Of a stretch of DNA of 64,000 nucleotides, positions 1-64,000 are shown piece by piece; position 1 is the first letter of the stretch; each line of letters begins with the position of its first letter. Under the pieces are notes generated by a model. That model was not told where the DNA came from. It saw only the letters and a list, made by a program, of their open reading frames with translations, and ran no database searches. Source of the DNA: an uncultured delta proteobacterium (GTDB taxonomy: Bacteria > Desulfobacterota > RBG-13-43-22); contig CAWJJC010000006.1 in NCBI GenBank assembly GCA_963843145.1, positions 64,001-128,000 of the forward strand. Direction: 5' to 3'. A program made the translations under genes and the position numbers.

Positions 1-999
1 GGTTCCTTTCCCGGGGCTTTTGGTAGTAAAAAAAGGGTCAAAGATTTTTGATAAATTTTCCGGGGAAATTCCGCAGCCGGTGTCGGTTATCGCTACCTCT
101 ATCCCTTGCGCTGGAATCCGGTTGGCCTTGACCGTGATCCGGCCTTTTTCGGGAAGGGCATCCACCGCATTATTGAGGAAATTCAAAAAAACCTGTCGTA
201 ATAAGATCCGATCGCTGGGAATCGAAGGGAGTTCCGAATCGAATTCCCCGCTGATTTTTATCGGCCGTCCTTCGGTTTCTCGAACCTTCTGGGCGATAAC
301 CTCCTCGAGCAGTCCGCGGACTTCCACTGCCTGAACCGCTGTGTCCAACGGCCGTCCCAGACGGAGCAGATTATGGGTAACTTCCTTGCACCGCTTGGCC
401 TGCTGAACGATCTCCCTCAGGGAATCTCGGAAGTCGGCTATTTCCGGAAGGTCTCGGCCCTCGGACCGGTTCAAGAGATCCTGCAGCCAGCCGGCCTCCT
501 CGCTAATCACCGCCAGCGGATTATTTATTTCATGGGCCACGCCGGCCGAAAGCTCCCCCAGGGCCGCTAACTTTCGGGAACGCTGCAGTTGCGCTTCCAG
601 TTGATTTTTTTCTTCCAGCAATTTTCGATATTGATTCTCGTCCTCCCGTTTTTTCCCTTCCTGCACCCGCCGCTGCGTGACATCCCTAAGCACCAGAAAC
701 AAAAGAAACCTTCCTTGATGCTGAAAGGGCGAAAAGGATAGGTGGGCCATAAAAAACTTCCCGTTTTTTCTCTGAAAATCAACATCGATTTCCGTGGTTT
801 CCTTGATTTTGGATAAATGGACAAAAAGGAAGCGCCCCCTTTCATAGGGGGCGCACAAGTCGCTCAACGTACGGGTCGACAGTTCCGATACCGAATAGCC
901 GCTGGCCTGCGCTACTCCCCGGTTCGCAATAAGGATGCCCCCGTTTTCGTCGGTAACCATCAAGGGCAGGGCCACCTCTTCAAACAATGTTTGAAACAA
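1..999 (-). CDS. PAS-domain sensor histidine kinase (NtrB-like), 3' end runs off the window
   Basis: Manual minus-strand translation gives a PAS-like segment, H-box LAALGELSAGVAHEINNPL, N-box QVFLNFLNNAVDA, and DTGCGI...KIFDPFFTTKSPGKGT. The start (TTG at 999 after AGGGGA) is uncertain; an ATG at 1039 is out of frame. Confidence 0.85.
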   Translation of the reverse strand, partial: MFQTLFEEVALPLMVTDENGGILIANRGVAQASGYSVSELSTRTLSDLCAPYERGRFLFVHLSKIKETTEIDVDFQRKNGKFFMAHLSFSPFQHQGRFLLFLVLRDVTQRRVQEGKKREDENQYRKLLEEKNQLEAQLQRSRKLAALGELSAGVAHEINNPLAVISEEAGWLQDLLNRSEGRDLPEIADFRDSLREIVQQAKRCKEVTHNLLRLGRPLDTAVQAVEVRGLLEEVIAQKVRETEGRPIKISGEFDSELPSIPSDRILLRQVFLNFLNNAVDALPEKGRITVKANRIPAQGIEVAITDTGCGISPENLSKIFDPFFTTKSPGKGT

Positions 1000-1077
1000 A
1001 AGATTCCCCTATTTTGAGAAAGGGCGCGTGTGCGTTCATCCTTATCGGACGGGTCGCTCGTGATTGGTCCCGAGACC

Positions 1078-1497
1078 TTATCCGGAGAGATCTTTCCCGG
1101 AGGCGCTTCTGATTTTTTCCTCGTGGGCGGTTTTTTTTTCAGAGGCTTGGTAAATTTTTTTTACCAAGTCCTCAATATTCGCCGGCTTCATAATATAATC
1201 GAAGGCGCCCAGTTTCATACCTTCAATCCCGGATTCGAGAGAAGCATGCCCGGTCAGCATGATCACCTCGATGAGGGGTTTGTTCTTTCTCATTTCACGC
1301 AAAGTCTCGATACCGTCCATTCCAGGCATCATCACATCCAGCACCACGACATCAAAGGGTTGATGTTCAATCCGTTCCAGCGCCCTGGCCCCGTTTTCCG
1401 CCCCTTGGGTCAAAAAATTTCTTTTCTCGAGGCGTTTCACCATGGTCTCCAAAAAATCATGTTCGTCGTCCACAATTAACAGTTTGATATCGCTCAT
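1078..1497 (-). CDS. Stand-alone response regulator receiver protein
   Basis: LLIVDDE, VVLDVMMPGMDG, MLTGH and KP receiver motifs. ATG at 1497 follows GAGG; ORF track starts at 1512. Confidence 0.9.
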   Translation of the reverse strand: MSDIKLLIVDDEHDFLETMVKRLEKRNFLTQGAENGARALERIEHQPFDVVVLDVMMPGMDGIETLREMRKNKPLIEVIMLTGHASLESGIEGMKLGAFDYIMKPANIEDLVKKIYQASEKKTAHEEKIRSASGKDLSG

Positions 1498-1701
1498 CTT
1501 AACCTCGATCATTTTGCGAAGGACCCATGGGAAATCAACGGTATTGAATCAAGGAAAACTCCCCCATTTCGAACAAATAGCATAAAAAATTTGAAAAGTC
1601 AGTTGAGAAACAAACGTGAATGGGGTGAACGGGAATCGGGATGCCCGCCGGGGGGCAGGGGGGGTTAATACGAAATTAGCCTCTTTGACCAGCAACCTGG
1701 C

Positions 1702-1754
1702 CAATAATCAATAATCAATAATCAATAATCAATTGTCAATTGATTATTAATATT
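1702..1754. repeat. AT-rich heptamer palindromic array A
   Basis: (AATAATC)x4, central CAATTG, then reverse unit GATTATT. Confidence 0.85.
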
Positions 1755-1823
1755 AGCCGGTTAGGAAGTTGTTTCGTCCCTTTTTTTCTGATCTAGGCGA
1801 GTGCCCGCCCCGGGTCTGGCGGT

Positions 1824-2561
1824 TTAATATAGGGGCAGGGCCACGTTCAAAAAACGGTCGCTGCCGATTTCCTTGAATTGCAGCCGCAGTTCTTTCCCTG
1901 AGGATGCTTCTCCCGGGAAAAAGATGAAGCCCTGGACTACTTCCAGGGGTCGGATGGGGCGGTTTTCCAGGGACTTGGTTCTTAAATCGTCGGAAATTTC
2001 CTGGTAGACGGGATGGGATCCGAGGGCCTGGGCGCCTCCGAGGGTCGCCCCGGCCGCGGCCCCTATCGCCGCCCCCTTCAAGGCCGCTTCCCCCACATGG
2101 CGTCCGGCAACGATCCCGATGGCGGCCCCGATCAAAGCCCCGGCGGCGCCGGCTAAAAATCCGGAAGCTGCCGCGCTGCTGCCGACGGCCGCCGGCTGGG
2201 CGCTCCGGGCCACCCGGTCATAGGCCAGTCGTTTGTCTAACACCGGCCAGAAATTGTTCTGCCTGTCCACCAGGAAAGTCTGGGAGGGGCTGATTTCCAG
2301 GGGATAATTTCCCTTATTGTCGATGACCACCTGGACCGGCATCAGTCCGGCTCCCCGGACATCGAACCCGAAGACCTCCTGGGCCTCATTGGGTTCCGGG
2401 AAGGCCTTGGCCCCGATTTCCAACCCGGCGACTTTGACCATATTGGGATAGGCGGCGGGCATCCTGAAAGGGACCACCTGCTGGGAATAGGGGCTGCAAC
2501 CCCAAATATTCAGCCCAAAGGCTATGAGAATAACCACGATCAATAGGGTTCGCCGGCGCAT
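1824..2561 (-). CDS. Glycine-zipper lipoprotein, function unknown
   Basis: Signal peptide with lipobox-like IWGC; GAAGALIGAAIG...GAAIGAAAGATLGG glycine zipper. Confidence 0.7.
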   Translation of the reverse strand: MRRRTLLIVVILIAFGLNIWGCSPYSQQVVPFRMPAAYPNMVKVAGLEIGAKAFPEPNEAQEVFGFDVRGAGLMPVQVVIDNKGNYPLEISPSQTFLVDRQNNFWPVLDKRLAYDRVARSAQPAAVGSSAAASGFLAGAAGALIGAAIGIVAGRHVGEAALKGAAIGAAAGATLGGAQALGSHPVYQEISDDLRTKSLENRPIRPLEVVQGFIFFPGEASSGKELRLQFKEIGSDRFLNVALPLY

Positions 2562-2596
2562 GGGATTTTCTCTTTCTGGTTCGGAAGGAAATTAAT

Positions 2597-2673
2597 TGGT
2601 CGGGACGACTGGATTTGAACCAGCGACCCCAGCGTCCCGAACGCTGTGCTCTACCAGACTGAGCCACGTCCCG
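2597..2673 (-). tRNA. tRNA-Pro(CGG)
   Basis: Reverse complement CGGGACGTGGCTCAGTCTGGTAGAGC...CAGCG-TT-CGG-GA-CGCTG...GGTTCAAATCC...CCCGACCA folds as a cloverleaf with encoded CCA. Confidence 0.96.
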
Positions 2674-2689
2674 ACCTTAACAAAATAAA

Positions 2690-3262
2690 CTACACCAAAT
2701 CTTCTCCCCTGTAAAGTACTTCCACGAAATTTTTTAAAATCCGGGCCGTGGCCCCCCAGATGAAATCTCCCTGGTACTCGACATAGTAATTCAGAAAGGT
2801 ACGCCCCCCCCAGGTAAAGGGGCCTTCTTTGAATTTGGAGGGATCCAACAGGATTTCCAAAGGCAGTTCAATCAGTCGGTCTACCTCAAAGGGGCTGAGT
2901 TGAAAGGGATAGGGGTAGGGGATCAGACCCACATAGGGGCAGATCTTGAATTGGGTGATGGTTACCGTATGGTCCAATTCGCCCAGGATTTCCACGGCGT
3001 CCATGGCCAACCCGATCTCCTCCTCGGTTTCCCGAAGGGCGGTGGTTAGACAATCCAGATCTTCGTAGTTAAACGCCCCGCCGGGGAAAGAGATCTGGCC
3101 TTTATGCTGGTCCACTTTTTCCGTCCGTTTGGTGAGCAGGATATGGGTGCGACGATTTTTTTGGAACAAAGGCACCAAGACGGCCGCCGGAGTGAGATCC
3201 GGACGATCTTCGATTTTTCGGCCCCGGCCCTGGAATGTTTTTCGCAGTGCTTCTTTTTCCAT
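2690..3262 (-). CDS. CoA pyrophosphatase (Nudix, NudL/PCD1-like)
   Basis: AAVLVPL, HKGQISFPGG, ALRETEEEIGL Nudix box, IWGATARIL. Confidence 0.92.
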   Translation of the reverse strand: MEKEALRKTFQGRGRKIEDRPDLTPAAVLVPLFQKNRRTHILLTKRTEKVDQHKGQISFPGGAFNYEDLDCLTTALRETEEEIGLAMDAVEILGELDHTVTITQFKICPYVGLIPYPYPFQLSPFEVDRLIELPLEILLDPSKFKEGPFTWGGRTFLNYYVEYQGDFIWGATARILKNFVEVLYRGEDLV

Positions 3263-3264
3263 GG

Positions 3265-4032
3265 TTAGACCAGGATTCCGTATTTCGCCATATAATCGTC
3301 GAAATCCTTTTTCAGGGACGGGGAGATAGGTTGCCGTTCCCCTTCGATGAATACCGGGATCTGCTCCGTGTAAAGGTAGTGCATCACCTCGGAAATGGGG
3401 GCTAACGAGAATACGGGCACGCCGGTTTTTTCGGTAAATTTTCTTATGGCGTCGACGCCCTTTTTTCCCAAAATGATTTTTCCGGACTCGTCATAACAGG
3501 CGGTGGTCTGCTGGCGGTCAACTCCCAGGCAGAGGCCTACGATGCGCAGGGAGATATTTTTAGTGACCGTCTCCTGATCAATCTTTTCCAGCAAGTCATA
3601 TTTGGTGGCCATGGAAGTCCCCACATCATCGACGATCCATAAACCGCAGCCGTCCGAGAAGGTATTGTTGACCATCCTGTTTTTTTGTCCGGAGGCCTCG
3701 CCGTAGGCTTTGACCTCTTTCCGGTCATATTCGAAAGACCGGTCCAGGCGATGCTCCAGCCAGAGATTGATGGCTGTGGCCTGAGCGATGGCGCTGCCCT
3801 TGTATGAGGGGCCCAAAATAATGTCCACCTCCGGCAGTCGGGTCGATTCGACCAGAAAACGGGCAAAAAAAGAACCCAACCGGTAACTTAACTTGCCGGT
3901 GGAAAATTTCCCCAGGTTGACGAAATAGGGACTGGGTCGGCCGTCCTTGAGAACCAGCCCCTGCCGAAAAAAGAGGCTCCCGGTCTCGACTAAAAAGCGG
4001 GCGAATTCTTGTTGAAAGGGTTTCAGGGCCAT
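3265..4032 (-). CDS. pyrE: Orotate phosphoribosyltransferase
   Basis: LKDGRPSPYFVNLG, GPSYKG, DRKEVKAYGE, PRPP-binding IVDDVGT. Confidence 0.85.
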   Translation of the reverse strand: MALKPFQQEFARFLVETGSLFFRQGLVLKDGRPSPYFVNLGKFSTGKLSYRLGSFFARFLVESTRLPEVDIILGPSYKGSAIAQATAINLWLEHRLDRSFEYDRKEVKAYGEASGQKNRMVNNTFSDGCGLWIVDDVGTSMATKYDLLEKIDQETVTKNISLRIVGLCLGVDRQQTTACYDESGKIILGKKGVDAIRKFTEKTGVPVFSLAPISEVMHYLYTEQIPVFIEGERQPISPSLKKDFDDYMAKYGILV

Positions 4033-4035
4033 GAG

Positions 4036-5073
4036 TTAAAACCTCCCGGTGATTTGTAGATAAAAACCGACCCGTTCGGATTTCGCTTCATCCAGTCGGG
4101 AGACGGTCGTGGTGCCATCGGCAATATAAGTAAGGTTGGTGCCGTCCTCGGCTTGAAAGAAAAAGTAACGGGCCCCGCCCTCAAATTCCAGATGAGCCCC
4201 AGGCCGGTAATACAGACCCAAGAGTGCCTCTCCGCCACCCCATCCGGTGGTTTCGGCCTGATGAACGAAACTGGGGGCCTGGCTAAGATCCGCCCTCAGA
4301 TTCCAGCGTCCTTCCCCCCGGTAATGGGTGTAAGGAAAAAGGGCGAAAGAGGCTTTGATTCCCATTTGTTGGAGCCCGGGACGCGGGGTCTTGATAAAAT
4401 CGATCCCGCCGGCCAGGCCGAGGCGCAAGGCCTCCCAGTTGAATTCGTAGCGGGAGTCCAGTCCTAGGATGGGCTGATCGGCGGGGACTCCCAGTAGGGT
4501 GGTCCAACGGCCGTGGGTCATTTTTAATTTTTCTCGGTATTGCTGCCAGCCGATAAAGGGTTTCAAATACCATAGGGTTCCGGAGGTGGAGGATATGGTG
4601 GTCTGAAGGTCGGCGGACCAGAAGGTCGTGTCAGGGGAAACGTCCATGAGCGCGTCGTAGGTTAACCCGCCGGAAAGATAATCGGCATCTCGGCCGCTGC
4701 CTTGGGTTCCGCTTCCTGAGCCGACGATGACCGATAACCCTACGAGCGATTGAGGATGCGAAAGGACCAGGGAGGCATAGGGCAGGGTGCTGTCCAGATC
4801 CTTGAAGTCGAGCACCGAACGGCCGGTTCCCTTAGTGCTGGGGAAGCTGATTTGCCAGGAATCCCAGCCTCTGGAAAAATAAGCCCCTAATCCGATCTCC
4901 AGGACCGGGGTGGGCCTGCCCCAGGTAAAAGGAAGAGGTCCCGGCGTTAGGTCAGCCGAATTTTGATCTTGGGCGAAGACCGTCCCGAACGTCACCAGCA
5001 CCAGCAGAAGGCCGAACCCGATGGCTCCCCATGATTCCCTGCGGCTTCTCTTGACTTTTGTTAATGGTCCCAT
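4036..5073 (-). CDS. Outer-membrane beta-barrel protein (omptin-like fold suspected)
   Basis: Signal peptide, alternating beta-strand pattern, GSGRDADY motif, C-terminal Phe (YLQITGRF). Confidence 0.55.
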   Translation of the reverse strand: MGPLTKVKRSRRESWGAIGFGLLLVLVTFGTVFAQDQNSADLTPGPLPFTWGRPTPVLEIGLGAYFSRGWDSWQISFPSTKGTGRSVLDFKDLDSTLPYASLVLSHPQSLVGLSVIVGSGSGTQGSGRDADYLSGGLTYDALMDVSPDTTFWSADLQTTISSTSGTLWYLKPFIGWQQYREKLKMTHGRWTTLLGVPADQPILGLDSRYEFNWEALRLGLAGGIDFIKTPRPGLQQMGIKASFALFPYTHYRGEGRWNLRADLSQAPSFVHQAETTGWGGGEALLGLYYRPGAHLEFEGGARYFFFQAEDGTNLTYIADGTTTVSRLDEAKSERVGFYLQITGRF

Positions 5074-5118
5074 ATAATCAAATTTTCAGAAAATCCATGG
5101 GTAGGGGGATCTTAAACC

Positions 5119-6282
5119 GTGCAATTGGGTTTAGAAGTCTTTCTGAACAAGCCGCCCCGAGAGCTGTTGAATAAACGCTGGGGCCTGCTCTCCAACCAGG
5201 CTTCCATCAACAGGTCCGGCTACTATAGCAAAGATCTCCTCCGGGGTAAATTTGAAAACAACTTGACCTGCCTTTTTTCCCCGCAGCATGGGTTCTGGGG
5301 GACGGAGCAGGACAACATGGTGGAAACCCCGGATGCCCGTGATTCGGCCACGGGTCTGCCCATCTTCAGCTTATACAGCCGCATCCGCCGGCCTACCGCT
5401 GAAATGTTGGCTGGGATTGACCTCTTGCTGGTGGACCTCCAGGATGTAGGCACCCGGGTTTATACCTTTATCACCACCCTGGCCAATGTGCTCCAGGAGG
5501 CCAAAAAGTTCGGGATAAAGGTAGTGGTGCTGGATCGGCCCAACCCGTTGGGAGGGGAAACGGTGGAAGGCAACGTACTGCAAGCGGGCCTGACCTCTTT
5601 CGTCGGCGTCTGGAAACTTCCGATGCGCCACGGCCTGACCCTGGGGGAACTGGCCGGGCTTTTCAATCAGGTCCTGGGGATCGGGGCCGATTTGTCCGTT
5701 GCCGCCATGACGGGTTGGAACAGGGACATGTTCTTCGATCAAACCACCCGGCTCTGGGTTCCCCCTTCACCCAATATGCCGTCTCTGGAAACGGCCGTAG
5801 TGTATCCCGGACAGGTATTATGGGAAGGAACCAATATTTCCGAAGGCCGGGGAACCACCCGGCCGTTTGAATATTTTGGCGCCCCTTTTATCGACCCCTC
5901 CCGGGTAACAAAACGTCTGAATGAATTTCCAATTCCCGGGGTGAACTTATTGGAGACCGCTTTTCGTCCGACCTTTCAGAAGTGGCAAGGGGAAGTGTGC
6001 CGCGGGTTTTTTCTTCAGGTCTATGACCGCCGGGTTTTTCAGCCTTACCGCACCGCCTTGATTCTCCTGCAGACGGTCCGGGAGCTGTACCCCGAAGATT
6101 TCAAATGGAAAGAACCCCCCTATGAATACGAGACCGAACGAAGGCCCATAGACCTGTTAATCGGGGATCAGCCTCTCCGCCTGGCGCTGGAAGCCGGACA
6201 GCCGGTTTCGGAGCTTGAGGCGACCTGGATGCCGGGGCTGGAAGAATTTGTAAAAATCCGGGAAGCGTTTTTGCTCTATTAA
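5119..6282 (+). CDS. namZ: Exo-beta-N-acetylmuramidase NamZ (DUF1343)
   Basis: FSPQHG, DLQDVGTRVYTF, VLDRPNPLGG, PMRHGLTLGE, SEGRGTTRPFE. Confidence 0.9.
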   Translation: MQLGLEVFLNKPPRELLNKRWGLLSNQASINRSGYYSKDLLRGKFENNLTCLFSPQHGFWGTEQDNMVETPDARDSATGLPIFSLYSRIRRPTAEMLAGIDLLLVDLQDVGTRVYTFITTLANVLQEAKKFGIKVVVLDRPNPLGGETVEGNVLQAGLTSFVGVWKLPMRHGLTLGELAGLFNQVLGIGADLSVAAMTGWNRDMFFDQTTRLWVPPSPNMPSLETAVVYPGQVLWEGTNISEGRGTTRPFEYFGAPFIDPSRVTKRLNEFPIPGVNLLETAFRPTFQKWQGEVCRGFFLQVYDRRVFQPYRTALILLQTVRELYPEDFKWKEPPYEYETERRPIDLLIGDQPLRLALEAGQPVSELEATWMPGLEEFVKIREAFLLY

Positions 6283-6914
6283 TGCGAGGTTATCATGGCT
6301 TGAAACGATCCGATCTGATTTTCGGGCTGACCCGGACGCTAGCCCGCTTCATTCTCCCGTTGAAGTTCAATATCCGCACCCAGGGCTGGTCGAATCTCCC
6401 GGAAAAGGGGCCGGCCTTTTTGATCCCTAAGCATCAACAATGGTGGGATGTCCCTCTGCTTGGCCAGGTGGTCCCCCGCCCCCTGTATTTCTTTGCCAAA
6501 CAGGAGTTGTTTCGCTCCGCCCTGGGTCGCTATCTCATCAGCCGGTTGGGTGGGATCCCGGTGGATCGAGAGTCTCCGATTAGAAGCCTAGCCACATTCC
6601 GGGAAATAGGCTCCCTGCTGCGGCAGGAAGCTTTTTTGGTGTTGTTTCCCGAAGGGACCTATTATCCCGGGGCGATGGGGCCGGGGAAATGGAGGCTGGT
6701 GCAAGTGATTCTGAGGCTGCAAAATAAACAAGCCTTGAGACCCGTTCCGTTTTTACCGGTGGGCATCGATTACGAGCGACTATCCGGGAGCAGCAGAATC
6801 CGGGTTACCTTGCGGATCGGTGAACCGCTCCAGGAACCGGACCCCTGCCGGGCTGAGGGGTTCACGGGCCATCTTTTGTCCCGGATCCAGGACCTGTCCG
6901 GCCTTCCATCTTAA
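6282..6914 (+). CDS. Lysophospholipid (1-acyl-G3P) acyltransferase family
   Basis: HxxxxD (HQQWWD), FAKQEL, FPEGT. Confidence 0.88.
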   Translation: MRGYHGLKRSDLIFGLTRTLARFILPLKFNIRTQGWSNLPEKGPAFLIPKHQQWWDVPLLGQVVPRPLYFFAKQELFRSALGRYLISRLGGIPVDRESPIRSLATFREIGSLLRQEAFLVLFPEGTYYPGAMGPGKWRLVQVILRLQNKQALRPVPFLPVGIDYERLSGSSRIRVTLRIGEPLQEPDPCRAEGFTGHLLSRIQDLSGLPS

Positions 6915-7007
6915 CCCGAACAAGAAGGAAGTCACCTTCCACCTTGACGCTTTCCCCTGGGGATAGGGTATAATCGATTCAGAAATAAGAAAAGAGTTTT
7001 AGAGATT

Positions 7008-7880
7008 ATGAAAAATGTTCGTTGGATAAGTTTGTTGTCCTGCCTCTGGTTGTTGGCTCTCTGGGGTTGCGGGACTACGCCGAAACCTAAAGAGACCAAA
7101 ACGTACCCCAAAATCGCCCTGGTCCTGGGTGGCGGGGCGGCCCGGGGTTTTGCCCACGTGGGGGTGATCCGGGTTTTGGAACAGGAAAAGATCCCGATTA
7201 GCATGATCGTGGGCGCCAGTGTGGGGAGTCTTATCGGCGGGTTGTATGCGGCCGATCCCAATAGCCTCAACCTGGAATGGCTGGCCTTTTCCATCGAGAA
7301 GGAGGATATTTTTGATTATTCCGTCGTTTACTCCAAAATGGGACCGGTCCAGGGCGACCGTTTGGAAAAATTCGTCCAGACCAAGGCCAAGGTGAAAAAC
7401 TTGGAACAGATGAAGATTCCCTTTTTCCCGGTGGCCACGGACCTCAACACCGGTCAGACCTGGGTCTTCGAGAGGGGTTCGGTGGCCAGGGCCGTTCGGG
7501 CCAGTTCGTCCATCCCCGGTATTTTCCAGCCGGTGGAGATCAACGGCCGGACCTATGTGGACGGAGGCGTTACGGACAACCTGCCGGTGGATGTCGCCCG
7601 GGCCAAAGGGGCGGACATAATTATCGCCGTTAACATTCAAAAGAAGATCGATAACCCTCAGATCAATTCCCTGATCGACGTGATTCTCCAATCCATCAAC
7701 ATTATGGGGCGAGAACTGGTCCTTTATAAATGCCGTCAGTATGAGGTCTTGATCGAACCCCCCGTGGGTGATGTGGGCCTGACCGATTTCAGTCAGAAAA
7801 AACGGTTGATGGACGCCGGCATGCAGGCGGCCCGGCAGGCCCTGCCCAAGATAAGAAAGCTGATTGAGGAGCGATCGTAA
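7008..7880 (+). CDS. Patatin-like phospholipase lipoprotein
   Basis: Lipobox LWGC; GGGAARG, GASVG nucleophile elbow, DGG. Confidence 0.92.
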   Translation: MKNVRWISLLSCLWLLALWGCGTTPKPKETKTYPKIALVLGGGAARGFAHVGVIRVLEQEKIPISMIVGASVGSLIGGLYAADPNSLNLEWLAFSIEKEDIFDYSVVYSKMGPVQGDRLEKFVQTKAKVKNLEQMKIPFFPVATDLNTGQTWVFERGSVARAVRASSSIPGIFQPVEINGRTYVDGGVTDNLPVDVARAKGADIIIAVNIQKKIDNPQINSLIDVILQSINIMGRELVLYKCRQYEVLIEPPVGDVGLTDFSQKKRLMDAGMQAARQALPKIRKLIEERS

Positions 7881-7961
7881 CGCCTTGTCGGAATAATTAA
7901 ACTCGCCAACCTGGGGGCGGGTACTCCGAAGCACGAAAATAGGCTTTAAACGGGTCGAGTC

Positions 7962-8104
7962 AGCTCGTCATTCCGGACAAGCGAAGCGCGATCCGGAATC
8001 CAGACCTCGGCCAAGCCTCCAAGGACCTGGATGCCGGATCGAGTCCGGCATGACGGCAAAAACAAATGCCCAAGGTGGCGCTTGATTTTATTTTCATACT
8101 AAAC
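7962..8104. repeat. REP-like double-hairpin element, intact copy 1
   Basis: GTCATTCCGGACAAGCGAAGCGCGATCCGGAATCCAG...CTGGATGCCGGATCGAGTCCGGCATGAC plus a ~45-nt tail. Near-identical sequence at 22871-22886/23979-24112 and 40469-40541. Confidence 0.85.
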
Positions 8105-8135
8105 CCGGGACGAATCTCGGGTTTAAAGGAGTAGA

Positions 8136-9044
8136 ATGCGTTTTCCGTTACATGGCTGGATTGGATTGGCGGCCCTGGTGGGTTCACAGACCGCTTTAAT
8201 TCTCCAATTTGATCCCTTGACCATTCATTTTTATTCATTGATCTGGTGGCCCTATATCTTGTTGGTTGATGGACTGATCTACTATCGGCGGGGTACCAGC
8301 CTGATCATGAACCGCCCCCGGGAATTTTTATTATTAATCCCTTGGTCGGTGGTAATCTGGTTAATCTTTGAGGCCTTTAATCTGGTGCTCCGAAATTGGT
8401 ATTATATCGGGGTCCCCCAAGAAATCTTCGTCCGTTGGCCGGGGTACTTTGTGGCCTATGGGACCGTACTGCCGGCCATTTTTGAAACCCGGGAACTGCT
8501 GGACGCCTGGCAGGTTTTTGGCAAAAGGCGGATAAGACCGGTCCAATTTTCCGCTTCCTGGGTTGCCGGTTTCAAATTCCTCGGCCTGGCCATGCTGTTA
8601 CTGCCGCTGGTCTGGCCTCTTTACACCTTCCCACTGGTTTGGGGAGGTTTTGTCTTTCTCCTGGATCCCTGGAATTACCGGCGGGGTCGGCCCTCCCTCC
8701 TCAGGGACCTGGAGGGGGGAACGCTGGTTAACTTTTATCAACTTCTGCTGGCCGGTTTGATCTGCGGCGGCCTTTGGGAGTTCTGGAATTTCTGGGCTCA
8801 GGCCAAATGGATTTACACCGTGCCCTGGGTAGGTGAAGTCAAATTGTTTGAGATGCCGATTTTGGGCTTCCTGGGGTTTCCGCCTTTCGCCGTGGAGTGT
8901 TACGTCATGGCCCATTTCCTGAAGATCTACGAAACGGATTCCAACCAAAAACAGTGGTCCTGGAAGGCCGTTCCCCTCTGGCTTATTATCTACGCCCTTA
9001 TGTTCTGGGCCATTGACCGGTTTACGGTCCGCTTCTATGTCTGA
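8136..9044 (+). CDS. Conserved polytopic membrane protein, function unknown
   Basis: Multiple hydrophobic segments; WEFWNFWAQAKWIY and FEMPILGFLGFPPFAVE motifs; GGAG RBS. Confidence 0.75.
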   Translation: MRFPLHGWIGLAALVGSQTALILQFDPLTIHFYSLIWWPYILLVDGLIYYRRGTSLIMNRPREFLLLIPWSVVIWLIFEAFNLVLRNWYYIGVPQEIFVRWPGYFVAYGTVLPAIFETRELLDAWQVFGKRRIRPVQFSASWVAGFKFLGLAMLLLPLVWPLYTFPLVWGGFVFLLDPWNYRRGRPSLLRDLEGGTLVNFYQLLLAGLICGGLWEFWNFWAQAKWIYTVPWVGEVKLFEMPILGFLGFPPFAVECYVMAHFLKIYETDSNQKQWSWKAVPLWLIIYALMFWAIDRFTVRFYV

Positions 9045-10373
9045 AAGGGTCTATCTTATCAGCCTGGGCTGCGCCAAAAACCGGGTAGACAGTGAAGTCA
9101 TGCTGGGTCAACTGCAGGCGCAAGGGTATCGGATCACGGAGACGCCGGAAGAGGCGGCCGTTATCATTGTCAATACCTGCAGCTTCATTCGCTCGGCCGT
9201 GGAGGAGTCCATAGAAACCATCCTGGAGGCGGCCCGATTCAAGGAACAAGGCCTTTGTCGTGTCCTGGGGGTGACCGGCTGCTTTCCCCAGCGGTACCGG
9301 GAGGAACTGGTCGGCCGGCTGCCGGAGGTGGATTTTTTTTTAGGCACCGAATCCTTTTTTGGGATCGCCCGGCAGGTTCGGGAGGCCCTGACCCGGGCCG
9401 GTGGAACGACCCTCGACTTGAAGCCCGACCCGGCCCTCTGGCGCGAACCTTGGGAACGGCTCCTAACCACCCCTCCGGGAACGGCCTATTTAAAAATCGC
9501 GGAAGGCTGCTCCAACCGCTGTGCCTACTGCACCATCCCGGATATTCGCGGTCCTTTCCGGAGCCGGGACCCGAAGATTCTCGTCAGCGGAGGCCGCGTC
9601 TCTGGCCGCCCAAGGGGTCAAAGAATTGATCCTGGTGGCCCAGGACACCACGGCCTACGGGAGCGATCTTCCCCGGCCGGCTTCGCTGAGCGGTTTGATT
9701 GCTTCCCTGGCCGAGGATCGAACCGGCTTAAATGGATCCGGCTCTTATACCTGAGGCCGGAGCGGGTCACTCCGCGCCTGCTGGAAACCTTGGCCTCGCT
9801 GGAAAAGGTCTGCCCTACCTGGATATCCCCATCCAGCATGCCAGCGACCGTATTTTAAAGGCCATGAACCGGCCCTACCGGCAGCGGGACCTCAAAACCT
9901 TGTTTCGTCGGGTTCGCCGGACCTGGCCCCGAGTGGCCTTGCGGACAACGGTCATGGTCGGTTTTCCCGGCGAAGAGGAGGGGGATTTTCAGGAGCTGCA
10001 GCATTTTATCGAGGAAATTGAGTTTGATCATTTGGGCGTCTTTCGCTATTCACCCGAGGAAGGGACCCCGGCTAACCTTCTGCCAGGAAAGGTCGCCAAA
10101 AAAATGATGACCAAAAGATACAATCAGCTTCTGGCCCGGCAGAAGAAAATCTCCCAGGCCCATAATAGAGATTTTATCGGTCGGGTCGAACCGGTCCTCA
10201 TAACCGGTCCGAGCTCCGAAAGTGAATGGCTGCTGGAGGGCAGGACCCGCTTCCAGGCCCCGGAGGTGGACGGGGTGGTCTATATCACCGACGGGAACCC
10301 CCGGATCGGCGAAATCAACGCCGTAAAAATCATCGAAGCCCATCCTTATGATTTGGTTGGAGTAGCCTTATAA
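9037..10373 (+). CDS. rimO: Ribosomal protein S12 methylthiotransferase RimO, three frameshifts in this sequence (~9585, ~9715, ~9810)
   Basis: [19 protein letters not shown], radical-SAM [37 protein letters not shown], spread over three ORF-track frames. Confidence 0.9.
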
Positions 10374-10744
10374 ATGAGACGCTTCGCTTTTTGGACGGAT
10401 CCTATCGCCTATCCGGGTTGGCCGACGGGTCCCGAAGGCCGATTTTAGGTTAATCCGACAAATAGAGTAACCACCCATCCCAAAGGGCGAACAGCCGTAA
10501 TTAAACGCCGCCGATTCCCTACTTCCGAAGTCCGGTAGCCGGTGGAAAGTCTTTTTTGTAACCCATTGTATTTTAATAATAATATTTATAAATTTGCTTT
10601 TTGAGGAATAAAAGTCCGATTGACGAACGAGGTAGAAAAGACCAATCAGAAGAAGGTGTGGAAATATTTTGACAGAACGGGGTTTTTTCGTTATGAACAC
10701 TATTGAAGAAATAGTAGCGCCAAAGGCGGTCAGCCGGAGCCGGA

Positions 10745-11722
10745 ATGAGCCCTGAAAGCGATTTTTTAAAACATTTACAGGAGGATATAGAAAAGGTCAA
10801 CTATTGCCTGATGGAAAACCTCCGCTCCCACATCCCCCTGATCGCGGAGGTCAATCAGCATATCCTGAGCGGCGGCGGAAAACGGCTGCGGTCCCTTCTT
10901 TTTGTAATCTGCGCCCGGCTTTGCGGCTATGAGGGGGAGCGGGCCTACAAGCTATCTTCCATTTTCGAATATCTGCACGCGGCCACTCTGCTCCACGACG
11001 ACGTGATCGACAAGGCCGATACCCGCAGGGGCAAGCCGGCGGCCAACAAGGTCTGGGGCAACTCGGCGGCCGTGCTGGTGGGGGATTTTCTCCTTTCCAA
11101 GTCGTTTACCCTGGCCGTGGAAAGCGAAAAGCTGCGGCTGTTGGAGGTCCTTTCCAGTGCCACCACCCGAATGGCCGAAGGGATGGTGCTGGAACTCATT
11201 CACACCGACGACTTGGCCGTGGCTGAGGAGATCTACCGGCGCATTCTGATCGATAAGACCGCCATTCTGATCTCCGCCTCCTGCCAGACCGGGGCGATCT
11301 GGGGAGGGGCCCCGGAAAAAGAGGAACAGGCCCTCAGGGATTACGGTTTGGACCTGGGAATCGCTTTTCAAATGGTGGATGACTTACTGGATTACATTGC
11401 CTCGGAGCAGGAAACCGGAAAGACCGTGGCCAATGATTTTAAGGAAGGGAAGATCACTTTGCCGCTGATCTACGCCTTGAGTAAATGCTCGGCCGAAGAA
11501 AAGCAGCGGATTGAAGTTTTGGCCAAAAAAATCAGACCGGACCAAGAGGAGTTAAAACCTGTTTTTGAATTGGTTCAAAAATACGGGGGGCTTGAATATA
11601 CCCGGGAGCGGGCTGAAAGCTATAAAAATCGGGCCGTAAAAGCGCTCGAAATTTTTCCTCCAGGCCGGGACCGGCGGATCCTGGAAGATCTGGCGGAATT
11701 TGTGATCGCCCGGCGAAGGTAG
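10745..11722 (+). CDS. Polyprenyl (octaprenyl-type) diphosphate synthase
   Basis: GGKRLR, LHDDVID...RRG, FQMVDDLLD, EGKITLPLI. Confidence 0.92.
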   Translation: MSPESDFLKHLQEDIEKVNYCLMENLRSHIPLIAEVNQHILSGGGKRLRSLLFVICARLCGYEGERAYKLSSIFEYLHAATLLHDDVIDKADTRRGKPAANKVWGNSAAVLVGDFLLSKSFTLAVESEKLRLLEVLSSATTRMAEGMVLELIHTDDLAVAEEIYRRILIDKTAILISASCQTGAIWGGAPEKEEQALRDYGLDLGIAFQMVDDLLDYIASEQETGKTVANDFKEGKITLPLIYALSKCSAEEKQRIEVLAKKIRPDQEELKPVFELVQKYGGLEYTRERAESYKNRAVKALEIFPPGRDRRILEDLAEFVIARRR

Positions 11723-11810
11723 CTTAACAATTTGAACTCACTTTAGATGGCGGGGTTACCCGCAGAGCAGAAAGTCGTTTTTGGTCTTTTTACGAGGTTA
11801 TGAAAAAAAT

Positions 11811-12185
11811 ATGATACGATATGAATTGGCCCCGGATATCGAACGGCAACTAGGACAGATTGCCCGAAGGCTGAAGATGAAACACATCGACTTGAAGCGG
11901 GTCAGGGGGGTCCGAAGTTACGGGTCGACCGGCAAGGGGATCATTGCCCGCTGCCATGCTCTGCCCAAGGTCATGCAGTTGGCCCTTGGGCAGGAGGCCC
12001 ACTACGTCATTGAGATCTTAACCGAAGGCTATCAACGTTTGAGCGAAGAAGCCCAGATTAAGATCCTGATCCACGAATTGATGCATATCCCCGAGACCTT
12101 TGGGGGCGGGTTCCGCATGCATCGGGATCATGTCACCCGTCGAAATGTAGAAAAGATGTACCGGGAGTATACCCAAAGCAAGTAA
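11811..12185 (+). CDS. Small putative zinc metallopeptidase
   Basis: HEXXH (IHELMHI). ATG at 11811 preferred; ORF track starts at 11781. Confidence 0.65.
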   Translation: MIRYELAPDIERQLGQIARRLKMKHIDLKRVRGVRSYGSTGKGIIARCHALPKVMQLALGQEAHYVIEILTEGYQRLSEEAQIKILIHELMHIPETFGGGFRMHRDHVTRRNVEKMYREYTQSK

Positions 12186-12196
12186 TGGTCCGCAGA

Positions 12197-12436
12197 TTAT
12201 TCCTCAGGCTCCGAGGCATCATAGAGCAGGTTATTCACCATGGAATGGAGGATGCCGGCCAGATAAATTTCGTCGCCGATATCGGACGAAAGGGAATGAT
12301 AAACCCCCTCCTTGTCCATATAAAAAACGATTAGTTCCTTGATAGCTTCGTTGTCATCGCTCAACCGCTCCAGGATATCAACCACCTGTTTCTGGGTCCG
12401 GTCGATATGAATAAGTTTTCCTTTTTTACCTGCCAT
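12197..12436 (-). CDS. Hypothetical protein (79 aa)
   Basis: ORF with AGGAG upstream; no recognisable motif. Confidence 0.6.
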   Translation of the reverse strand: MAGKKGKLIHIDRTQKQVVDILERLSDDNEAIKELIVFYMDKEGVYHSLSSDIGDEIYLAGILHSMVNNLLYDASEPEE

Positions 12437-12526
12437 GGTGGAGTACTCCTTTTTTACAGTCGGCCTGATCGGCCCATTCCACTAATAACGTAGAATAATC
12501 CGAATTATCCGAAAAGACAAGCCCCT

Positions 12527-13417
12527 TTACTTGGGGAAAAAGAGGATAAATTTCTCCAGCAGATGGTCCGGGTGATACGACTCCTTAGCCTTCCTTAATC
12601 CGGGCTCTCCCAGATCCTGTTCACGGTTGACATAGCGAATAGTGCTCCACGCCCTTTCCAAAAACTGCTGATTGATCAAGGCATACAGCCCGGGAATTTC
12701 CGGGTTGGCCTTCTCGACATGGATGACTACCGTATCAGGATTCAGTAATTCGCCGAGGCTGAAGGCTTCCACTTTCCCCCGGATACGGATAACACCCCCC
12801 CGATACGGCAGAAAATCAATATGCTTAAAGGCCTCGACAATGGCCTGTTCTTCGTTTAATAAGCTAGGCGACTCTTCGCATTGGCGTAATCGGCACCAGG
12901 CCTCCTGCAAATTAAGGCATTCGGTCACCAGTTCCGGGGTTAGGGGAAGATATTCCCAGTCGCTATTTTTCTTAAGCCGGTTGACGTGATTTTTCTGGGA
13001 GTGGTAGCGGTTGCCGGATAGGTGGACCAGGCTCTTGGTCAGGTAGACATAATCGCTGTTGTCCCGGTCCAGGACCAGTTCTGCCCCCGGAAAGGAGCCC
13101 AACTCGCCGGCCAAAGGGCCCGGAACCCGGCCTACTCGGGGCCGATGTCCAGCGTCCTTTAGCGTTTCAATCCCGGTTTGGGTCCAGGCCCGAATATCGC
13201 CCTGCCCGATGGGAGGAAATAAAAAAGGGGCGGATCCCGGAGGCTGTCCCAGGAGGGTCAAAAAGTCATGTACCACGGACACCTGGAACTGATAATAGTG
13301 CCGCCAGATGAACAGGTTGGTAAAGGTGAATTCCGAAATTTGCGGTGGAAAACGCCTGAAAAAAACGTCCACCAACCCCTGGTGGGCCTGCGATAAGGGT
13401 TCGAAGGGGAGAAGCAT
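12527..13417 (-). CDS. DUF2156 / MprF-like GNAT-fold aminoacyl-transferase domain protein
   Basis: SEFTFTNLFIW, DYVY...LSGNRYH...NHVN, HVEKA, VNREQDLGEPGLRKAKESYHP. Confidence 0.85.
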   Translation of the reverse strand: MLLPFEPLSQAHQGLVDVFFRRFPPQISEFTFTNLFIWRHYYQFQVSVVHDFLTLLGQPPGSAPFLFPPIGQGDIRAWTQTGIETLKDAGHRPRVGRVPGPLAGELGSFPGAELVLDRDNSDYVYLTKSLVHLSGNRYHSQKNHVNRLKKNSDWEYLPLTPELVTECLNLQEAWCRLRQCEESPSLLNEEQAIVEAFKHIDFLPYRGGVIRIRGKVEAFSLGELLNPDTVVIHVEKANPEIPGLYALINQQFLERAWSTIRYVNREQDLGEPGLRKAKESYHPDHLLEKFILFFPK

Positions 13418-13419
13418 AT

Positions 13420-14268
13420 TCAATGCGCGGCCTTGAGGTCTTTAAGGGACTGAAGCCTTTCATAGGGTATCCGTAAAGCGCCGTAGCCGGTCAGTATATC
13501 CACCCCTTCCTTGTTTTTGCCGTGAAAATCGCTTCCTCCGGTCACCAAAAGGTCCAGGTCCTCGGCCAAGGCCAGATATTCCTGGGTTTGTTCCGGGGGA
13601 TGCTCGGAATAGAGGCATTCCAGCCCCTGAAGGCCCTGATCCCTCAACTCCCGAAGCAGATGGAAGAGCTGCTCCCGGGTGGTGCAGTTTAAGGTAAAAG
13701 GATGGGCCAGAACCGGAATGCCTCCGGCCTGGCGAATCAGAGCGATGGCCCGGCCCGGGGAAAAGCGAAATTTCTCCACATAAGCCGGAGCGCCTTTGGT
13801 CAGGTATTTTGTAAAGGCCTCGTCCAGGGTTTGGACGGCCCCAATTTGCAGCATGGCCTGGGCGATGTGCGGTCGGCCGATCTGTCCTCCGGAAAGGGCC
13901 TGGACCTGATCGTAAGTAATGGGAATGCCCAGCTCTTGTAAGCGAACGATAATTTTAGGGTTCCTTTCTCGGCGGGCCTCCTGAAGACGTTCCAGTTCCT
14001 GTTGGAAAAAGGGGTCGGTATGATCGATATAATAGCCGAGGATATGCATGCCCCCGCCGGTATAGTCGGCGCTGATTTCGAGGCCCGGGACCAATTCAAA
14101 ACGATAGGCCTCGGCTGCGCGCAGGGCCTCCGCCAGACCGGCCACCGTATCGTGGTCGGTCAGGGCGATGGCGGCCGCCCCCTTTTGGAGGGCATAAGTC
14201 ACTAATTCTCCGGGTGCCAGGCTACCGTCCGAGGCGTTGGAATGCGTGTGAAGATCGATAAGGTTCAT
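13420..14268 (-). CDS. PHP-domain phosphoesterase
   Basis: DLHTHSNASDG, LTDHDT, HILGY, GRPH, LAHP, GGSDFHG. Confidence 0.92.
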   Translation of the reverse strand: MNLIDLHTHSNASDGSLAPGELVTYALQKGAAAIALTDHDTVAGLAEALRAAEAYRFELVPGLEISADYTGGGMHILGYYIDHTDPFFQQELERLQEARRERNPKIIVRLQELGIPITYDQVQALSGGQIGRPHIAQAMLQIGAVQTLDEAFTKYLTKGAPAYVEKFRFSPGRAIALIRQAGGIPVLAHPFTLNCTTREQLFHLLRELRDQGLQGLECLYSEHPPEQTQEYLALAEDLDLLVTGGSDFHGKNKEGVDILTGYGALRIPYERLQSLKDLKAAH

Positions 14269-14320
14269 AGTGAAGGGCTTCTTCCTTTACCTCGTCTTGG
14301 GATTTGTTTCTAACCTTGGG

Positions 14321-16696
14321 TTAGCGCTTGCAGGCTTTGTTTTGTTGCCGGCAGAGGGCCAAATCAATAACTTCATCCATCCGATCCACAAAATGGAATT
14401 TAAGTCCTTTCATCAAGGCCGGTTGGATCTCCTCCAAGTCCTTTTCATTTTTGTGGGGCAGGATCACCTCTTTGATGCCGGCCCGTTTCGCGGCTAAGAC
14501 CTTTTCCTTGATTCCCCCCACCGGAAGGACCAGGCCTCGGAGGGTGATTTCTCCGGTCATGGCCAGGTCGCTCCTCACCGGGCGATCCGTTAGCAGAGAG
14601 GTCAGGGCGGTTAATATAGCTACCCCGGCGGATGGCCCGTCCTTGGGGATGGCCCCGGCCGGGACGTGGATATGCAGGTCATGGTTATCATAGAAATCGG
14701 GAGAAATTCCCGCATGTTCAGCATTTGAACGAATATAGCTCAAAGCCGCCCCGGCGGATTCTTTCATCACGTCTCCCAATTGTCCGGTCAGGGTGAGCGT
14801 TCGCCGGCCGGGCATTTTTGAGGCCTCGACAAATAGAATATCCCCTCCGGCCTGAGTCCAGGCCAACCCGGTGGCCACTCCCGGGGTTTTGGTTCTATCG
14901 GCAACCTCGGAAAAGAATTTAACCGGACCTAAATAGGAATGAAGGTCTTGAGGACCGATCTTTTTGAACTGCGATTTCCCTTCGGCCACTTCTTTGGCCA
15001 CACCACGACAGATAGCCGCGATTTCTCTTTCCAGGTTACGAAGTCCGGCCTCCCGGGTATAATTCCGGATAAGGCCCTGAAGGGCTTTTTTCCCAAAGAC
15101 CAAATTTTTGTCGGTTAAGCCGTGCTCTCCCAGTTGCTTGGGGATCAAATGGGTCTGGGCGATTTGCACCTTCTCTTCCTCAATGTAGCCCGACAGGTTC
15201 AATACTTCCATGCGGTCAAGGAGGGCAGGGGGAACGGTGTCTAATATATTGGCGGTGGTAATGAACATGACCTGGGAGAGGTCAAATTCCACCTCCAGGT
15301 AGTGATCGGAAAAGGAAAAGTTCTGCTCCGGGTCCAAGACCTCCAAAAGGGCCGAAGAGGGATCGCCCCGAAAATCGGTGCCGACCTTGTCGATTTCATC
15401 CAGGATAAAAACCGGGTTGTTGGAACCGGCTTTGCGCAGTCCCTGGATAATCCTGCCCGGCAGTGCCCCCACGTAAGTGCGGCGGTGCCCCCGGATCTCG
15501 GCCTCATCCCGAACCCCGCCCAGAGAGAGGCGGACGAATTTACGCCCCAAGGCTCGGGCAATGGAACGGCCCAGGGAAGTCTTCCCGGTGCCCGGCGGGC
15601 CGACAAAGCAAAGGATAGGGCCTTTCATGTCCGGTTTCAGCTTACGCACAGCCAGATACTCCAGGATCCGTTTCTTGACCTTCTCCAAGTTGTAATGGTC
15701 TTCATCCAGAACTTTAGCGGCTTTCTCAATATCCAGATTGTCTTCCGTCCGAACATTCCAGGGCAATTCAGTGATCCAATCCAGATAAGAAAGGGCCACC
15801 GTATACTCCGGTGAGGCCGAGTTCATGCGGGCCAGACGGTTCAGTTCCCGTTCGGCCTCTTTGGCCGCTGCAGCCGGCAATTGACGATCCTTGATCTTTT
15901 GCCGATACTCTTCGATTTCCAGGGTCTTCTCATCTTTTTCGCCCAACTCCTTCTGGATGGCCTTGAGTTGCTCCCGCAGGTAATATTCCCGTTGGTTCTT
16001 GTCGATTCCCTCTTTGACCTCGGACTGGATCTTCTTGCCTAACTCCAGGACTTCCAGTTCTTTGGTCAGTACCACGGTGACTTTCTGCAGCCTTTCTTTG
16101 ACGTCCAGGGACTCCAGGATGTCCTGCTTTTCCTCCTTGGTAATATTGAGCGTCGAAGTAATCATATCGGCCAGAGAACCGGGGTCCTCCACGCTCTGGG
16201 CCAGCAGGCTTAATTCCGAGGGTAAATAGGGGGATAATTCCAGCACCTTGGTAAAGAGGGAGCGGGCATTGTTCACCAGGGCCGTGGTCTCCATCCCGGA
16301 ATCAGCGGCATCTTTCAAGACCTCAATTTTAGCTTTGAAATAGGGTTCGGTGGCCGTAATTTCAAGGATCTTGAAGCGGGTTAATCCCTGAACCATGATC
16401 CGCACGCCCCCTTCCGGGACTTTAGCCATTTTCAGAATCGAACCCACCGTTCCAATGCCGTAGAGATCTTCGGGGGTTAGCGGCTCCTGCCCTTTACCCT
16501 TAATCAGGACTAATCCCAGGATATGGTCTTTCATCAGGGCCTCATCCACCAGTCGGACCCAGTTGTTTTCCCAAATCATTAAAGGAAAGACCATCTTGGG
16601 AAACAGGGTCACGTCCATAACCGGCAAAATAGAAATTTCTTCCGGGATATTAACTACCTGCGGCTGTAGGGGTAATGTAGTCTCGTTGATTTCCAT
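14321..16696 (-). CDS. lon: Lon ATP-dependent protease
   Basis: Lon N-domain, [21 protein letters not shown], catalytic KDGPSAG and GGIKEK. Confidence 0.97.
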
Positions 16697-16730
16697 AGGA
16701 AACTCCTTTTTATGAAAAACGCCGCCAAAT

Positions 16731-17147
16731 TCATTTAATGGGAATGGTTTTAGCTTGCGTCGGTTTTTTAGGTAAAGTTATAGTCAAAAGTCCGTCCTGG
16801 TATTGGGCCTCGATCTTATCTTCATCGATGAGTACCGGCAACTGAAAGACTCGCTCAAAGGAACCGTATTCAATTTCCATCTGCAGAAACCGAATGCTCT
16901 CGGGAGTGAAGGGGCGTTCGCGGCGCCCATAAAGATAAACCAGGTTCTTTTTAATGGTCACCTGGATTTCATTTTTTATAAGTCCCGAGGCATCCGCCAG
17001 GATCACAAAGGACTGAGGGGTTTCCATAATGTCCATCTGCGGGTACCAGACCCGCTGATCCAGCAGAAATCGGGGACTGAGCTGGTGAACCATATCTTCC
17101 ATGAGACGGCGCATTTGCTGCTGTAGTCGGTTGAAATCGCTTACCAA
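16731..17147 (-). CDS. Hsp20/alpha-crystallin small heat-shock protein
   Basis: [25 protein letters not shown]; upstream of lon; TTG start after AGGAG. Confidence 0.88.
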
Positions 17148-17423
17148 GGTGCCTCTCCTTTTTGAATTAGGTTAGCCCATAGAGTCGGATCCCCATAAAT
17201 GCAGGAGGCCCTCCTCCTTGTTCTGAACGATTCGTCGAATTAAGTATTGCCAAATATTATAAGATCGGATAGAGGTTTTGTAAAGGAATGGGAGGGTTTT
17301 TTCGCGGTATTTCAAGCGTATATTTTACTTGCCAGGCTTTAATAATTAGGCTATATTACAACTTTTAAATAAAGTGACCTGCCTGGCTCCAGGGGAGACA
17401 AAAAGGGAGAAGAGGAAGCGGAA

Positions 17424-17525
17424 ATGGGGAGTGTAGTCAAGAAGAGACGGAAAAAAATGCGGAAACACAAGCATAAGAAGTTGATGAAGAAGACCAGGCA
17501 CCAGCGGAAGAAGAGAGGGAAGTAA
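17424..17525 (+). CDS. Small basic ribosomal protein bS22 / AURKAIP1-COX24-like (33 aa), absent from ORF track
   Basis: MGSVVKKRRKKMRKHKHKKLMKKTRHQRKKRGK; purine-rich RBS upstream. Confidence 0.85.
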   Translation: MGSVVKKRRKKMRKHKHKKLMKKTRHQRKKRGK

Positions 17526-17620
17526 CAAAAGAGATTCCTTGCGGGATAGTTTTACAGCCTGGAACCCATAATCCGGATGCATCCAGTGGATTGATTTTTT
17601 TATGATTTTCTGCTTGCCGC

Positions 17621-17656
17621 TACAGGCCAGCCCTTCGGGGGTGGCCTGTCTTTTTT
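17621..17656 (+). terminator. Intrinsic terminator
   Basis: ACAGGCCA-GCCCTTCGGGGG-TGGCCTGT stem followed by a T run. Confidence 0.7.
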
Positions 17657-17668
17657 GGGAGGGGTCCT

Positions 17669-19006
17669 ATTAAAGCGCGCATTTTAACGATTGCCGGGTC
17701 GGATTCCGGCGGAGGGGCCGGAATCCAGGCTGATTTGAAAGTAATTGCCCTGTTGGGCGGATACGGTACTTCGGTGATCACCGCCTTGACCGCCCAAAAC
17801 ACCGTGGGGGTCCAGGGGGTGTTTCCCGTTCCCGCCGCCTTTATCCGTGAACAAATGGATTCGGTTCTGTCCGATATTGGAGCGGATGCGGTCAAAACCG
17901 GTATGCTGGCTGAGGCTGAAATTATCCGTCTAGTATCTCGGGGGTTGGGCACCTACCGTCTTCAAAAAGTGGTGGTGGATCCGGTTATGGTTTCTCAGAG
18001 CGGTCACTCCCTTTTGGCCCCCGGGGCCGATCGCAGCCTGATCGAGGATTTGCTGCCCCGAGCCGGGTTGGTGACTCCCAATCTCCCGGAAGCCTCCCGG
18101 CTGGTCGGGTTTCCCATCCGGACGGCGCCTAAGATGCGTGAGGCGGCCAAACGACTTAAATCGATGACCCGAGGCGCTGTTTTAATCAAGGGCGGGCACC
18201 TGAAAGGGCCGGCCCTTGACCTATTTTATGACGGGGCCTCCTTCCAAGAATTCACGGCCCCTCGAGTAAATTCCCCCCATACCCATGGGACCGGATGTTC
18301 CTATTCGACGGCCATCGCCACCTTCTGGGCCCAAGGGCACTCCCTTCTGGAAGCCATAGAAAAAGGGAAACAGTTTATTCAGCGGGCGATCTTGACCGGA
18401 GAGCCGCTGGGCCGTGGCGAAGGGCCGACCAATCCCTATGCCTGGATTGAAGCGGAACTGGCCCGCTATCCGGTCCTGATGGCCCTGAACCGGGGGCTGG
18501 AACGGTTGAAGACTAACCGGCTGGGAAATTTAATTCCCGAGGTGCAATCCAATTTTGGGTTTGCCCTGCCTTATCCCAGGACGATTGACGAGGTAGCCGC
18601 CTTTCCGGGACGGATCTGCCGGTTTAAGGACTCTATCGCCGCGCTGGGATCCCCTGAGTTCGGGGCCTCCCGCCATGTGGCGCGAATTATTTTGACGGTG
18701 GTCGGCCATGACCCGGAATACCGTGCGGCGATGAATATCCGTTTTTCAGAAAAGATCCTTAAAAGCCTTCGGCGATCCGGGCTCCGGATGGGCGGGTTTA
18801 ATCGCCAAATGGAACCCCAAAAATTAAAAAGGCGGGAGGGTTCCTCCCTGTCCTGGGGCGTGGGCCGGGTACTGGAAGAAAAAGGGTTCGTTCCGGATTT
18901 TATCTATGACCGGGGAGACGTAGGCAAGGAGCCCATGGTCCGCGTTTTGGGAAAAGACCCGGACGAGGTGGTCGATAAGATAATTTTTATAAAGAAGAGG
19001 ATTTAG
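17669..19006 (+). CDS. thiD: Bifunctional HMP/HMP-P kinase-thiamine phosphate synthase (ThiD-ThiN), apparent ATT start
   Basis: ILTIAGSDSGGGAGIQADLK lies upstream of the track start; HTHGTGC; C-terminal ThiN-like PEVQSN, FGASRH, YDRGDVGKEP. Confidence 0.9.
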   Translation: MKARILTIAGSDSGGGAGIQADLKVIALLGGYGTSVITALTAQNTVGVQGVFPVPAAFIREQMDSVLSDIGADAVKTGMLAEAEIIRLVSRGLGTYRLQKVVVDPVMVSQSGHSLLAPGADRSLIEDLLPRAGLVTPNLPEASRLVGFPIRTAPKMREAAKRLKSMTRGAVLIKGGHLKGPALDLFYDGASFQEFTAPRVNSPHTHGTGCSYSTAIATFWAQGHSLLEAIEKGKQFIQRAILTGEPLGRGEGPTNPYAWIEAELARYPVLMALNRGLERLKTNRLGNLIPEVQSNFGFALPYPRTIDEVAAFPGRICRFKDSIAALGSPEFGASRHVARIILTVVGHDPEYRAAMNIRFSEKILKSLRRSGLRMGGFNRQMEPQKLKRREGSSLSWGVGRVLEEKGFVPDFIYDRGDVGKEPMVRVLGKDPDEVVDKIIFIKKRI

Positions 19007-19094
19007 AAAACACGTCGGTTTCTAACGTCAGAAACAAATGCTAAGATGGGTTAGAGAAAGAATCAATGACCGACTCTTTGCGAGGTAGACTGTT

Positions 19095-20381
19095 ATGACC
19101 CAGTTGGATTCAGCTCGCCGTGGGGATCTTACTTCTGAAATGAAGACGGTGGCCGCCCGGGAAGGGGTGGACCCTGAAAAATTGATGGAGGGGTTGGCAC
19201 AAGGGACCATAGTCCTTCCGGCCAACACCCTCAAGAAAAAATCCCGGCCGGTGGGTATTGGGCAGGGGCTGACGATCAAGGTCAACGCCAACATCGGGAC
19301 CTCCTCGGATCATATTGATCTGGAAGAAGAGTTGACCAAGTTAAGGATTTGTGTGGAGGCCCAGGCCGATACGGTCATGGACCTGAGCACCGGCGGGGAC
19401 CTGAAGGCTATTTTGAAGGCGATTCTCCATCACTCGCCCCTGCCGGTAGGGACGGTGCCTATTTACCAGGCCGTGGTGGAAACAGTCAGCGCCCTGGGCG
19501 GAATCATCCATTTAACCGCCGATAAGATTTTTGAAGTGATCGAAGCCCAGGCCCGGGAAGGTGTGGACTTCGTCACCGTCCACTGCGGGATGACATTAAG
19601 TTCGCTGGAGCGTTTGAAAAGGCAGGGGCGGATTACGGATATCGTCAGCCGGGGCGGGGCCTTTTTGACCACCTGGATGGTCTATCACGGCCGGGAAAAT
19701 CCCCTTTACGAACAATATCCCCGGTTGCTGGAAATCGCCCGGAAATACGACCTGACCCTGAGCCTGGGCGATGCCCTGCGTCCCGGTTGTTTGGCCGATG
19801 CCACCGACCGGGCTCAGGTGGAAGAGCTGATCCTGTTGGGGGAATTGCGAAACCAGGCCCTGGAGGCCGGGGTCCAGGTCATGATCGAGGGTCCGGGGCA
19901 TGTGCCCCTGAACCAGGTGGAAACCAACATCCTGCTTCAAAAACGGTTATGCCAGGGGGCCCCGTTTTATGTCCTGGGACCTCTAGTGACCGATATCGCC
20001 GCCGGTCACGATCATATAGCCTGTGCCATCGGCGGGGCCCTGGCCGGTATGGCCGGCGCCGATTTTTTATGTTACGTCACGCCTGCGGAGCATTTGAAAC
20101 TTCCGGACCCGGAAGATGTTCGGGAAGGAATCATTGCGGCTCGCATCGCCGCCCATGCGGCGGATCTGGCTCGGGGGAATCCCCGGTCTTGGGAACGGGA
20201 TCGCCAGATGGCCTTGGCCCGCAAGGCCCTGAATTGGGAAAAACAAATGGAATTATGTCTGGACCCGGTGAAGGCCAGGAAATACCGCCAGGAAAATCCG
20301 CCCCAAGAGTCCGAGGTCTGCACCATGTGCGGCGAGTTTTGCGCCATTAAGCTGGTCCGTGATTATTTGAAACGGCCGTGA
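19095..20381 (+). CDS. thiC: Phosphomethylpyrimidine synthase ThiC
   Basis: KVNANIGTS, MDLSTGG, SRGG, MIEGPGH, CYVTPAEHL, CTMCGEFCA. Confidence 0.9.
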   Translation: MTQLDSARRGDLTSEMKTVAAREGVDPEKLMEGLAQGTIVLPANTLKKKSRPVGIGQGLTIKVNANIGTSSDHIDLEEELTKLRICVEAQADTVMDLSTGGDLKAILKAILHHSPLPVGTVPIYQAVVETVSALGGIIHLTADKIFEVIEAQAREGVDFVTVHCGMTLSSLERLKRQGRITDIVSRGGAFLTTWMVYHGRENPLYEQYPRLLEIARKYDLTLSLGDALRPGCLADATDRAQVEELILLGELRNQALEAGVQVMIEGPGHVPLNQVETNILLQKRLCQGAPFYVLGPLVTDIAAGHDHIACAIGGALAGMAGADFLCYVTPAEHLKLPDPEDVREGIIAARIAAHAADLARGNPRSWERDRQMALARKALNWEKQMELCLDPVKARKYRQENPPQESEVCTMCGEFCAIKLVRDYLKRP

Positions 20382-21391
20382 AACCCTTAGGCCCGGCCTC
20401 GGCTTCAGCCCTGGCTCCCCTTCCCCATCTCGCCCAGCAAATCGTCGCCACCCTGCTTAAACGAGAACCCGTCTCCGGGGAGGACCTGGCCGGTCTGCTG
20501 GGTGTTTCCCGGACAGCGGTCTGGAAGCATATTCGGCTCCTGAAAGAGGTCGGATTTGCAGTAGAAGCTCGAACGGGGAAAGGGTACCGGTTAACCCAAG
20601 TCCCGGACCTGTTGCTTCCGGTGCTGATCCAGGCCTTGCTGAAGACCAAAATCATGGGGCGGACCATTTATTACTTTCCGCAAATCGAGTCCACCAACAC
20701 CAAAGCCCGGGAATTAGCCGAAAAGGGAGCCCCGGAGGGCACCCTGGTGGTCGCTGAATATCAGACTCGGGGCAAGGGTCGCATGGCCCGACCCTGGGAA
20801 TCCCCGGCCGGAGAAAACCTGTTGTTCTCCCTAATCCTGCGTCCGACTTTGCCCCCCCAACAAACCTTCAACCTGATCCTGCTGGTCTCCGTGGCCCTCT
20901 GCCGGTCTATTCAAATGGAAACCAACTTGGAATTGAAAATAAAGTGGCCCAATGACCTCTATTGCCAAGAAAAAAAAATGGCTGGGATATTGGCCGAATT
21001 CGCAGCGGAGTCGGATCGTTTGAATTATGTGATCATCGGGGTAGGCTTGAACGTGAATTGGTCTCCGGCGGCCTTACCGGAGGATGCCCAACCGGCCACC
21101 AGCATTTTACTGGAATCCGGCCTTCGGGCCTCCCGGTTGGAAATTTTGGCATCGTTTCTTTCCGGGATGGAGCAGCTTTACCGGAAGGCGCAAAGAGAGG
21201 GATACCACTTTATTAAAAAGGCCTGGGAGCATTATTCGTTAATTAAGAACCGTCCGGTGAGGGTGATGAACGGAGAGGAAGCCTGGACCGGGATCGCCCA
21301 GGGGATTGATCCGCAGGGGGCCTTGCTGGTTATTTTGGATAGCGGGGAGAAAAAGCGTTTTCTAACCGGCGATGTGCATCTTAGGATCTAA
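20378..21391 (+). CDS. birA: Bifunctional biotin protein ligase/repressor
   Basis: HTH SGEDLAGLLGVSRTAVWKHI; QTRGKGRMAR, KWPND, KMAGIL. Confidence 0.94.
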   Translation: MKPLGPASASALAPLPHLAQQIVATLLKREPVSGEDLAGLLGVSRTAVWKHIRLLKEVGFAVEARTGKGYRLTQVPDLLLPVLIQALLKTKIMGRTIYYFPQIESTNTKARELAEKGAPEGTLVVAEYQTRGKGRMARPWESPAGENLLFSLILRPTLPPQQTFNLILLVSVALCRSIQMETNLELKIKWPNDLYCQEKKMAGILAEFAAESDRLNYVIIGVGLNVNWSPAALPEDAQPATSILLESGLRASRLEILASFLSGMEQLYRKAQREGYHFIKKAWEHYSLIKNRPVRVMNGEEAWTGIAQGIDPQGALLVILDSGEKKRFLTGDVHLRI

Positions 21392-21412
21392 AGGTTGACA
21401 CTTTAGATCCCT

Positions 21413-21478
21413 AAATTCGAAATTCGAAGCACGAAATCCGAAACAAATTCAAATTTTCAAAATCCAGATAATCAAAAC
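21413..21478. repeat. Second heptamer family (AAATTCG/AAGCACG/AAATCCG)
   Basis: AAATTCG AAATTCG AAGCACG AAATCCG AAAC; related strings at 44324-44347 and 7925-7938. Confidence 0.65.
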
Positions 21479-21545
21479 TAAACCCTATAAAGCGTCATTT
21501 CTCGCAGCGCTTTTGGGCGGGAATCCAGTCTTTCAGGGTTGGATT

Positions 21546-22634
21546 TTAGTCGGCCTTTGGCGAAAGGGACAGGGGGATTTGAAAAAGGAGTTCGGTTCCC
21601 CGATCGGGTAGCGAGGAAAGCTCCATTCGTCCATTCACTAAACGGACACGTTCTTCCAGCCCTATCCGCTCCCGAGCTTCTTCGGGACCGTCCCCCGGTC
21701 GGTCCTCCTTTATTTGCCCGGTTTCAGAAATGAAGAGCTGGAGGGCATCCTCCTCCACGGTGAGCCTAACGGTAATTTGGGCGGCCTGGGTCTGGCGCAG
21801 GACTTCTTGGACCAGCCGGAAAGAGGCGATTTCTACTTCCGGGGCAAAACGCACCGACGGCGGTTCGGCGGAAAACGCTATAATACTTCCGGTCCGTTGG
21901 GACTCGTGGTCGATATGCCGGCGGAGGGCGGGAATCAATCCCAGCTCATCCAGGATCGGGGGGCGTAATTCCATTGAAAGCCGGTTAATCTGTCGCCAGA
22001 CCCGGTCAATCAATTTTATACTTTCATTTACCGGGATCGACCGGTCGACCGGGTTGGGAAGGGCCAAGGCGGCTTGGAGATTGACTTGAGCGGTGAAGAG
22101 GACTGGGCCGATTTCAACCTGCAATTCCCGGACGATCTGTTGCCTTTCCGCTTCCTGGGCTTCGATTAAGTGCCGTGATAGCAGGCGGAGCCGGTCCCGG
22201 CTGGTTCGCAGGTCTTCGGATGGCCTCTCCGCTGCCCGGGATTGGTTCTGGAATCCCTCTTCAGCCCTCCGGCCTTCAGGTATTTCCGAGATGAGGTGAA
22301 CGGCTCCGATCAACCGACCGGATTCGTCAAAGAAGGGATCGGCGCTGAGGTTTAAGGTGCGGCCATTTAAAGACAATACCAGGGTTTCTTTTCGCAGGCT
22401 TTGTCGCATGCGGCTGACCGGGCAACCGGGGATGGGTTCCAGGTTACCGTGAACCAGTTGGCAGCAGGAAAATCCCAATATTTGGTCCGCCGGTTTTTTT
22501 AGAAGGTCTACCATGGCCTGGTTATAGTTCAAAATCCGGCCTTCCAGATCCAATAGGCAAACGGCTTCAGGGAGGGAATCAAAAATACTTTGCCAGGGTT
22601 GGGAAATTGCCGTATTGTTCCGATCCATGATCAT
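21546..22634 (-). CDS. PAS + HisKA_3/HATPase-like protein with degenerate catalytic motifs (pseudo-kinase)
   Basis: Own RBS (AAGGAAG) and ATG; PAS with C-C-x3-H...C-P; H-box reads RELQVEIG instead of RELHDEIG. Confidence 0.75.
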   Translation of the reverse strand: MIMDRNNTAISQPWQSIFDSLPEAVCLLDLEGRILNYNQAMVDLLKKPADQILGFSCCQLVHGNLEPIPGCPVSRMRQSLRKETLVLSLNGRTLNLSADPFFDESGRLIGAVHLISEIPEGRRAEEGFQNQSRAAERPSEDLRTSRDRLRLLSRHLIEAQEAERQQIVRELQVEIGPVLFTAQVNLQAALALPNPVDRSIPVNESIKLIDRVWRQINRLSMELRPPILDELGLIPALRRHIDHESQRTGSIIAFSAEPPSVRFAPEVEIASFRLVQEVLRQTQAAQITVRLTVEEDALQLFISETGQIKEDRPGDGPEEARERIGLEERVRLVNGRMELSSLPDRGTELLFQIPLSLSPKAD

Positions 22635-22884
22635 TGCCTGGGTCTTCCTTGGGGGGAATAGGCCTGTAAAAGCCAACAAAGGCCTGGTTCGTACCTTCTT
22701 GAAAAGAGTACAGGTATTCTGCCATATCCTCGGGGGAGAGATCAACTCATTTTCCCGGTTTTCCCGCCTAATTCTTAAAGGGCGTTGAATGAATCTCGTG
22801 GGTATGGTATTAAACTCCCAGGCCCGGGAGGCCACCCCGAAGCAGGAACATTTGTTTTTAAGCTTAAGCATTAGCTCGTCATTC

Positions 22885-23980
22885 CGTCTCCGGGCAATCT
22901 TGACAATGGCCTTGGTCTTCTTCATCCGCCGGCAGTACTCATTAAAGGCCAGCAACAATACCGGATCCAGCCGGGCGGCCGTCCAGGCGGCTTCGATGAG
23001 TACGTCCCGTAGTTGGGCGTTTCGCCGAAAGGTCAGGCCGCCGATATGCTCGGTTTCTCCGCTGACGTGAATGTCGGGGATGAGCCCCACGTAACTGGCC
23101 AGGTGGTCCAGGTCGCTAAAGCGGGATAGGTCACAAAGCTCGGTGAGCAGGATCATGGACGCTAGCGTACTTAATCCCGGGACGGTTTTTAAGTGCTCCA
23201 CACTCTTCCGATACACGGGCTCCCGGGAAAGCAGGATGATGCCCCGGTTTACGGAGGCGATCAGTGACTTGAGCTGCTTTAGTTCTTCTAGATAGGCCTG
23301 AAAGGCCAGATGGCCGCTGGCCCGCTCCATCTGGATCTGTTCGAGCTGGTTAAGAAACTTTTGGGACCACCGACTACGAACGACTTCTTCGGGCTGATCC
23401 AGCCCGTAGAAGAACAGAAAGGACTTGATTTGATTCTTACACCGGGTTTGCTTCCGCACCAAACTTTGCCGGATTCGGACCAGGCTGCGATCTTCCAACT
23501 GGGGTCGGGTCGGAACGTAGATCCCTTTCAGTTCCCCGCTCCGCAGATGCCGGGCCAGCTTGCGGCAGTCGATCCGATCCCGTTTGGTGGTGCGCTCTTT
23601 ATTCGTCGTCGGGACATCAGCCGGATGGACCACGATACAGTTGACCCCCTTTTCCTGAAGCTGATTGTGGGTCCAGAAGCCGCTAAAACCGGCTTCATAG
23701 GCCGAATAATAGTTCGCCCCGGGAAAATTCCGTTTCAGATAATGGGCCAATTTGTCCGCTTCGGGAGGCTGGGTAAACTTTTTATGCTCGCATTGTTCCG
23801 AAAAAATGCTCACGCTCCAGTTCTTTTTATGGACATCCAGTCCCACGTAAATCGATTGACCCGAAAAATCCAATTTGTTAACCTGTTCCATAGCAAGTCT
23901 CCTTTCGGTTGTTTTTTTGTCTGGCACCAAAAGTATAACCGAAAACTCAAGACTTGCCTTTCTATTTCAACATAAGGTCG
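22885..23980 (-). mobile_element. IS110-family insertion sequence, 3'-truncated, inserted in a REP-like element at a duplicated CG core
   Basis: Flanks TTAGCTCGTCATTC[CG] and [CG]GACAAGCGAAGCG rejoin into the intact repeat seen at 40469 and 7962; the element contains an IS110 transposase. Confidence 0.88.
22887..23891 (-). CDS. IS110-family transposase lacking its C-terminal end and own stop codon
   Basis: RuvC-like DEDD: GLDVHK, YEAG, KRDRID; VPGL, SYVGL...HVSGET, LIEAAW; AGGAGA RBS; ends at ...IVKIARR at the element boundary. Confidence 0.9.
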
Positions 23981-24112
23981 GACAAGCGAAGCGCGATCCG
24001 GAATCCAGGGCTGTTGAAGCCCCCCAATGCCCTGGATGCCGGACCAAGTCCGGTATGACGGCCAAAATCAAAGGCCCAAAAGCTGTGTTTGAATGTTATT
24101 TTCGGATTAAAC
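23979..24112. repeat. Right part of REP-like element copy 2 (left part at 22871-22886)
   Basis: CGGACAAGCGAAGCGCGATCCGGAATCCAG...CTGGATGCCGGACCAAGTCCGGTATGAC plus a tail similar to copy 1. Confidence 0.85.
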
Positions 24113-24113
24113 T

Positions 24114-26183
24114 ATGACCGTTCTCCATCCGGCCGCGGAGCGCTACCTGAACATCCCCGGCAGCCTGATCGCCTGGGTCCTGCTGATCGTGGCCTTAATA
24201 CTGTTCTCTTTTTCATTGTACCGGCGTCTCTGTCTGCTCCGCTCCGGGCAGCCGGACCCCCGCTGGGGCGACTGGAAGGAACGGGTCTGGGGATTGCTTG
24301 TTTTTGGAATTCTCCAAAAAAGACAGCCCCGGTATTTCTGGTCCGGGTTGATCCATTTTCTTATTTTTTGGGGGTTTGTGGTCCTCGGGCTTCGTTCGCT
24401 GGATCTGATCGTGCAAGGCTTGGGAGGCGGAACCGCCCTGCCTTTTTTGAAAGGCGGATTAGGATCCTTTTACAGCAGCCTCAAGGATCTGTTCGAACTG
24501 ACTGTCCTGGGCGCCTGTATTTGGGCCATCTTTCGGCGGGTGGTAATCAGGCCTGCCCGGTACGAGCTGGAGAAAGGCCGAGGGCCTGGCTGGGAGGGCT
24601 ACCTGGTCCTGTCCCTGATTGGTTTCCTGATGCTTACGGATATGTTTTTTGAAGGGGGCACGCTCCTTTTGTCCCCCCCCGCTCCGGGCTGGCGTCCGTC
24701 GGCCGGCCTGGCCGCCTCGGTTTTGTCCGCCCTGGATGAAACCGAGATCAAAAACGTTTCCCTTCTCGCTTACTGGGCCCATTATCTGGCCTTCTTTTGC
24801 TTTTTAAATTTTCTCCCCCTGGCCAAGCACTTCCATATTATTACGGCCCTGCCCAATATCTTTCTGCGCAAGCTCAAAAAAGGGTCCCTCAAGCCGGCCC
24901 GCTGGGGGAAGGAGAACTTGGAAGAACTGGAAAGCCTGGGCGTCGGTCGTCTCGAGGATTTTACCTGGAAGCACCTCCTGGATTTATTCACCTGCACCGA
25001 ATGCGGACGCTGCTCGGACCAATGCCCGGCCAAGGCGGTGGGGCGTCCCCTTTCGCCCAAGATGATTACCCTCAAGCTCCGGGATTACGCTTACCGTAAA
25101 GTCCCGGTGTTTTCCCTCGGCCGCTCGACATCCGCTACAGAGCCAGCGGAGGATCGGAAGGAAAAAGGAGGCCCCGAAGGCGCCCTGATCGGGGAGGTGA
25201 TCACCTTCGCTGAAATCTGGTCCTGTACCACTTGCGGGGCCTGCGAAGAAGAGTGTCCGGTCTTTATCGAATACATCGATAAAATGATCGATATGCGGCG
25301 CCACCTCATTGAAACCGCCCAAAACCCCAAGACCTTTAATTCGATTCTGACTCATGTGGAAAAGACCGGCAATCCCTTCGGCAAACCGCCTAAAAAACGG
25401 GCCGATTGGATCAAGGAGATCGCGGATGTTCCGGTCAAGGTCCTGAAAAAAGGAGATGAGACGGACGTTCTTTATTTTGTGGACAGCTATGCCTCTTACG
25501 ATCCCCGGGTGCAGGCCGTAGCCCAGGCCGTCGTCCGAGGATTGAGTCTGGCCGAAGTGAACTTTGGGATCCTGGGCGCGCGGGAGAAGGACTCGGGGCA
25601 TCAGGTCCGCCGCCTGGGTGAAGAAGGGCTTTTTCAGTTGCTCCGGGAGGAGAACCTGGAAATCCTTCAATCTTGCCGGTACAAACAAATAGTCACCACG
25701 GATCCCCATGCGTTCAATACGCTAAAAAATGATTATCCGGGGAACCTGCCGGTGGGGCATTATACCCTGATTTTTCGGGATTTGCTGGCTTCCGGCCGGT
25801 TAAAGCCGAAAAAAATAATCGACGGGCAACCGCTTTACACGTATCATGACCCCTGTTACCTGGGTCGGCACAATGAGATTTATGAGGCCCCCCGGGAAAT
25901 TCTCAACCGCCTTCCGGGGTTGAAGTGGGTGGAGATGGCGCGTTGCCGGGACCGCAGCTTTTGCTGCGGGGGCGGGGACGTCAATCTCTGGCATGAAATC
26001 GAAGGGGAAACGATGCGCCCGGCGGCCAGGCGCCTGGAGATGGCCCTGGAAGCAGGGGTCGGGGGGATTGTTACGGCCTGTCCCTTCTGTTTATTGAACC
26101 TGGAGGATGCGGTCAAGACCGCGGGCCTGGAAGATGAAATGAAGGTGGTTGACCTGATGGAATTGTTGGTGTCGACTTTATAG
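24114..26183 (+). CDS. Membrane Fe-S oxidoreductase (FadF/HdrD-like; probable ETF:quinone oxidoreductase)
   Basis: N-terminal TM region with His residues (LIHFLIFWGF, WAHY, KHFH); CTECGRCSDQCP and CTTCGACEEECP; HDPCYLGRHN, FCCGGG, TACPFC; adjacent to etfBA. Confidence 0.88.
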   Translation: MTVLHPAAERYLNIPGSLIAWVLLIVALILFSFSLYRRLCLLRSGQPDPRWGDWKERVWGLLVFGILQKRQPRYFWSGLIHFLIFWGFVVLGLRSLDLIVQGLGGGTALPFLKGGLGSFYSSLKDLFELTVLGACIWAIFRRVVIRPARYELEKGRGPGWEGYLVLSLIGFLMLTDMFFEGGTLLLSPPAPGWRPSAGLAASVLSALDETEIKNVSLLAYWAHYLAFFCFLNFLPLAKHFHIITALPNIFLRKLKKGSLKPARWGKENLEELESLGVGRLEDFTWKHLLDLFTCTECGRCSDQCPAKAVGRPLSPKMITLKLRDYAYRKVPVFSLGRSTSATEPAEDRKEKGGPEGALIGEVITFAEIWSCTTCGACEEECPVFIEYIDKMIDMRRHLIETAQNPKTFNSILTHVEKTGNPFGKPPKKRADWIKEIADVPVKVLKKGDETDVLYFVDSYASYDPRVQAVAQAVVRGLSLAEVNFGILGAREKDSGHQVRRLGEEGLFQLLREENLEILQSCRYKQIVTTDPHAFNTLKNDYPGNLPVGHYTLIFRDLLASGRLKPKKIIDGQPLYTYHDPCYLGRHNEIYEAPREILNRLPGLKWVEMARCRDRSFCCGGGDVNLWHEIEGETMRPAARRLEMALEAGVGGIVTACPFCLLNLEDAVKTAGLEDEMKVVDLMELLVSTL

Positions 26184-26230
26184 TTTTTTTTGGTTGTTCG
26201 CTTTTGGGCGGGTACCCAGCATAGTGGGGA

Positions 26231-26394
26231 TGGCTGCCGGGTCTCAGCAAAAGGGTTTTCCACATTGCTTTTAGGTTTTAACCCGACCCCCGTGTTTTCA
26301 AATCTTCCCGGAGTCAGGGCCACCCTGGGAGCCGTCAAAAGACTCGAAGTCCGGAGTACTTTTGGAAAACCCTTTTGCTGAGACCCGGCAGCCA
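26231..26394. mobile_element. MITE-like element, 164 bp, perfect 32-bp terminal inverted repeats
   Basis: TGGCTGCCGGGTCTCAGCAAAAGGGTTTTCCA (26231-26262) and its exact reverse complement (26363-26394); no target duplication visible. Confidence 0.7.
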
Positions 26395-26490
26395 CGAGGC
26401 CCGATTTCAAACTAGGCCTTCCCGCCCCCGGGAACGCCCCGAAGGATGAAAATGACTGGGAGGCAACAGCCTAAGTGAATGATATAAAAA

Positions 26491-26517
26491 ATTAATAATC
26501 AATAGTTAATTATTAAT
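26491..26517. repeat. AT-rich heptamer palindromic array B
   Basis: ATTAATAATCAATAGTTAATTATTAAT. Confidence 0.7.
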
Positions 26518-26542
26518 GAATGTCTATGCAGGAGGATACCCT

Positions 26543-27322
26543 TTGAATATTATTGTTTGTGTAAAACGGGTCCCTTTCACCCAGGAGGTGGACCTGGAAA
26601 TCGAGGCCGGTAAAAAAGAGGTGGACCGGGAATCCCTGGCTTACGTCATCAATGACTGGGACCACTATGCTATTGAAGAGGCCGTTTATCTGAAAGAGCA
26701 GGGGGAGGGAACGGTCACGGCCATTACCATCGGACCGGAGGAGGATGAGGAGGTCCTCCGGCGGTGTCTGGCCATGGGGGCCGATCAAGCCCGGCGCATC
26801 GATCCCGGGGAGCAAACCCTGGACGGCGGCGGAACGGCCCGGGTGTTGGCCCGGGTCATAGCCGCTATTCCCTTTGACCTGATTTTATGCGGTGTCCAGG
26901 CGGAAGACGACAACCAGGGGATGGTGGGAATCATGCTGGCCGAACACCTCGGTCTGGCTCACGCGGCGGTGGTCACCGGCATCGAAACCCGGGGAGAAGA
27001 GTTGATCGTTCAATGCGAGTTGGAAGGCGGGATGGACGAGCGTTCGAAGATAAAGCTCCCGGCCCTTTTGACCGTTCAGACCGGCATCAACGAGCCCCGT
27101 TATGTTTCCATCATGGGGATCAAAAAGGCGACCAAGAAACCACTGGAGGTGATTCCCCTGGCCGACCTGAATTTTTCTTCGGACGATCTGGCTCCGCAAG
27201 TCCTTATTGATGAAGTTTTTCTCCCGTCGGAGACCGGCGGCGCCGAAATGATCAGCGGCGACCCGATGCAGGCGGCGGGAAAGATCCTGCAAATACTAAA
27301 AGAAAAGGGGGTGAGGACCTGA
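26543..27322 (+). CDS. etfB: Electron transfer flavoprotein beta subunit
   Basis: IIVCVKRVP, LAMGAD, CGVQAED, INEPRY; TTG start after GGAGG. Confidence 0.93.
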   Translation: MNIIVCVKRVPFTQEVDLEIEAGKKEVDRESLAYVINDWDHYAIEEAVYLKEQGEGTVTAITIGPEEDEEVLRRCLAMGADQARRIDPGEQTLDGGGTARVLARVIAAIPFDLILCGVQAEDDNQGMVGIMLAEHLGLAHAAVVTGIETRGEELIVQCELEGGMDERSKIKLPALLTVQTGINEPRYVSIMGIKKATKKPLEVIPLADLNFSSDDLAPQVLIDEVFLPSETGGAEMISGDPMQAAGKILQILKEKGVRT

Positions 27323-28347
27323 TGGGAGGAATCTTCGTAGTGGTGGAACACCGCCAGGGGAGGGTTCGAGATATCACCCTGGAGATGCTCTCCAAGGCCG
27401 GTGAATTGAAGAATGACCTGGGCGGCGATCTAACGGCCGTCCTGCTGGGTTGGGAAACCGGGCCGCTGATTGAAGCCTTAAAAGGGCGGGCCGACAGGAT
27501 CCTGGTGATCGAAGACGAGCGGGTAAAATTTTTTCAGGCCGAGGTTTACCAATCGATCCTCAGGCAACTGATTCAGGAATTTCAACCGGCCCTGACCCTG
27601 ATCGGCCAGACCTCCTGGGGACTAGACCTGGCCCCCTGCCTGGCGGTCCAAATGGGTTTCCCCTTGGTCACGGATTGCCTGGATATTAAGATCGAAGCCG
27701 GAAAGCCTACGGCCCTGCGCCAGATATACGGTGGCAAAGTATTTGCTCGGGTCTCTATTAAGGAATCCACCGGGTATCTGGCCACCATTCGACCGGGCGC
27801 TTTTTCACCCGACCCGGCAGGAGACAGTCCCACCGAAGTGGTCAAAATAGAATTCCCGCCGGAACTGCCGGAAAGTAAAAGGCAGATCCTGGAATTGGTC
27901 GAGTCGGAAGCCGGGGAGGTGGATATTGCCCAGGCCGAGTTTCTGGTTTCGGTAGGTCGGGGTGTGGGCGAAGAAGAAAACCTGGCCCAGGTCCGGGAAC
28001 TGGCCCAGTCGCTGGGGGCCGTGTTGTCCTGTTCCCGGCCGATTGTGGACAAGAAGTGGTTGCCCAAGTACCACCAGGTGGGCACCTCGGGCAAATCGGT
28101 CAAGCCCAAGGTCTACCTGGCGTTGGGCATCAGCGGGGCCTTTCAGCACCTGGCCGGGATCGGCGGCGCCGGTACCGTAATTGCCGTCAACAAGGACCCC
28201 CGGGCCCCGATTTTTCGGGTGGCCCAGTACGGCGTGGCCCAGGATATTTTTAAGATCATCCCGGCATTGATGGAACAAATAAACAGGAAAGATTCTTACC
28301 TACATTGTTCTGAGAATTTGTCTTTAACAACGGATGTAAGAATCTAA
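27322..28347 (+). CDS. etfA: Electron transfer flavoprotein alpha subunit
   Basis: VSVGRG, SRPIVD, QVGTSGK, GISGAFQH, VNKDPRAPIF. Confidence 0.94.
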   Translation: MGGIFVVVEHRQGRVRDITLEMLSKAGELKNDLGGDLTAVLLGWETGPLIEALKGRADRILVIEDERVKFFQAEVYQSILRQLIQEFQPALTLIGQTSWGLDLAPCLAVQMGFPLVTDCLDIKIEAGKPTALRQIYGGKVFARVSIKESTGYLATIRPGAFSPDPAGDSPTEVVKIEFPPELPESKRQILELVESEAGEVDIAQAEFLVSVGRGVGEEENLAQVRELAQSLGAVLSCSRPIVDKKWLPKYHQVGTSGKSVKPKVYLALGISGAFQHLAGIGGAGTVIAVNKDPRAPIFRVAQYGVAQDIFKIIPALMEQINRKDSYLHCSENLSLTTDVRI

Positions 28348-28419
28348 TATGAAAAACGGTTTTAAATCGGTATTTCAAAATATTTGGCAGTATTCACCGC
28401 CAAGACGCAAAGGAACCTC

Positions 28420-29565
28420 ATGGATTTTACTTTGAGCAAAGAACAACAGGATATCATCAAGGCCGCCCGGGAGTTCGCCCGCAAGGAGTTTCCGGAAAGG
28501 GCCCTGGAGTTTGACCGCACTGAAACCTTTGATTTGACCCTTTGGAAAAAGGCCTGTGAACTGGGTTTCGTGGGCGTCTTCATCGACGAAAAGTATGACG
28601 GGGCCGGCTACGGCTTTCTGGAGCACTGCCTGATTACCGAGGAATTCTGGGCCGTGGACCCGGGGATCGGCCAGGCCATCCTATCCGCCACCTTCGGGGC
28701 CGAACTGCTTCTATTGTTTGCCCAGGAGGACCAGAAGGAATGGATCCTTCCGGAACTGGTTTCCGGAGAGGCCCTGCTGGCCACGGCCATCACCGAACCG
28801 GATGCCGGATCGGACGTGACCGGGGCTTCCACCACCGCGGTGCAACAGGGGGACCAGTGGGTGATCAACGGCTCCAAAATGTTCATCACCAACGGAGACC
28901 TGGCCAAGTATGCGATCGTCTATGCCCTGACCAATCCGGACCATCCCTCCCGGCATTCCCGTCACAGTTTTATCATTGTGCCCACCGATCAGCCCGGTTT
29001 TCAGGCCAACAAAATCCACGGGAAGCTGGGCATCCGGGCCTCGGATACGGCGGAATTGGTTTTTTGTGACGTCAAGGCGCCCCTTTCCAATCTGATAGGG
29101 GAAGAGGGGGAGGGGTTTCATCAGTTGATGGCCTTCTTCAACCGGACCCGCCTGCACATCTGCGCTCAGGGTGTGGGGTTGGCCCGGGCGGCCCTGGAGG
29201 AGAGCATCCGCTATACCAAGAAGCGCCACCAGTACGGGGTTCCCCTGGCCTCCTTCCAGGCCACCCAATTCAAACTGGCCGAAATGGCCACCCGGATCCG
29301 GGCCGCCCGAAATATGTATTACGAGGCCGCCTGGCTGATGGATAACGGGGTGGTAGATCACGCCCTGATCGCCATGGCTAAGTGGTTTTCCGGGGAGATG
29401 GCCGTGCGTGCCGCCGACGAGGCCCTGCAGATGCACGGGGGCTATGGCTATATCGACGAATACAAAGTACAGCGCCTCTACCGGGATTGCAAAATCCTGG
29501 AGATCTACGAAGGCACCAAGGAGATTGAAAAATCAATCGTGGCCCAGTCCATTTTGGGAATGTAG
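28420..29565 (+). CDS. Acyl-CoA dehydrogenase
   Basis: ITEPDAGSD, NGSKMFITNG, QMHGGYGY, IYEGT. Confidence 0.95.
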   Translation: MDFTLSKEQQDIIKAAREFARKEFPERALEFDRTETFDLTLWKKACELGFVGVFIDEKYDGAGYGFLEHCLITEEFWAVDPGIGQAILSATFGAELLLLFAQEDQKEWILPELVSGEALLATAITEPDAGSDVTGASTTAVQQGDQWVINGSKMFITNGDLAKYAIVYALTNPDHPSRHSRHSFIIVPTDQPGFQANKIHGKLGIRASDTAELVFCDVKAPLSNLIGEEGEGFHQLMAFFNRTRLHICAQGVGLARAALEESIRYTKKRHQYGVPLASFQATQFKLAEMATRIRAARNMYYEAAWLMDNGVVDHALIAMAKWFSGEMAVRAADEALQMHGGYGYIDEYKVQRLYRDCKILEIYEGTKEIEKSIVAQSILGM

Positions 29566-29714
29566 GCAATTGCTCGTCATCCCCGAAGGTCTGTGTTGAG
29601 ACCATTTATGATTGGCTCGGCCGACGGACTTGGGCCTTATCGGTAAGCAGTCTCTCCTCCAAGCATTTTGCTTCCCCCAGGGAAGACCGGGAATATAATC
29701 CGTAAAAAGAAGGA

Positions 29715-30149
29715 ATGAAACCTTATTCAGGAAATGATGGGCGACTGCGAATTCCCACCGTGGAATTGAGCTTCGAATTTTTCAGGGCCTCGGGACCGGG
29801 CGGCCAGAATGTCAACAAAGTGGCCACCGCCGTCCGATTGCGGTTTGATGTCCGACGGTCTCCCTCCCTGACCGAGCCCCAGCGAGCGCGGCTCATCCGG
29901 TTGGCCGGCCACAAGTTGACCGAGGGGGGAGAACTCCTGATTGAGTCTCGGCGCTTCCGCACCCAGGAGGCCAACCGGCAGGCGGCCATTGAACGGTTGG
30001 AGCAACTGGTTTCCCAGGCTTCGGTTGTACCCAGGGTCCGGCGGCCCACCCGACCTACCCTGGCCTCCAAGAAAAAACGCCTGGAGGGCAAACGCACCCG
30101 TTCCGGGCTGAAAGACCGGCGTCGACCGGTTTCGGATACGGAGGAATAA
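29715..30149 (+). CDS. arfB: Alternative ribosome-rescue peptidyl-tRNA hydrolase ArfB
   Basis: SGPGGQNVNKV (GGQ), RTQEANR, basic C-terminal tail. Confidence 0.93.
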   Translation: MKPYSGNDGRLRIPTVELSFEFFRASGPGGQNVNKVATAVRLRFDVRRSPSLTEPQRARLIRLAGHKLTEGGELLIESRRFRTQEANRQAAIERLEQLVSQASVVPRVRRPTRPTLASKKKRLEGKRTRSGLKDRRRPVSDTEE

Positions 30150-30270
30150 GATTGGGAAACATTAGGGTTATTCGCCCTTTTGAATTGACTCGTTTTCTTC
30201 TTTAGCCTATAGTTTTATGTATTTATTTTAAGCTCTTAAACGCTAGAACCTTTATTCAAGGGAGGCACCC

Positions 30271-30870
30271 ATGGATCTGGTAAGCCGAGTCAAGGCCATT
30301 CTACTCAAACCCAACGACACTTGGCCGGAGATCAAGAATGAACCGGCCACGGTGAAAGATCTTTTTACTTCCTACGCGGCCATTCTGGCCGCCATCCCGC
30401 CCATCGCCTTTTTTATCGGGGTTTCCCTGATCGGCATGTCCGTTTTAGGGTTTCATTATCGCATGCCTTTGGGATCAGGGCTCGGGCATTTGATTGTCTC
30501 TTATGTCTTTTCACTGGCGGGGATTTATTTAGTCGGAATGATCATTGATGCCTTGGCGCCCAGCTTCGGGTCCTCAAAAAATCAGCTCAATGCCATGAAG
30601 GTGGCGGTCTATTCCTGGACGCCGGGCTGGGTGGGCGGCGTCTTTCTGGCTATTCCTTCCCTTTCAGCCCTCAGTATGCTGGTATCCTTATATGGGTTAT
30701 ACCTGTTTTACCTGGGCTTGCCGGTCCTGATGGAGACTCCTCAGGACAAGGCGTTGGGGTATGTGATCGTCACGATCCTGGTGAGTATCGTGGTTTCCAT
30801 TCTGGTGAGTACCCTCTCGGGCGCCCTGTTCGGTTACGGACGCGGGGGGATGATGGGCTGGCGTTTCTAA
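30271..30870 (+). CDS. Yip1-family membrane protein
   Basis: AILLKP..W..I, IDALAPSFG, AVYSWTP, LFYLGLPVLM. Confidence 0.85.
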   Translation: MDLVSRVKAILLKPNDTWPEIKNEPATVKDLFTSYAAILAAIPPIAFFIGVSLIGMSVLGFHYRMPLGSGLGHLIVSYVFSLAGIYLVGMIIDALAPSFGSSKNQLNAMKVAVYSWTPGWVGGVFLAIPSLSALSMLVSLYGLYLFYLGLPVLMETPQDKALGYVIVTILVSIVVSILVSTLSGALFGYGRGGMMGWRF

Positions 30871-30897
30871 TTCCTAAAGGGATTCAGGAGGGAGCAA

Positions 30898-31282
30898 ATG
30901 AAGAGAAATAAGTTGGGATTCACGCTTTTTTTCATGGTGCTTATGGGTGGCCGCCTACAGCGGAGTCTGTTTCGCCAATAAAGCCGCGGTGACCATTGAG
31001 GCCCCGGACCAGGCGGCCAAGGGGGCGGAAGTCGTGGTCAAACTGCATGTCACCCACAGCGCCAACAATTTTTTCCATCACATCAATTGGGTGCAGGTCA
31101 AAGTGAATGGCAAAGACACGGCCCTTTGGGAATATTCCATGACCAATCTACCCGAGGCGGCTAACTTCACTAAAGAAGTAAAATTGATGGTCAACGAGCC
31201 TTTGGAGATCGTGGCCGAGGCCAACTGCAACTTGCACGGCAGCGCAGGTCCGGCAATAAAGAAGATCGGCCTGAGGGAATAA
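30898..31282 (+). CDS. Exported desulfoferrodoxin/class II SORL-like metal-binding protein, one frameshift in the signal peptide
   Basis: HHINWV and ANCNLHG motifs; the ATG at 30898 with GGAG RBS encodes a signal peptide out of frame with the body (track ORF 30947). Confidence 0.6.
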
Positions 31283-31409
31283 AGCTGTCTGTGCCCCGGC
31301 TGGAGTTTACCCCTCCTTTGAAGCGGGGTGGGGTGAAAAAGAGTGCGGCCTGTTTGCTTCGTCATCCCGGGCTTGACACGGAATCCGGTTGGGAAGAGTG
31401 GGGTAAATT

Positions 31410-31595
31410 ATGACCATCGGCGCCATTTCCATTATCTTAATTTTGGGCATCATCAATTTTCTGCTGTTGCTCTTCCAGCTTTCCACCGGGTTGCATTGGA
31501 TCAAAGTCAAATTCGGCATTCACCGGAAAATCGGCATCCTGCTGGTCATCGTGGCCACGATTCACGGTCTACTGGCCCTGCTGGCCTCGGACTAA
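31410..31595 (+). CDS. Small two-TM membrane protein
   Basis: 61 aa hydrophobic, His residues in IHRK and TIHG. Confidence 0.6.
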   Translation: MTIGAISIILILGIINFLLLLFQLSTGLHWIKVKFGIHRKIGILLVIVATIHGLLALLASD

Positions 31596-31727
31596 AAAGA
31601 GGGAAGATAGAAGAAGGAAGAGGGAAGCAAAAAGGGGATCATGGCCTCTGCTCAAACCCCCGTCCCTGAGGCGGGCGCCCGCGAAGAATGAAAAAATAGG
31701 GGGAGACATAAGCCGAACTGTTTGACA

Positions 31728-31766
31728 TTAGTAATTAATAATCAATTGTTAATTATTAATCATTGA
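31728..31766. repeat. AT-rich heptamer palindromic array C
   Basis: TAATTAATAATCAATTGTTAATTATTAATCATTGAT. Confidence 0.8.
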
Positions 31767-31876
31767 TGAAGTGCCTTGGTGGCACACCTTTGTATTTTCA
31801 TATTCTATTTTGTGCCCTTCTCCCCTCTGTTTTTTCTTCCATCTTCCATCTCCCCTCTTCCCTCTGCTCCCTGTCC

Positions 31877-32932
31877 TCAGCCCTTATCGCTAACCCCGGC
31901 GGAGGCGAAGGTGGCCATCTCATTGTAGATCCTGACTGACGCTTCGATCAGGATCATGGCCAGGGCCGCCCCGGTCCCTTCCCCCAGGCGCATTTTCATA
32001 TCCAGAATCGGTTCCACCTGGAAGAGACGCAGGAAGGTGGTATGCCCCGCTTCTTCCGATCGGTGGCTGAAGAAAAGATAATCGCGGACCGGGGGCGCCA
32101 GTCGGCAGGCCACCAGGGCACCGGCGGAAGAGATGAAGCCGTCCACCACCACCGGCCGGCTGAGGGCGGCCGCTCCCAGACAAAGCCCGGCAATGCCGGC
32201 GATCTCCAGCCCGCCGATGGCGGCCAAAGTATTGAGCGGGTCACCAAGCTGGTCGCGGTTGACCCACAGGACCTCCTTGATTACCCGGATTTTTCTGTTC
32301 AACCCGGCATCGTCGATGCCCGTTCCTCTCCCGGTGATGTCCTCCACCGGGCAGGGGAGCAGCGCGGCGAATAAGGCGGACGAGGGCGTGGTGTTGGCGA
32401 TGCCCATATCCCCGGTGCCCAGCAGATCGAATCCCTGTCCGACCGCCTCCCGGGCCAGCTCGATGCCGGTTTCCAGTGCCTGAACAGCCTCTGCTACGGA
32501 CATGGCCGGCCCCTTGGCGATATTGCCGGTCCCGGGCCTCACCTTGCGCCGGACCAGGCCGGGAGCGTCTTCCAGCGGATCATTGACGCCCATGTCCACC
32601 ACTACTACTTCTGCCCCGGCCTGTTGAGAAAGCACATTGATGGCCGCCCCGCCGGCCAGCATGTTGCGGACCATCTGGGGGGTCACCTCCTGAGGATAGG
32701 CCGAAACGCCTTCGGCGGCCACCCCGTGATCCCCGGCAAAAGTAAATATTTTTTTCCGGCCCAGGACCGGCCGGTCCGTCCCGGTGATCAGGCAGTATTG
32801 TGCGGCCAGGTCTTCCAGCCGTCCCAAACTTTTCGGGGGTTTGGTCAACTGGTCGAGATGGTCCCGAACTGCGGGCTCCAGGGTCAAGTCAACCGGTTTG
32901 ATTTCTTGAATGGTTTGCTGCAAGGCATTCAT
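31877..32932 (-). CDS. cobT: Nicotinate-nucleotide-dimethylbenzimidazole phosphoribosyltransferase
   Basis: [45 protein letters not shown]; ATG at 32932 after AGGAG. Confidence 0.95.
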
Positions 32933-33063
32933 GGGGTGCACTCCTTTTTTGAATGAATTTTTGAATGGATACCCCGGCCACCGCCACACCGGAGACTCGG
33001 GTAGACCTATACCGATTGCCTGAAATCAAAACCTGAAAGGTCGGCCCAGACGACCGGGGCACC

Positions 33064-33110
33064 CTAAAAAAAAGGGTTTCTTTCTTCAAAAGAAGAAAGA
33101 AACCCTTTAC
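33064..33110 (-). terminator. Riboswitch expression-platform terminator
   Basis: AAAGGGTTTCTTTCTTC-TTTT-GAAGAAAGAAACCCTTTTTTTT on the minus strand. Confidence 0.8.
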
Positions 33111-33129
33111 CATCAGGTTCTTCAACAGG

Positions 33130-33312
33130 TTGGCCCGGCGGTCGTCTTCTGGCTCCCCCTCCCCTCCAACGATCTTCCCGCCCGTCTGAAGACGGGCCGT
33201 GATCCATACCCGGCTGGAAAGGTTTCTTTGCCCGAATGGGAAAAGACAGGGTTACAGCGGCGGGACCGCCGCGGATTTTCACCGCGTTCCGTACCCGCCC
33301 GGCCTACATCTT
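33130..33312 (-). ncRNA. Cobalamin riboswitch
   Basis: GGAACGCGGTGAAAATCCGCGGCGGTCCCGCCGCTGTAA...GGGAAG...AGCCAGAAGAC on the minus strand upstream of cobT; TTGACA promoter at 33352-33347. Confidence 0.9.
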
Positions 33313-33397
33313 TTTTTAAACTACCTTAAATAAGGACCCTCCTGATTGTCAAGTCAAAAAATCCCTAAGTCTGAACGGCAGAAATGAGAAACAGGAG

Positions 33398-33496
33398 AGA
33401 ACCCGGGGAAAGGATTTCTTCGTTCCGAACCCGGGCCACCCGGTGCTTCACGCCGTATTCGCGGGAAAGGATTGAGGCCACCAGGTTGACTTCGTC
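33398..33496 (-). pseudogene. Internal fragment resembling TrkA (K+ uptake NAD-binding subunit)
   Basis: DEVNLVASILSREYGVKHRVARVRNEE, with no start codon. Confidence 0.5.
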
Positions 33497-34901
33497 AGGC
33501 CTCGTGATAGAGCCGATATTGGTTCCGTCCGGCTTGCTTGGCCTGATACATGGCGCTGTCGGCGTTCTTCAGGATGGTGTCGATATCTGCGCCATGATCG
33601 GGATAGAGGGAGATCCCCAGGCTGCTGGTGATGATTAATAGGTGTCCCTCAAGAACAACGGCGTTCCGGAAAGCACCGATAACCTTCCGGGCAATCCGCA
33701 GGGTAACCTGGGCGTCCCTTTGCTCGGGAAGCACGAGGACGAATTCATCGCCGCCGAAGCGGGCAACGGTGTCTCCTTTCCGGAGGATCCCCGTCAACTT
33801 TTTCCCAACAGTCTGCAACAGCAGATCTCCGATATGGTGACCGAGGGTATCATTGACCTCTTTAAAGTTGTCAAGGTCGAGCATCATTAAGGCCACCTTC
33901 TTCTGCTTTCTATCCGCTTGGCTCATCGCCATGGTTAAACGGTCGCTGAGGAGCATTCGGTTCGGCAAGCCCGTCAGGGAATCATGATAGGCCATCTGCT
34001 GGATTTTCTCCTCCATTTCTTTGCGCGCGGAGATGTCGGTAAAGAAGCCCACGGCGCACTTTCGCCCGCGGAAGATGGTGCTGGTACCTGCGATCTCCGC
34101 ATGGAAAACCGTGCCGTCTTTTCGTAGGCACGGAATCGTGCCGGATAGCGACCGACCCCCTCGTTCCTGGGACTTGAGCTCTGACATCACCCGGGTCAGC
34201 AAGTCCTTTGGATGAATGTCCGCTATCCCCAACTGCAGCAACTCTGCTTTTGGATAACCGAGCATCCGGCAGATGGCTAAATTGGCATCTACAAACCGTC
34301 CCGTTCCAGCATCGGTCAAGAGTATGCCGTGCGTGCTTTCATCGAAAAGCACCCGGTACCTTTCTTCCGACTCCCGCAGCGTCTCCTCTGTTTTCTGGCG
34401 CTCAGTGATGTCGCGAATGATCCCCAAGGCGTGCCAACCATCCTCAAAATGAATAGCGGAAAGAGACAGTTCGATGGGGAATTCTTCTCCATTCCTTCTG
34501 CAGGCCTGTAACCCGATGGTCTTGGTTACAACTGCGCCTTGACCGGTTTTTTTAAACTTGGGGAAGGCCGTGCGGTAGGCTTCCCGGTAACGCTTCGGGG
34601 CAAGAAATTGATGCAAATCCCGACCGATGGCCTCCTTACTCGTGTAGCCAAAGATACGTTCAGCCGCCGGATTCCAGAATAAGATGCACCCCGTGATGCC
34701 CATCATTAATATGGCATCCTGGGCCGAATCCGTGAGCGCTCGTATCAATGATTCGCTCGGGCCCAGCGATTTAATCGAAACCTGACGTTGAGACTCCGCC
34801 CGTTTGCACTCAAGTGCGGATTGTTCCAGTTCCGTTATTCGCTCTCTCAGAGACGCCAGTTCCTGGATCAAGGCCTGCTTTGTCTTGGATTGATCTTGCA
34901 T
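33495..34901 (-). CDS. PAS-PAS diguanylate cyclase
   Basis: HDSLTGLPNR, DLDNFKEVNDTLGH, RKGD I-site, RFGGDEF. Confidence 0.93.
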   Translation of the reverse strand: MQDQSKTKQALIQELASLRERITELEQSALECKRAESQRQVSIKSLGPSESLIRALTDSAQDAILMMGITGCILFWNPAAERIFGYTSKEAIGRDLHQFLAPKRYREAYRTAFPKFKKTGQGAVVTKTIGLQACRRNGEEFPIELSLSAIHFEDGWHALGIIRDITERQKTEETLRESEERYRVLFDESTHGILLTDAGTGRFVDANLAICRMLGYPKAELLQLGIADIHPKDLLTRVMSELKSQERGGRSLSGTIPCLRKDGTVFHAEIAGTSTIFRGRKCAVGFFTDISARKEMEEKIQQMAYHDSLTGLPNRMLLSDRLTMAMSQADRKQKKVALMMLDLDNFKEVNDTLGHHIGDLLLQTVGKKLTGILRKGDTVARFGGDEFVLVLPEQRDAQVTLRIARKVIGAFRNAVVLEGHLLIITSSLGISLYPDHGADIDTILKNADSAMYQAKQAGRNQYRLYHEA

Positions 34902-34943
34902 AGGGTTGCCCCTGCTGTGCAGAAATAAAACGGAACGCTAAAT

Positions 34944-35000
34944 GAAAAAACCCCGCCTCTCTTTAGAGAAATGGGGTCTATTATTCCATCGAAACTCCTT
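34944..35000 (-). promoter_or_regulatory. Leader: RBS, mini-ORF (Met-Glu-stop) and intrinsic terminator upstream of the diguanylate cyclase
   Basis: AAGGAG-TTTCG-ATG GAA TAA TAG-ACCCCATTTCTC-TAAA-GAGAGGCGGGGT-TTTTT; homologous to 46499-46558. Confidence 0.65.
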
Positions 35001-35198
35001 TATGAAAGCCTTGCCCAAATAAAACTTAATTTATCCTAACTTTTGAAGTCTCTACCTTTTTATTACAAAAAAGTCAATTAATTTCAATCATCTGACATCA
35101 TCGGTGGGCTCAGTTCCAATTAGGGATTCACCGCCTGTCAGGCCTTGTTGGATCGGTATATAAAACCGAAGGATTAAGGGCTAGGCTTTAAGTGTGGA

Positions 35199-35273
35199 TG
35201 GAGCCGGCGATGGGATTTGAACCCGCGACCTGCTGATTACGAATCAGCTGCTCTACCCCTGAGCTACGCCGGC
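35199..35273 (-). tRNA. tRNA-Thr(CGT)
   Basis: GCCGGCGTAGCTCAGGGGTAGAGCA-GCTGA-TT-CGT-AA-TCAGC-AGGTCGCGGGTTCAAATCCCATCGCCGGCTCCA. Confidence 0.96.
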
Positions 35274-35674
35274 TTGATCCAACTATCCCACATTTTTTTT
35301 TCATTGTCAAACCCGGAAAAGTGACTTTTTAGCTGCTTCTTTCTCAGGCAGACATTAAACACCTGCCGGTTAATCCGTCCGACTGGACAACCAGGCCAAG
35401 AGTCAAAAAGCAGCTTTCTCCTCGGCAAGTGATCTCGCTGATGATGAGGCTCATTTGATATTTAAAGCAAATTCAATAAGTTTTACCTACGCTCCGCCCA
35501 AGGCGGGGGGCTTATTCATCCTCGGTCCGGTGATGGAACGGAGGCAGGTCGGTCATCCTTGATCGGGAGGAAAAAGATTCAGCGGCGCTGACTAATTTAC
35601 TTGTTTACAAAATTAAATTATTATGTTAAAAAAATAAGTTTATTTAATAAATTCATCCTCCGGGGAGGGACCGC

Positions 35675-35914
35675 GTGGCCCGAATAACCATTGAAGATTG
35701 TTTGGAAAAAGTAAATAACCGTTTTGCTTTGATTCAATTGGCCTTTCAACGGGTTAAACAGTTGAGAAATGGGGCTCCCCGACTAATCCAGACTAAAAAC
35801 AAGGAAGTTGTGGGGGCCTTACGGGAAATCGCCGCCGGCCTGGTGACGCTGGAACAGGCTCAACCCGCCTTGCCGGAAGGACAGGACCATAAGCTCCTGA
35901 ATAATGAAGGATAA
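35675..35914 (+). CDS. rpoZ: RNA polymerase omega subunit
   Basis: [21 protein letters not shown]. Confidence 0.95.
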
Positions 35915-36431
35915 TATCCAAAAAACGGCCTCAAAGACCGACTGGACCCATATTGATTCCGCGGGTCAGGCCCGGATGGTGGATGTGGGCTCGAAAAAAA
36001 TTACCCGGCGTGAGGCCTGGGCCGGTGGGGCCGTTTATCTGCAGGTTGGGACTCTGGAAAAAATCCAGGCCAATACGATTCAAAAAGGGGATGTGTTGGG
36101 AGTGGCCAAGGTGGCTGGCATTTTAGCGGCCAAAAAGACGCCGGAGTTGATCCCCCTTTGCCACCCGCTCAGGCTGACCCAGGTGAATGTATTCCTTTCT
36201 CCGGAGCAGGCCCCCTCCCGTATTGAAATTACCGCCCAGGTGAAGGCCCAGGATCGGACTGGAGTGGAGATGGAGGCCTTGACCGCGGTGACCGCGGCCG
36301 CCTTAACCATCTATGACATGTGCAAGTCCATTGATCGGGATATGGTTTTGGGCCCCTTCGGGTTGCTGGAAAAAACCGGGGGGAAAAGCGGCCGGTTTAA
36401 ACGAAAATCCCTGCCGGTTTTCGGTCAATGA
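35904..36431 (+). CDS. moaC: Cyclic pyranopterin monophosphate synthase
   Basis: [40 protein letters not shown]. Confidence 0.95.
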
Positions 36432-36456
36432 ATAGGAGCACCCAAGGAGGACTCCC

Positions 36457-36819
36457 ATGAATGCCAGGAAAATAAACAGCTTCAAAAAACTCTTGAACGA
36501 GCAATTGAAAACGCTGATTCAGGAGGCCCAGAAAACGGTCAGCGGCATGACCGATTCCAAGGAAAATTTCCCCGACCCTACCGACCGGGCGACGCTGGAA
36601 TCCGATCGCAATTTCATGCTGCGTATCCGAGGACGGGAGCGGAAACTAATATTGAAGATTGAAGAAGCGTTGGAACGGATCGAGAACGGTACTTTCGGGG
36701 TCTGTGACTCCTGTGGAGAGGAGATCGGAGAAGAACGTTTGAAGGCCCGCCCGGTAACCACCCATTGTATCGATTGTAAAAAAAAGGAAGAGGCCATAGA
36801 AAAAGCGCGAGGGGAATAG
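36457..36819 (+). CDS. dksA: RNA polymerase-binding protein DksA
   Basis: PDPTDRA coiled-coil tip; C4 zinc finger CDSC...CIDC. Confidence 0.93.
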   Translation: MNARKINSFKKLLNEQLKTLIQEAQKTVSGMTDSKENFPDPTDRATLESDRNFMLRIRGRERKLILKIEEALERIENGTFGVCDSCGEEIGEERLKARPVTTHCIDCKKKEEAIEKARGE

Positions 36820-36887
36820 CCGGTTTCCCCGGGCGGCCTTGGACCGGCCTTTCTTTATAATCCCGCTGTCGTGAGGCCTGCACCCTA

Positions 36888-38285
36888 ATGTTTAAAAAGC
36901 GTATCCAGGTCTTTCGGTCTTTTCTTTTGCTGAACGACCTCCTGGTTCTTACCGCTTGCTGGTTTGGCGCTTTTTACCTGCGTTTTTTCATCCCCCTCAT
37001 CCCCGTCACCAAGGGTATTCCTCCCCTGCAGGATTATTTGTTCTTTTTCCCCTTTGTTTTGATGACCTGTGCGGTGACCTTTTATCTGACCGGGATCTAT
37101 ACCCGGTTTTTTAACCGGACTCAGGAATGGCTGGCCCTTTTTAAGGCTTCTTTTGTAGCCTTAATGATTTTGGTCTTTATTACCTTTTTTTTTAAACGAA
37201 CCGACTACTCTCGTTTAGTCTTTCTCTATTTCAGTTTGCTGGGTTATGCGGCCCTGATTTTAACCCGGCTGTTGTTAAAAAAATATTACATAACCCTGCA
37301 GCGTCGCTATTTTGACCTGGAGCAGGTTCTGATTGTCGGCGCCCGGGAGTTGGCCCAACGGGTAGCCCAGACCATCGTTAATCATCCGGAATTGGGACTG
37401 GTGGTCTCCGGGTTTCTCAGCCGGATTTCCCAGAAGATCGGGACGCGGATCTTGGGCCTGGAAGTGCTGGGGTTATACGAGGATATCGACCGGGTGATCC
37501 AGGAAAAACACATCAATCTGGTCATCTTCGCCATGCCCTTGACGGCCCAGCAGAAACTGGAATCTTTATTGAACCAGATCCGCGATGAACTGGTGGATAT
37601 TAAAATTGTGCCTGATTTGTATCGCTTGATCACCCTCCGAGGGGGGATGGAAGAATTTGAGGGACTGCCCTTTATTAATCTGCGGGAATCCCCCATGGTG
37701 GGCTGGAGTCGTTTTTTTAAAAGGGCCATGGATTTCAGTTTGGCCGCCCTGGTTTTAATTCTCCTGTCTCCCTGTCTGTTGCTCATCGGTCTGGCGATTA
37801 AGGTTTCCTCCCCCGGTCCGGTCATCTACCGCCAGACCCGCATGGGTCTGGACGGCAAAGTTTTTGAAATGTGGAAATTCCGTTCTATGGTGACTGATGC
37901 CGAAGGACAAACCGGGCCGGTTTGGGCCCGAAAAGGGGATCCTCGAAGGACTCCCGTGGGGCGCTTCCTCCGCCGCCTCAGCCTGGATGAACTGCCGCAG
38001 TTGGTCAATGTCCTGAAAGGGGAGATGAGTTTGGTCGGTCCGCGGCCGGAACGTCCGGAATTGATCAACAGTTTCAGGGACAAAATTCCCAACTACATGC
38101 TTCGCCATAAAATGAAGGCCGGCATGACCGGCTGGGCTCAAATCAACGGCTGGCGCGGGAATACCTCCCTGCCCAAACGCATTGAACATGATCTGTATTA
38201 CATTGAAAACTGGTCCCTGGTCTTTGATTTGAAGATCCTGATCAAGACCCTCTGGAAAGGTTTTTTAAACCGGGAAGCCTATTGA
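36888..38285 (+). CDS. Undecaprenyl-phosphate sugar (glucose) phosphotransferase, WcaJ-like
   Basis: KRAMD, KFRSM, DELPQLVNVLKGEMSLVGPRPE, GMTGWAQING. Confidence 0.9.
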   Translation: MFKKRIQVFRSFLLLNDLLVLTACWFGAFYLRFFIPLIPVTKGIPPLQDYLFFFPFVLMTCAVTFYLTGIYTRFFNRTQEWLALFKASFVALMILVFITFFFKRTDYSRLVFLYFSLLGYAALILTRLLLKKYYITLQRRYFDLEQVLIVGARELAQRVAQTIVNHPELGLVVSGFLSRISQKIGTRILGLEVLGLYEDIDRVIQEKHINLVIFAMPLTAQQKLESLLNQIRDELVDIKIVPDLYRLITLRGGMEEFEGLPFINLRESPMVGWSRFFKRAMDFSLAALVLILLSPCLLLIGLAIKVSSPGPVIYRQTRMGLDGKVFEMWKFRSMVTDAEGQTGPVWARKGDPRRTPVGRFLRRLSLDELPQLVNVLKGEMSLVGPRPERPELINSFRDKIPNYMLRHKMKAGMTGWAQINGWRGNTSLPKRIEHDLYYIENWSLVFDLKILIKTLWKGFLNREAY

Positions 38286-38289
38286 TTCC

Positions 38290-39078
38290 ATGTTTTTGTT
38301 CATCCGTCAGCACCTCCAGGAAGTATTCCGCTACCGCAGCCTGGTCAACAGCCTGATCCTCCGGGAACTAAAGGCCCGCTACCGGGGATCGATCCTGGGA
38401 TTTCTCTGGACCTTCCTCAACCCCCTGCTGCTACTGGGGGTCTATGCCCTGGTTTTCAACGTCTACTTTCGTATCCAGATGGAGCACTACGCCGGTTTCA
38501 TGTTTGCCGGCCTGCTTCCCTGGATCTGGTTTTCCTCCTCCCTGATCGAAGGTACCAACGCCATTACCTCCGGGGGCAGCCTGATCACCAAGGTGCTTTT
38601 TCCGGGGCAGCTCCTGCCCCTGGTCAAGGTCGGTTCCAATCTGATGAATTTCCTCCTGAGCCTGCCGATTCTCTTTATCTTTTTGGGCTTCATGGGCATC
38701 TACCCGAGTTGGGCCCTCTGCTGGTTGCCTTTGGTTCTTCTAATTCATTTTGTTTTCATCGCCGGACTGGTGTTGGGCCTGGCTACATTAAATGTCTTTT
38801 TGCGGGACATCCAGCATATCCTGGCCAACCTCTTGACACTCTGGTTCTTCCTGACCCCGATCCTTTATCCGCTCACCCAGGTGCCGGGGCCTTTCAAAAA
38901 GATCGTGCTGCTTAACCCGGCCGCCCTCTTTACCCTGGCCTACCAGGATATTTTTTTTTACCGGCGCAATCCGGATCCCTGGCACCTGATTCCTTCCCTG
39001 ATCCTGTCGGTCTTCATCTTGGGTTTGGGAATCGCTCTCTTTGAACACTACAAGGAGACCCTGGCGGAAAAGCTATAA
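38290..39078 (+). CDS. wzm: Polysaccharide ABC transporter permease
   Basis: LKARYRGSILGFLW, RDIQH, FFLTPILY. Confidence 0.88.
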   Translation: MFLFIRQHLQEVFRYRSLVNSLILRELKARYRGSILGFLWTFLNPLLLLGVYALVFNVYFRIQMEHYAGFMFAGLLPWIWFSSSLIEGTNAITSGGSLITKVLFPGQLLPLVKVGSNLMNFLLSLPILFIFLGFMGIYPSWALCWLPLVLLIHFVFIAGLVLGLATLNVFLRDIQHILANLLTLWFFLTPILYPLTQVPGPFKKIVLLNPAALFTLAYQDIFFYRRNPDPWHLIPSLILSVFILGLGIALFEHYKETLAEKL

Positions 39079-39082
39079 TCTT

Positions 39083-40339
39083 ATGATGAACTCGGCCATC
39101 ACCATTCAAGGCGTTTCCAAGTCCTTCAAGAAAATCATCCTGCGCGGGAATCATACCACGCTGAAGACCTGGCTGCTCAAACCCTACTCGCTGTTGTCTA
39201 AATCCCACGGCGAACGGCTGGAAGTCTTTTCCGGCTTGGATCTGGAAATTCCTCAAGGGATCAGCCTGGGGGTCATCGGTCGCAACGGATCGGGGAAAAG
39301 CACCCTCTTGAAGCTGCTGGCCGGCATTTACAAGCCCGACGCCGGGACCATCCGGATCAACGGCCGGATCTCGTCGCTGATTGAACTAGGCGCCGGATTC
39401 CACCCCGAGTTCACCGGCCGGGAAAATGTGTTCATCAACGGTGCGGTCTTAGGCTTAAGCCGCAAGGAAATCCAGGCCCGGTTTGAACAAATCGTTCGCT
39501 TCGCCGAACTCGAGTCTTTTATTGACGCCCCGGTCCGGACCTATTCTTCCGGGATGTATATCCGCCTCGGTTTTTCGGTGGCCGTCAATGTGGACCCGGA
39601 CATCCTCCTGGTGGACGAGGTCCTGGCCGTGGGGGATGAATCCTTTTCCCATAAGTGTATCGATAAAATGAGCGCCTTTAAAAAGGCCGGGAAGACCATT
39701 GTCCTGGTCACCCATGATCTGCCTACGGTGGAACGCTTCTGCGAGCTGGCCGTCTGGCTGGATGGGGGCTGCCTGCGGGCCCAGGGCGATCCCCGGCAGG
39801 TAATCGACGCCTACCGGCAGGAGGTGGCCCGCTGGGAAGAGAATCGCTTCCAGGAGGAACGTCCCGAAGAGGCGTGCCTCTCCCCGGCCGGCTTGCTGTC
39901 CAAGAACCGCTGGGGCAATGGAGACCTGGAAATTACCCGCGTCCGGACTTTGGATGACCAAGGGCAGGATCGCCATGTCTTTCAGGAGGGCGAGGATATC
40001 ACCATTGAAATGGAATATCAGTTCCACCGGCCTACCCGCGATGTGGTCTTCGGAATCGGAATATTTAGTGGTGAGGGGACCTGCGGTTACGGTACCAATA
40101 CGGACTCGGATCAAATCGATTTGCCGGAACTGGGGTCCCGGGGGTGCATCGGATTCAAGCTGGAAAAACCCCAGCTCATCGAAGGGACCTACTTCCTGGA
40201 TGTGGCCGCCCATGCCCGGGACGGACACGCTTATGATTATCAAAGTCGCTGTGTTTCCCTGGCCATTCGTTCGTCTTTTAAGGATACGGGGTTTTACCGG
40301 ATCCCCCATCGCTGGATCCTCCCCGGAGGGGATCCTTAG
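39083..40339 (+). CDS. wzt: Polysaccharide ABC transporter ATPase with C-terminal Wzt carbohydrate-binding domain
   Basis: GRNGSGKST, YSSGM, VDEVLAVGD; C-terminal RWGNG... domain. Confidence 0.9.
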   Translation: MMNSAITIQGVSKSFKKIILRGNHTTLKTWLLKPYSLLSKSHGERLEVFSGLDLEIPQGISLGVIGRNGSGKSTLLKLLAGIYKPDAGTIRINGRISSLIELGAGFHPEFTGRENVFINGAVLGLSRKEIQARFEQIVRFAELESFIDAPVRTYSSGMYIRLGFSVAVNVDPDILLVDEVLAVGDESFSHKCIDKMSAFKKAGKTIVLVTHDLPTVERFCELAVWLDGGCLRAQGDPRQVIDAYRQEVARWEENRFQEERPEEACLSPAGLLSKNRWGNGDLEITRVRTLDDQGQDRHVFQEGEDITIEMEYQFHRPTRDVVFGIGIFSGEGTCGYGTNTDSDQIDLPELGSRGCIGFKLEKPQLIEGTYFLDVAAHARDGHAYDYQSRCVSLAIRSSFKDTGFYRIPHRWILPGGDP

Positions 40340-40468
40340 AGTACACCGAGCCCCAGCTTCTAAGGAGTGCCCGCGAAGGATGGTACGAATTGACCTGGCG
40401 GGGACTTTCGCAGGGCCGGGTTCAGACCTACGCTGACGAAAAGACCAGTTACTAAAATGCCTATTGAC

Positions 40469-40541
40469 TTAGCTCGTCATTCCGGACAAGCGAAGCGCGA
40501 TCCGGAATCCAGGGCTGTTGAAGCCCCCAAATGTTCTGGAT
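40469..40541. repeat. REP-like element copy 3 (5' hairpin intact, 3' hairpin replaced)
   Basis: TTAGCTCGTCATTCCGGACAAGCGAAGCGCGATCCGGAATCCAGGGCTGTTGAAGCCCCC...CTGGAT, then unrelated sequence. Confidence 0.85.
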
Positions 40542-40661
40542 AGTGAGTTGTGTCAAATAATGATAATCCTGATGACTAAGACGATATTTCCTAGGATTCG
40601 GATGTCTCCGAAGAATTAAATCAATAAATATTTTAATTAGTAATCGGTAACAGGATAAACC

Positions 40662-41972
40662 ATGACCAGGGAACAGACCGCATCTCCAGCCCCAGCCGTG
40701 AATGTGCAGGAAATTATGGAAGGTATTCGCCAAAAGATCGACGAAAAGAAAAAGAGCGGCGAATACACCGCGGAGGAACTGGAACGGATCGATCGCTATG
40801 TGCTGCAGATCGAGGCCGAGGGCTATAACACTCCGGAAGAGGACCTTCGCCATCACCTGTCCCTGTTCAATTATCTGTTCGACACCCTCCAGGCACCGGA
40901 GTTGAGCTTCCCACCGAAAACGGCTCGGGTGGGATGGTCACCGGTCTGAAAAAGACCTTCCTTCGGATCACGTGAGCCCTACAGGCAGATGATTGCTCAA
41001 GCGGCAGGTGGATTTCAACGCCGAAATAGTGCGGCTGCTGAACCAACTGGTGGGTGATTATCGTTATCGGGTCAACACCTTGGAACAGCAACTTATAAAA
41101 ATGACGGAGGAGCAGCAGGCCCAGCAGAAAGGTGCGGAGGCCTTAAGCCGCCGGCTGGCCGACTTAGTCCAGGAAATTCGGGCCCAAAAAATATCCGTCG
41201 AGGATCTCCTGGCTGGGTTGCGCTCCGGGAAAGGGGCCGGGGGGACGGGCCCGGCCGCACCGGAAGAGGGTGCCGAACGCCTTCGGGCTTTTGAGTATCT
41301 GCTGTTTGAAAACCGACACCGGGGTTCAGAGGCGGAGATCAAGGGCAGACAGCAGCGTCTACCTGCCGTACTTCAAGAATTCCGGGTCGGTACTGGATAT
41401 CGGCTGCGGCCGGGGGGAATTCCTGGAGCTGTTAAAAGGGGCGGGTATCCCGGCCCAGGGGGTGGAATTAAACCCCGAAATGGTTCAGGTGGCGCAACAG
41501 AAAGGGGTAGCGGTCATCCAGGGGGACGGTTTGGAACACTTGCAGACTCTTCCCGAACAGAAATTGGGTGGGATTTTTCTTATCCCAGGTCATAGAACAT
41601 CTGGGGCCTGAAAATTTAAGGGAACTGGTCCGGACGGCCTTCCTCAAATTGGAGTCCGGAGGGGTCCTTCTGGCCGAGACCGTCAATCCCCAATGTCTGA
41701 CGACCTTCAGCGGCGCTTTTTATGTGGACCTTTCCCATCACAATCCCATTCACCCGGAAGCGGCCCGCTTTTTATGGGAATCCGTAGGATTCCGTCAGGT
41801 GAAGATCCTTTATGTCTCTCCTTATCCCCCGGAGATGCGGCTGAAGGAAATGGTCCGCCGGGATGACGAGTCCTATGAAGACGAAACCGCCCGGGTGCTA
41901 AATGAAAACGTTCGGCGGCTGAACGACCTGCTATACGGATACCAGGACTATGCCGTCATCGGAATCAAGTAG
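40662..41972 (+). CDS. Coiled-coil + class I SAM methyltransferase (probable glycan cap/chain terminator), multiple frameshifts in this sequence
   Basis: Pieces in four ORFs: RQVDFN coiled coil, FENRHRGS, VLDIGCGRGEF, QVIEHL, ETVNP, YGYQDYAVIG. Confidence 0.75.
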
Positions 41973-41987
41973 AAAAAGGTTTCCCTG

Positions 41988-44306
41988 ATGAAAATCGCCT
42001 TCATTTGTCCCTGGTACGGCAAAGATATCGCCGGCGGGGCGGAGGCCGAATGCCGCCGGACCGTGGAGAACCTGCATCAGCGGGGCGTCGCCGTCGAAGT
42101 CTGGACCACCTGCCTGCGCGATTTCGAGGGCGACTGGTCCCTGAACCACTACCGGGTCGGCGATTATCAGGTGGAGGGGATCCCGGTTAAACGATTCGCC
42201 GTCAGCCGCCGGAACGGTGAATTATTCGGCCGCCTGAATCAGCAGATCATGAATGGGGAATCGGTCACCAGGGAAGAGGAAAACCTTTTTTTCGAAAACA
42301 TGATCAACAGTCCGGGACTCTGTCAACACATCCAGCGGCACGGTTCGGAGGCCCTGCTGGTCTTTATTCCCTACCTCTTCAGCACCACCTTTTTCGGGTC
42401 CCGGATCCATCCGGACCGGACCTTTATCATCCCCTGCCTGCACGACGAGGGGTATTCCCGGTTGCCCCTGTTGCAAGAATGTTATCACCAGGCCCGGGGG
42501 TTGATATTCCATACCCGGGCCGAAATGGAACTGGGCATCGACCGGTTTCGGTTGCGGGCGGACCAGTGCCATTTATTCGGGGAGGGGATCGATACGGACA
42601 TCACTCCGGAAGCCGAACGCTTCCGGCAGAAATACGCCCTGAAGGACCCTTATGTCCTGTATGCCGGTCGACGAGATTCCGGTAAGAACACCCCGCTGTT
42701 GATGAATTTTTTCGCCCTGTACAAGAAACGATTCCCCTCTCCGCTCCGGCTGGTCCTGATCGGCAATATCCCGGTCCGGATCCCTCTGGAGCGGCGGGAG
42801 GATATCCTGGATTTCGGCTTTGTCCCCCGCCAGGACAAGATCGACGCCTACGGGGGGGCGGCCCTGTTTTGCCAGCCTTCGGTGATGGAGAGTTTCTCCA
42901 TCGTGATTATGGAGGCTTGGCTGTGCGGCACGCCCGTTCTGGTCAACGCCCGCTGCCCGGTCACGGTGGAGCATTGCCTGCAAAGCCAGGGCGGACTGTT
43001 TTTTGAAGACTATCTGGAGTTTGAAGGCTGTCTGCAGGTGATCTGGGAACAGCCGGAACTTACCCAAAACTTAGCCGAGAACGGACGGCGATATGTGTTG
43101 GATCAGTTCCACTGGGATCGGGTATGCGAAAAATTCATCTACCTTTTCCGGCGAACCTGGGAGGAAATCGGAACCTCCCGATCCTTCGCCGCGCAGGAGA
43201 CTTCCATGGCCTTACCGCCCAAATCGAACCCCTCCCGGTGCATTCATCAGCTTCTTCCCGATTTCAGTTACGGAGATGCTATCGGAAACGATGTCCTTGG
43301 CATCCAGAAGGTGCTCCGGTCCTGGGGCTTGGATTCGGAGGTCTATGCGCAACATGTGCATCCCAAACTGGCCGGGGTGGCGCGCCCGGTCTGGGAATAC
43401 CGGGAAGTGAGCGGCTTCAACCGGGTGCTCCTCTTCCATTTCTCCATCGGGTCGGAGGTGTCGGAATTCGTCCGGAGGCTGCCGGACCGCAAGATTCTCA
43501 TCTACCACAACATCACCCCGCCCCATTTTTTTCGGGGCATCAACCCGGAAGTGGAGCGGCGCTGCGCTTTGGGGATCGAGGAGTTGAAGCTCCTGGCCCC
43601 TTATTTTGATTTAGGGTTGGGGGTCTCCGAATATAACCGGCAGGAACTGGAAAAGGCGGGATTCAAGAAAACAGGCGTTTTGCCCATTTTTTTGGACTTT
43701 CAAGACTATTATCTGGCTCCGGACGAAGCGTTAAAAAAAGACCTGACCGATGGCCGGATTAACATTCTCCACGTGGGACGCATCGCCCCGCAGAAAAAAA
43801 TCGAAGACCTGATTCGGGTCTTTTACCTGTTTCAAGCCCGCCACCGGCCGGACAGCCGCCTGATTCTGGTCGGCACCGACAACGGCATGCGCAACTATGG
43901 GCGGGCGCTCAGAAAGATGGCCGAGGAGTTGGGTCTCAAGGAAAAGGTAACCTTCGCCGGGTTCGCCACCTTCCGGGAATTGGTCACCTATTATTCCCAG
44001 GCCCAGGCCTATCTTTGTTTGAGTGAGCACGAGGGCTTCTGCGTCCCCTTGATGGAAAGCATGTTTTTCGGTCTACCGGTGATCGCCTATTTAACCGGCG
44101 GCATCTCCGAGACCCTGGGTGGGGCCGGCATTGGTCTGAAGGAAAAAAACTGGGAAGAGATCGCTGAAACCCTGGCCCTGGTCATCGAGGACCCTGTTTT
44201 CCGGGAAGGAATCATCGCCGGTCAGAAAGAACGTTTGAAGGACCTCAGTCTGGAGGCGAATAGTGCCCGTCTGCGGGTTCTGCTGGAGCCCTTTCTGGGG
44301 AAATAG
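41988..44306 (+). CDS. Tandem two-domain GT4 glycosyltransferase
   Basis: AGGAE, ESFSIVIMEA (E-x7-E), GDAIGN, HEGFCVPLMES. Confidence 0.9.
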   Translation: MKIAFICPWYGKDIAGGAEAECRRTVENLHQRGVAVEVWTTCLRDFEGDWSLNHYRVGDYQVEGIPVKRFAVSRRNGELFGRLNQQIMNGESVTREEENLFFENMINSPGLCQHIQRHGSEALLVFIPYLFSTTFFGSRIHPDRTFIIPCLHDEGYSRLPLLQECYHQARGLIFHTRAEMELGIDRFRLRADQCHLFGEGIDTDITPEAERFRQKYALKDPYVLYAGRRDSGKNTPLLMNFFALYKKRFPSPLRLVLIGNIPVRIPLERREDILDFGFVPRQDKIDAYGGAALFCQPSVMESFSIVIMEAWLCGTPVLVNARCPVTVEHCLQSQGGLFFEDYLEFEGCLQVIWEQPELTQNLAENGRRYVLDQFHWDRVCEKFIYLFRRTWEEIGTSRSFAAQETSMALPPKSNPSRCIHQLLPDFSYGDAIGNDVLGIQKVLRSWGLDSEVYAQHVHPKLAGVARPVWEYREVSGFNRVLLFHFSIGSEVSEFVRRLPDRKILIYHNITPPHFFRGINPEVERRCALGIEELKLLAPYFDLGLGVSEYNRQELEKAGFKKTGVLPIFLDFQDYYLAPDEALKKDLTDGRINILHVGRIAPQKKIEDLIRVFYLFQARHRPDSRLILVGTDNGMRNYGRALRKMAEELGLKEKVTFAGFATFRELVTYYSQAQAYLCLSEHEGFCVPLMESMFFGLPVIAYLTGGISETLGGAGIGLKEKNWEEIAETLALVIEDPVFREGIIAGQKERLKDLSLEANSARLRVLLEPFLGK

Positions 44307-44378
44307 GGGGGGGCGAGATCTATGAATTCGAAGCACGACATTCGAAAAGGTTTTGTTTTGAACATTTGACTATTTCAC

Positions 44379-44843
44379 ATGAAAAAACTTAAGGAACGCT
44401 ATTCCCATCTCGATCTGGCTTATCTCAAGGAAAGCCTGATCACCACCGGGCGCACCGGCAACCAGTTTCTCCGCTTTTCCCTGGTGGGCGCCAGCGGAGT
44501 GGTGGTCAACCTGGCCGTGTACACCCTGGCCATTTATGTTTTCAACCTCCATTACCTCCTGGCCGCGACCCTTTCTTTTTTGGTGGCCATGACCAATAAT
44601 TTTCTCCTGAACCGCTATTGGACCTTTAAGACCCACCAATCGACCACCCAGGGGTTCGGGGGCCAGTACTTCAAATATTTCCTGGTCACCTTATTCGGGT
44701 ATACGGTGAACATGGTCCTCTTATGGGTCTTTATTGACGGTTTTCACTGGGACAAGATTTTTTCTCAATTGGTGGCTATTCTGGTAACTACCCTGAGTAA
44801 TTTTATCGGCAGCAAGATGTGGGCCTTCAAGGCCGGTAATTAA
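44379..44843 (+). CDS. GtrA-family membrane protein
   Basis: QFLRFSLVG, NFLLNRYWTF, NFIGSKMWAF. Confidence 0.9.
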   Translation: MKKLKERYSHLDLAYLKESLITTGRTGNQFLRFSLVGASGVVVNLAVYTLAIYVFNLHYLLAATLSFLVAMTNNFLLNRYWTFKTHQSTTQGFGGQYFKYFLVTLFGYTVNMVLLWVFIDGFHWDKIFSQLVAILVTTLSNFIGSKMWAFKAGN

Positions 44844-44886
44844 TAATTAATAATCAATAATCAATTGTTAATTATTAATTGTTAAC
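44838..44886. repeat. AT-rich heptamer palindromic array D
   Basis: AATTAATAATTAATAATCAATAATCAATTGTTAATTATTAATTGTTAA; contains the gtrA-like stop codon. Confidence 0.85.
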
Positions 44887-44887
44887 C

Positions 44888-45214
44888 CTATCGCCAGTGG
44901 CCCGGCCTCCAGCCCCAACCCCGAGGACCGGTATGATGCCAGTAGCCCGGCGCCCAGACTGCGCCATATCGGGGGGGCCGTTCCCAGTACCCTCGGTTCC
45001 AGGCCCAGCCGCGGCCGCTATAACCCCAATAACCTCCAAGCCAGACCGCTCCGGGATAGGGAATCGCCGGAACGACTTCCACCATGGGTTCCGGCGGGGG
45101 ACCCGGGGCGTAGATCCCGTCCATGGGTGGCGGTCCGGGTACGTAAGCCAGGCAGCCGGCCAGGGCTACGGCGGCGAATAGCGAGAACATCAAAAACAAA
45201 AGATCCTTTTTCAT
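44888..45214 (-). CDS. YXWGXW-repeat proline-rich lipoprotein
   Basis: Lipobox LAGC; repeated WLGGYW, WNRGYW, WAPGYW, WRPGHW. Confidence 0.85.
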   Translation of the reverse strand: MKKDLLFLMFSLFAAVALAGCLAYVPGPPPMDGIYAPGPPPEPMVEVVPAIPYPGAVWLGGYWGYSGRGWAWNRGYWERPPRYGAVWAPGYWHHTGPRGWGWRPGHWR

Positions 45215-45925
45215 ATTAATCCTCCTTTTTTTGTTAGACCACCCTAAGCCTGGATAAGTTAAAAAACAGAATATTACGACTTCCTGCCGTCATATTTTTT
45301 CCCCATTTGACCGACGGCTTTTTTAATTATCTCGACCTACCGATCCGGTTCAATCAACTCTTAGCGATCTACCGACCTGGTCTCCAGGCCCTTTGGGCTG
45401 AATGCCGGGCTGCCCAGTCCATCAACTCAACCACCACTTCAGAGACCTCATCCTTGATGACCCGAACCATCGGTTGAAGGTTTTTTTCAAAATCATAATC
45501 CGTTCAAAAATAAGCCCTAGCAAATGGAATTTGGGGCCAGAAAAGAATTGATCCCGGGTTTGAGTTTTAAGATGACAAACTAATCTGATCCCTTCTTTTT
45601 TCGACTTTCCACCATTCATACCGCTACCTTTTTACTCGCCACACCGTGTTATCGGATTCCCTAATAATTAGGTATGGCCCGCCCATCATTACTGGAATAA
45701 CTTCCATAGATACTCTTCCATAAACAGCGGCGAAAAAGAGAAGGCCCCCCCTGCTTTAAATATTGACCCCTTTCTAAAAGATTGGAGAATCCCTTTTCCG
45801 TTATTCCCGTGCGAAGAGGAATCCAGGTTTTTCAGGCAGTTCCAACTTCTCAGGGTCGCATTCGCGAGGGAAGGACGTCTTCTGTTGAACTGGATCTGGC
45901 AGGCCAGATCCAGTTCTCAGGGCAC

Positions 45926-45941
45926 TGGCATGCGTCTTGCT
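45926..45941 (+). promoter_or_regulatory. Putative sigma-54 (-24/-12) promoter
   Basis: TGGCATGCGTCTTGCT fits GG-N10-GC; a 14-bp inverted repeat lies at 45887-45916. Confidence 0.6.
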
Positions 45942-46021
45942 GTATTAATTAGGTGCGGGTTCCCGAGTTAGTCCATTAAGCTGAAAGAAATTTAAATCTT
46001 CCCGCTTGTAGGAGGTGAGAA

Positions 46022-46186
46022 ATGGTTTCATTTTTTCTGGGAATGTTTTTCGGCGTATTTTTCGGAGTATTCTTTTTCGCTTTATTGCAGGCGTCAAGGA
46101 TAAAGGGGGCGGTACCAAGGGTAACCGGAAGCACTATGCCTCCCGACCAAGGCTTCGAGAGGGTGTCAAGTAAACTCGCTTTTTAA
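46022..46186 (+). CDS. Small single-TM protein (54 aa, DUF3789-like), absent from ORF track
   Basis: AGGAGG RBS; MVSFFLGMFFGVFFGVFFFALLQASR... Confidence 0.6.
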   Translation: MVSFFLGMFFGVFFGVFFFALLQASRIKGAVPRVTGSTMPPDQGFERVSSKLAF

Positions 46187-46498
46187 AGCAAGTCGGGTTC
46201 AACCTCAACCCAAATCCTCCCCGCATTTTTAGAAGGGTCCTTTTCGTAATAGTTTAATCTTCAAGACTTTGGTACTGCGTAGTAGTAGGTGAACGTAGAT
46301 CGTCGGGGGTGAAGAGGCCTTTTCCCCAAGGATATCATCAACTTCTTCCTGAAGTCCTCAATTTGTCATCTTGAATAAAACGGAAGAGTGCAAACGCTAT
46401 TCAATGAAAATAATTTAAGAAGTTTTGTTTTTATGGTAATAAAGAGATAGAAGCTCTTAAAAAATTAACCAGGTTTTCATCTTAGCAACCTTACTATC

Positions 46499-46558
46499 AA
46501 GGGAGTGTAGATGGCAGAAAATTAGACCCCATTTCTCAGGAGAGAGATGGGGTTTTTT
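46499..46558 (+). promoter_or_regulatory. Leader: RBS, mini-ORF (MAEN-stop) and intrinsic terminator upstream of the HD-GYP gene
   Basis: AAGGGAG-TGTAG-ATG GCA GAA AAT TAG-ACCCCATTTCTC-AGGA-GAGAGATGGGGT-TTTTT. Confidence 0.65.
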
Positions 46559-46589
46559 ATTGTGAATGCCTCAACCGGAGATTTCTATA

Positions 46590-48449
46590 ATGAATGATAA
46601 CAGGAAGACCAAAAAACTACTGATCCTGGAATTGGAAGATCTTCGCCGGAGGACTGCTGAACTGGAACAATCTGAATCAAGACGCAAGCGGGCGGAGTCC
46701 AAACGGCAGGTTTCGTTCGAGACGCCGGGCAAGAGACATTCATTGATTCGTTCTATTACTGATTCGGCCCAGGATGCCATATTGATGATGGGCCCCACGG
46801 GTTGCATCTCATTCTGGAATCCAGCGGCTGAACGTATCTTTGGCTACACGAGTAAGGAGGCCATCGGTCAGGATTTGCATCAATTCCTTGCCCCAAAGCG
46901 TTACTGGGAAGAATGCCATGCTGCATTTTCCAAGTTTAAAAAAACCGGTCAAGGCGAGGCTTTGGACAAGACCATCGAACTACAGGCGTGCAGAAAGAAT
47001 GGTGGCGAACTCCCCATCGAACTGTCTCTTGCCGCTATTCATCGTGAGGATGGTTGGTATGCATTGGGGATCATACGCGACATCACCAAAAGCAAGCAGG
47101 CGGAGGCAGTGCTGCGGGAGTCGGAAGAAAGGTACCGGATGCTTTTTGAGGGGAGCATGCACGGTATACTTATAACCGATATTGGAACGGGGCGGTTTGT
47201 AGATGCTAATTTATCTATCTGCCGGATGCTCGGATATTCAAAAGCAGAGTTGCTGCAGTTAGGTGTAGCGGACATTCACCCAAAGGACTTGCGGGACCAT
47301 GTTATGTCAGAGATCGAGTCTCAAGTACGAGGTGGTCAGTCGGTATCTGGCACGATTCCGTGCCTGCGGAAAGACAGCACAGTTTTTTATGCTGAGATCG
47401 CTGGCACTAGCACCATCTTTCATGGGCGGGAGTGCGCCGTGGGCTTCTTTATGGATATCACTGACCGCAGGCTGACGGAGGAGGCGCTGTACAACAGTGA
47501 ACAACGCCTACGCACGCTGGTGCAGGCTATCCCTGACCTGATCTGGCTGAAAGACAAAGATGGTGTCTATCTCTCATGCAATACAATGTTCGAGCGGTTT
47601 TTCGGTGCCAGGGAAGCGGACATCGCCGGAAAAACCGATTACGACTTTATAGACCGGGAACTTGCCGACGCCTTCCGCGAGCATGACAATAAGGCCATGG
47701 CGGCGGGGAAGACCACCAGCAACGAAGAATGGATCACCTTCGCAGACGATGGCCATCGTGTCTTTCTGGATACAATCAAGACGCCGATGTACAATGCTCA
47801 GGGAACGCTCATCGGCGTGCTGGGTATCGGGCGCGATATCACCGACCGCAGGTCGGTCGAGCGGATTAGAAAGGCTTTGGGAGGGACCGTCCAGGCCATT
47901 TCTGTGACCGTTGAGGCGAGGGATCCCTACACGGCTGGCCATCAACGGAGGGTGGCTGATCTGGCTCGTGCGATTGCCACGGAGATGAACCTTCCTCTCG
48001 ATATAATCGATGGGGTCCGCATGGCCGCTTCCATCCATGATCTCGGCAAGATATCCCTTCCTGCTGAAATCCTTAGTAAACCGACAAAATTAAGAAAATC
48101 GGAGTTTGATCTGATCAAAGAGCATTCACAATCCGGTTACGATATATTGAAGGACATTGACTTCCCCTGGCCCGTTGCCAGGATAGTTCTGGAGCATCAT
48201 GAAAGGGTGAATGGTTCCGGATATCCGAATGGTTTAATGGGAGACAATATTCTTCTGGAGTCACGGATCCTGGCCGTGGCCGATGTGGTGGAATCTATGG
48301 GCTCCCACCGTCCCTATCGTCCCTCCCGGGGTATTGAGGCAGCCCTTGAGGAAATCGAGAAGAATAAAGGAACCTTTTACGACAACACTGTCGCGGATGC
48401 CTGTATGAGATTATTTCGGGAAAAAGGTTATCAACTGCAACAAACCTGA
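46590..48449 (+). CDS. PAS-PAS-PAS HD-GYP cyclic-dinucleotide phosphodiesterase
   Basis: EARDPYTAGHQRRV, HDLGK, HHERVNGSGYP, HRPYR. ATG at 46590 after GGAG; track start 46566. Confidence 0.92.
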   Translation: MNDNRKTKKLLILELEDLRRRTAELEQSESRRKRAESKRQVSFETPGKRHSLIRSITDSAQDAILMMGPTGCISFWNPAAERIFGYTSKEAIGQDLHQFLAPKRYWEECHAAFSKFKKTGQGEALDKTIELQACRKNGGELPIELSLAAIHREDGWYALGIIRDITKSKQAEAVLRESEERYRMLFEGSMHGILITDIGTGRFVDANLSICRMLGYSKAELLQLGVADIHPKDLRDHVMSEIESQVRGGQSVSGTIPCLRKDSTVFYAEIAGTSTIFHGRECAVGFFMDITDRRLTEEALYNSEQRLRTLVQAIPDLIWLKDKDGVYLSCNTMFERFFGAREADIAGKTDYDFIDRELADAFREHDNKAMAAGKTTSNEEWITFADDGHRVFLDTIKTPMYNAQGTLIGVLGIGRDITDRRSVERIRKALGGTVQAISVTVEARDPYTAGHQRRVADLARAIATEMNLPLDIIDGVRMAASIHDLGKISLPAEILSKPTKLRKSEFDLIKEHSQSGYDILKDIDFPWPVARIVLEHHERVNGSGYPNGLMGDNILLESRILAVADVVESMGSHRPYRPSRGIEAALEEIEKNKGTFYDNTVADACMRLFREKGYQLQQT

Positions 48450-48862
48450 TTTTAAATGGTAATCTTTCGCCACAATTCAGTAACGTCTCCCGGGGGCTTC
48501 ATTCCTTTACCACCCATGGAAATACTCTACGAGCCACCTCATCTGACCGTGAGCGGCCCGAAGAGTTCGAATGGAAATCGCTAAATCAAGCATAGGACAA
48601 AGGAAAACATTAGTAGGTGATATACGCTTCGAAGGTCATTTGAGGGGCCATTTATTAATCTCGATGCTCTATTCCAAAACCACCGCCACCCGTTCTACCA
48701 TCTCATCCGTTCCCCGGCCGAAGAGTTTCCGAATCGCCAAAAAAATCTCCTCTAAGTGACAATTTCTTTTTTAAGCTATTTGACTCGCCGGGTCAATCCG
48801 AGTGAGTATTCTTGTTCAACTGATCAAAATTATTAATCATGTTTTATGGCCACCCCCCCCCA

Positions 48863-48982
48863 TCAGGAAGCGCTCAACTCGCTCTTGATTTTCTCGGATA
48901 ACCAATGGCGGATCAGGGTCCGGTAGGGCAGGGATTTGGTGGTCGCTAATTTCCGGATCATCTGAATTTGAATCGGATCCAT
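48863..48982 (-). pseudogene. Remnant of a CopG/ribbon-helix-helix antitoxin-like gene
   Basis: MDPIQIQMIRKLATTKSLPYRTLIRHWLSEKIK; no N-terminal part or toxin partner. Confidence 0.45.
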
Positions 48983-49126
48983 CGTAAAGGATTTTTTGCC
49001 CCACGAATGCAACCTCCGGCCGAACTCGAACCGAAAAAAAATTTGGTTCCAACAGCCCTCAATCATGGTATAAATAACTCGAATCCGAATGATGGCTTGA
49101 TTTCCTCAGGCAGGTAAAGGAGCGTT

Positions 49127-50368
49127 ATGTCTCACTCCAAAATCCATTACGGCTGGGTCGTGGTCTTCACCGGCCTGCTGGTGACCATCGGCGCCCATGG
49201 GTTCGGGCGCATGTCCTATACCTTGATCCTGCCGGCCATGAAGGACGGGCTTCAGCTCAACTACACCCAATTGGGCCTGATCGGGACCGGCAATTTTATC
49301 GGCTACCTGATCATGGCCATTATCGGCGGGGCCTTGGCCGCCCGTCTGGGTTCCCGGCTGGTTATCTGCCTGGCCTTGACCCTGATGGGGGTCACCATGA
49401 TCCTGACCGGATGGGCTCAGAATTTTCAAACCGCGTTCCTCCTTCGCTTGCTGACCGGACTGGGGCACGGGTCCTCTTATGTGCCGGCTATGGCCTTGGG
49501 ATCGGCCTGGTTCGTAATGAAGCGCCGGGGTTTTGCCACCGGGATCGTTTCCGCCGGTATCGGGGGCGGGACGATGATCGCCAGCTTTATTGTTCCCCTG
49601 GCCTTAAAGGCTTACGGCATCGAAGGCTGGCGCTACGCCTGGTACTTTCTGGGAGCGGCCGTCCTGGTGATTGCGGCCGTGGCCGGCCTTTTGATTCGCA
49701 GCCGTCCGGATGAACTGGGATTACACCCGGTGGGGGCCGAAGCGGATCCCACGGCCGGATCACTCCCCAAGCCGGCCTCCACCTCCCTGGACTGGGGCCT
49801 GGTTTACCGCAAAGGGCGAATCTGGTATCTGGGGCTGGTTTACTCTTTATACGGTTTTTCCTATATCATCTACATGACCTTTTTTGCCGCCTACCTGGTG
49901 AAGGAAATCGGTTGGACTCCGGCGGCCGCCAGCGGGCTCTGGGCTCTGGTGGGGGGCATCAGCATTTTTTGCGGAGTGATTTGGGGCGGCATTTCCGACC
50001 GCCTGGGAAGGGCCCAGGGGATGGCCCTGGCCTACGGCTTACTGGCTGCCAGTTACCTGATTTTCGCCCTGATGAAATCCGGCACCGGGTTTTATTTCTC
50101 GGCCGTCCTTTTCGGATTATGCGCCTGGAGCATTCCGACTATTATGGCCGCCACCGCCGGGGATTTTGTCGGCCCTCAGATGGCCCCGGCCGGCCTGGGT
50201 TTTATCACCCTCTTTTTCGGCCTGGGGCAGGCCCTGGGTCCTTCCCTCGGCGGCTACCTGGCCGACTTGTCCCGATCCTTTACCGGGCCGTTCCTGCTGG
50301 CCGCCGTCGTCTCCCTGGCCGGCGGCCTGCTGTCCCTGGGCCTCAGGCCTCCCGCCCGGGAGGGTTGA
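49127..50368 (+). CDS. MFS transporter (YbfB/YjiJ-like)
   Basis: About 12 TM segments; GFGRMSYTLILPAM, WGGISDRLGR. Confidence 0.9.
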   Translation: MSHSKIHYGWVVVFTGLLVTIGAHGFGRMSYTLILPAMKDGLQLNYTQLGLIGTGNFIGYLIMAIIGGALAARLGSRLVICLALTLMGVTMILTGWAQNFQTAFLLRLLTGLGHGSSYVPAMALGSAWFVMKRRGFATGIVSAGIGGGTMIASFIVPLALKAYGIEGWRYAWYFLGAAVLVIAAVAGLLIRSRPDELGLHPVGAEADPTAGSLPKPASTSLDWGLVYRKGRIWYLGLVYSLYGFSYIIYMTFFAAYLVKEIGWTPAAASGLWALVGGISIFCGVIWGGISDRLGRAQGMALAYGLLAASYLIFALMKSGTGFYFSAVLFGLCAWSIPTIMAATAGDFVGPQMAPAGLGFITLFFGLGQALGPSLGGYLADLSRSFTGPFLLAAVVSLAGGLLSLGLRPPAREG

Positions 50369-50405
50369 GTTTATAAATCAAAACCAAGAGGGGGAGATCC
50401 CGCCG

Positions 50406-50447
50406 TAATAATCAACAATCAACAATTAATTATTGATTATTAATTAA
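50406..50447. repeat. AT-rich heptamer palindromic array E
   Basis: TAATAATC AACAATC AACAATT AATTATT GATTATT AATT. Confidence 0.85.
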
Positions 50448-50498
50448 AAAACTGACAGCAGAAAAGCCCGATGATAGAAAGCAAAAAATAGGATTTTT

Positions 50499-51647
50499 AT
50501 GAAACGATACCCAGTGATTCTTATTTTCATGGTATTTCTGACGGGGGGCAGCCTTTTAGTCAACGGTTGCGGCGCTGATAAAAAAACCGATGCCGCCAAA
50601 GGGCGGCGTGACCGGCCGGTGCCGGTCTCCGTCAGTCCCGCACTCCAGGAGACCATCCCGGTGGAGATTTCCGGCATCGGGAACGCCGAAGCCCATTCCA
50701 CCGTTTCCGTTAAATCGCGTATCGGCGGTGAACTGAAAAAAATCCACTTTCGGGAAGGCCAGGAAGTCCGTCAGGGAGACCTGATTTTTACCATCGACCC
50801 CCAACCCTACGAAGCCGCTCTGAAACAAGCCCAGGCCAATCTGGCCCGGACGGCGGCCCTGGCCAAAAAAGCGGAAGAGGACCTGCGGCGGTATCAGGAC
50901 CTGATCCGGAAGGAATACATCAGCCAGGAACAGTTTGACCAGGCGAAGGCCAATGCCGACGTCCAGACGGCGGCCCTCAAAGCCGATCAGGCGGCGGTGG
51001 AGAATGCCCGCCTGAATCTGAGTTATTGTTTTATCCACGCCCCTTTGACTGGGGTGACCGGCAGCCTGTTGTTCAATCAGGGGGCCCAAATTAAGGCCAA
51101 TGACGACAAGGCCATGGTCACCATCAATCGGGTTCAACCCATCTACGTCAGTTTCTCCGTACCCGAGCAATACCTCCCCGAGATAAAAAAATATTCGGCC
51201 CGGGGACCGTTGAAGGTCAGGGCCTCCGCGGACAACGGCGACAAAATTACGGAGGAGGGTTTGCTGACCTTTATCGACAATGCCGTGGACCAGACCACAG
51301 GAACGATCCGTCTCAAGGCCACCTTCGACAATCCGAATAGAAAGCTCTGGCCGGGTCAATTCCTGCGGGTCTCCCTGGCCTTGAGTGCGCAGGCCGACGC
51401 CATCGTCGTACCTTCTCAGGCCATCCAGACCGGCGTTCAGGGACAGTACGTTTTTGTGGCCACTGCTGAGGAGAAAGCCGAAACCCGGACGGTGGTGACG
51501 GGGAGGAATTTTGACGGACAAACGGTTATCGAAAAAGGCCTGAAAGCCGGGGAACGGGTGGTCACCGACGGGCAGTTTCAGCTCGTTCCCGGGAGCAGGT
51601 TGCAGATCAAGCAGGCGGTGACGGCTCCCGGAGTACAGCGCCCATGA
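50499..51647 (+). CDS. RND efflux periplasmic adaptor (MdtA-like)
   Basis: F.EGQ.V..GD, IDNAVDQTTGT, LWPGQF. Confidence 0.92.
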   Translation: MKRYPVILIFMVFLTGGSLLVNGCGADKKTDAAKGRRDRPVPVSVSPALQETIPVEISGIGNAEAHSTVSVKSRIGGELKKIHFREGQEVRQGDLIFTIDPQPYEAALKQAQANLARTAALAKKAEEDLRRYQDLIRKEYISQEQFDQAKANADVQTAALKADQAAVENARLNLSYCFIHAPLTGVTGSLLFNQGAQIKANDDKAMVTINRVQPIYVSFSVPEQYLPEIKKYSARGPLKVRASADNGDKITEEGLLTFIDNAVDQTTGTIRLKATFDNPNRKLWPGQFLRVSLALSAQADAIVVPSQAIQTGVQGQYVFVATAEEKAETRTVVTGRNFDGQTVIEKGLKAGERVVTDGQFQLVPGSRLQIKQAVTAPGVQRP

Positions 51648-54600
51648 ACATCTCCGCCGGGTTTATCCGCCGCCCGGTCATGACCACCTTGGTGATGGCC
51701 GGCATCCTGATTTTCGGGATCTTGGGCTACCGTTCCCTGCCGGTCAGTGACTTGCCTAACGTGGATTTCCCGACCATCCTGGTATCGGCCGAATTACCCG
51801 GGGCTTCTCCGGAGACCATGGCCTCGGCCGTGGCCACCCCCCTGGAAAAGGAATTTTCCACCATCGCCGGGCTGGATTCCATGAACTCCACCAGTGCCCT
51901 GGGGATTACCCAGATCACCCTCCAGTTCAATCTGGATCGGAGCCTCGATGCCGCCGCCCAGGATATTCAATCGTCCATATCCAAGGCCGCCCGGCTGCTG
52001 CCTCCCACCCTGCCCACCCCCCCGTCCTTTCGCAAAGTGAACCCGGCCGATCAACCGGTCCTTTACCTGGCCCTGCAATCGGATCTCCTGCCCCTGTCCG
52101 TAGTGGACGAATACGCCCAGACCACCATCGCCCAGCGGATCTCCATGATCAGCGGGGTGGCCCAGGTGCTGGTCTACGGCTCCCAGAAATTCGCGGTCCG
52201 GGTGCAACTCAACCCGCAGGCCCTGGCCTCCCGGGGGATCGGGATCGATGAGATCGCCGCCGCCGTGGACAAAGGCAACGTCAATCTGCCCACCGGTACA
52301 CTCTACGGTCGCCATCAGGCCTTCAACCTCCAGGCCAGCGGGCAGCTCATGAAGGCCGAAGATTACAAGTCATTGATCGTGGCCTATAAAGGCGGCGCCC
52401 CGATCCGGCTGCAGGAGCTCGGTCGGGCCTTCTCCAGCGTCGAGAACGACAAAATTGCCAGTTGGTACAATAACCAGCGGGCCATTGTTCTGGCCATCCA
52501 GCGGCAACCGGGGACCAATACCATCGAAGTGGTGGATTCCATCAAAAAGCTGTTGCCGCAATTCCAGGCGCAACTTCCGGCCTCCCTGGAATTCGCGGTC
52601 CTGTACGACCGCTCCCAGTCTATCCGGGAGTCGGTGAACGATGTCAAATTCACCCTGATCCTGACCATCTCCCTGGTGATCCTGGTCATCTTTCTGTTTC
52701 TGCGTAATTTTTCCGCCACCGTCATCCCCAGTCTGGCCCTGCCCATGTCCATTGTGGGCACTTTTGCCGCCATGCAGCTCCTGGGATTCAACCTGGACAA
52801 TCTATCCCTCATGGCCCTGATCCTCTCGGTGGGTTTCGTGGTGGACGACGCCATCGTCATGCTGGAGAATATCGTCCGCCACCTGGAAAAGGGCGAGGCC
52901 CCCATGGAGGCCGCCCTGAACGGCTCCAGGGAAATCAGCTTTACCATTCTCTCCATGACCGTTTCCCTGGCGGCGGTTTTTATTCCGGTTTTGTTTATGG
53001 GGGGGATTCTGGGACGACTGCTTCACGAATTTGCCGTGGTCATTGCCGTGGCCATATTGATCTCCGGGTTTGTCTCCTTAAGCCTGACCCCCATGCTCTG
53101 CAGCCGCTTCCTGCGCCCGATGCGGGAGCAGGCCCATGGCCGACTCTATATGTTCATGGAACGATTTTTCGACGGGATGCTGCGGGTCTACGACTGGAGC
53201 CTGAAGAAGGTTTTAATTTATCGCCGGACCACCATGGCCGTAACCGCCCTGACCCTGGCCGCCACCGTGTACCTGTTTATCATCAGTCCTAAAGGCTTTA
53301 TTCCTAGTGAAGACACGGGCCAAATCTTCTGCATCACCGAGGCCGCCCAGGGGATCTCATTTGAAAACATGGTCCGCCACCAGCAGGCCCTGGCCGCCAT
53401 CGTTCAGAAAGACCCCAATGTCAGCAATTTCATGTCCGCGGTCGGTGCCGGGGGATCCAGTGTTTCCGGGAACGCCGGTCGAATGTTTATCCGGCTGAAG
53501 CCGAGGGGCGACCGGAAACTGAGCGCCGATGAACTCATCCAATCGCTGCGGGTCAAACTGGCCACGGTGCCGGGCATCCGCATCTTTCTGCAGAATCCCC
53601 CCATGATCCGCATCGGAGGCCAGTTCACCAAGAGCCTCTATCAGTTCACGCTGCAGAGCCCCAATACCAATGAACTCTATTATTACGCCCCCCTGTTGGA
53701 GGCCCGGCTGAAGACCTTGCCGGACCTGCAGGATGTGACCAGCGACCTGCAGAACCAGAATCCGGAGATCGACATCGAAATCAATCGCGACAAGGCCACC
53801 GCGCTGGGGGTGACGGCCGAGCAGATTGAAAATGCCCTGTACACCGCTTATGGGTCCCGCCAGGTGTCCACTATCTACACGGCCAACAATGCCTATAAGG
53901 TAATCATGGAAGTAGAACCCCAATACCAGATGGATCCCGAAGTCCTGGCCATGCTCTATATCCACTCGGCCCAAGGCCCATTGGTTCCCCTGAAGGCGGT
54001 GGCCAACCTGAGCGCCGGGGTCGGCCCGCTGCTGGTCAATCACGCCGGGCAACTCCCCTCCGTGACGATCTCCTTCAACCTCCGGCCGGGCGTATCCCTG
54101 AGCGAGGCGGTGAAGCAGGTGGAAAAGATCTCCCGCAACCTGCTGCCATCCACCATCAGCCCCAATTTCCAGGGAACGGCCCAGGCCTTCCAGGCCTCAC
54201 AGCAAGGTTTGTTGGTGCTGCTGATCCTGGCCATCGTGGTGATCTATATCATCCTGGGAATATTATATGAAAGTTTCATCCATCCCCTGACGATTCTTTC
54301 CGGCCTCCCGGCAGCCGCTTTCGGCGCCCTCCTGACCCTGAGGGTTTTCGGGGTCGAATTGAGCATCTATGCCTTCGTGGGCATCATCATGCTGGTGGGC
54401 ATCGTCAAAAAGAACGCCATCATGATGATCGACTTTGCCCTGGAGGCCCAGCGCCACGACGGAAAATCTTCCCTGGAAGCCATCTACCAGGGTTGCCTGG
54501 TCCGCTTCCGGCCCATCATGATGACCACCATGGCCGCCTTCATGGGCACCCTGCCCATCGCCCTGGGTCTCGGGGCCGGCGCCGAATCCCGCCGACCGTT

Positions 54601-54733
54601 GGGTCTGGCGGTGGTTGGCGGTCTGGTTTTTTCCCAGTTGCTCACCCTGTACATTACCCCGGTCTTTTTTACCTACATGGAAGCCTTTAAGAAGAAATTC
54701 GGCGGTTCTTCCCGGGCCCAATCTAAGGATTAA
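51644..54733 (+). CDS. RND efflux permease (MdtB/C-like)
   Basis: FIRRPVMTTL, GFVVDDAIV, GIVKKNAIMMIDFA, RFRPIMMTT. Confidence 0.95.
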   Translation: MNISAGFIRRPVMTTLVMAGILIFGILGYRSLPVSDLPNVDFPTILVSAELPGASPETMASAVATPLEKEFSTIAGLDSMNSTSALGITQITLQFNLDRSLDAAAQDIQSSISKAARLLPPTLPTPPSFRKVNPADQPVLYLALQSDLLPLSVVDEYAQTTIAQRISMISGVAQVLVYGSQKFAVRVQLNPQALASRGIGIDEIAAAVDKGNVNLPTGTLYGRHQAFNLQASGQLMKAEDYKSLIVAYKGGAPIRLQELGRAFSSVENDKIASWYNNQRAIVLAIQRQPGTNTIEVVDSIKKLLPQFQAQLPASLEFAVLYDRSQSIRESVNDVKFTLILTISLVILVIFLFLRNFSATVIPSLALPMSIVGTFAAMQLLGFNLDNLSLMALILSVGFVVDDAIVMLENIVRHLEKGEAPMEAALNGSREISFTILSMTVSLAAVFIPVLFMGGILGRLLHEFAVVIAVAILISGFVSLSLTPMLCSRFLRPMREQAHGRLYMFMERFFDGMLRVYDWSLKKVLIYRRTTMAVTALTLAATVYLFIISPKGFIPSEDTGQIFCITEAAQGISFENMVRHQQALAAIVQKDPNVSNFMSAVGAGGSSVSGNAGRMFIRLKPRGDRKLSADELIQSLRVKLATVPGIRIFLQNPPMIRIGGQFTKSLYQFTLQSPNTNELYYYAPLLEARLKTLPDLQDVTSDLQNQNPEIDIEINRDKATALGVTAEQIENALYTAYGSRQVSTIYTANNAYKVIMEVEPQYQMDPEVLAMLYIHSAQGPLVPLKAVANLSAGVGPLLVNHAGQLPSVTISFNLRPGVSLSEAVKQVEKISRNLLPSTISPNFQGTAQAFQASQQGLLVLLILAIVVIYIILGILYESFIHPLTILSGLPAAAFGALLTLRVFGVELSIYAFVGIIMLVGIVKKNAIMMIDFALEAQRHDGKSSLEAIYQGCLVRFRPIMMTTMAAFMGTLPIALGLGAGAESRRPLGLAVVGGLVFSQLLTLYITPVFFTYMEAFKKKFGGSSRAQSKD

Positions 54734-54789
54734 AACGGGTCGATTTCTGGGGTCTAATTCAAAAACCTAAGTACTCCTTCCTTCACACC

Positions 54790-54805
54790 AGGCACATATA
54801 TTGCA
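54790..54805 (+). promoter_or_regulatory. Putative sigma-54 promoter upstream of the four-helix-bundle gene and comM
   Basis: AGGCACATATATTGCA fits GG-N10-GC. Confidence 0.5.
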
Positions 54806-54873
54806 AAAATGATGAGCTGTTGGCGATCTTTTTTAAGGCGTTTCCGGAAATTCAGGTATGAGAGGTCTGAGTT

Positions 54874-54920
54874 GTAATTAACAATTAACAATTGCCAATT
54901 GATTATTGATTATTAATTAC
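54874..54920. repeat. AT-rich heptamer palindromic array F (5' flank of the four-helix-bundle gene)
   Basis: GTAATT AACAATT AACAATT GCCAATT GATTATT GATTATT AATTAC, ending 5 nt before the ATG. Confidence 0.88.
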
Positions 54921-54925
54921 TATTT

Positions 54926-55303
54926 ATGGCCAAAGGCGACGATATCCAGGAACGGCTTATCGATTTTGCGGTTCAAATCATAAGGCTTTCAGCTCAACTA
55001 CCCAAAACGCCCGCCGGAAAACATGTTGCCGGTCAAATTTTAAAAAGTGGGACATCCCCGGCACCCAATTACGGCGAAGCGCGTTCTGCGGAAAGCTCGA
55101 ATGATTTTATTCATAAACTGAGGGTTGCTCTCAAGGAATTAAATGAAACCAAAGTGTGGCTACATATAATCCGGAAAAGCGGGATGATCTCTTTTGAGGA
55201 AATTTTGGAATTATACCAATCTTGTGATGAACTTTGTAGAATCATTTGTGCCAGCGTAATGACCTCCACCAGAAGAATAAAACCGGGGGTAAATAATCAA
55301 TAA
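54926..55303 (+). CDS. Four-helix-bundle protein (TIGR02436 / 23S rRNA IVS protein / Avd-like)
   Basis: ERLIDFAV, QILKSGTSPAPNYGEA, AESSNDFIHKL..ALKELNET..WL. Confidence 0.9.
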   Translation: MAKGDDIQERLIDFAVQIIRLSAQLPKTPAGKHVAGQILKSGTSPAPNYGEARSAESSNDFIHKLRVALKELNETKVWLHIIRKSGMISFEEILELYQSCDELCRIICASVMTSTRRIKPGVNNQ

Positions 55304-55333
55304 TCAATTGTTAATATTCAATTATTAATTATT
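55291..55333. repeat. AT-rich heptamer palindromic array G (3' flank, contains the gene's stop codon)
   Basis: AAATAATCAATAATCAATTGTTAATATTCAATTATTAATTATT. Confidence 0.88.
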
Positions 55334-55358
55334 GCGCTAAAGACTCCATATTTTTCCC

Positions 55359-56888
55359 ATGATCTCCAAAATCTTCAGCAGCGCCATTTTGGGCATCGAC
55401 GCCTACATCGTCCAGGTGGAAGTAGACATCGCCCGGGGGTTGCCCTCCTTTTCCACGGTCGGTCTACCGGAAGGGGCGGTGCGGGAAAGCAAGGACCGGG
55501 TCAAATCGGCCATCAAAAATTCCGGGTTTGAGTTTCCCAGCCACCGGATCACCGTCAACCTGGCCCCGGCCGACATCAAAAAGGAAGGTTCGGCTTTTGA
55601 CCTGCCGATCGCCGTGGGGATCCTGGCGGCCACGGAGCTGGTCCCCCCCGATCTGCTGGGTCAATTTCTTCTATTGGGGGAATTGTCCTTAAACGGTGAG
55701 GTCAAGCCCGTCCGGGGGGGGTTGCCCACGGCCCTGTCGTTGAAAAAGAACGGCTACCGGGGCCTGCTGCTGCCCGAGGCCAATGCCTATGAGGCCGCGG
55801 TAGTGGAGGGCATTGATGTTGTCCCGGTGAAGACCCTGGGTGAAGTGGTGGAATTTCTAAATGGTGTCACCACACTTCCCACCTTTACCATCGATCATGA
55901 GCACCTCTTTCCCAGCCGGCCGGTCTTTCCCTTGGACTTCAACGAAGTGAAGGGCCAGGAACAGGTCAAACGGGCACTGGAAATCGCCGCGGCCGGCGGC
56001 CACAATATCATCATGATCGGGCCTCCGGGCTCAGGCAAAACCATGCTGGCCCAACGGCTTCCGTCCATACTGCCCCAACTGACCTTTGAGGAGGCCCTGG
56101 AGACGTCCAAGGTATACAGCGTCATGGGTCTGATGCCCGGAGACCGGGCCTTGATTACCACCAGGCCCTTTCGGTCCCCCCACCACACGGTGTCCGACGC
56201 CGGACTGATCGGCGGCGGGCAGATCCCTCGGCCGGGCGAAGTCAGTCTGGCTCACAACGGCGTCCTTTTCCTGGATGAGCTGCCGGAATTCAAAAAAAAT
56301 GTTCTGGAAGTGCTGCGTCAGCCGCTGGAAGACGGTCAGGTGACGATTTCCAGGGCCATCACCTCCCTGACCTATCCGGCCCGTTTCATGCTGGTGGCGG
56401 CCATGAATCCCTGCCCCTGCGGATTTCTTTCCGATCCCCAGCGGGAATGCCAGTGCACCTATCCTCAGATCCAGCGCTACAAGTCCAAGATCTCCGGCCC
56501 CCTCCTGGACCGCATCGATCTCCATATCGAAGTGCCCGCCGTGAAATTCAAGGACTTGACCGAACCGGCGGGAGGGGAACCTTCGGAAGTCGTCCGGGCC
56601 AGGGTCCAGGCCGCCCGGGAGAGGCAAAAAGAACGCTTCCTGGCCAAAAATGTTTACTGCAACGCCCAGATGGGCCCGCGATTGATTAAGAAATTCTGCC
56701 CCCTGGATGCGGAGGCCCATCGCCTCTTGGAGCAGGCCATGGAATACCTGGGCTTCAGCGCCCGGGCCTACCACCGCATCCTCAAGATCTCCCGGACCAT
56801 CGCTGATTTGGAAGCCTGTTCGGCCATCCAATCGCGCCACGTCTCCGAGGCCATTCAGTACCGCAGTTTGGACCGGAGAGTCCTGTAG
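55359..56888 (+). CDS. comM: YifB/ComM Mg-chelatase-like AAA+ ATPase
   Basis: [49 protein letters not shown]. Confidence 0.93.
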
Positions 56889-56914
56889 AAACAGTTTGGC
56901 ATAGATTAATAACG

Positions 56915-57250
56915 GAGATTATGCTGACACTGTCGACATAAATGACCGGGAAATGATTGAAACACTGTAACGATATTTACATCAGGAAATTTATTTGGTA
57001 GGATTGTACTACAACGGTTTTAGTTGGTAATGGATTTTCCCGTCCCAATTTGTTTCGAATGATTCGTTTTGTTGAGGTTTTCACAGTTGAAAAAATTGTC
57101 TCGACACTGTCGAGACAATTGAGCTGGAGTCATTTTGTGGAAATCATACCCCTAAAAGATCCCCTTCAAAAAAAGAAGTTGCATGAAGCGATTATCCTTG
57201 CCCGGAGCCGATTGGCCGGAGGTCAGGATTTATCCCTCCAGGAGAGATAA
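56915..57250 (+). pseudogene. DUF1016/YhcG-like remnant with a large internal deletion
   Basis: GFSRPNLFRMIRF...IVSTLSRQLSWSHF (N-terminal motif) joined directly to C-terminal-like KKKLHEAI..AR. Confidence 0.65.
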
Positions 57251-57289
57251 ATCGGTGCCGAGACCCGTACTCCCTACGGCTGATGCTTC

Positions 57290-57739
57290 ATGCCTGACTT
57301 GAAAACCGACGAAATCATTCCAGCCGATAAAGGGCTGCGAAAAAGGACGATCATCCTAATCATCGGGGTCGTTCTGGCCGCTATGATTTTGGGGCCCTAT
57401 TTGAACGGCTACCTGGCCGATCTGAGGCAGGAAGGGCAGCTCAGGCCGGAGTCGGCCTACCCCAAATTGATCACCCTGATGAAATGGGTTTTGGGGTCGG
57501 CGGCTCTCGGGATCACCCTGACCGGAGTTTACCTGTTGGTAATCGCCTTCCGGGCCCTGAAGGCCGGCCGCTACCCGCCGCCGGGCATGAAGGTGATTAA
57601 GGATACCCGGGTCAAAACCGGACGGCAGGCCAAAATAATGGCCTACCTGTTGATTTTTAATTCCGGGGCTCTCATCTTGTTGATTGGCCTGGTCCTTTTT
57701 CTTTTTATGACGATGGCGGAGAAATTGAAAATACCGTGA
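57290..57739 (+). CDS. Hypothetical three-TM membrane protein
   Basis: Three hydrophobic segments; GRYPPPGMKVIKDT motif. Confidence 0.7.
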   Translation: MPDLKTDEIIPADKGLRKRTIILIIGVVLAAMILGPYLNGYLADLRQEGQLRPESAYPKLITLMKWVLGSAALGITLTGVYLLVIAFRALKAGRYPPPGMKVIKDTRVKTGRQAKIMAYLLIFNSGALILLIGLVLFLFMTMAEKLKIP

Positions 57740-57949
57740 GGTGTTCCCTGTCTGAAAAAAACCGGCCGCGCCGGGTGGCCATCCTGATTTTTGACGAAAC
57801 GGTTTATCGACAACGGGAAGGTGATCGTCGCCGCCGGAATCTCGGCCGGAATCGACATGTCCCTTTCCGTGGTTGCCAGGCTTCTGGGAGAAGCCGAAGC
57901 CCTGAAGACCGCCCGGTACATGGAATATGATTGGAAAAGAAAAATTTAG
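57736..57949 (+). pseudogene. DJ-1/PfpI family gene with central deletion (copy 1)
   Basis: N-terminal RRVAILIFDE joined out of frame to C-terminal DNGKVIVAAGISAGIDMSL...TARYMEYDW. Confidence 0.75.
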
Positions 57950-57973
57950 GAGGGTGAAAAAGGGAGAGTTACC

Positions 57974-59421
57974 ATGGCCGACTATGATTTTGATATGGGG
58001 ATAATTGGAGGAGGGGCCGCGGGTCTGACCGTAGCCTCGGGAGCCGCCCAGTTAGGGGCCAAAACGCTGCTGGTGGAGAAGGAAAAGCATCTGGGCGGAG
58101 ATTGCCTGTACTTTGGCTGCGTGCCCAGTAAGACCTTGATCCGCAGCGCCCAGGTCTATCATTTCCTGAAAAATGCGCAAGCCTACGGACTTCCTCCGGT
58201 GGAGGCGCCGGCCGTGGATTACGGCGAGATCAGGAAAAGGATCCAGTCGGTGATCGGCACCATCCAGAAACACGATTCGGAGGAGCGCTTCTGCGGTCTC
58301 GGCGTCCAGGTGGAATTTGGAAAACCCGCTTTTATAGATGAACATTCCATCCGCTTGAACGGCGTTACCTATTCAGCCAAAATTGGGTCATTGCCAGCGG
58401 CTCTTCGCCGGGGATCCCCCGCCTGGAGGGCCTGGACCATACTCCCCACATCACCAACAAGGAGATTTTTTCTTTGGATCGTCTCCCGAAGTCCATGATC
58501 ATTTTAGGCGCCGGCCCCATCGCGATCGAAATGGCCCAGGCCTTCTGCCGCCTGGGGACAAACGTTTCCGTGATCCAGCGGAGCGGACAGATCCTCACCA
58601 AAGAGGATAAAGATTTGGCGGATGAGGTGATGCAGGTCCTGGGTTCCGAAGGAGTCACTTTCTATCTGAACACCTCGGTGGTCTCCACCAGGGACCTCGG
58701 AAATGAACGGGAAGTGGTAATCAAGGATGGAAACAAGCGGGAAATTCGACTGACCTCGGAGCAGATCCTGGTGGCCATGGGAAGGGACCCCAACCTCCAG
58801 GGGCTCGGTCTGGATCAAATCGGAGTGGTCTTTGATCGTAAAGGATTGCAGGTGGACGAGCGGTTACGAACCACCCAGAAACACATTTATGCGGCCGGCG
58901 ATGTGACCGGGGCCTTTCAGTTCACCCATGCGGCGGGCTATGAGGGCGGGATCGTTATCAGCAACGCTATTTTCCATCTGCCCCGAAAGGCCGATTACAC
59001 CTTCATGCCCTGGTGCACCTTCACCGATCCGGAACTGGCCAGCATCGGAATGAACGAGAAGAGCGCCAAAGAAGCCGGCCTGGAGTATAGCGTCTGGACG
59101 GAAACCTTTCTGGCCAATGATCGCAGCCTGGCGGAAGGGGAGCAGGTAGGCCGGATCAAGATGCTTCTGGACAAACACGAGAAACCCCTGGGGGTTCAGA
59201 TTCTCGGTCCCCAGGCCGGGGAGTTGCTGAGCGAATGGGTGGCCGTTTTAAACGGCAAGGTCAAGCTTTCCACTCTGGCCTCGGCGGTGCACCCTTACCC
59301 CACCCTGGGCGAGATCAACAAACGGGTGGCCGGGACCTTTTTCTCGCCGAAGATATTCTCGGACCGGATAAAGAAAGGACTCAAGTTCTTCTTTCATTTG
59401 AAAGGGAGGGCTTGCGGATAA
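57974..59421 (+). CDS. FAD-dependent pyridine nucleotide-disulfide oxidoreductase (dihydrolipoamide dehydrogenase/MerA-like), one frameshift at ~58380
   Basis: IGGGAAG, GGDCLYFGCVPSK, GAGPIAIE, AAGDV, FTDPE, HPYPT. Confidence 0.88.
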
Positions 59422-59547
59422 TGGAAAGCCGGGAAGCGAAGGAAACCGGCGGAAGGGCTGAAAAGGAAAAATTCAAAATCAGGGAGGACGTCGGCCAATA
59501 AAATTTGAAACCCAGTATTGCCCAATTATTTTCAAAAGGAGAAACCC

Positions 59548-60246
59548 GTGATGGACGGACCATCCCCTCTTCCGCAAGGCCGTAATAAAGCCTTGCTCAA
59601 GGCGGTCATTTTTTTGGCCTTTATTCTTTTTTCCATTTATCTGGTCCGCTTCACCCCGCTAAAGAATGTCCTCTCCCTAAAGGTGCTGGGAGCCTATTTC
59701 GACCGGGCCGGGTTTTGGGCCCCGGTGTTCTTTATCCTTTTCTATGCCGCCGGGATTTGTCTTTTTGTACCCGGAACCTTACTGACCGGGCTGGGCGCGG
59801 CGATCTTCGGGCCATACTGGGGATTCGCCTATGTCTGGATCGGCGCGATGATCGGGGCCGGCGCGGCCTTCTTTATCGGTCGGACGCTGGGTAGAGATTT
59901 TGCCGCTTCGCTGATTGGCGATAAACTCAAGAAGTATGACGAGTCTATCGAACGCCATGGGTTTGCCACCGTGCTGTACCTGCGACTGGTCTATTTCCCG
60001 TTCACGGCCATGAATTTCGGCATGGGCTTAACCAAAGTCCACTTTGGGGATTATTGGTTGGGTACGGGTTTGGGCATTCTTGTCGGGACCTTCGTGTTTA
60101 CTTTTTTTATCGGCACCTTGAAAGAAGTCTGGTCTTCGGGAAATTGGGCTGAGCTGATTTCTTTTAAGGTATTTTTTTCAATCGGACTGTTTATCTTTTC
60201 ATTTTTCATACCCAAGTTCATCAAGAAACTGCGGCAAGAACCTTGA
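59548..60246 (+). CDS. TVP38/TMEM64 (DedA/VTT) membrane protein
   Basis: PGTLLT, FFIGRTLGR, LRLVYFPF...NFGMGLT; AAGGAG RBS. Confidence 0.88.
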   Translation: MMDGPSPLPQGRNKALLKAVIFLAFILFSIYLVRFTPLKNVLSLKVLGAYFDRAGFWAPVFFILFYAAGICLFVPGTLLTGLGAAIFGPYWGFAYVWIGAMIGAGAAFFIGRTLGRDFAASLIGDKLKKYDESIERHGFATVLYLRLVYFPFTAMNFGMGLTKVHFGDYWLGTGLGILVGTFVFTFFIGTLKEVWSSGNWAELISFKVFFSIGLFIFSFFIPKFIKKLRQEP

Positions 60247-60329
60247 TCCACAAGCCCTTCTTAAAAGCCATCAAGCGTTTTTAATCCCCTACGAACGATG
60301 TTCTCTGTGGCCACGTTGCCGGGGTACCC

Positions 60330-61019
60330 ATGTTTTTTCGAAGACCGTTTAAGATTACTCTGTTCGCTGGAATCATAGCCGCCGTCCTAGCCGGTCTATT
60401 TCTACTGAGCGCCGTTTTATTCTGCGGCTTGATCCAGGGGCTCTCCTGGTGCCGATGGTGGCCCCATTTTTCCATCACCGAACTCATTGCGTTGATCAAA
60501 TCCTCTGGGTTTTGGGGAGTAGGCGCCGCTATCGGTCTCATGGTGATTCATTCTTTTGTGCCCTTTCCGGCCGAATTCGTGGCCATAGCCAATGGGATGG
60601 TCTACGGCCCGCTGTGGGGAACGGTGGTCACCTGGGTCGGGGCCATGACCGGCGCATTTTCAGCTTTCGGACTGGTGCGACTGTTGGGGCGCCCATTTGT
60701 CGACCGGATGCTGACGAAAAGGAAGATTCAGAAAGTTGACGAATGGACGGCTCGATACGGGGGAGGGATGATTTTAGTTAGCCGGTTCATCCCGGTCATC
60801 TCCTTTAACCTGATCAACTACGTGGCGGGTCTTACCCGCATTTCCTGGTGGACTTTCGCCTGGACAACCGGCCTGGGAATTCTGCCCATGACCTTGCTGA
60901 TGGTGGTCATGGGGGAGCAGATAAACAATTTGCCCTGGTGGGTCTGGCTGCTTTTACTGGCTGCCGGATTGGGAATATTGTTGCTGGTGCAACGAAGGTT
61001 TCATTCCACCGGTACTTAA
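60330..61019 (+). CDS. TVP38/TMEM64 (DedA/VTT) membrane protein
   Basis: PFPAE, GMVYGPLWG, RFIPVISFNLINYVAGLT. Confidence 0.88.
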   Translation: MFFRRPFKITLFAGIIAAVLAGLFLLSAVLFCGLIQGLSWCRWWPHFSITELIALIKSSGFWGVGAAIGLMVIHSFVPFPAEFVAIANGMVYGPLWGTVVTWVGAMTGAFSAFGLVRLLGRPFVDRMLTKRKIQKVDEWTARYGGGMILVSRFIPVISFNLINYVAGLTRISWWTFAWTTGLGILPMTLLMVVMGEQINNLPWWVWLLLLAAGLGILLLVQRRFHSTGT

Positions 61020-61122
61020 TGTATAGTGAGAATGTCACGGGGAAGATAGGGCGACGTCTCCTCTATTCTTTTTGGTTTCAAGCTCAAACTTGGCTTTCCG
61101 CCGCCGATTCAGGATAACCGCT

Positions 61123-62355
61123 ATGGCTCAAATTCGACAATGGCTTTCGCTTCTTTTGGATATCGGACTCTCGGGGCTTTTGGATATCCTCATCGTGACC
61201 TTAGTGATCTACACCTTCCTGGTAGTCCTCAAGCGAACTCGTCGTTCGGGTTTGATTTTTACCGGGATCGTTATCGTTGGGGCCATATACCTGCTGGCCC
61301 GGAAACTCAATCTCTTGCTGACGGTGGACTTGTTGCAGGGCTTTTTTGCCGTAATTCTGGTGGCCCTGATCGTCATTTTTCAGGAAGATCTACGCTTTTT
61401 TTTCGAACGGATGGCGGCCTTATGGCTGCAAAGGGGTATGCCCGGTTATAAACGGCGCCGGACCCGTCTCCCTCGCCGGGAAGTGGAAATATTGGCCCGG
61501 ACGCTGGGAGATCTGGCCCGGGGGAAAATCGGCGCGCTAATCGTCATTCGGGGAAAGGACTCGATCGCCCGGCACCTGGAAGGGGGGGAGGAAGTCGACG
61601 GGCTGATCAGCGAATCCCTGTTGAAAAGTATTTTCGACCCCCACTCACTCGGGCACGACGGCGCCGTCGTCATCGGCGGCGGCCGTATCGAGAAATTGGG
61701 TTGTCACCTGCCCCTGTCCAACAATTTCGACCGATTGCCCCGCAGCGGAACTCGTCACGCGGCCGCCCTGGGAATATCGGAACGAAGCGACGCCTTATGT
61801 ATCGTTGTTTCCGAAGAACAGGGGACCATCTCCCTTGCCAGACAGGGTGAACTTAAATCTGTTTCCACGGCCTCGGAACTGGCATCTGCTCTCGATGCCT
61901 TTTACGAAGAAATTGATCCTTCCCCAAAAACCAGGTCCTGGACGGAAACACTTCGAAAAAATCATCGGGAGAAAGCCCTGTCTTTTGGTTTGGCGGCGGT
62001 CCTCTGGATTGTCGTGGGGTATGGATCCCAAACGGTCCAACGGACTTTTGAAGTCCCGGTCCATTACGGGGCCCTCCCCGGGAACCTGCTGGTGGCCGAT
62101 ATTGATCCCGGCAAGGTCGAGGTCACCTTTTCCGGCCATCGTCGGGCCTTCGCCTTTATCCGTCCCGACGACCTTAAACTCGAACTGAACCTCTGGGATT
62201 TAGCCAAAGGGGAACACCATATTTCCATCAGCGCCCACGCCCTGTCTTTTCCTCCGGGGATGGATGTGGAGGATATTGAACCGCGCCGGGTGCGGCTGCT
62301 GATTGAGAGCAAGCCGCCGAAAAAATCACCAACCGAAAAAGAAACTAAGAATTGA
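61123..62355 (+). CDS. Diadenylate cyclase (CdaA-type DisA_N) fused to a YbbR/CdaR domain
   Basis: Three TM segments, IVIFQEDLR, GALIV, HDGAVVI, GTRHAAALG, VVSEE; C-terminal TM plus YbbR-like domain. Confidence 0.88.
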   Translation: MAQIRQWLSLLLDIGLSGLLDILIVTLVIYTFLVVLKRTRRSGLIFTGIVIVGAIYLLARKLNLLLTVDLLQGFFAVILVALIVIFQEDLRFFFERMAALWLQRGMPGYKRRRTRLPRREVEILARTLGDLARGKIGALIVIRGKDSIARHLEGGEEVDGLISESLLKSIFDPHSLGHDGAVVIGGGRIEKLGCHLPLSNNFDRLPRSGTRHAAALGISERSDALCIVVSEEQGTISLARQGELKSVSTASELASALDAFYEEIDPSPKTRSWTETLRKNHREKALSFGLAAVLWIVVGYGSQTVQRTFEVPVHYGALPGNLLVADIDPGKVEVTFSGHRRAFAFIRPDDLKLELNLWDLAKGEHHISISAHALSFPPGMDVEDIEPRRVRLLIESKPPKKSPTEKETKN

Positions 62356-62388
62356 TCTTTTTGCCTGTGCAAAAGGGATTTTTTTTTT
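62354..62388 (+). terminator. Intrinsic terminator after the diadenylate cyclase
   Basis: ATCTTTTTGC-CTGT-GCAAAAGGGAT followed by a long T run. Confidence 0.55.
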
Positions 62389-62424
62389 GAAGAAATTCTT
62401 TTGGGGCACGCAGGCCTACTTGCC

Positions 62425-63297
62425 TTAGGCCCTGGCCCGGCTGGAAAACGTAGGTAGACCCGATCGCGGGACGCCAAAAAGGAAGTCCGTGTTCTCGATC
62501 TTCGGGAGGTTGATCGGGGAGGAGTAGAGGAACGGGCCTTTGGGATCCGAAGGGTTGGAGGCGCGCATCCCGGCCAGCTTTTCCTTCTGTGGAGCAGTCA
62601 GCGTCTCGCCAACTTCCGCGAAGGCGGTAGCATAGAAATACAACATCTCGCCATCCAACTCGCCGTAGCGTTTCGACAAAGACAGCACCCTGTCCTTGTT
62701 GACGCCGGTGAGTGAAGTACTGATGGAGTAGTCCTGTTTGCCCATGGCCGGGGCGGTCTTCAGGCCGAACCCACCGAAGTACATCCCGTGTCGCTCGGGG
62801 CAGAAGTAGACATCCGCCTCCACCGAACCGGCATTCCAACTGAACAGGTCGCCGGCATAGGTTATTACGGCCACGGCCGTGCCTTGAGGCAGCCCTGGCA
62901 TCTTGCTCTTGATCTGGTCGTTCGTGATGTCAGGCCAGGAACTCCAGCCCTTCCCCTTCATGGCCTCCAGGTAGGCCTTCTGGGTGGAATCCAGGGAATT
63001 AAGGATTTTGGCATAGAGCAGGGCGCGGTTGAAGCTGATTTGGCCGTTCAGGAGGTAGATGACATTGTTGGCGATCCGGGTCAGGAAGCTGGTATTGTGG
63101 CCATGTTGTCGGGGTCGTTGTCCCGCAGGTACTGGAAGCCGGTATAGTCGGCCACCTTGCCCGGGGGGAAGAAGGACTGGGCCTCCAGGTTTCCGGTCAT
63201 CATGGCCAGGCCGGAAAAGGCCAAGGTGGTGCGCTGGGCCCCGTCGGAGAGGGTCTGGGCCAGGGTAAAGGCCGGCTGGTCCTCCGGAGCGATGATT
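62425..63297 (-). pseudogene. Degraded GC-rich hypothetical protein gene (no start, frameshift, probable deletions)
   Basis: Coding-like frames ...FFPPGKVADYTGFQYLRDNDPDNM / HNTSFLTRIANNVIYLLNG...YFCPERHGMYFGGF; frameshift near 63100. Confidence 0.55.
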
Positions 63298-63357
63298 TAA
63301 TTGACTGTAGATTCAAACAGATATAGAGTTTTGATGACCTTCAAAGAAGAAGTAGTC

Positions 63358-63821
63358 AACGGCTACCTGGCCGACCTGAGGCAGGAGGGGGAAGAAAGGC
63401 TGGAGTTGGCCTACACCAAAGTGATCGCCTGCTCATCTTTAATTCCGGGGCCATCATCCTCTTGATCGGCCTGGGCATCCGCCGGGAGATGTATAATATG
63501 GCCTTGACGGCCTGGATCCGTAGCCAGGCCGAAAGAGCGGAACTGGTCCTGTCGATTTGCACTAGGGCGCTGCTGCTGGCCAAGGCCAGCCTGCTGGACG
63601 GACTGGAGGCCACCACCCACTTCGGGGCGATCGACCTGCTCCGAGAAGTGGCTCCCCACACCCAGGTCAGTCCGGAAAAACGATTTACCGACAACGGGAA
63701 GGTCATCGTCTCGGTCGGAATCGATATGTCTCTTTATGTGGTCGTCAGGCTCCTGGGGGAAGCCGAAGCCCTGAAGACCGCCCGGTACATGGAATATGAT
63801 TGGAAGGGAATTGGTGGGTAA
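63358..63821 (+). pseudogene. Second, differently deleted copy of the membrane protein + DJ-1/PfpI module
   Basis: Fragments match 57404-57471 and 57645-57692, then DJ-1 GIRREM...SICT.ALLLA...ATTH...TARYMEYDW; 47-nt identity between 57890-57936 and 63759-63805. Confidence 0.75.
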
Positions 63822-64000
63822 AGTGTCCTTGCCCCTGACCAAACCCACTACCAGTCCTCCGTCGCCCGGACCGGCCTTATGAGGAGGGCGTCAGGGACCC
63901 GCGAGGGCAGGACCCTTGCCCGCCCAAAATGCAAGGGGCATGACCGAGCACTTTTTTAAGCCCTTCCTGCCAAGCGGAGAATTCCACGTTCACTGCGGGC

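Follow-up and report, generated by a model that had tools for sequence, protein, structure and literature searches.

A four-helix-bundle gene between complementary heptamer arrays forms a mobile cassette with gene-less derivatives

A small gene of the TIGR02436 (S23p) family, enclosed by two complementary arrays of heptamers, lies between an RND efflux permease gene and comM in a 5.35-Mb genome (G000). Gene and arms together are a real and mobile unit: the arms are complementary and change together, and gene-less derivatives of the cognate repeat families are numerous, polymorphic and replace other hairpins. As the explanation we tentatively put first, the unit would be a selfish mobile cassette built like the ORF-bearing intervening sequences (IVSs) of 23S rRNA, whose Avd-fold protein binds its cognate hairpins and promotes their homing-like copying.

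Structure of the cassette and its protein

The window, which here means the whole stretch of 64,000 nucleotides analysed, belongs to contig C6 of G000. ORF, profile and repeat searches confirmed the order given in a preliminary description of this DNA, namely RND pump, array F, a 125-aa TIGR02436-type gene, array G and comM (Table 1). They also confirmed that array G, starting at 55291, supplies the last codons and the stop of an ORF that runs to 55303. The cassette is AT-rich in a GC-rich window, as had been stated (37.8% vs 54.2% GC). Each array is an inverted copy of the other (85% over 40 nt) and is by itself weakly palindromic. When the whole cassette is folded in silico, the two arrays form a duplex that encloses the gene (-120 kcal/mol, z -2.8, equalled by 0 of 100 shuffles), so that by this computed fold an S23p-family ORF sits within a terminal stem, as in an ORF-bearing IVS; folded singly, the two arms form weak hairpins (z -1.3 for F and -2.1 for G). 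No terminator was seen in a promoter scan, which gave two weak 9/12 matches within array F (4 found vs 1.7 expected). Rfam has no family at the arrays and no rRNA in the window; elsewhere in the window it places a cobalamin riboswitch (33120-33317) and two tRNA genes (2600-2673 and 35202-35273). Four DNA sequencing runs, searched as contigs, cover the stretch piecemeal, and no joint across the cassette was seen in those pieces.

Table 1. Features of the cassette locus and gene-less elements in the window
Feature	Position	Strand	Remarks
Solo array, alpha-type flanks	1702..1749		hairpin z -5.5
Gene-less element, AAATTCG heptamer family	21413..21480		G002 without it at the same site
Solo array	26490..26518		same family in G002, longer by one unit block
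Outer gene-less element of another heptamer family, enclosing the 31729 array	31597..31865		purine-rich arm 31597-31627, pyrimidine-rich arm 31835-31865
Solo array, beta-type flanks, within shell	31729..31764		G002: different hairpin repeat between the same shell borders
Solo array	44838..44885		shorter in G002; absent in G003; different repeat in G001
Solo array between MFS and RND-adaptor genes	50406..50446		variant in G002
RND efflux permease gene	51644..54733	+	upstream host gene, outside the element; adjoining adaptor typed by profile
Array F	54875..54920		upstream arm, ~6.5 heptamer units; itself quasi-palindromic; 3' end 5 nt short of the ATG
Four-helix-bundle gene, TIGR02436 / PF05635 (23S_rRNA_IVP)	54926..55303	+	125 aa, pI 8.9
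Array G	55291..55333		downstream arm, ~6 units, complementary to F; codes the final codons and stop
comM/YifB ATPase gene	55359..56888	+	downstream host gene, outside the element; TIGR00368 match

The ORF matches TIGR02436 (E 1e-24, 86.8 bits, cut-off 24) and PF05635 (E 1.1e-18, 67.8 bits, cut-off 33.8), the sole family to match the protein. Its structure model (pLDDT 92.6) matches BT_0352 (2RLD) and Xcc0516 (2GSC) in Foldseek, and the match to 2RLD (E 2.8e-6, TM ~0.8) predicts a four-helix-bundle fold. It also resembles the DGR accessory protein Avd (PDB 4DWL, 8UB7), which is likewise a basic protein with the same fold by a weaker Foldseek match to 4DWL (TM 0.63-0.70, E 0.06). Unlike in a DGR, there is neither an adjacent reverse transcriptase nor a template/variable repeat pair, and identity to Avd is 17%. 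The two solved relatives have five chains each, and by analogy with them the cassette protein is probably a pentamer. In the Avd pentamer all five protomers are reported to bind an RNA stem-loop (10.1101/2023.10.23.563531). The arms mostly have 3-6 units (72/82 loci), which would be compatible, as a speculation, with one unit per protomer. The putative role of the protein would be to bind and propagate the arrays.

The cassette site in relatives and selection on the gene

The cassette occupies the site between the same two genes in G001 and G003 (79-82% aa), and its 5' part is found at a contig end in G007. In the closest genome, G002 (comM 99% identical), the spacer is 447 bp shorter, the gene is gone and an 18-bp perfect AT palindrome is present; other genera examined have a different gene upstream of comM. 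The cassette is thus polymorphic for presence and absence at the RND-comM site, as had been predicted, being kept in three relatives and deleted in G002. Arm sequences vary between the three orthologous cassettes, but in every one of them the own partner gives the strongest duplex, in G003 narrowly (own vs crossed duplexes -36.8 vs -27.6/-30.9, -42.7 vs -24.1/-28.8 and -42.1 vs -41.9/-37.6 kcal/mol).

Judged by a dN/dS of 0.06-0.09, the cassette protein is under purifying selection. Its dS is 0.8-1.8 vs 0.2-0.9 for the neighbouring genes (2-4 times), a difference that points either to replacement in situ by sister cassettes or to a weaker constraint on codons. Homologs of at least 68% identity sit at different loci, with 10 neighbourhood types among 11 loci, and the closest of them share the heptamer unit. 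From these comparisons of sequence, the cassette evidently occurs at unrelated loci and comes and goes. Homing elements follow an invade-fix-decay cycle. A gene that moves among loci under strong purifying selection, and is frequently broken after fixation, resembles this pattern.

Gene-less arrays in the window and the genome

Gene-free recurrences of the arm architecture had been described at 1702, 26491, 31728, 44838 and 50406, always intergenic. These were borne out, with the refinement that the array at 44838 starts at the stop codon of the upstream gene. A degenerate 19-nt pattern of the family has 36 matches in the window vs 0.03 expected, all of them in the two cassette arms and the five solo sites, and 3/5 solo arrays fold strongly (z -3.8 to -5.5). 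Period-7 runs number 319 genome-wide vs 20-34 for periods 5, 8, 10 and 11. G000 contains 111 candidate sites of the cassette family, of which two lie in called genes and a handful, probably there by chance, lack the palindrome, leaving ~105 real ones. By the gene calls of a simple caller made for the analysis, the arrays are intergenic and often near starts or stops. Co-orientation with host genes is not above background (75/90 upstream and 72/92 downstream vs 78%; p 0.14 and 0.54).

A solo AACATCG element at ~172420-172640 of G000 contig C27 still contains some 30 codons from the start of its cognate gene (85% over 87 nt). This directly shows internal deletion as one route to a solo element. 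MITEs are likened to these elements because they, too, include gene-less derivatives with an internal deletion between inverted ends; the AACATCG sister family provides such a derivative, and for the cassette family the G002 scar is the only one. Unlike MITEs, the elements have neither a target duplication of fixed length nor a cognate DDE transposase. The number of units varies by slippage at one locus (L074). On a plasmid of Nostoc sp. ATCC 53789 (L251) the downstream arm has grown to >35 heptamer units, and arms can become long STRR-like tracts. The cyanobacterial STRR are further intergenic heptamer repeats, and small mobile repeats of cyanobacteria have reportedly been described by Elhai and colleagues.

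Pairing of genes with heptamers

G000 has 16 TIGR02436 matches, comprising 12 short-type genes and 4 long suffix-domain genes. Of the short-type paralogs, nine are flanked on each side by a period-7 array, and the other three comprise one with period-9 arms, one whose arms are degenerate and a truncated gene; two-sided period-7 arrays accompany 0/4 of the long genes. The expectation that arrays are enriched beside four-helix-bundle genes therefore held, with 9/12 short-type paralogs vs 35/5008 other G000 genes, 6 of these with inverted arms. Each paralog has its own heptamer unit, and when families are seeded from the paralogs' arms, 262/303 intergenic period-7 arrays can be placed in one that has a cognate paralog. 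The four largest families are the cassette family (80 arrays), AACATCG (61), AAATTCG (57) and AAGATGG (36).

The association extends across phyla. Period-7 arrays stand on both sides at 52/82 homolog loci (80 from a homolog search and two more) vs 3/78 and 3/79 for controls, and other periods reach at most 2. Over the 106 loci with adequate flanks, from a total of 109, the score of an arm with its own partner is 50.7 vs 22.5 for crossed arms, and the own arm is the best of 106 in 42 cases. The heptamer is common (at most 1 mismatch) to 59-76% of pairs at 70-89% protein identity and to 6-12% at 30-69%; the pairs are not mutually independent, and one Acidobacteriota family is heavily represented among them.

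Reciprocal patterns were run on 37 genomes from the homolog loci, namely 12 cognate genomes, 13 AAATGAC-armed genomes (Acidobacteriota, one Nitrospirota and one Planctomycetota) and 12 with other units. Outside the cassette locus, the cassette-family pattern has 1-106 matches in the cognate genomes vs 0-1 in the AAATGAC-armed ones. Conversely, the AAATGAC pattern has 22-472 matches in the AAATGAC-armed genomes vs 0-2 in 11/12 cognate-family genomes, the remaining one having 56. Three of the 12 other-unit genomes gave 27-62 matches to the cassette-family pattern, probably from related units. In distant genomes, going by these matches, it is usually the cognate heptamer, not another, that has expanded. 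Co-variation of repeat and protein clade, proposed earlier, is upheld by these reciprocal patterns together with the heptamer sharing at 70-89% identity.

The coupling of gene and array expansion is not strict. Six of 41 relatives have 112-511 matches to the cassette-family pattern and the other 35 have 0-4; the six belong to two genera only and hence are not independent. Three cognate genomes have just 1-2 matches outside the cassette. G011 has 76 AATATCG matches and no cognate gene among the 7 of its 9 paralogs whose flanks were viewed, and G014 and G018 have an AATATCG-cognate gene with 2 and 4 matches. In G003, 55 AAATTCG elements accompany a frameshifted gene. The AAATTCG gene of G002 is doubly frameshifted, with 14 elements vs 76 in G000, and G002, one genome that is 90% complete, has the lowest density of the cassette, AACATCG and AAATTCG families among G000-G003. 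A phage collection gave 2 distant matches only.

Both the paralog with period-9 arms and a GxxExxY gene (TIGR04256) lie between inverted arms (G000:C28:783068-783391 and G000:C27:220214-220561), as does a GIY-YIG-like gene (C28:574347; so named for its motif), which suggests a wider set of small gene-plus-hairpin cassettes. A polysaccharide-synthesis region (L246, G000:C19:72500-84500) contains small nucleotidyltransferase and toxin-antitoxin-like modules as well as three four-helix-bundle cassettes, two of them broken, and a GxxExxY gene that is also broken. Two GACAGAT-armed cassettes lie among very long heptamer and 35-mer tandem tracts at G000:C4:1-10200. On two cyanobacterial plasmids (L260, L262) a four-helix-bundle cassette stands between cas1 and cas2 in opposite orientation. 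The sequence context of G000:C1:2893 and C20:773276 is identical, which suggests a duplicated or redundantly assembled stretch.

Turnover and overwriting of array sites

Comparison of 43 cassette-family sites of G002, most of those listed, with G000 gave 16 sites with the same family, 13 with another multicopy repeat, 5 with none and 9 without a two-sided ortholog. Non-shared sites were re-occupied in 13/18 cases vs 28.5% of G000 spacers of at least 60 nt (p 1.5e-4), or in 11/16 when L067 and L107, by eye interrupted or decayed members of the same family, are set aside. The replacements include six AAATTCG elements and one AACATCG element. Between genomes with ~96% identical genes, 18/34 resolvable sites are not shared. 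In an unbiased 230 kb of G002 the overwriting is weaker: 19/115 orthologous spacers differ in repeat content, mostly in non-heptamer families, and 4 of the 19 are swaps (p 0.013 overall, 0.19 for spacers of at least 60 nt). Half-arrays joined to other repeats also occur, as if new hairpins land in old ones. Overwriting of occupied sites has been reported for REPINs (10.1101/2024.10.14.618302).

A further gene-less repeat, called here the shell, is a GC-rich hairpin with short AT-rich inverted ends and interchangeable palindromic cargo, seen throughout G000 and in the window at 31640-31800 and 26440-26480. The shell motif is found at 64/111 arrays vs 99/1000 random spacer points, and ~47/111 arrays, including the cassette arms, are without it. 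Its borders stay fixed while the cargo changes at the 31729 site of the window (G000 vs G002), L071 and L077. At 31729, G002 has a different hairpin between the same borders; part of the family is therefore carried by a separate gene-less shell, and this element may move arrays.

Insertion footprints

On plasmids of Nostoc flagelliforme a 399-bp gene is interrupted by a 524-bp cassette that has AATTCAA arms and is flanked by an 11-bp target duplication, with L252 and L253 as empty alleles (L254 did not align). The left end of this cassette opens with a small hairpin with a UUCG loop, a single case with a weak fold (z -1.4). The 3' part of the split gene appears to restart at an ATG formed at the right end of the cassette. 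Four plasmid copies in paralogous genes (L247-L249, L256) have 0 differences in 546 bp, and their flanks differ at 6-16/206 and 5-28/150 positions (3-19%); identical copies in diverged flanks are a signature of homing or gene conversion. A related cassette in Aulosira replaced 23-24 bp with no duplication. Direct repeats bracketing 78 other cassettes show no excess over controls, and of the heptamer indels between G000 and G002 five have 0-1 bp junction repeats and the sixth 4-5 bp. A general fixed-length target-site duplication was therefore rejected, with 11 bp seen once, none once and no excess in 78 loci. Variable footprints count against DDE and HUH transposases; those found here argue against either and fit capture during break repair or conversion.

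Comparison with known systems

The closest described element is the ORF-bearing 23S rRNA IVS of Coxiella burnetii and Leptospira, which has the same protein family, a size of ~430-460 nt, terminal inverted repeats forming a stem round the ORF, heptamers just before the start codon, low GC and a sporadic distribution (PMC4990558). The Coxiella IVS is reported to have a 28-bp stem with GACAGAT heptamers and an RNase III cut at the first repeat (PMC4990558); a GACAGAT-type unit is used by two G000 paralogs. Unlike an rRNA IVS, the present cassette lies between protein-coding genes (RND and comM), has ~105 gene-less derivatives genome-wide, and has arms that are each palindromic. The cassette had been put forward as a candidate for an undescribed system. 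The combination of gene and arrays is confirmed; heptamers are already known in the Coxiella IVS.

With REP/REPIN-RAYT systems (REPtrons, TIRtrons) the cassette shares a gene between cognate palindromes, a genome-wide cognate family (PMC3733652, 10.1101/2024.10.14.618302), several systems per genome and overwriting of occupied extragenic spaces by other families (10.1101/2024.10.14.618302). A dispersed cognate palindrome family tracks the gene, with exceptions such as G003 and the AATATCG genomes, and the same extragenic space is overwritten by different families. Unlike in REP-RAYT, the protein is a helical bundle and not an HUH tyrosine (Y1) transposase, and the repeats are period-7 arrays with no GTAG/CGTC end tag. 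A linked RAYT/IS200 partner was rejected, as 0/11 Y1 transposase (PF01797) genes in G000 have heptamer arms. The REP-RAYT-type partnership suggested earlier is accordingly retained in part: cognate families and overwriting support it, and against it stand arrays with a broken or undetected gene, a gene without expansion, and the roughly half of the solo arrays that lie in a shell.

Lineage-specific intergenic period-7 arrays are also known as TAACTGA in Beggiatoaceae (PMC4679880), GGGAATC in Xanthomonas (PMC4692102) and the heptanucleotide elements of Geobacter (PMC2700814). They are often inverted pairs and variable between close relatives, with their spread unexplained, and unlike our arrays they are not linked to a four-helix-bundle gene in the available text of these sources. 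The gene is only listed in the available text of PMC5524665, and that of PMC3733652 treats palindromic repeats with no link to a four-helix-bundle gene. Beyond the Coxiella IVS, a literature search whose scope left most subscription journals and supplements outside found no link of the family to heptamer arms.

Proposed mechanism and competing explanations

In the selfish IVS-type cassette that we favour, which here sits within an operon of protein-coding genes, F and G would pair in the transcript as a stem of ~40 bp, with the gene looped out and its start hidden, and RNase III would excise the looped gene, which would make the insertion tolerated. The protein, probably as a pentamer, would bind its own heptamer hairpin, and once bound, both the cassette and solo hairpins would be copied more readily into breaks or fragile hairpins at other sites. 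Such copying would be done by host repair or gene conversion in a homing-like manner, rather than by a classic transposase. Solo arrays would originate from cassettes by internal deletion, spread by copying in trans and outlive the decayed gene for some time. We favour this explanation because of the arm pairing, the mobility, the cognate link, the overwriting and the low densities of three families in G002, which has lost the cassette gene and has its AAATTCG gene doubly frameshifted. The RNase III cut reported for the Coxiella IVS and the RNA stem-loop binding reported for the Avd pentamer also speak for it. Against it speak the arrays that persist with a frameshifted or unseen cognate gene (G003, G011), the gene without expansion (G014, G018), and the non-heptamer repeats of the lineage, which are equally polymorphic. 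Moreover, below 70% protein identity the heptamer shows no correlation, and this is difficult to reconcile with a tight reading of sequence by the protein.

The nearest competitor, which we regard as rather unlikely, keeps the arms for RNase III loop-out and makes the gene a hitch-hiker or gives it a host function. Solo arrays would then be scars amplified by sequence-blind host processes, such as the gene-less shell, hairpin breakage and repair, and slippage, and the cognate match would reflect only the seeding cassette. Turnover in all hairpin families of the lineage, the fixed shell borders with changing cargo, the arrays that outlast an intact gene and the slippage at L074 all agree with it. 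It accounts poorly for the ~47 arrays without a shell motif, the cassette arms among them, and for a period of 7 that is specific to the flanks of this family. In addition, purifying selection, unrelated loci in many phyla and frequent breakage once fixed are what a self-serving protein predicts.

Retro-mobility is improbable in our estimation. Here an Avd-like pentamer would bind the excised stem-loop RNA and enlist a reverse transcriptase, from the host or from a group II intron, that copies the RNA into a nick, in the way that Avd serves the enzyme of DGRs. The Avd fold, the reverse transcriptases encoded in G000, and the Nostoc insertion with its 11-bp duplication and UUCG loop, the loop type reported to be bound by Avd (10.1101/2023.10.23.563531), point in this direction. 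That hairpin is a single case with a weak fold, however, and the second clean insertion, in Aulosira, lacks a duplication; direct repeats around the 78 cassettes are no more frequent than in controls. Asymmetric solo elements are oriented without bias, whether judged by transcription (8 vs 9) or by GC skew (15 vs 17). A linked reverse transcriptase was likewise rejected, since 0/4 neighbourhoods viewed, of 8 reverse-transcriptase matches, hold a paralog. At one reverse-transcriptase locus (L241, G000:C6:148400-153800) the gene adjoins a 930-aa gene whose start we take to be SIR2-like, and this is possibly a defence locus.

Least credible is a regulatory network of selected binding sites for a host RNA- or DNA-binding regulator, as proposed for the Beggiatoaceae TAACTGA, since the frequent position near starts or stops, the re-occupation of the same spacers, which suggests that a hairpin is useful there, and the translational regulation proposed for another heptamer (PMC4679880) are outweighed by the many sites not common to genomes with ~96% identical genes, the substitution by unrelated repeats, the loss of the gene in G002 and the lack of orientation bias.

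Significance

The cassette is of the IVS kind, with a REPIN-like way of working that is new here, and no enzyme known to move it is attached. Further additions are the reciprocal genome-wide test, the overwriting, the scar allele and the insertion footprints. It ties together three puzzles, namely the function of S23p/TIGR02436 proteins, the origin and spread of rRNA IVSs, and the excess of heptamer repeats in bacterial intergenic DNA. More broadly, and with somewhat less confidence than in the selfish cassette itself, we propose that four-helix-bundle (S23p/Avd-like) proteins may be the trans-acting factors of a cross-phylum class of mobile elements, with clade-specific heptamer recognition and transposase-free, homing-like copying of the cassette and of its REPIN-like overwriting derivatives. 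The rRNA IVSs would then be cassettes landed in rRNA, bacterial heptamer repeats their debris and Avd a domesticated member. At least 9 gene-heptamer pairs in one genome leave the specificity open to simple cross-binding, and the recent insertions and empty alleles of cultured Nostoc strains make mobility testable in vivo. If the protein drives copying, the system would achieve mobility with no recognised nuclease or recombinase domain, and it would offer an origin for the DGR cofactor Avd.
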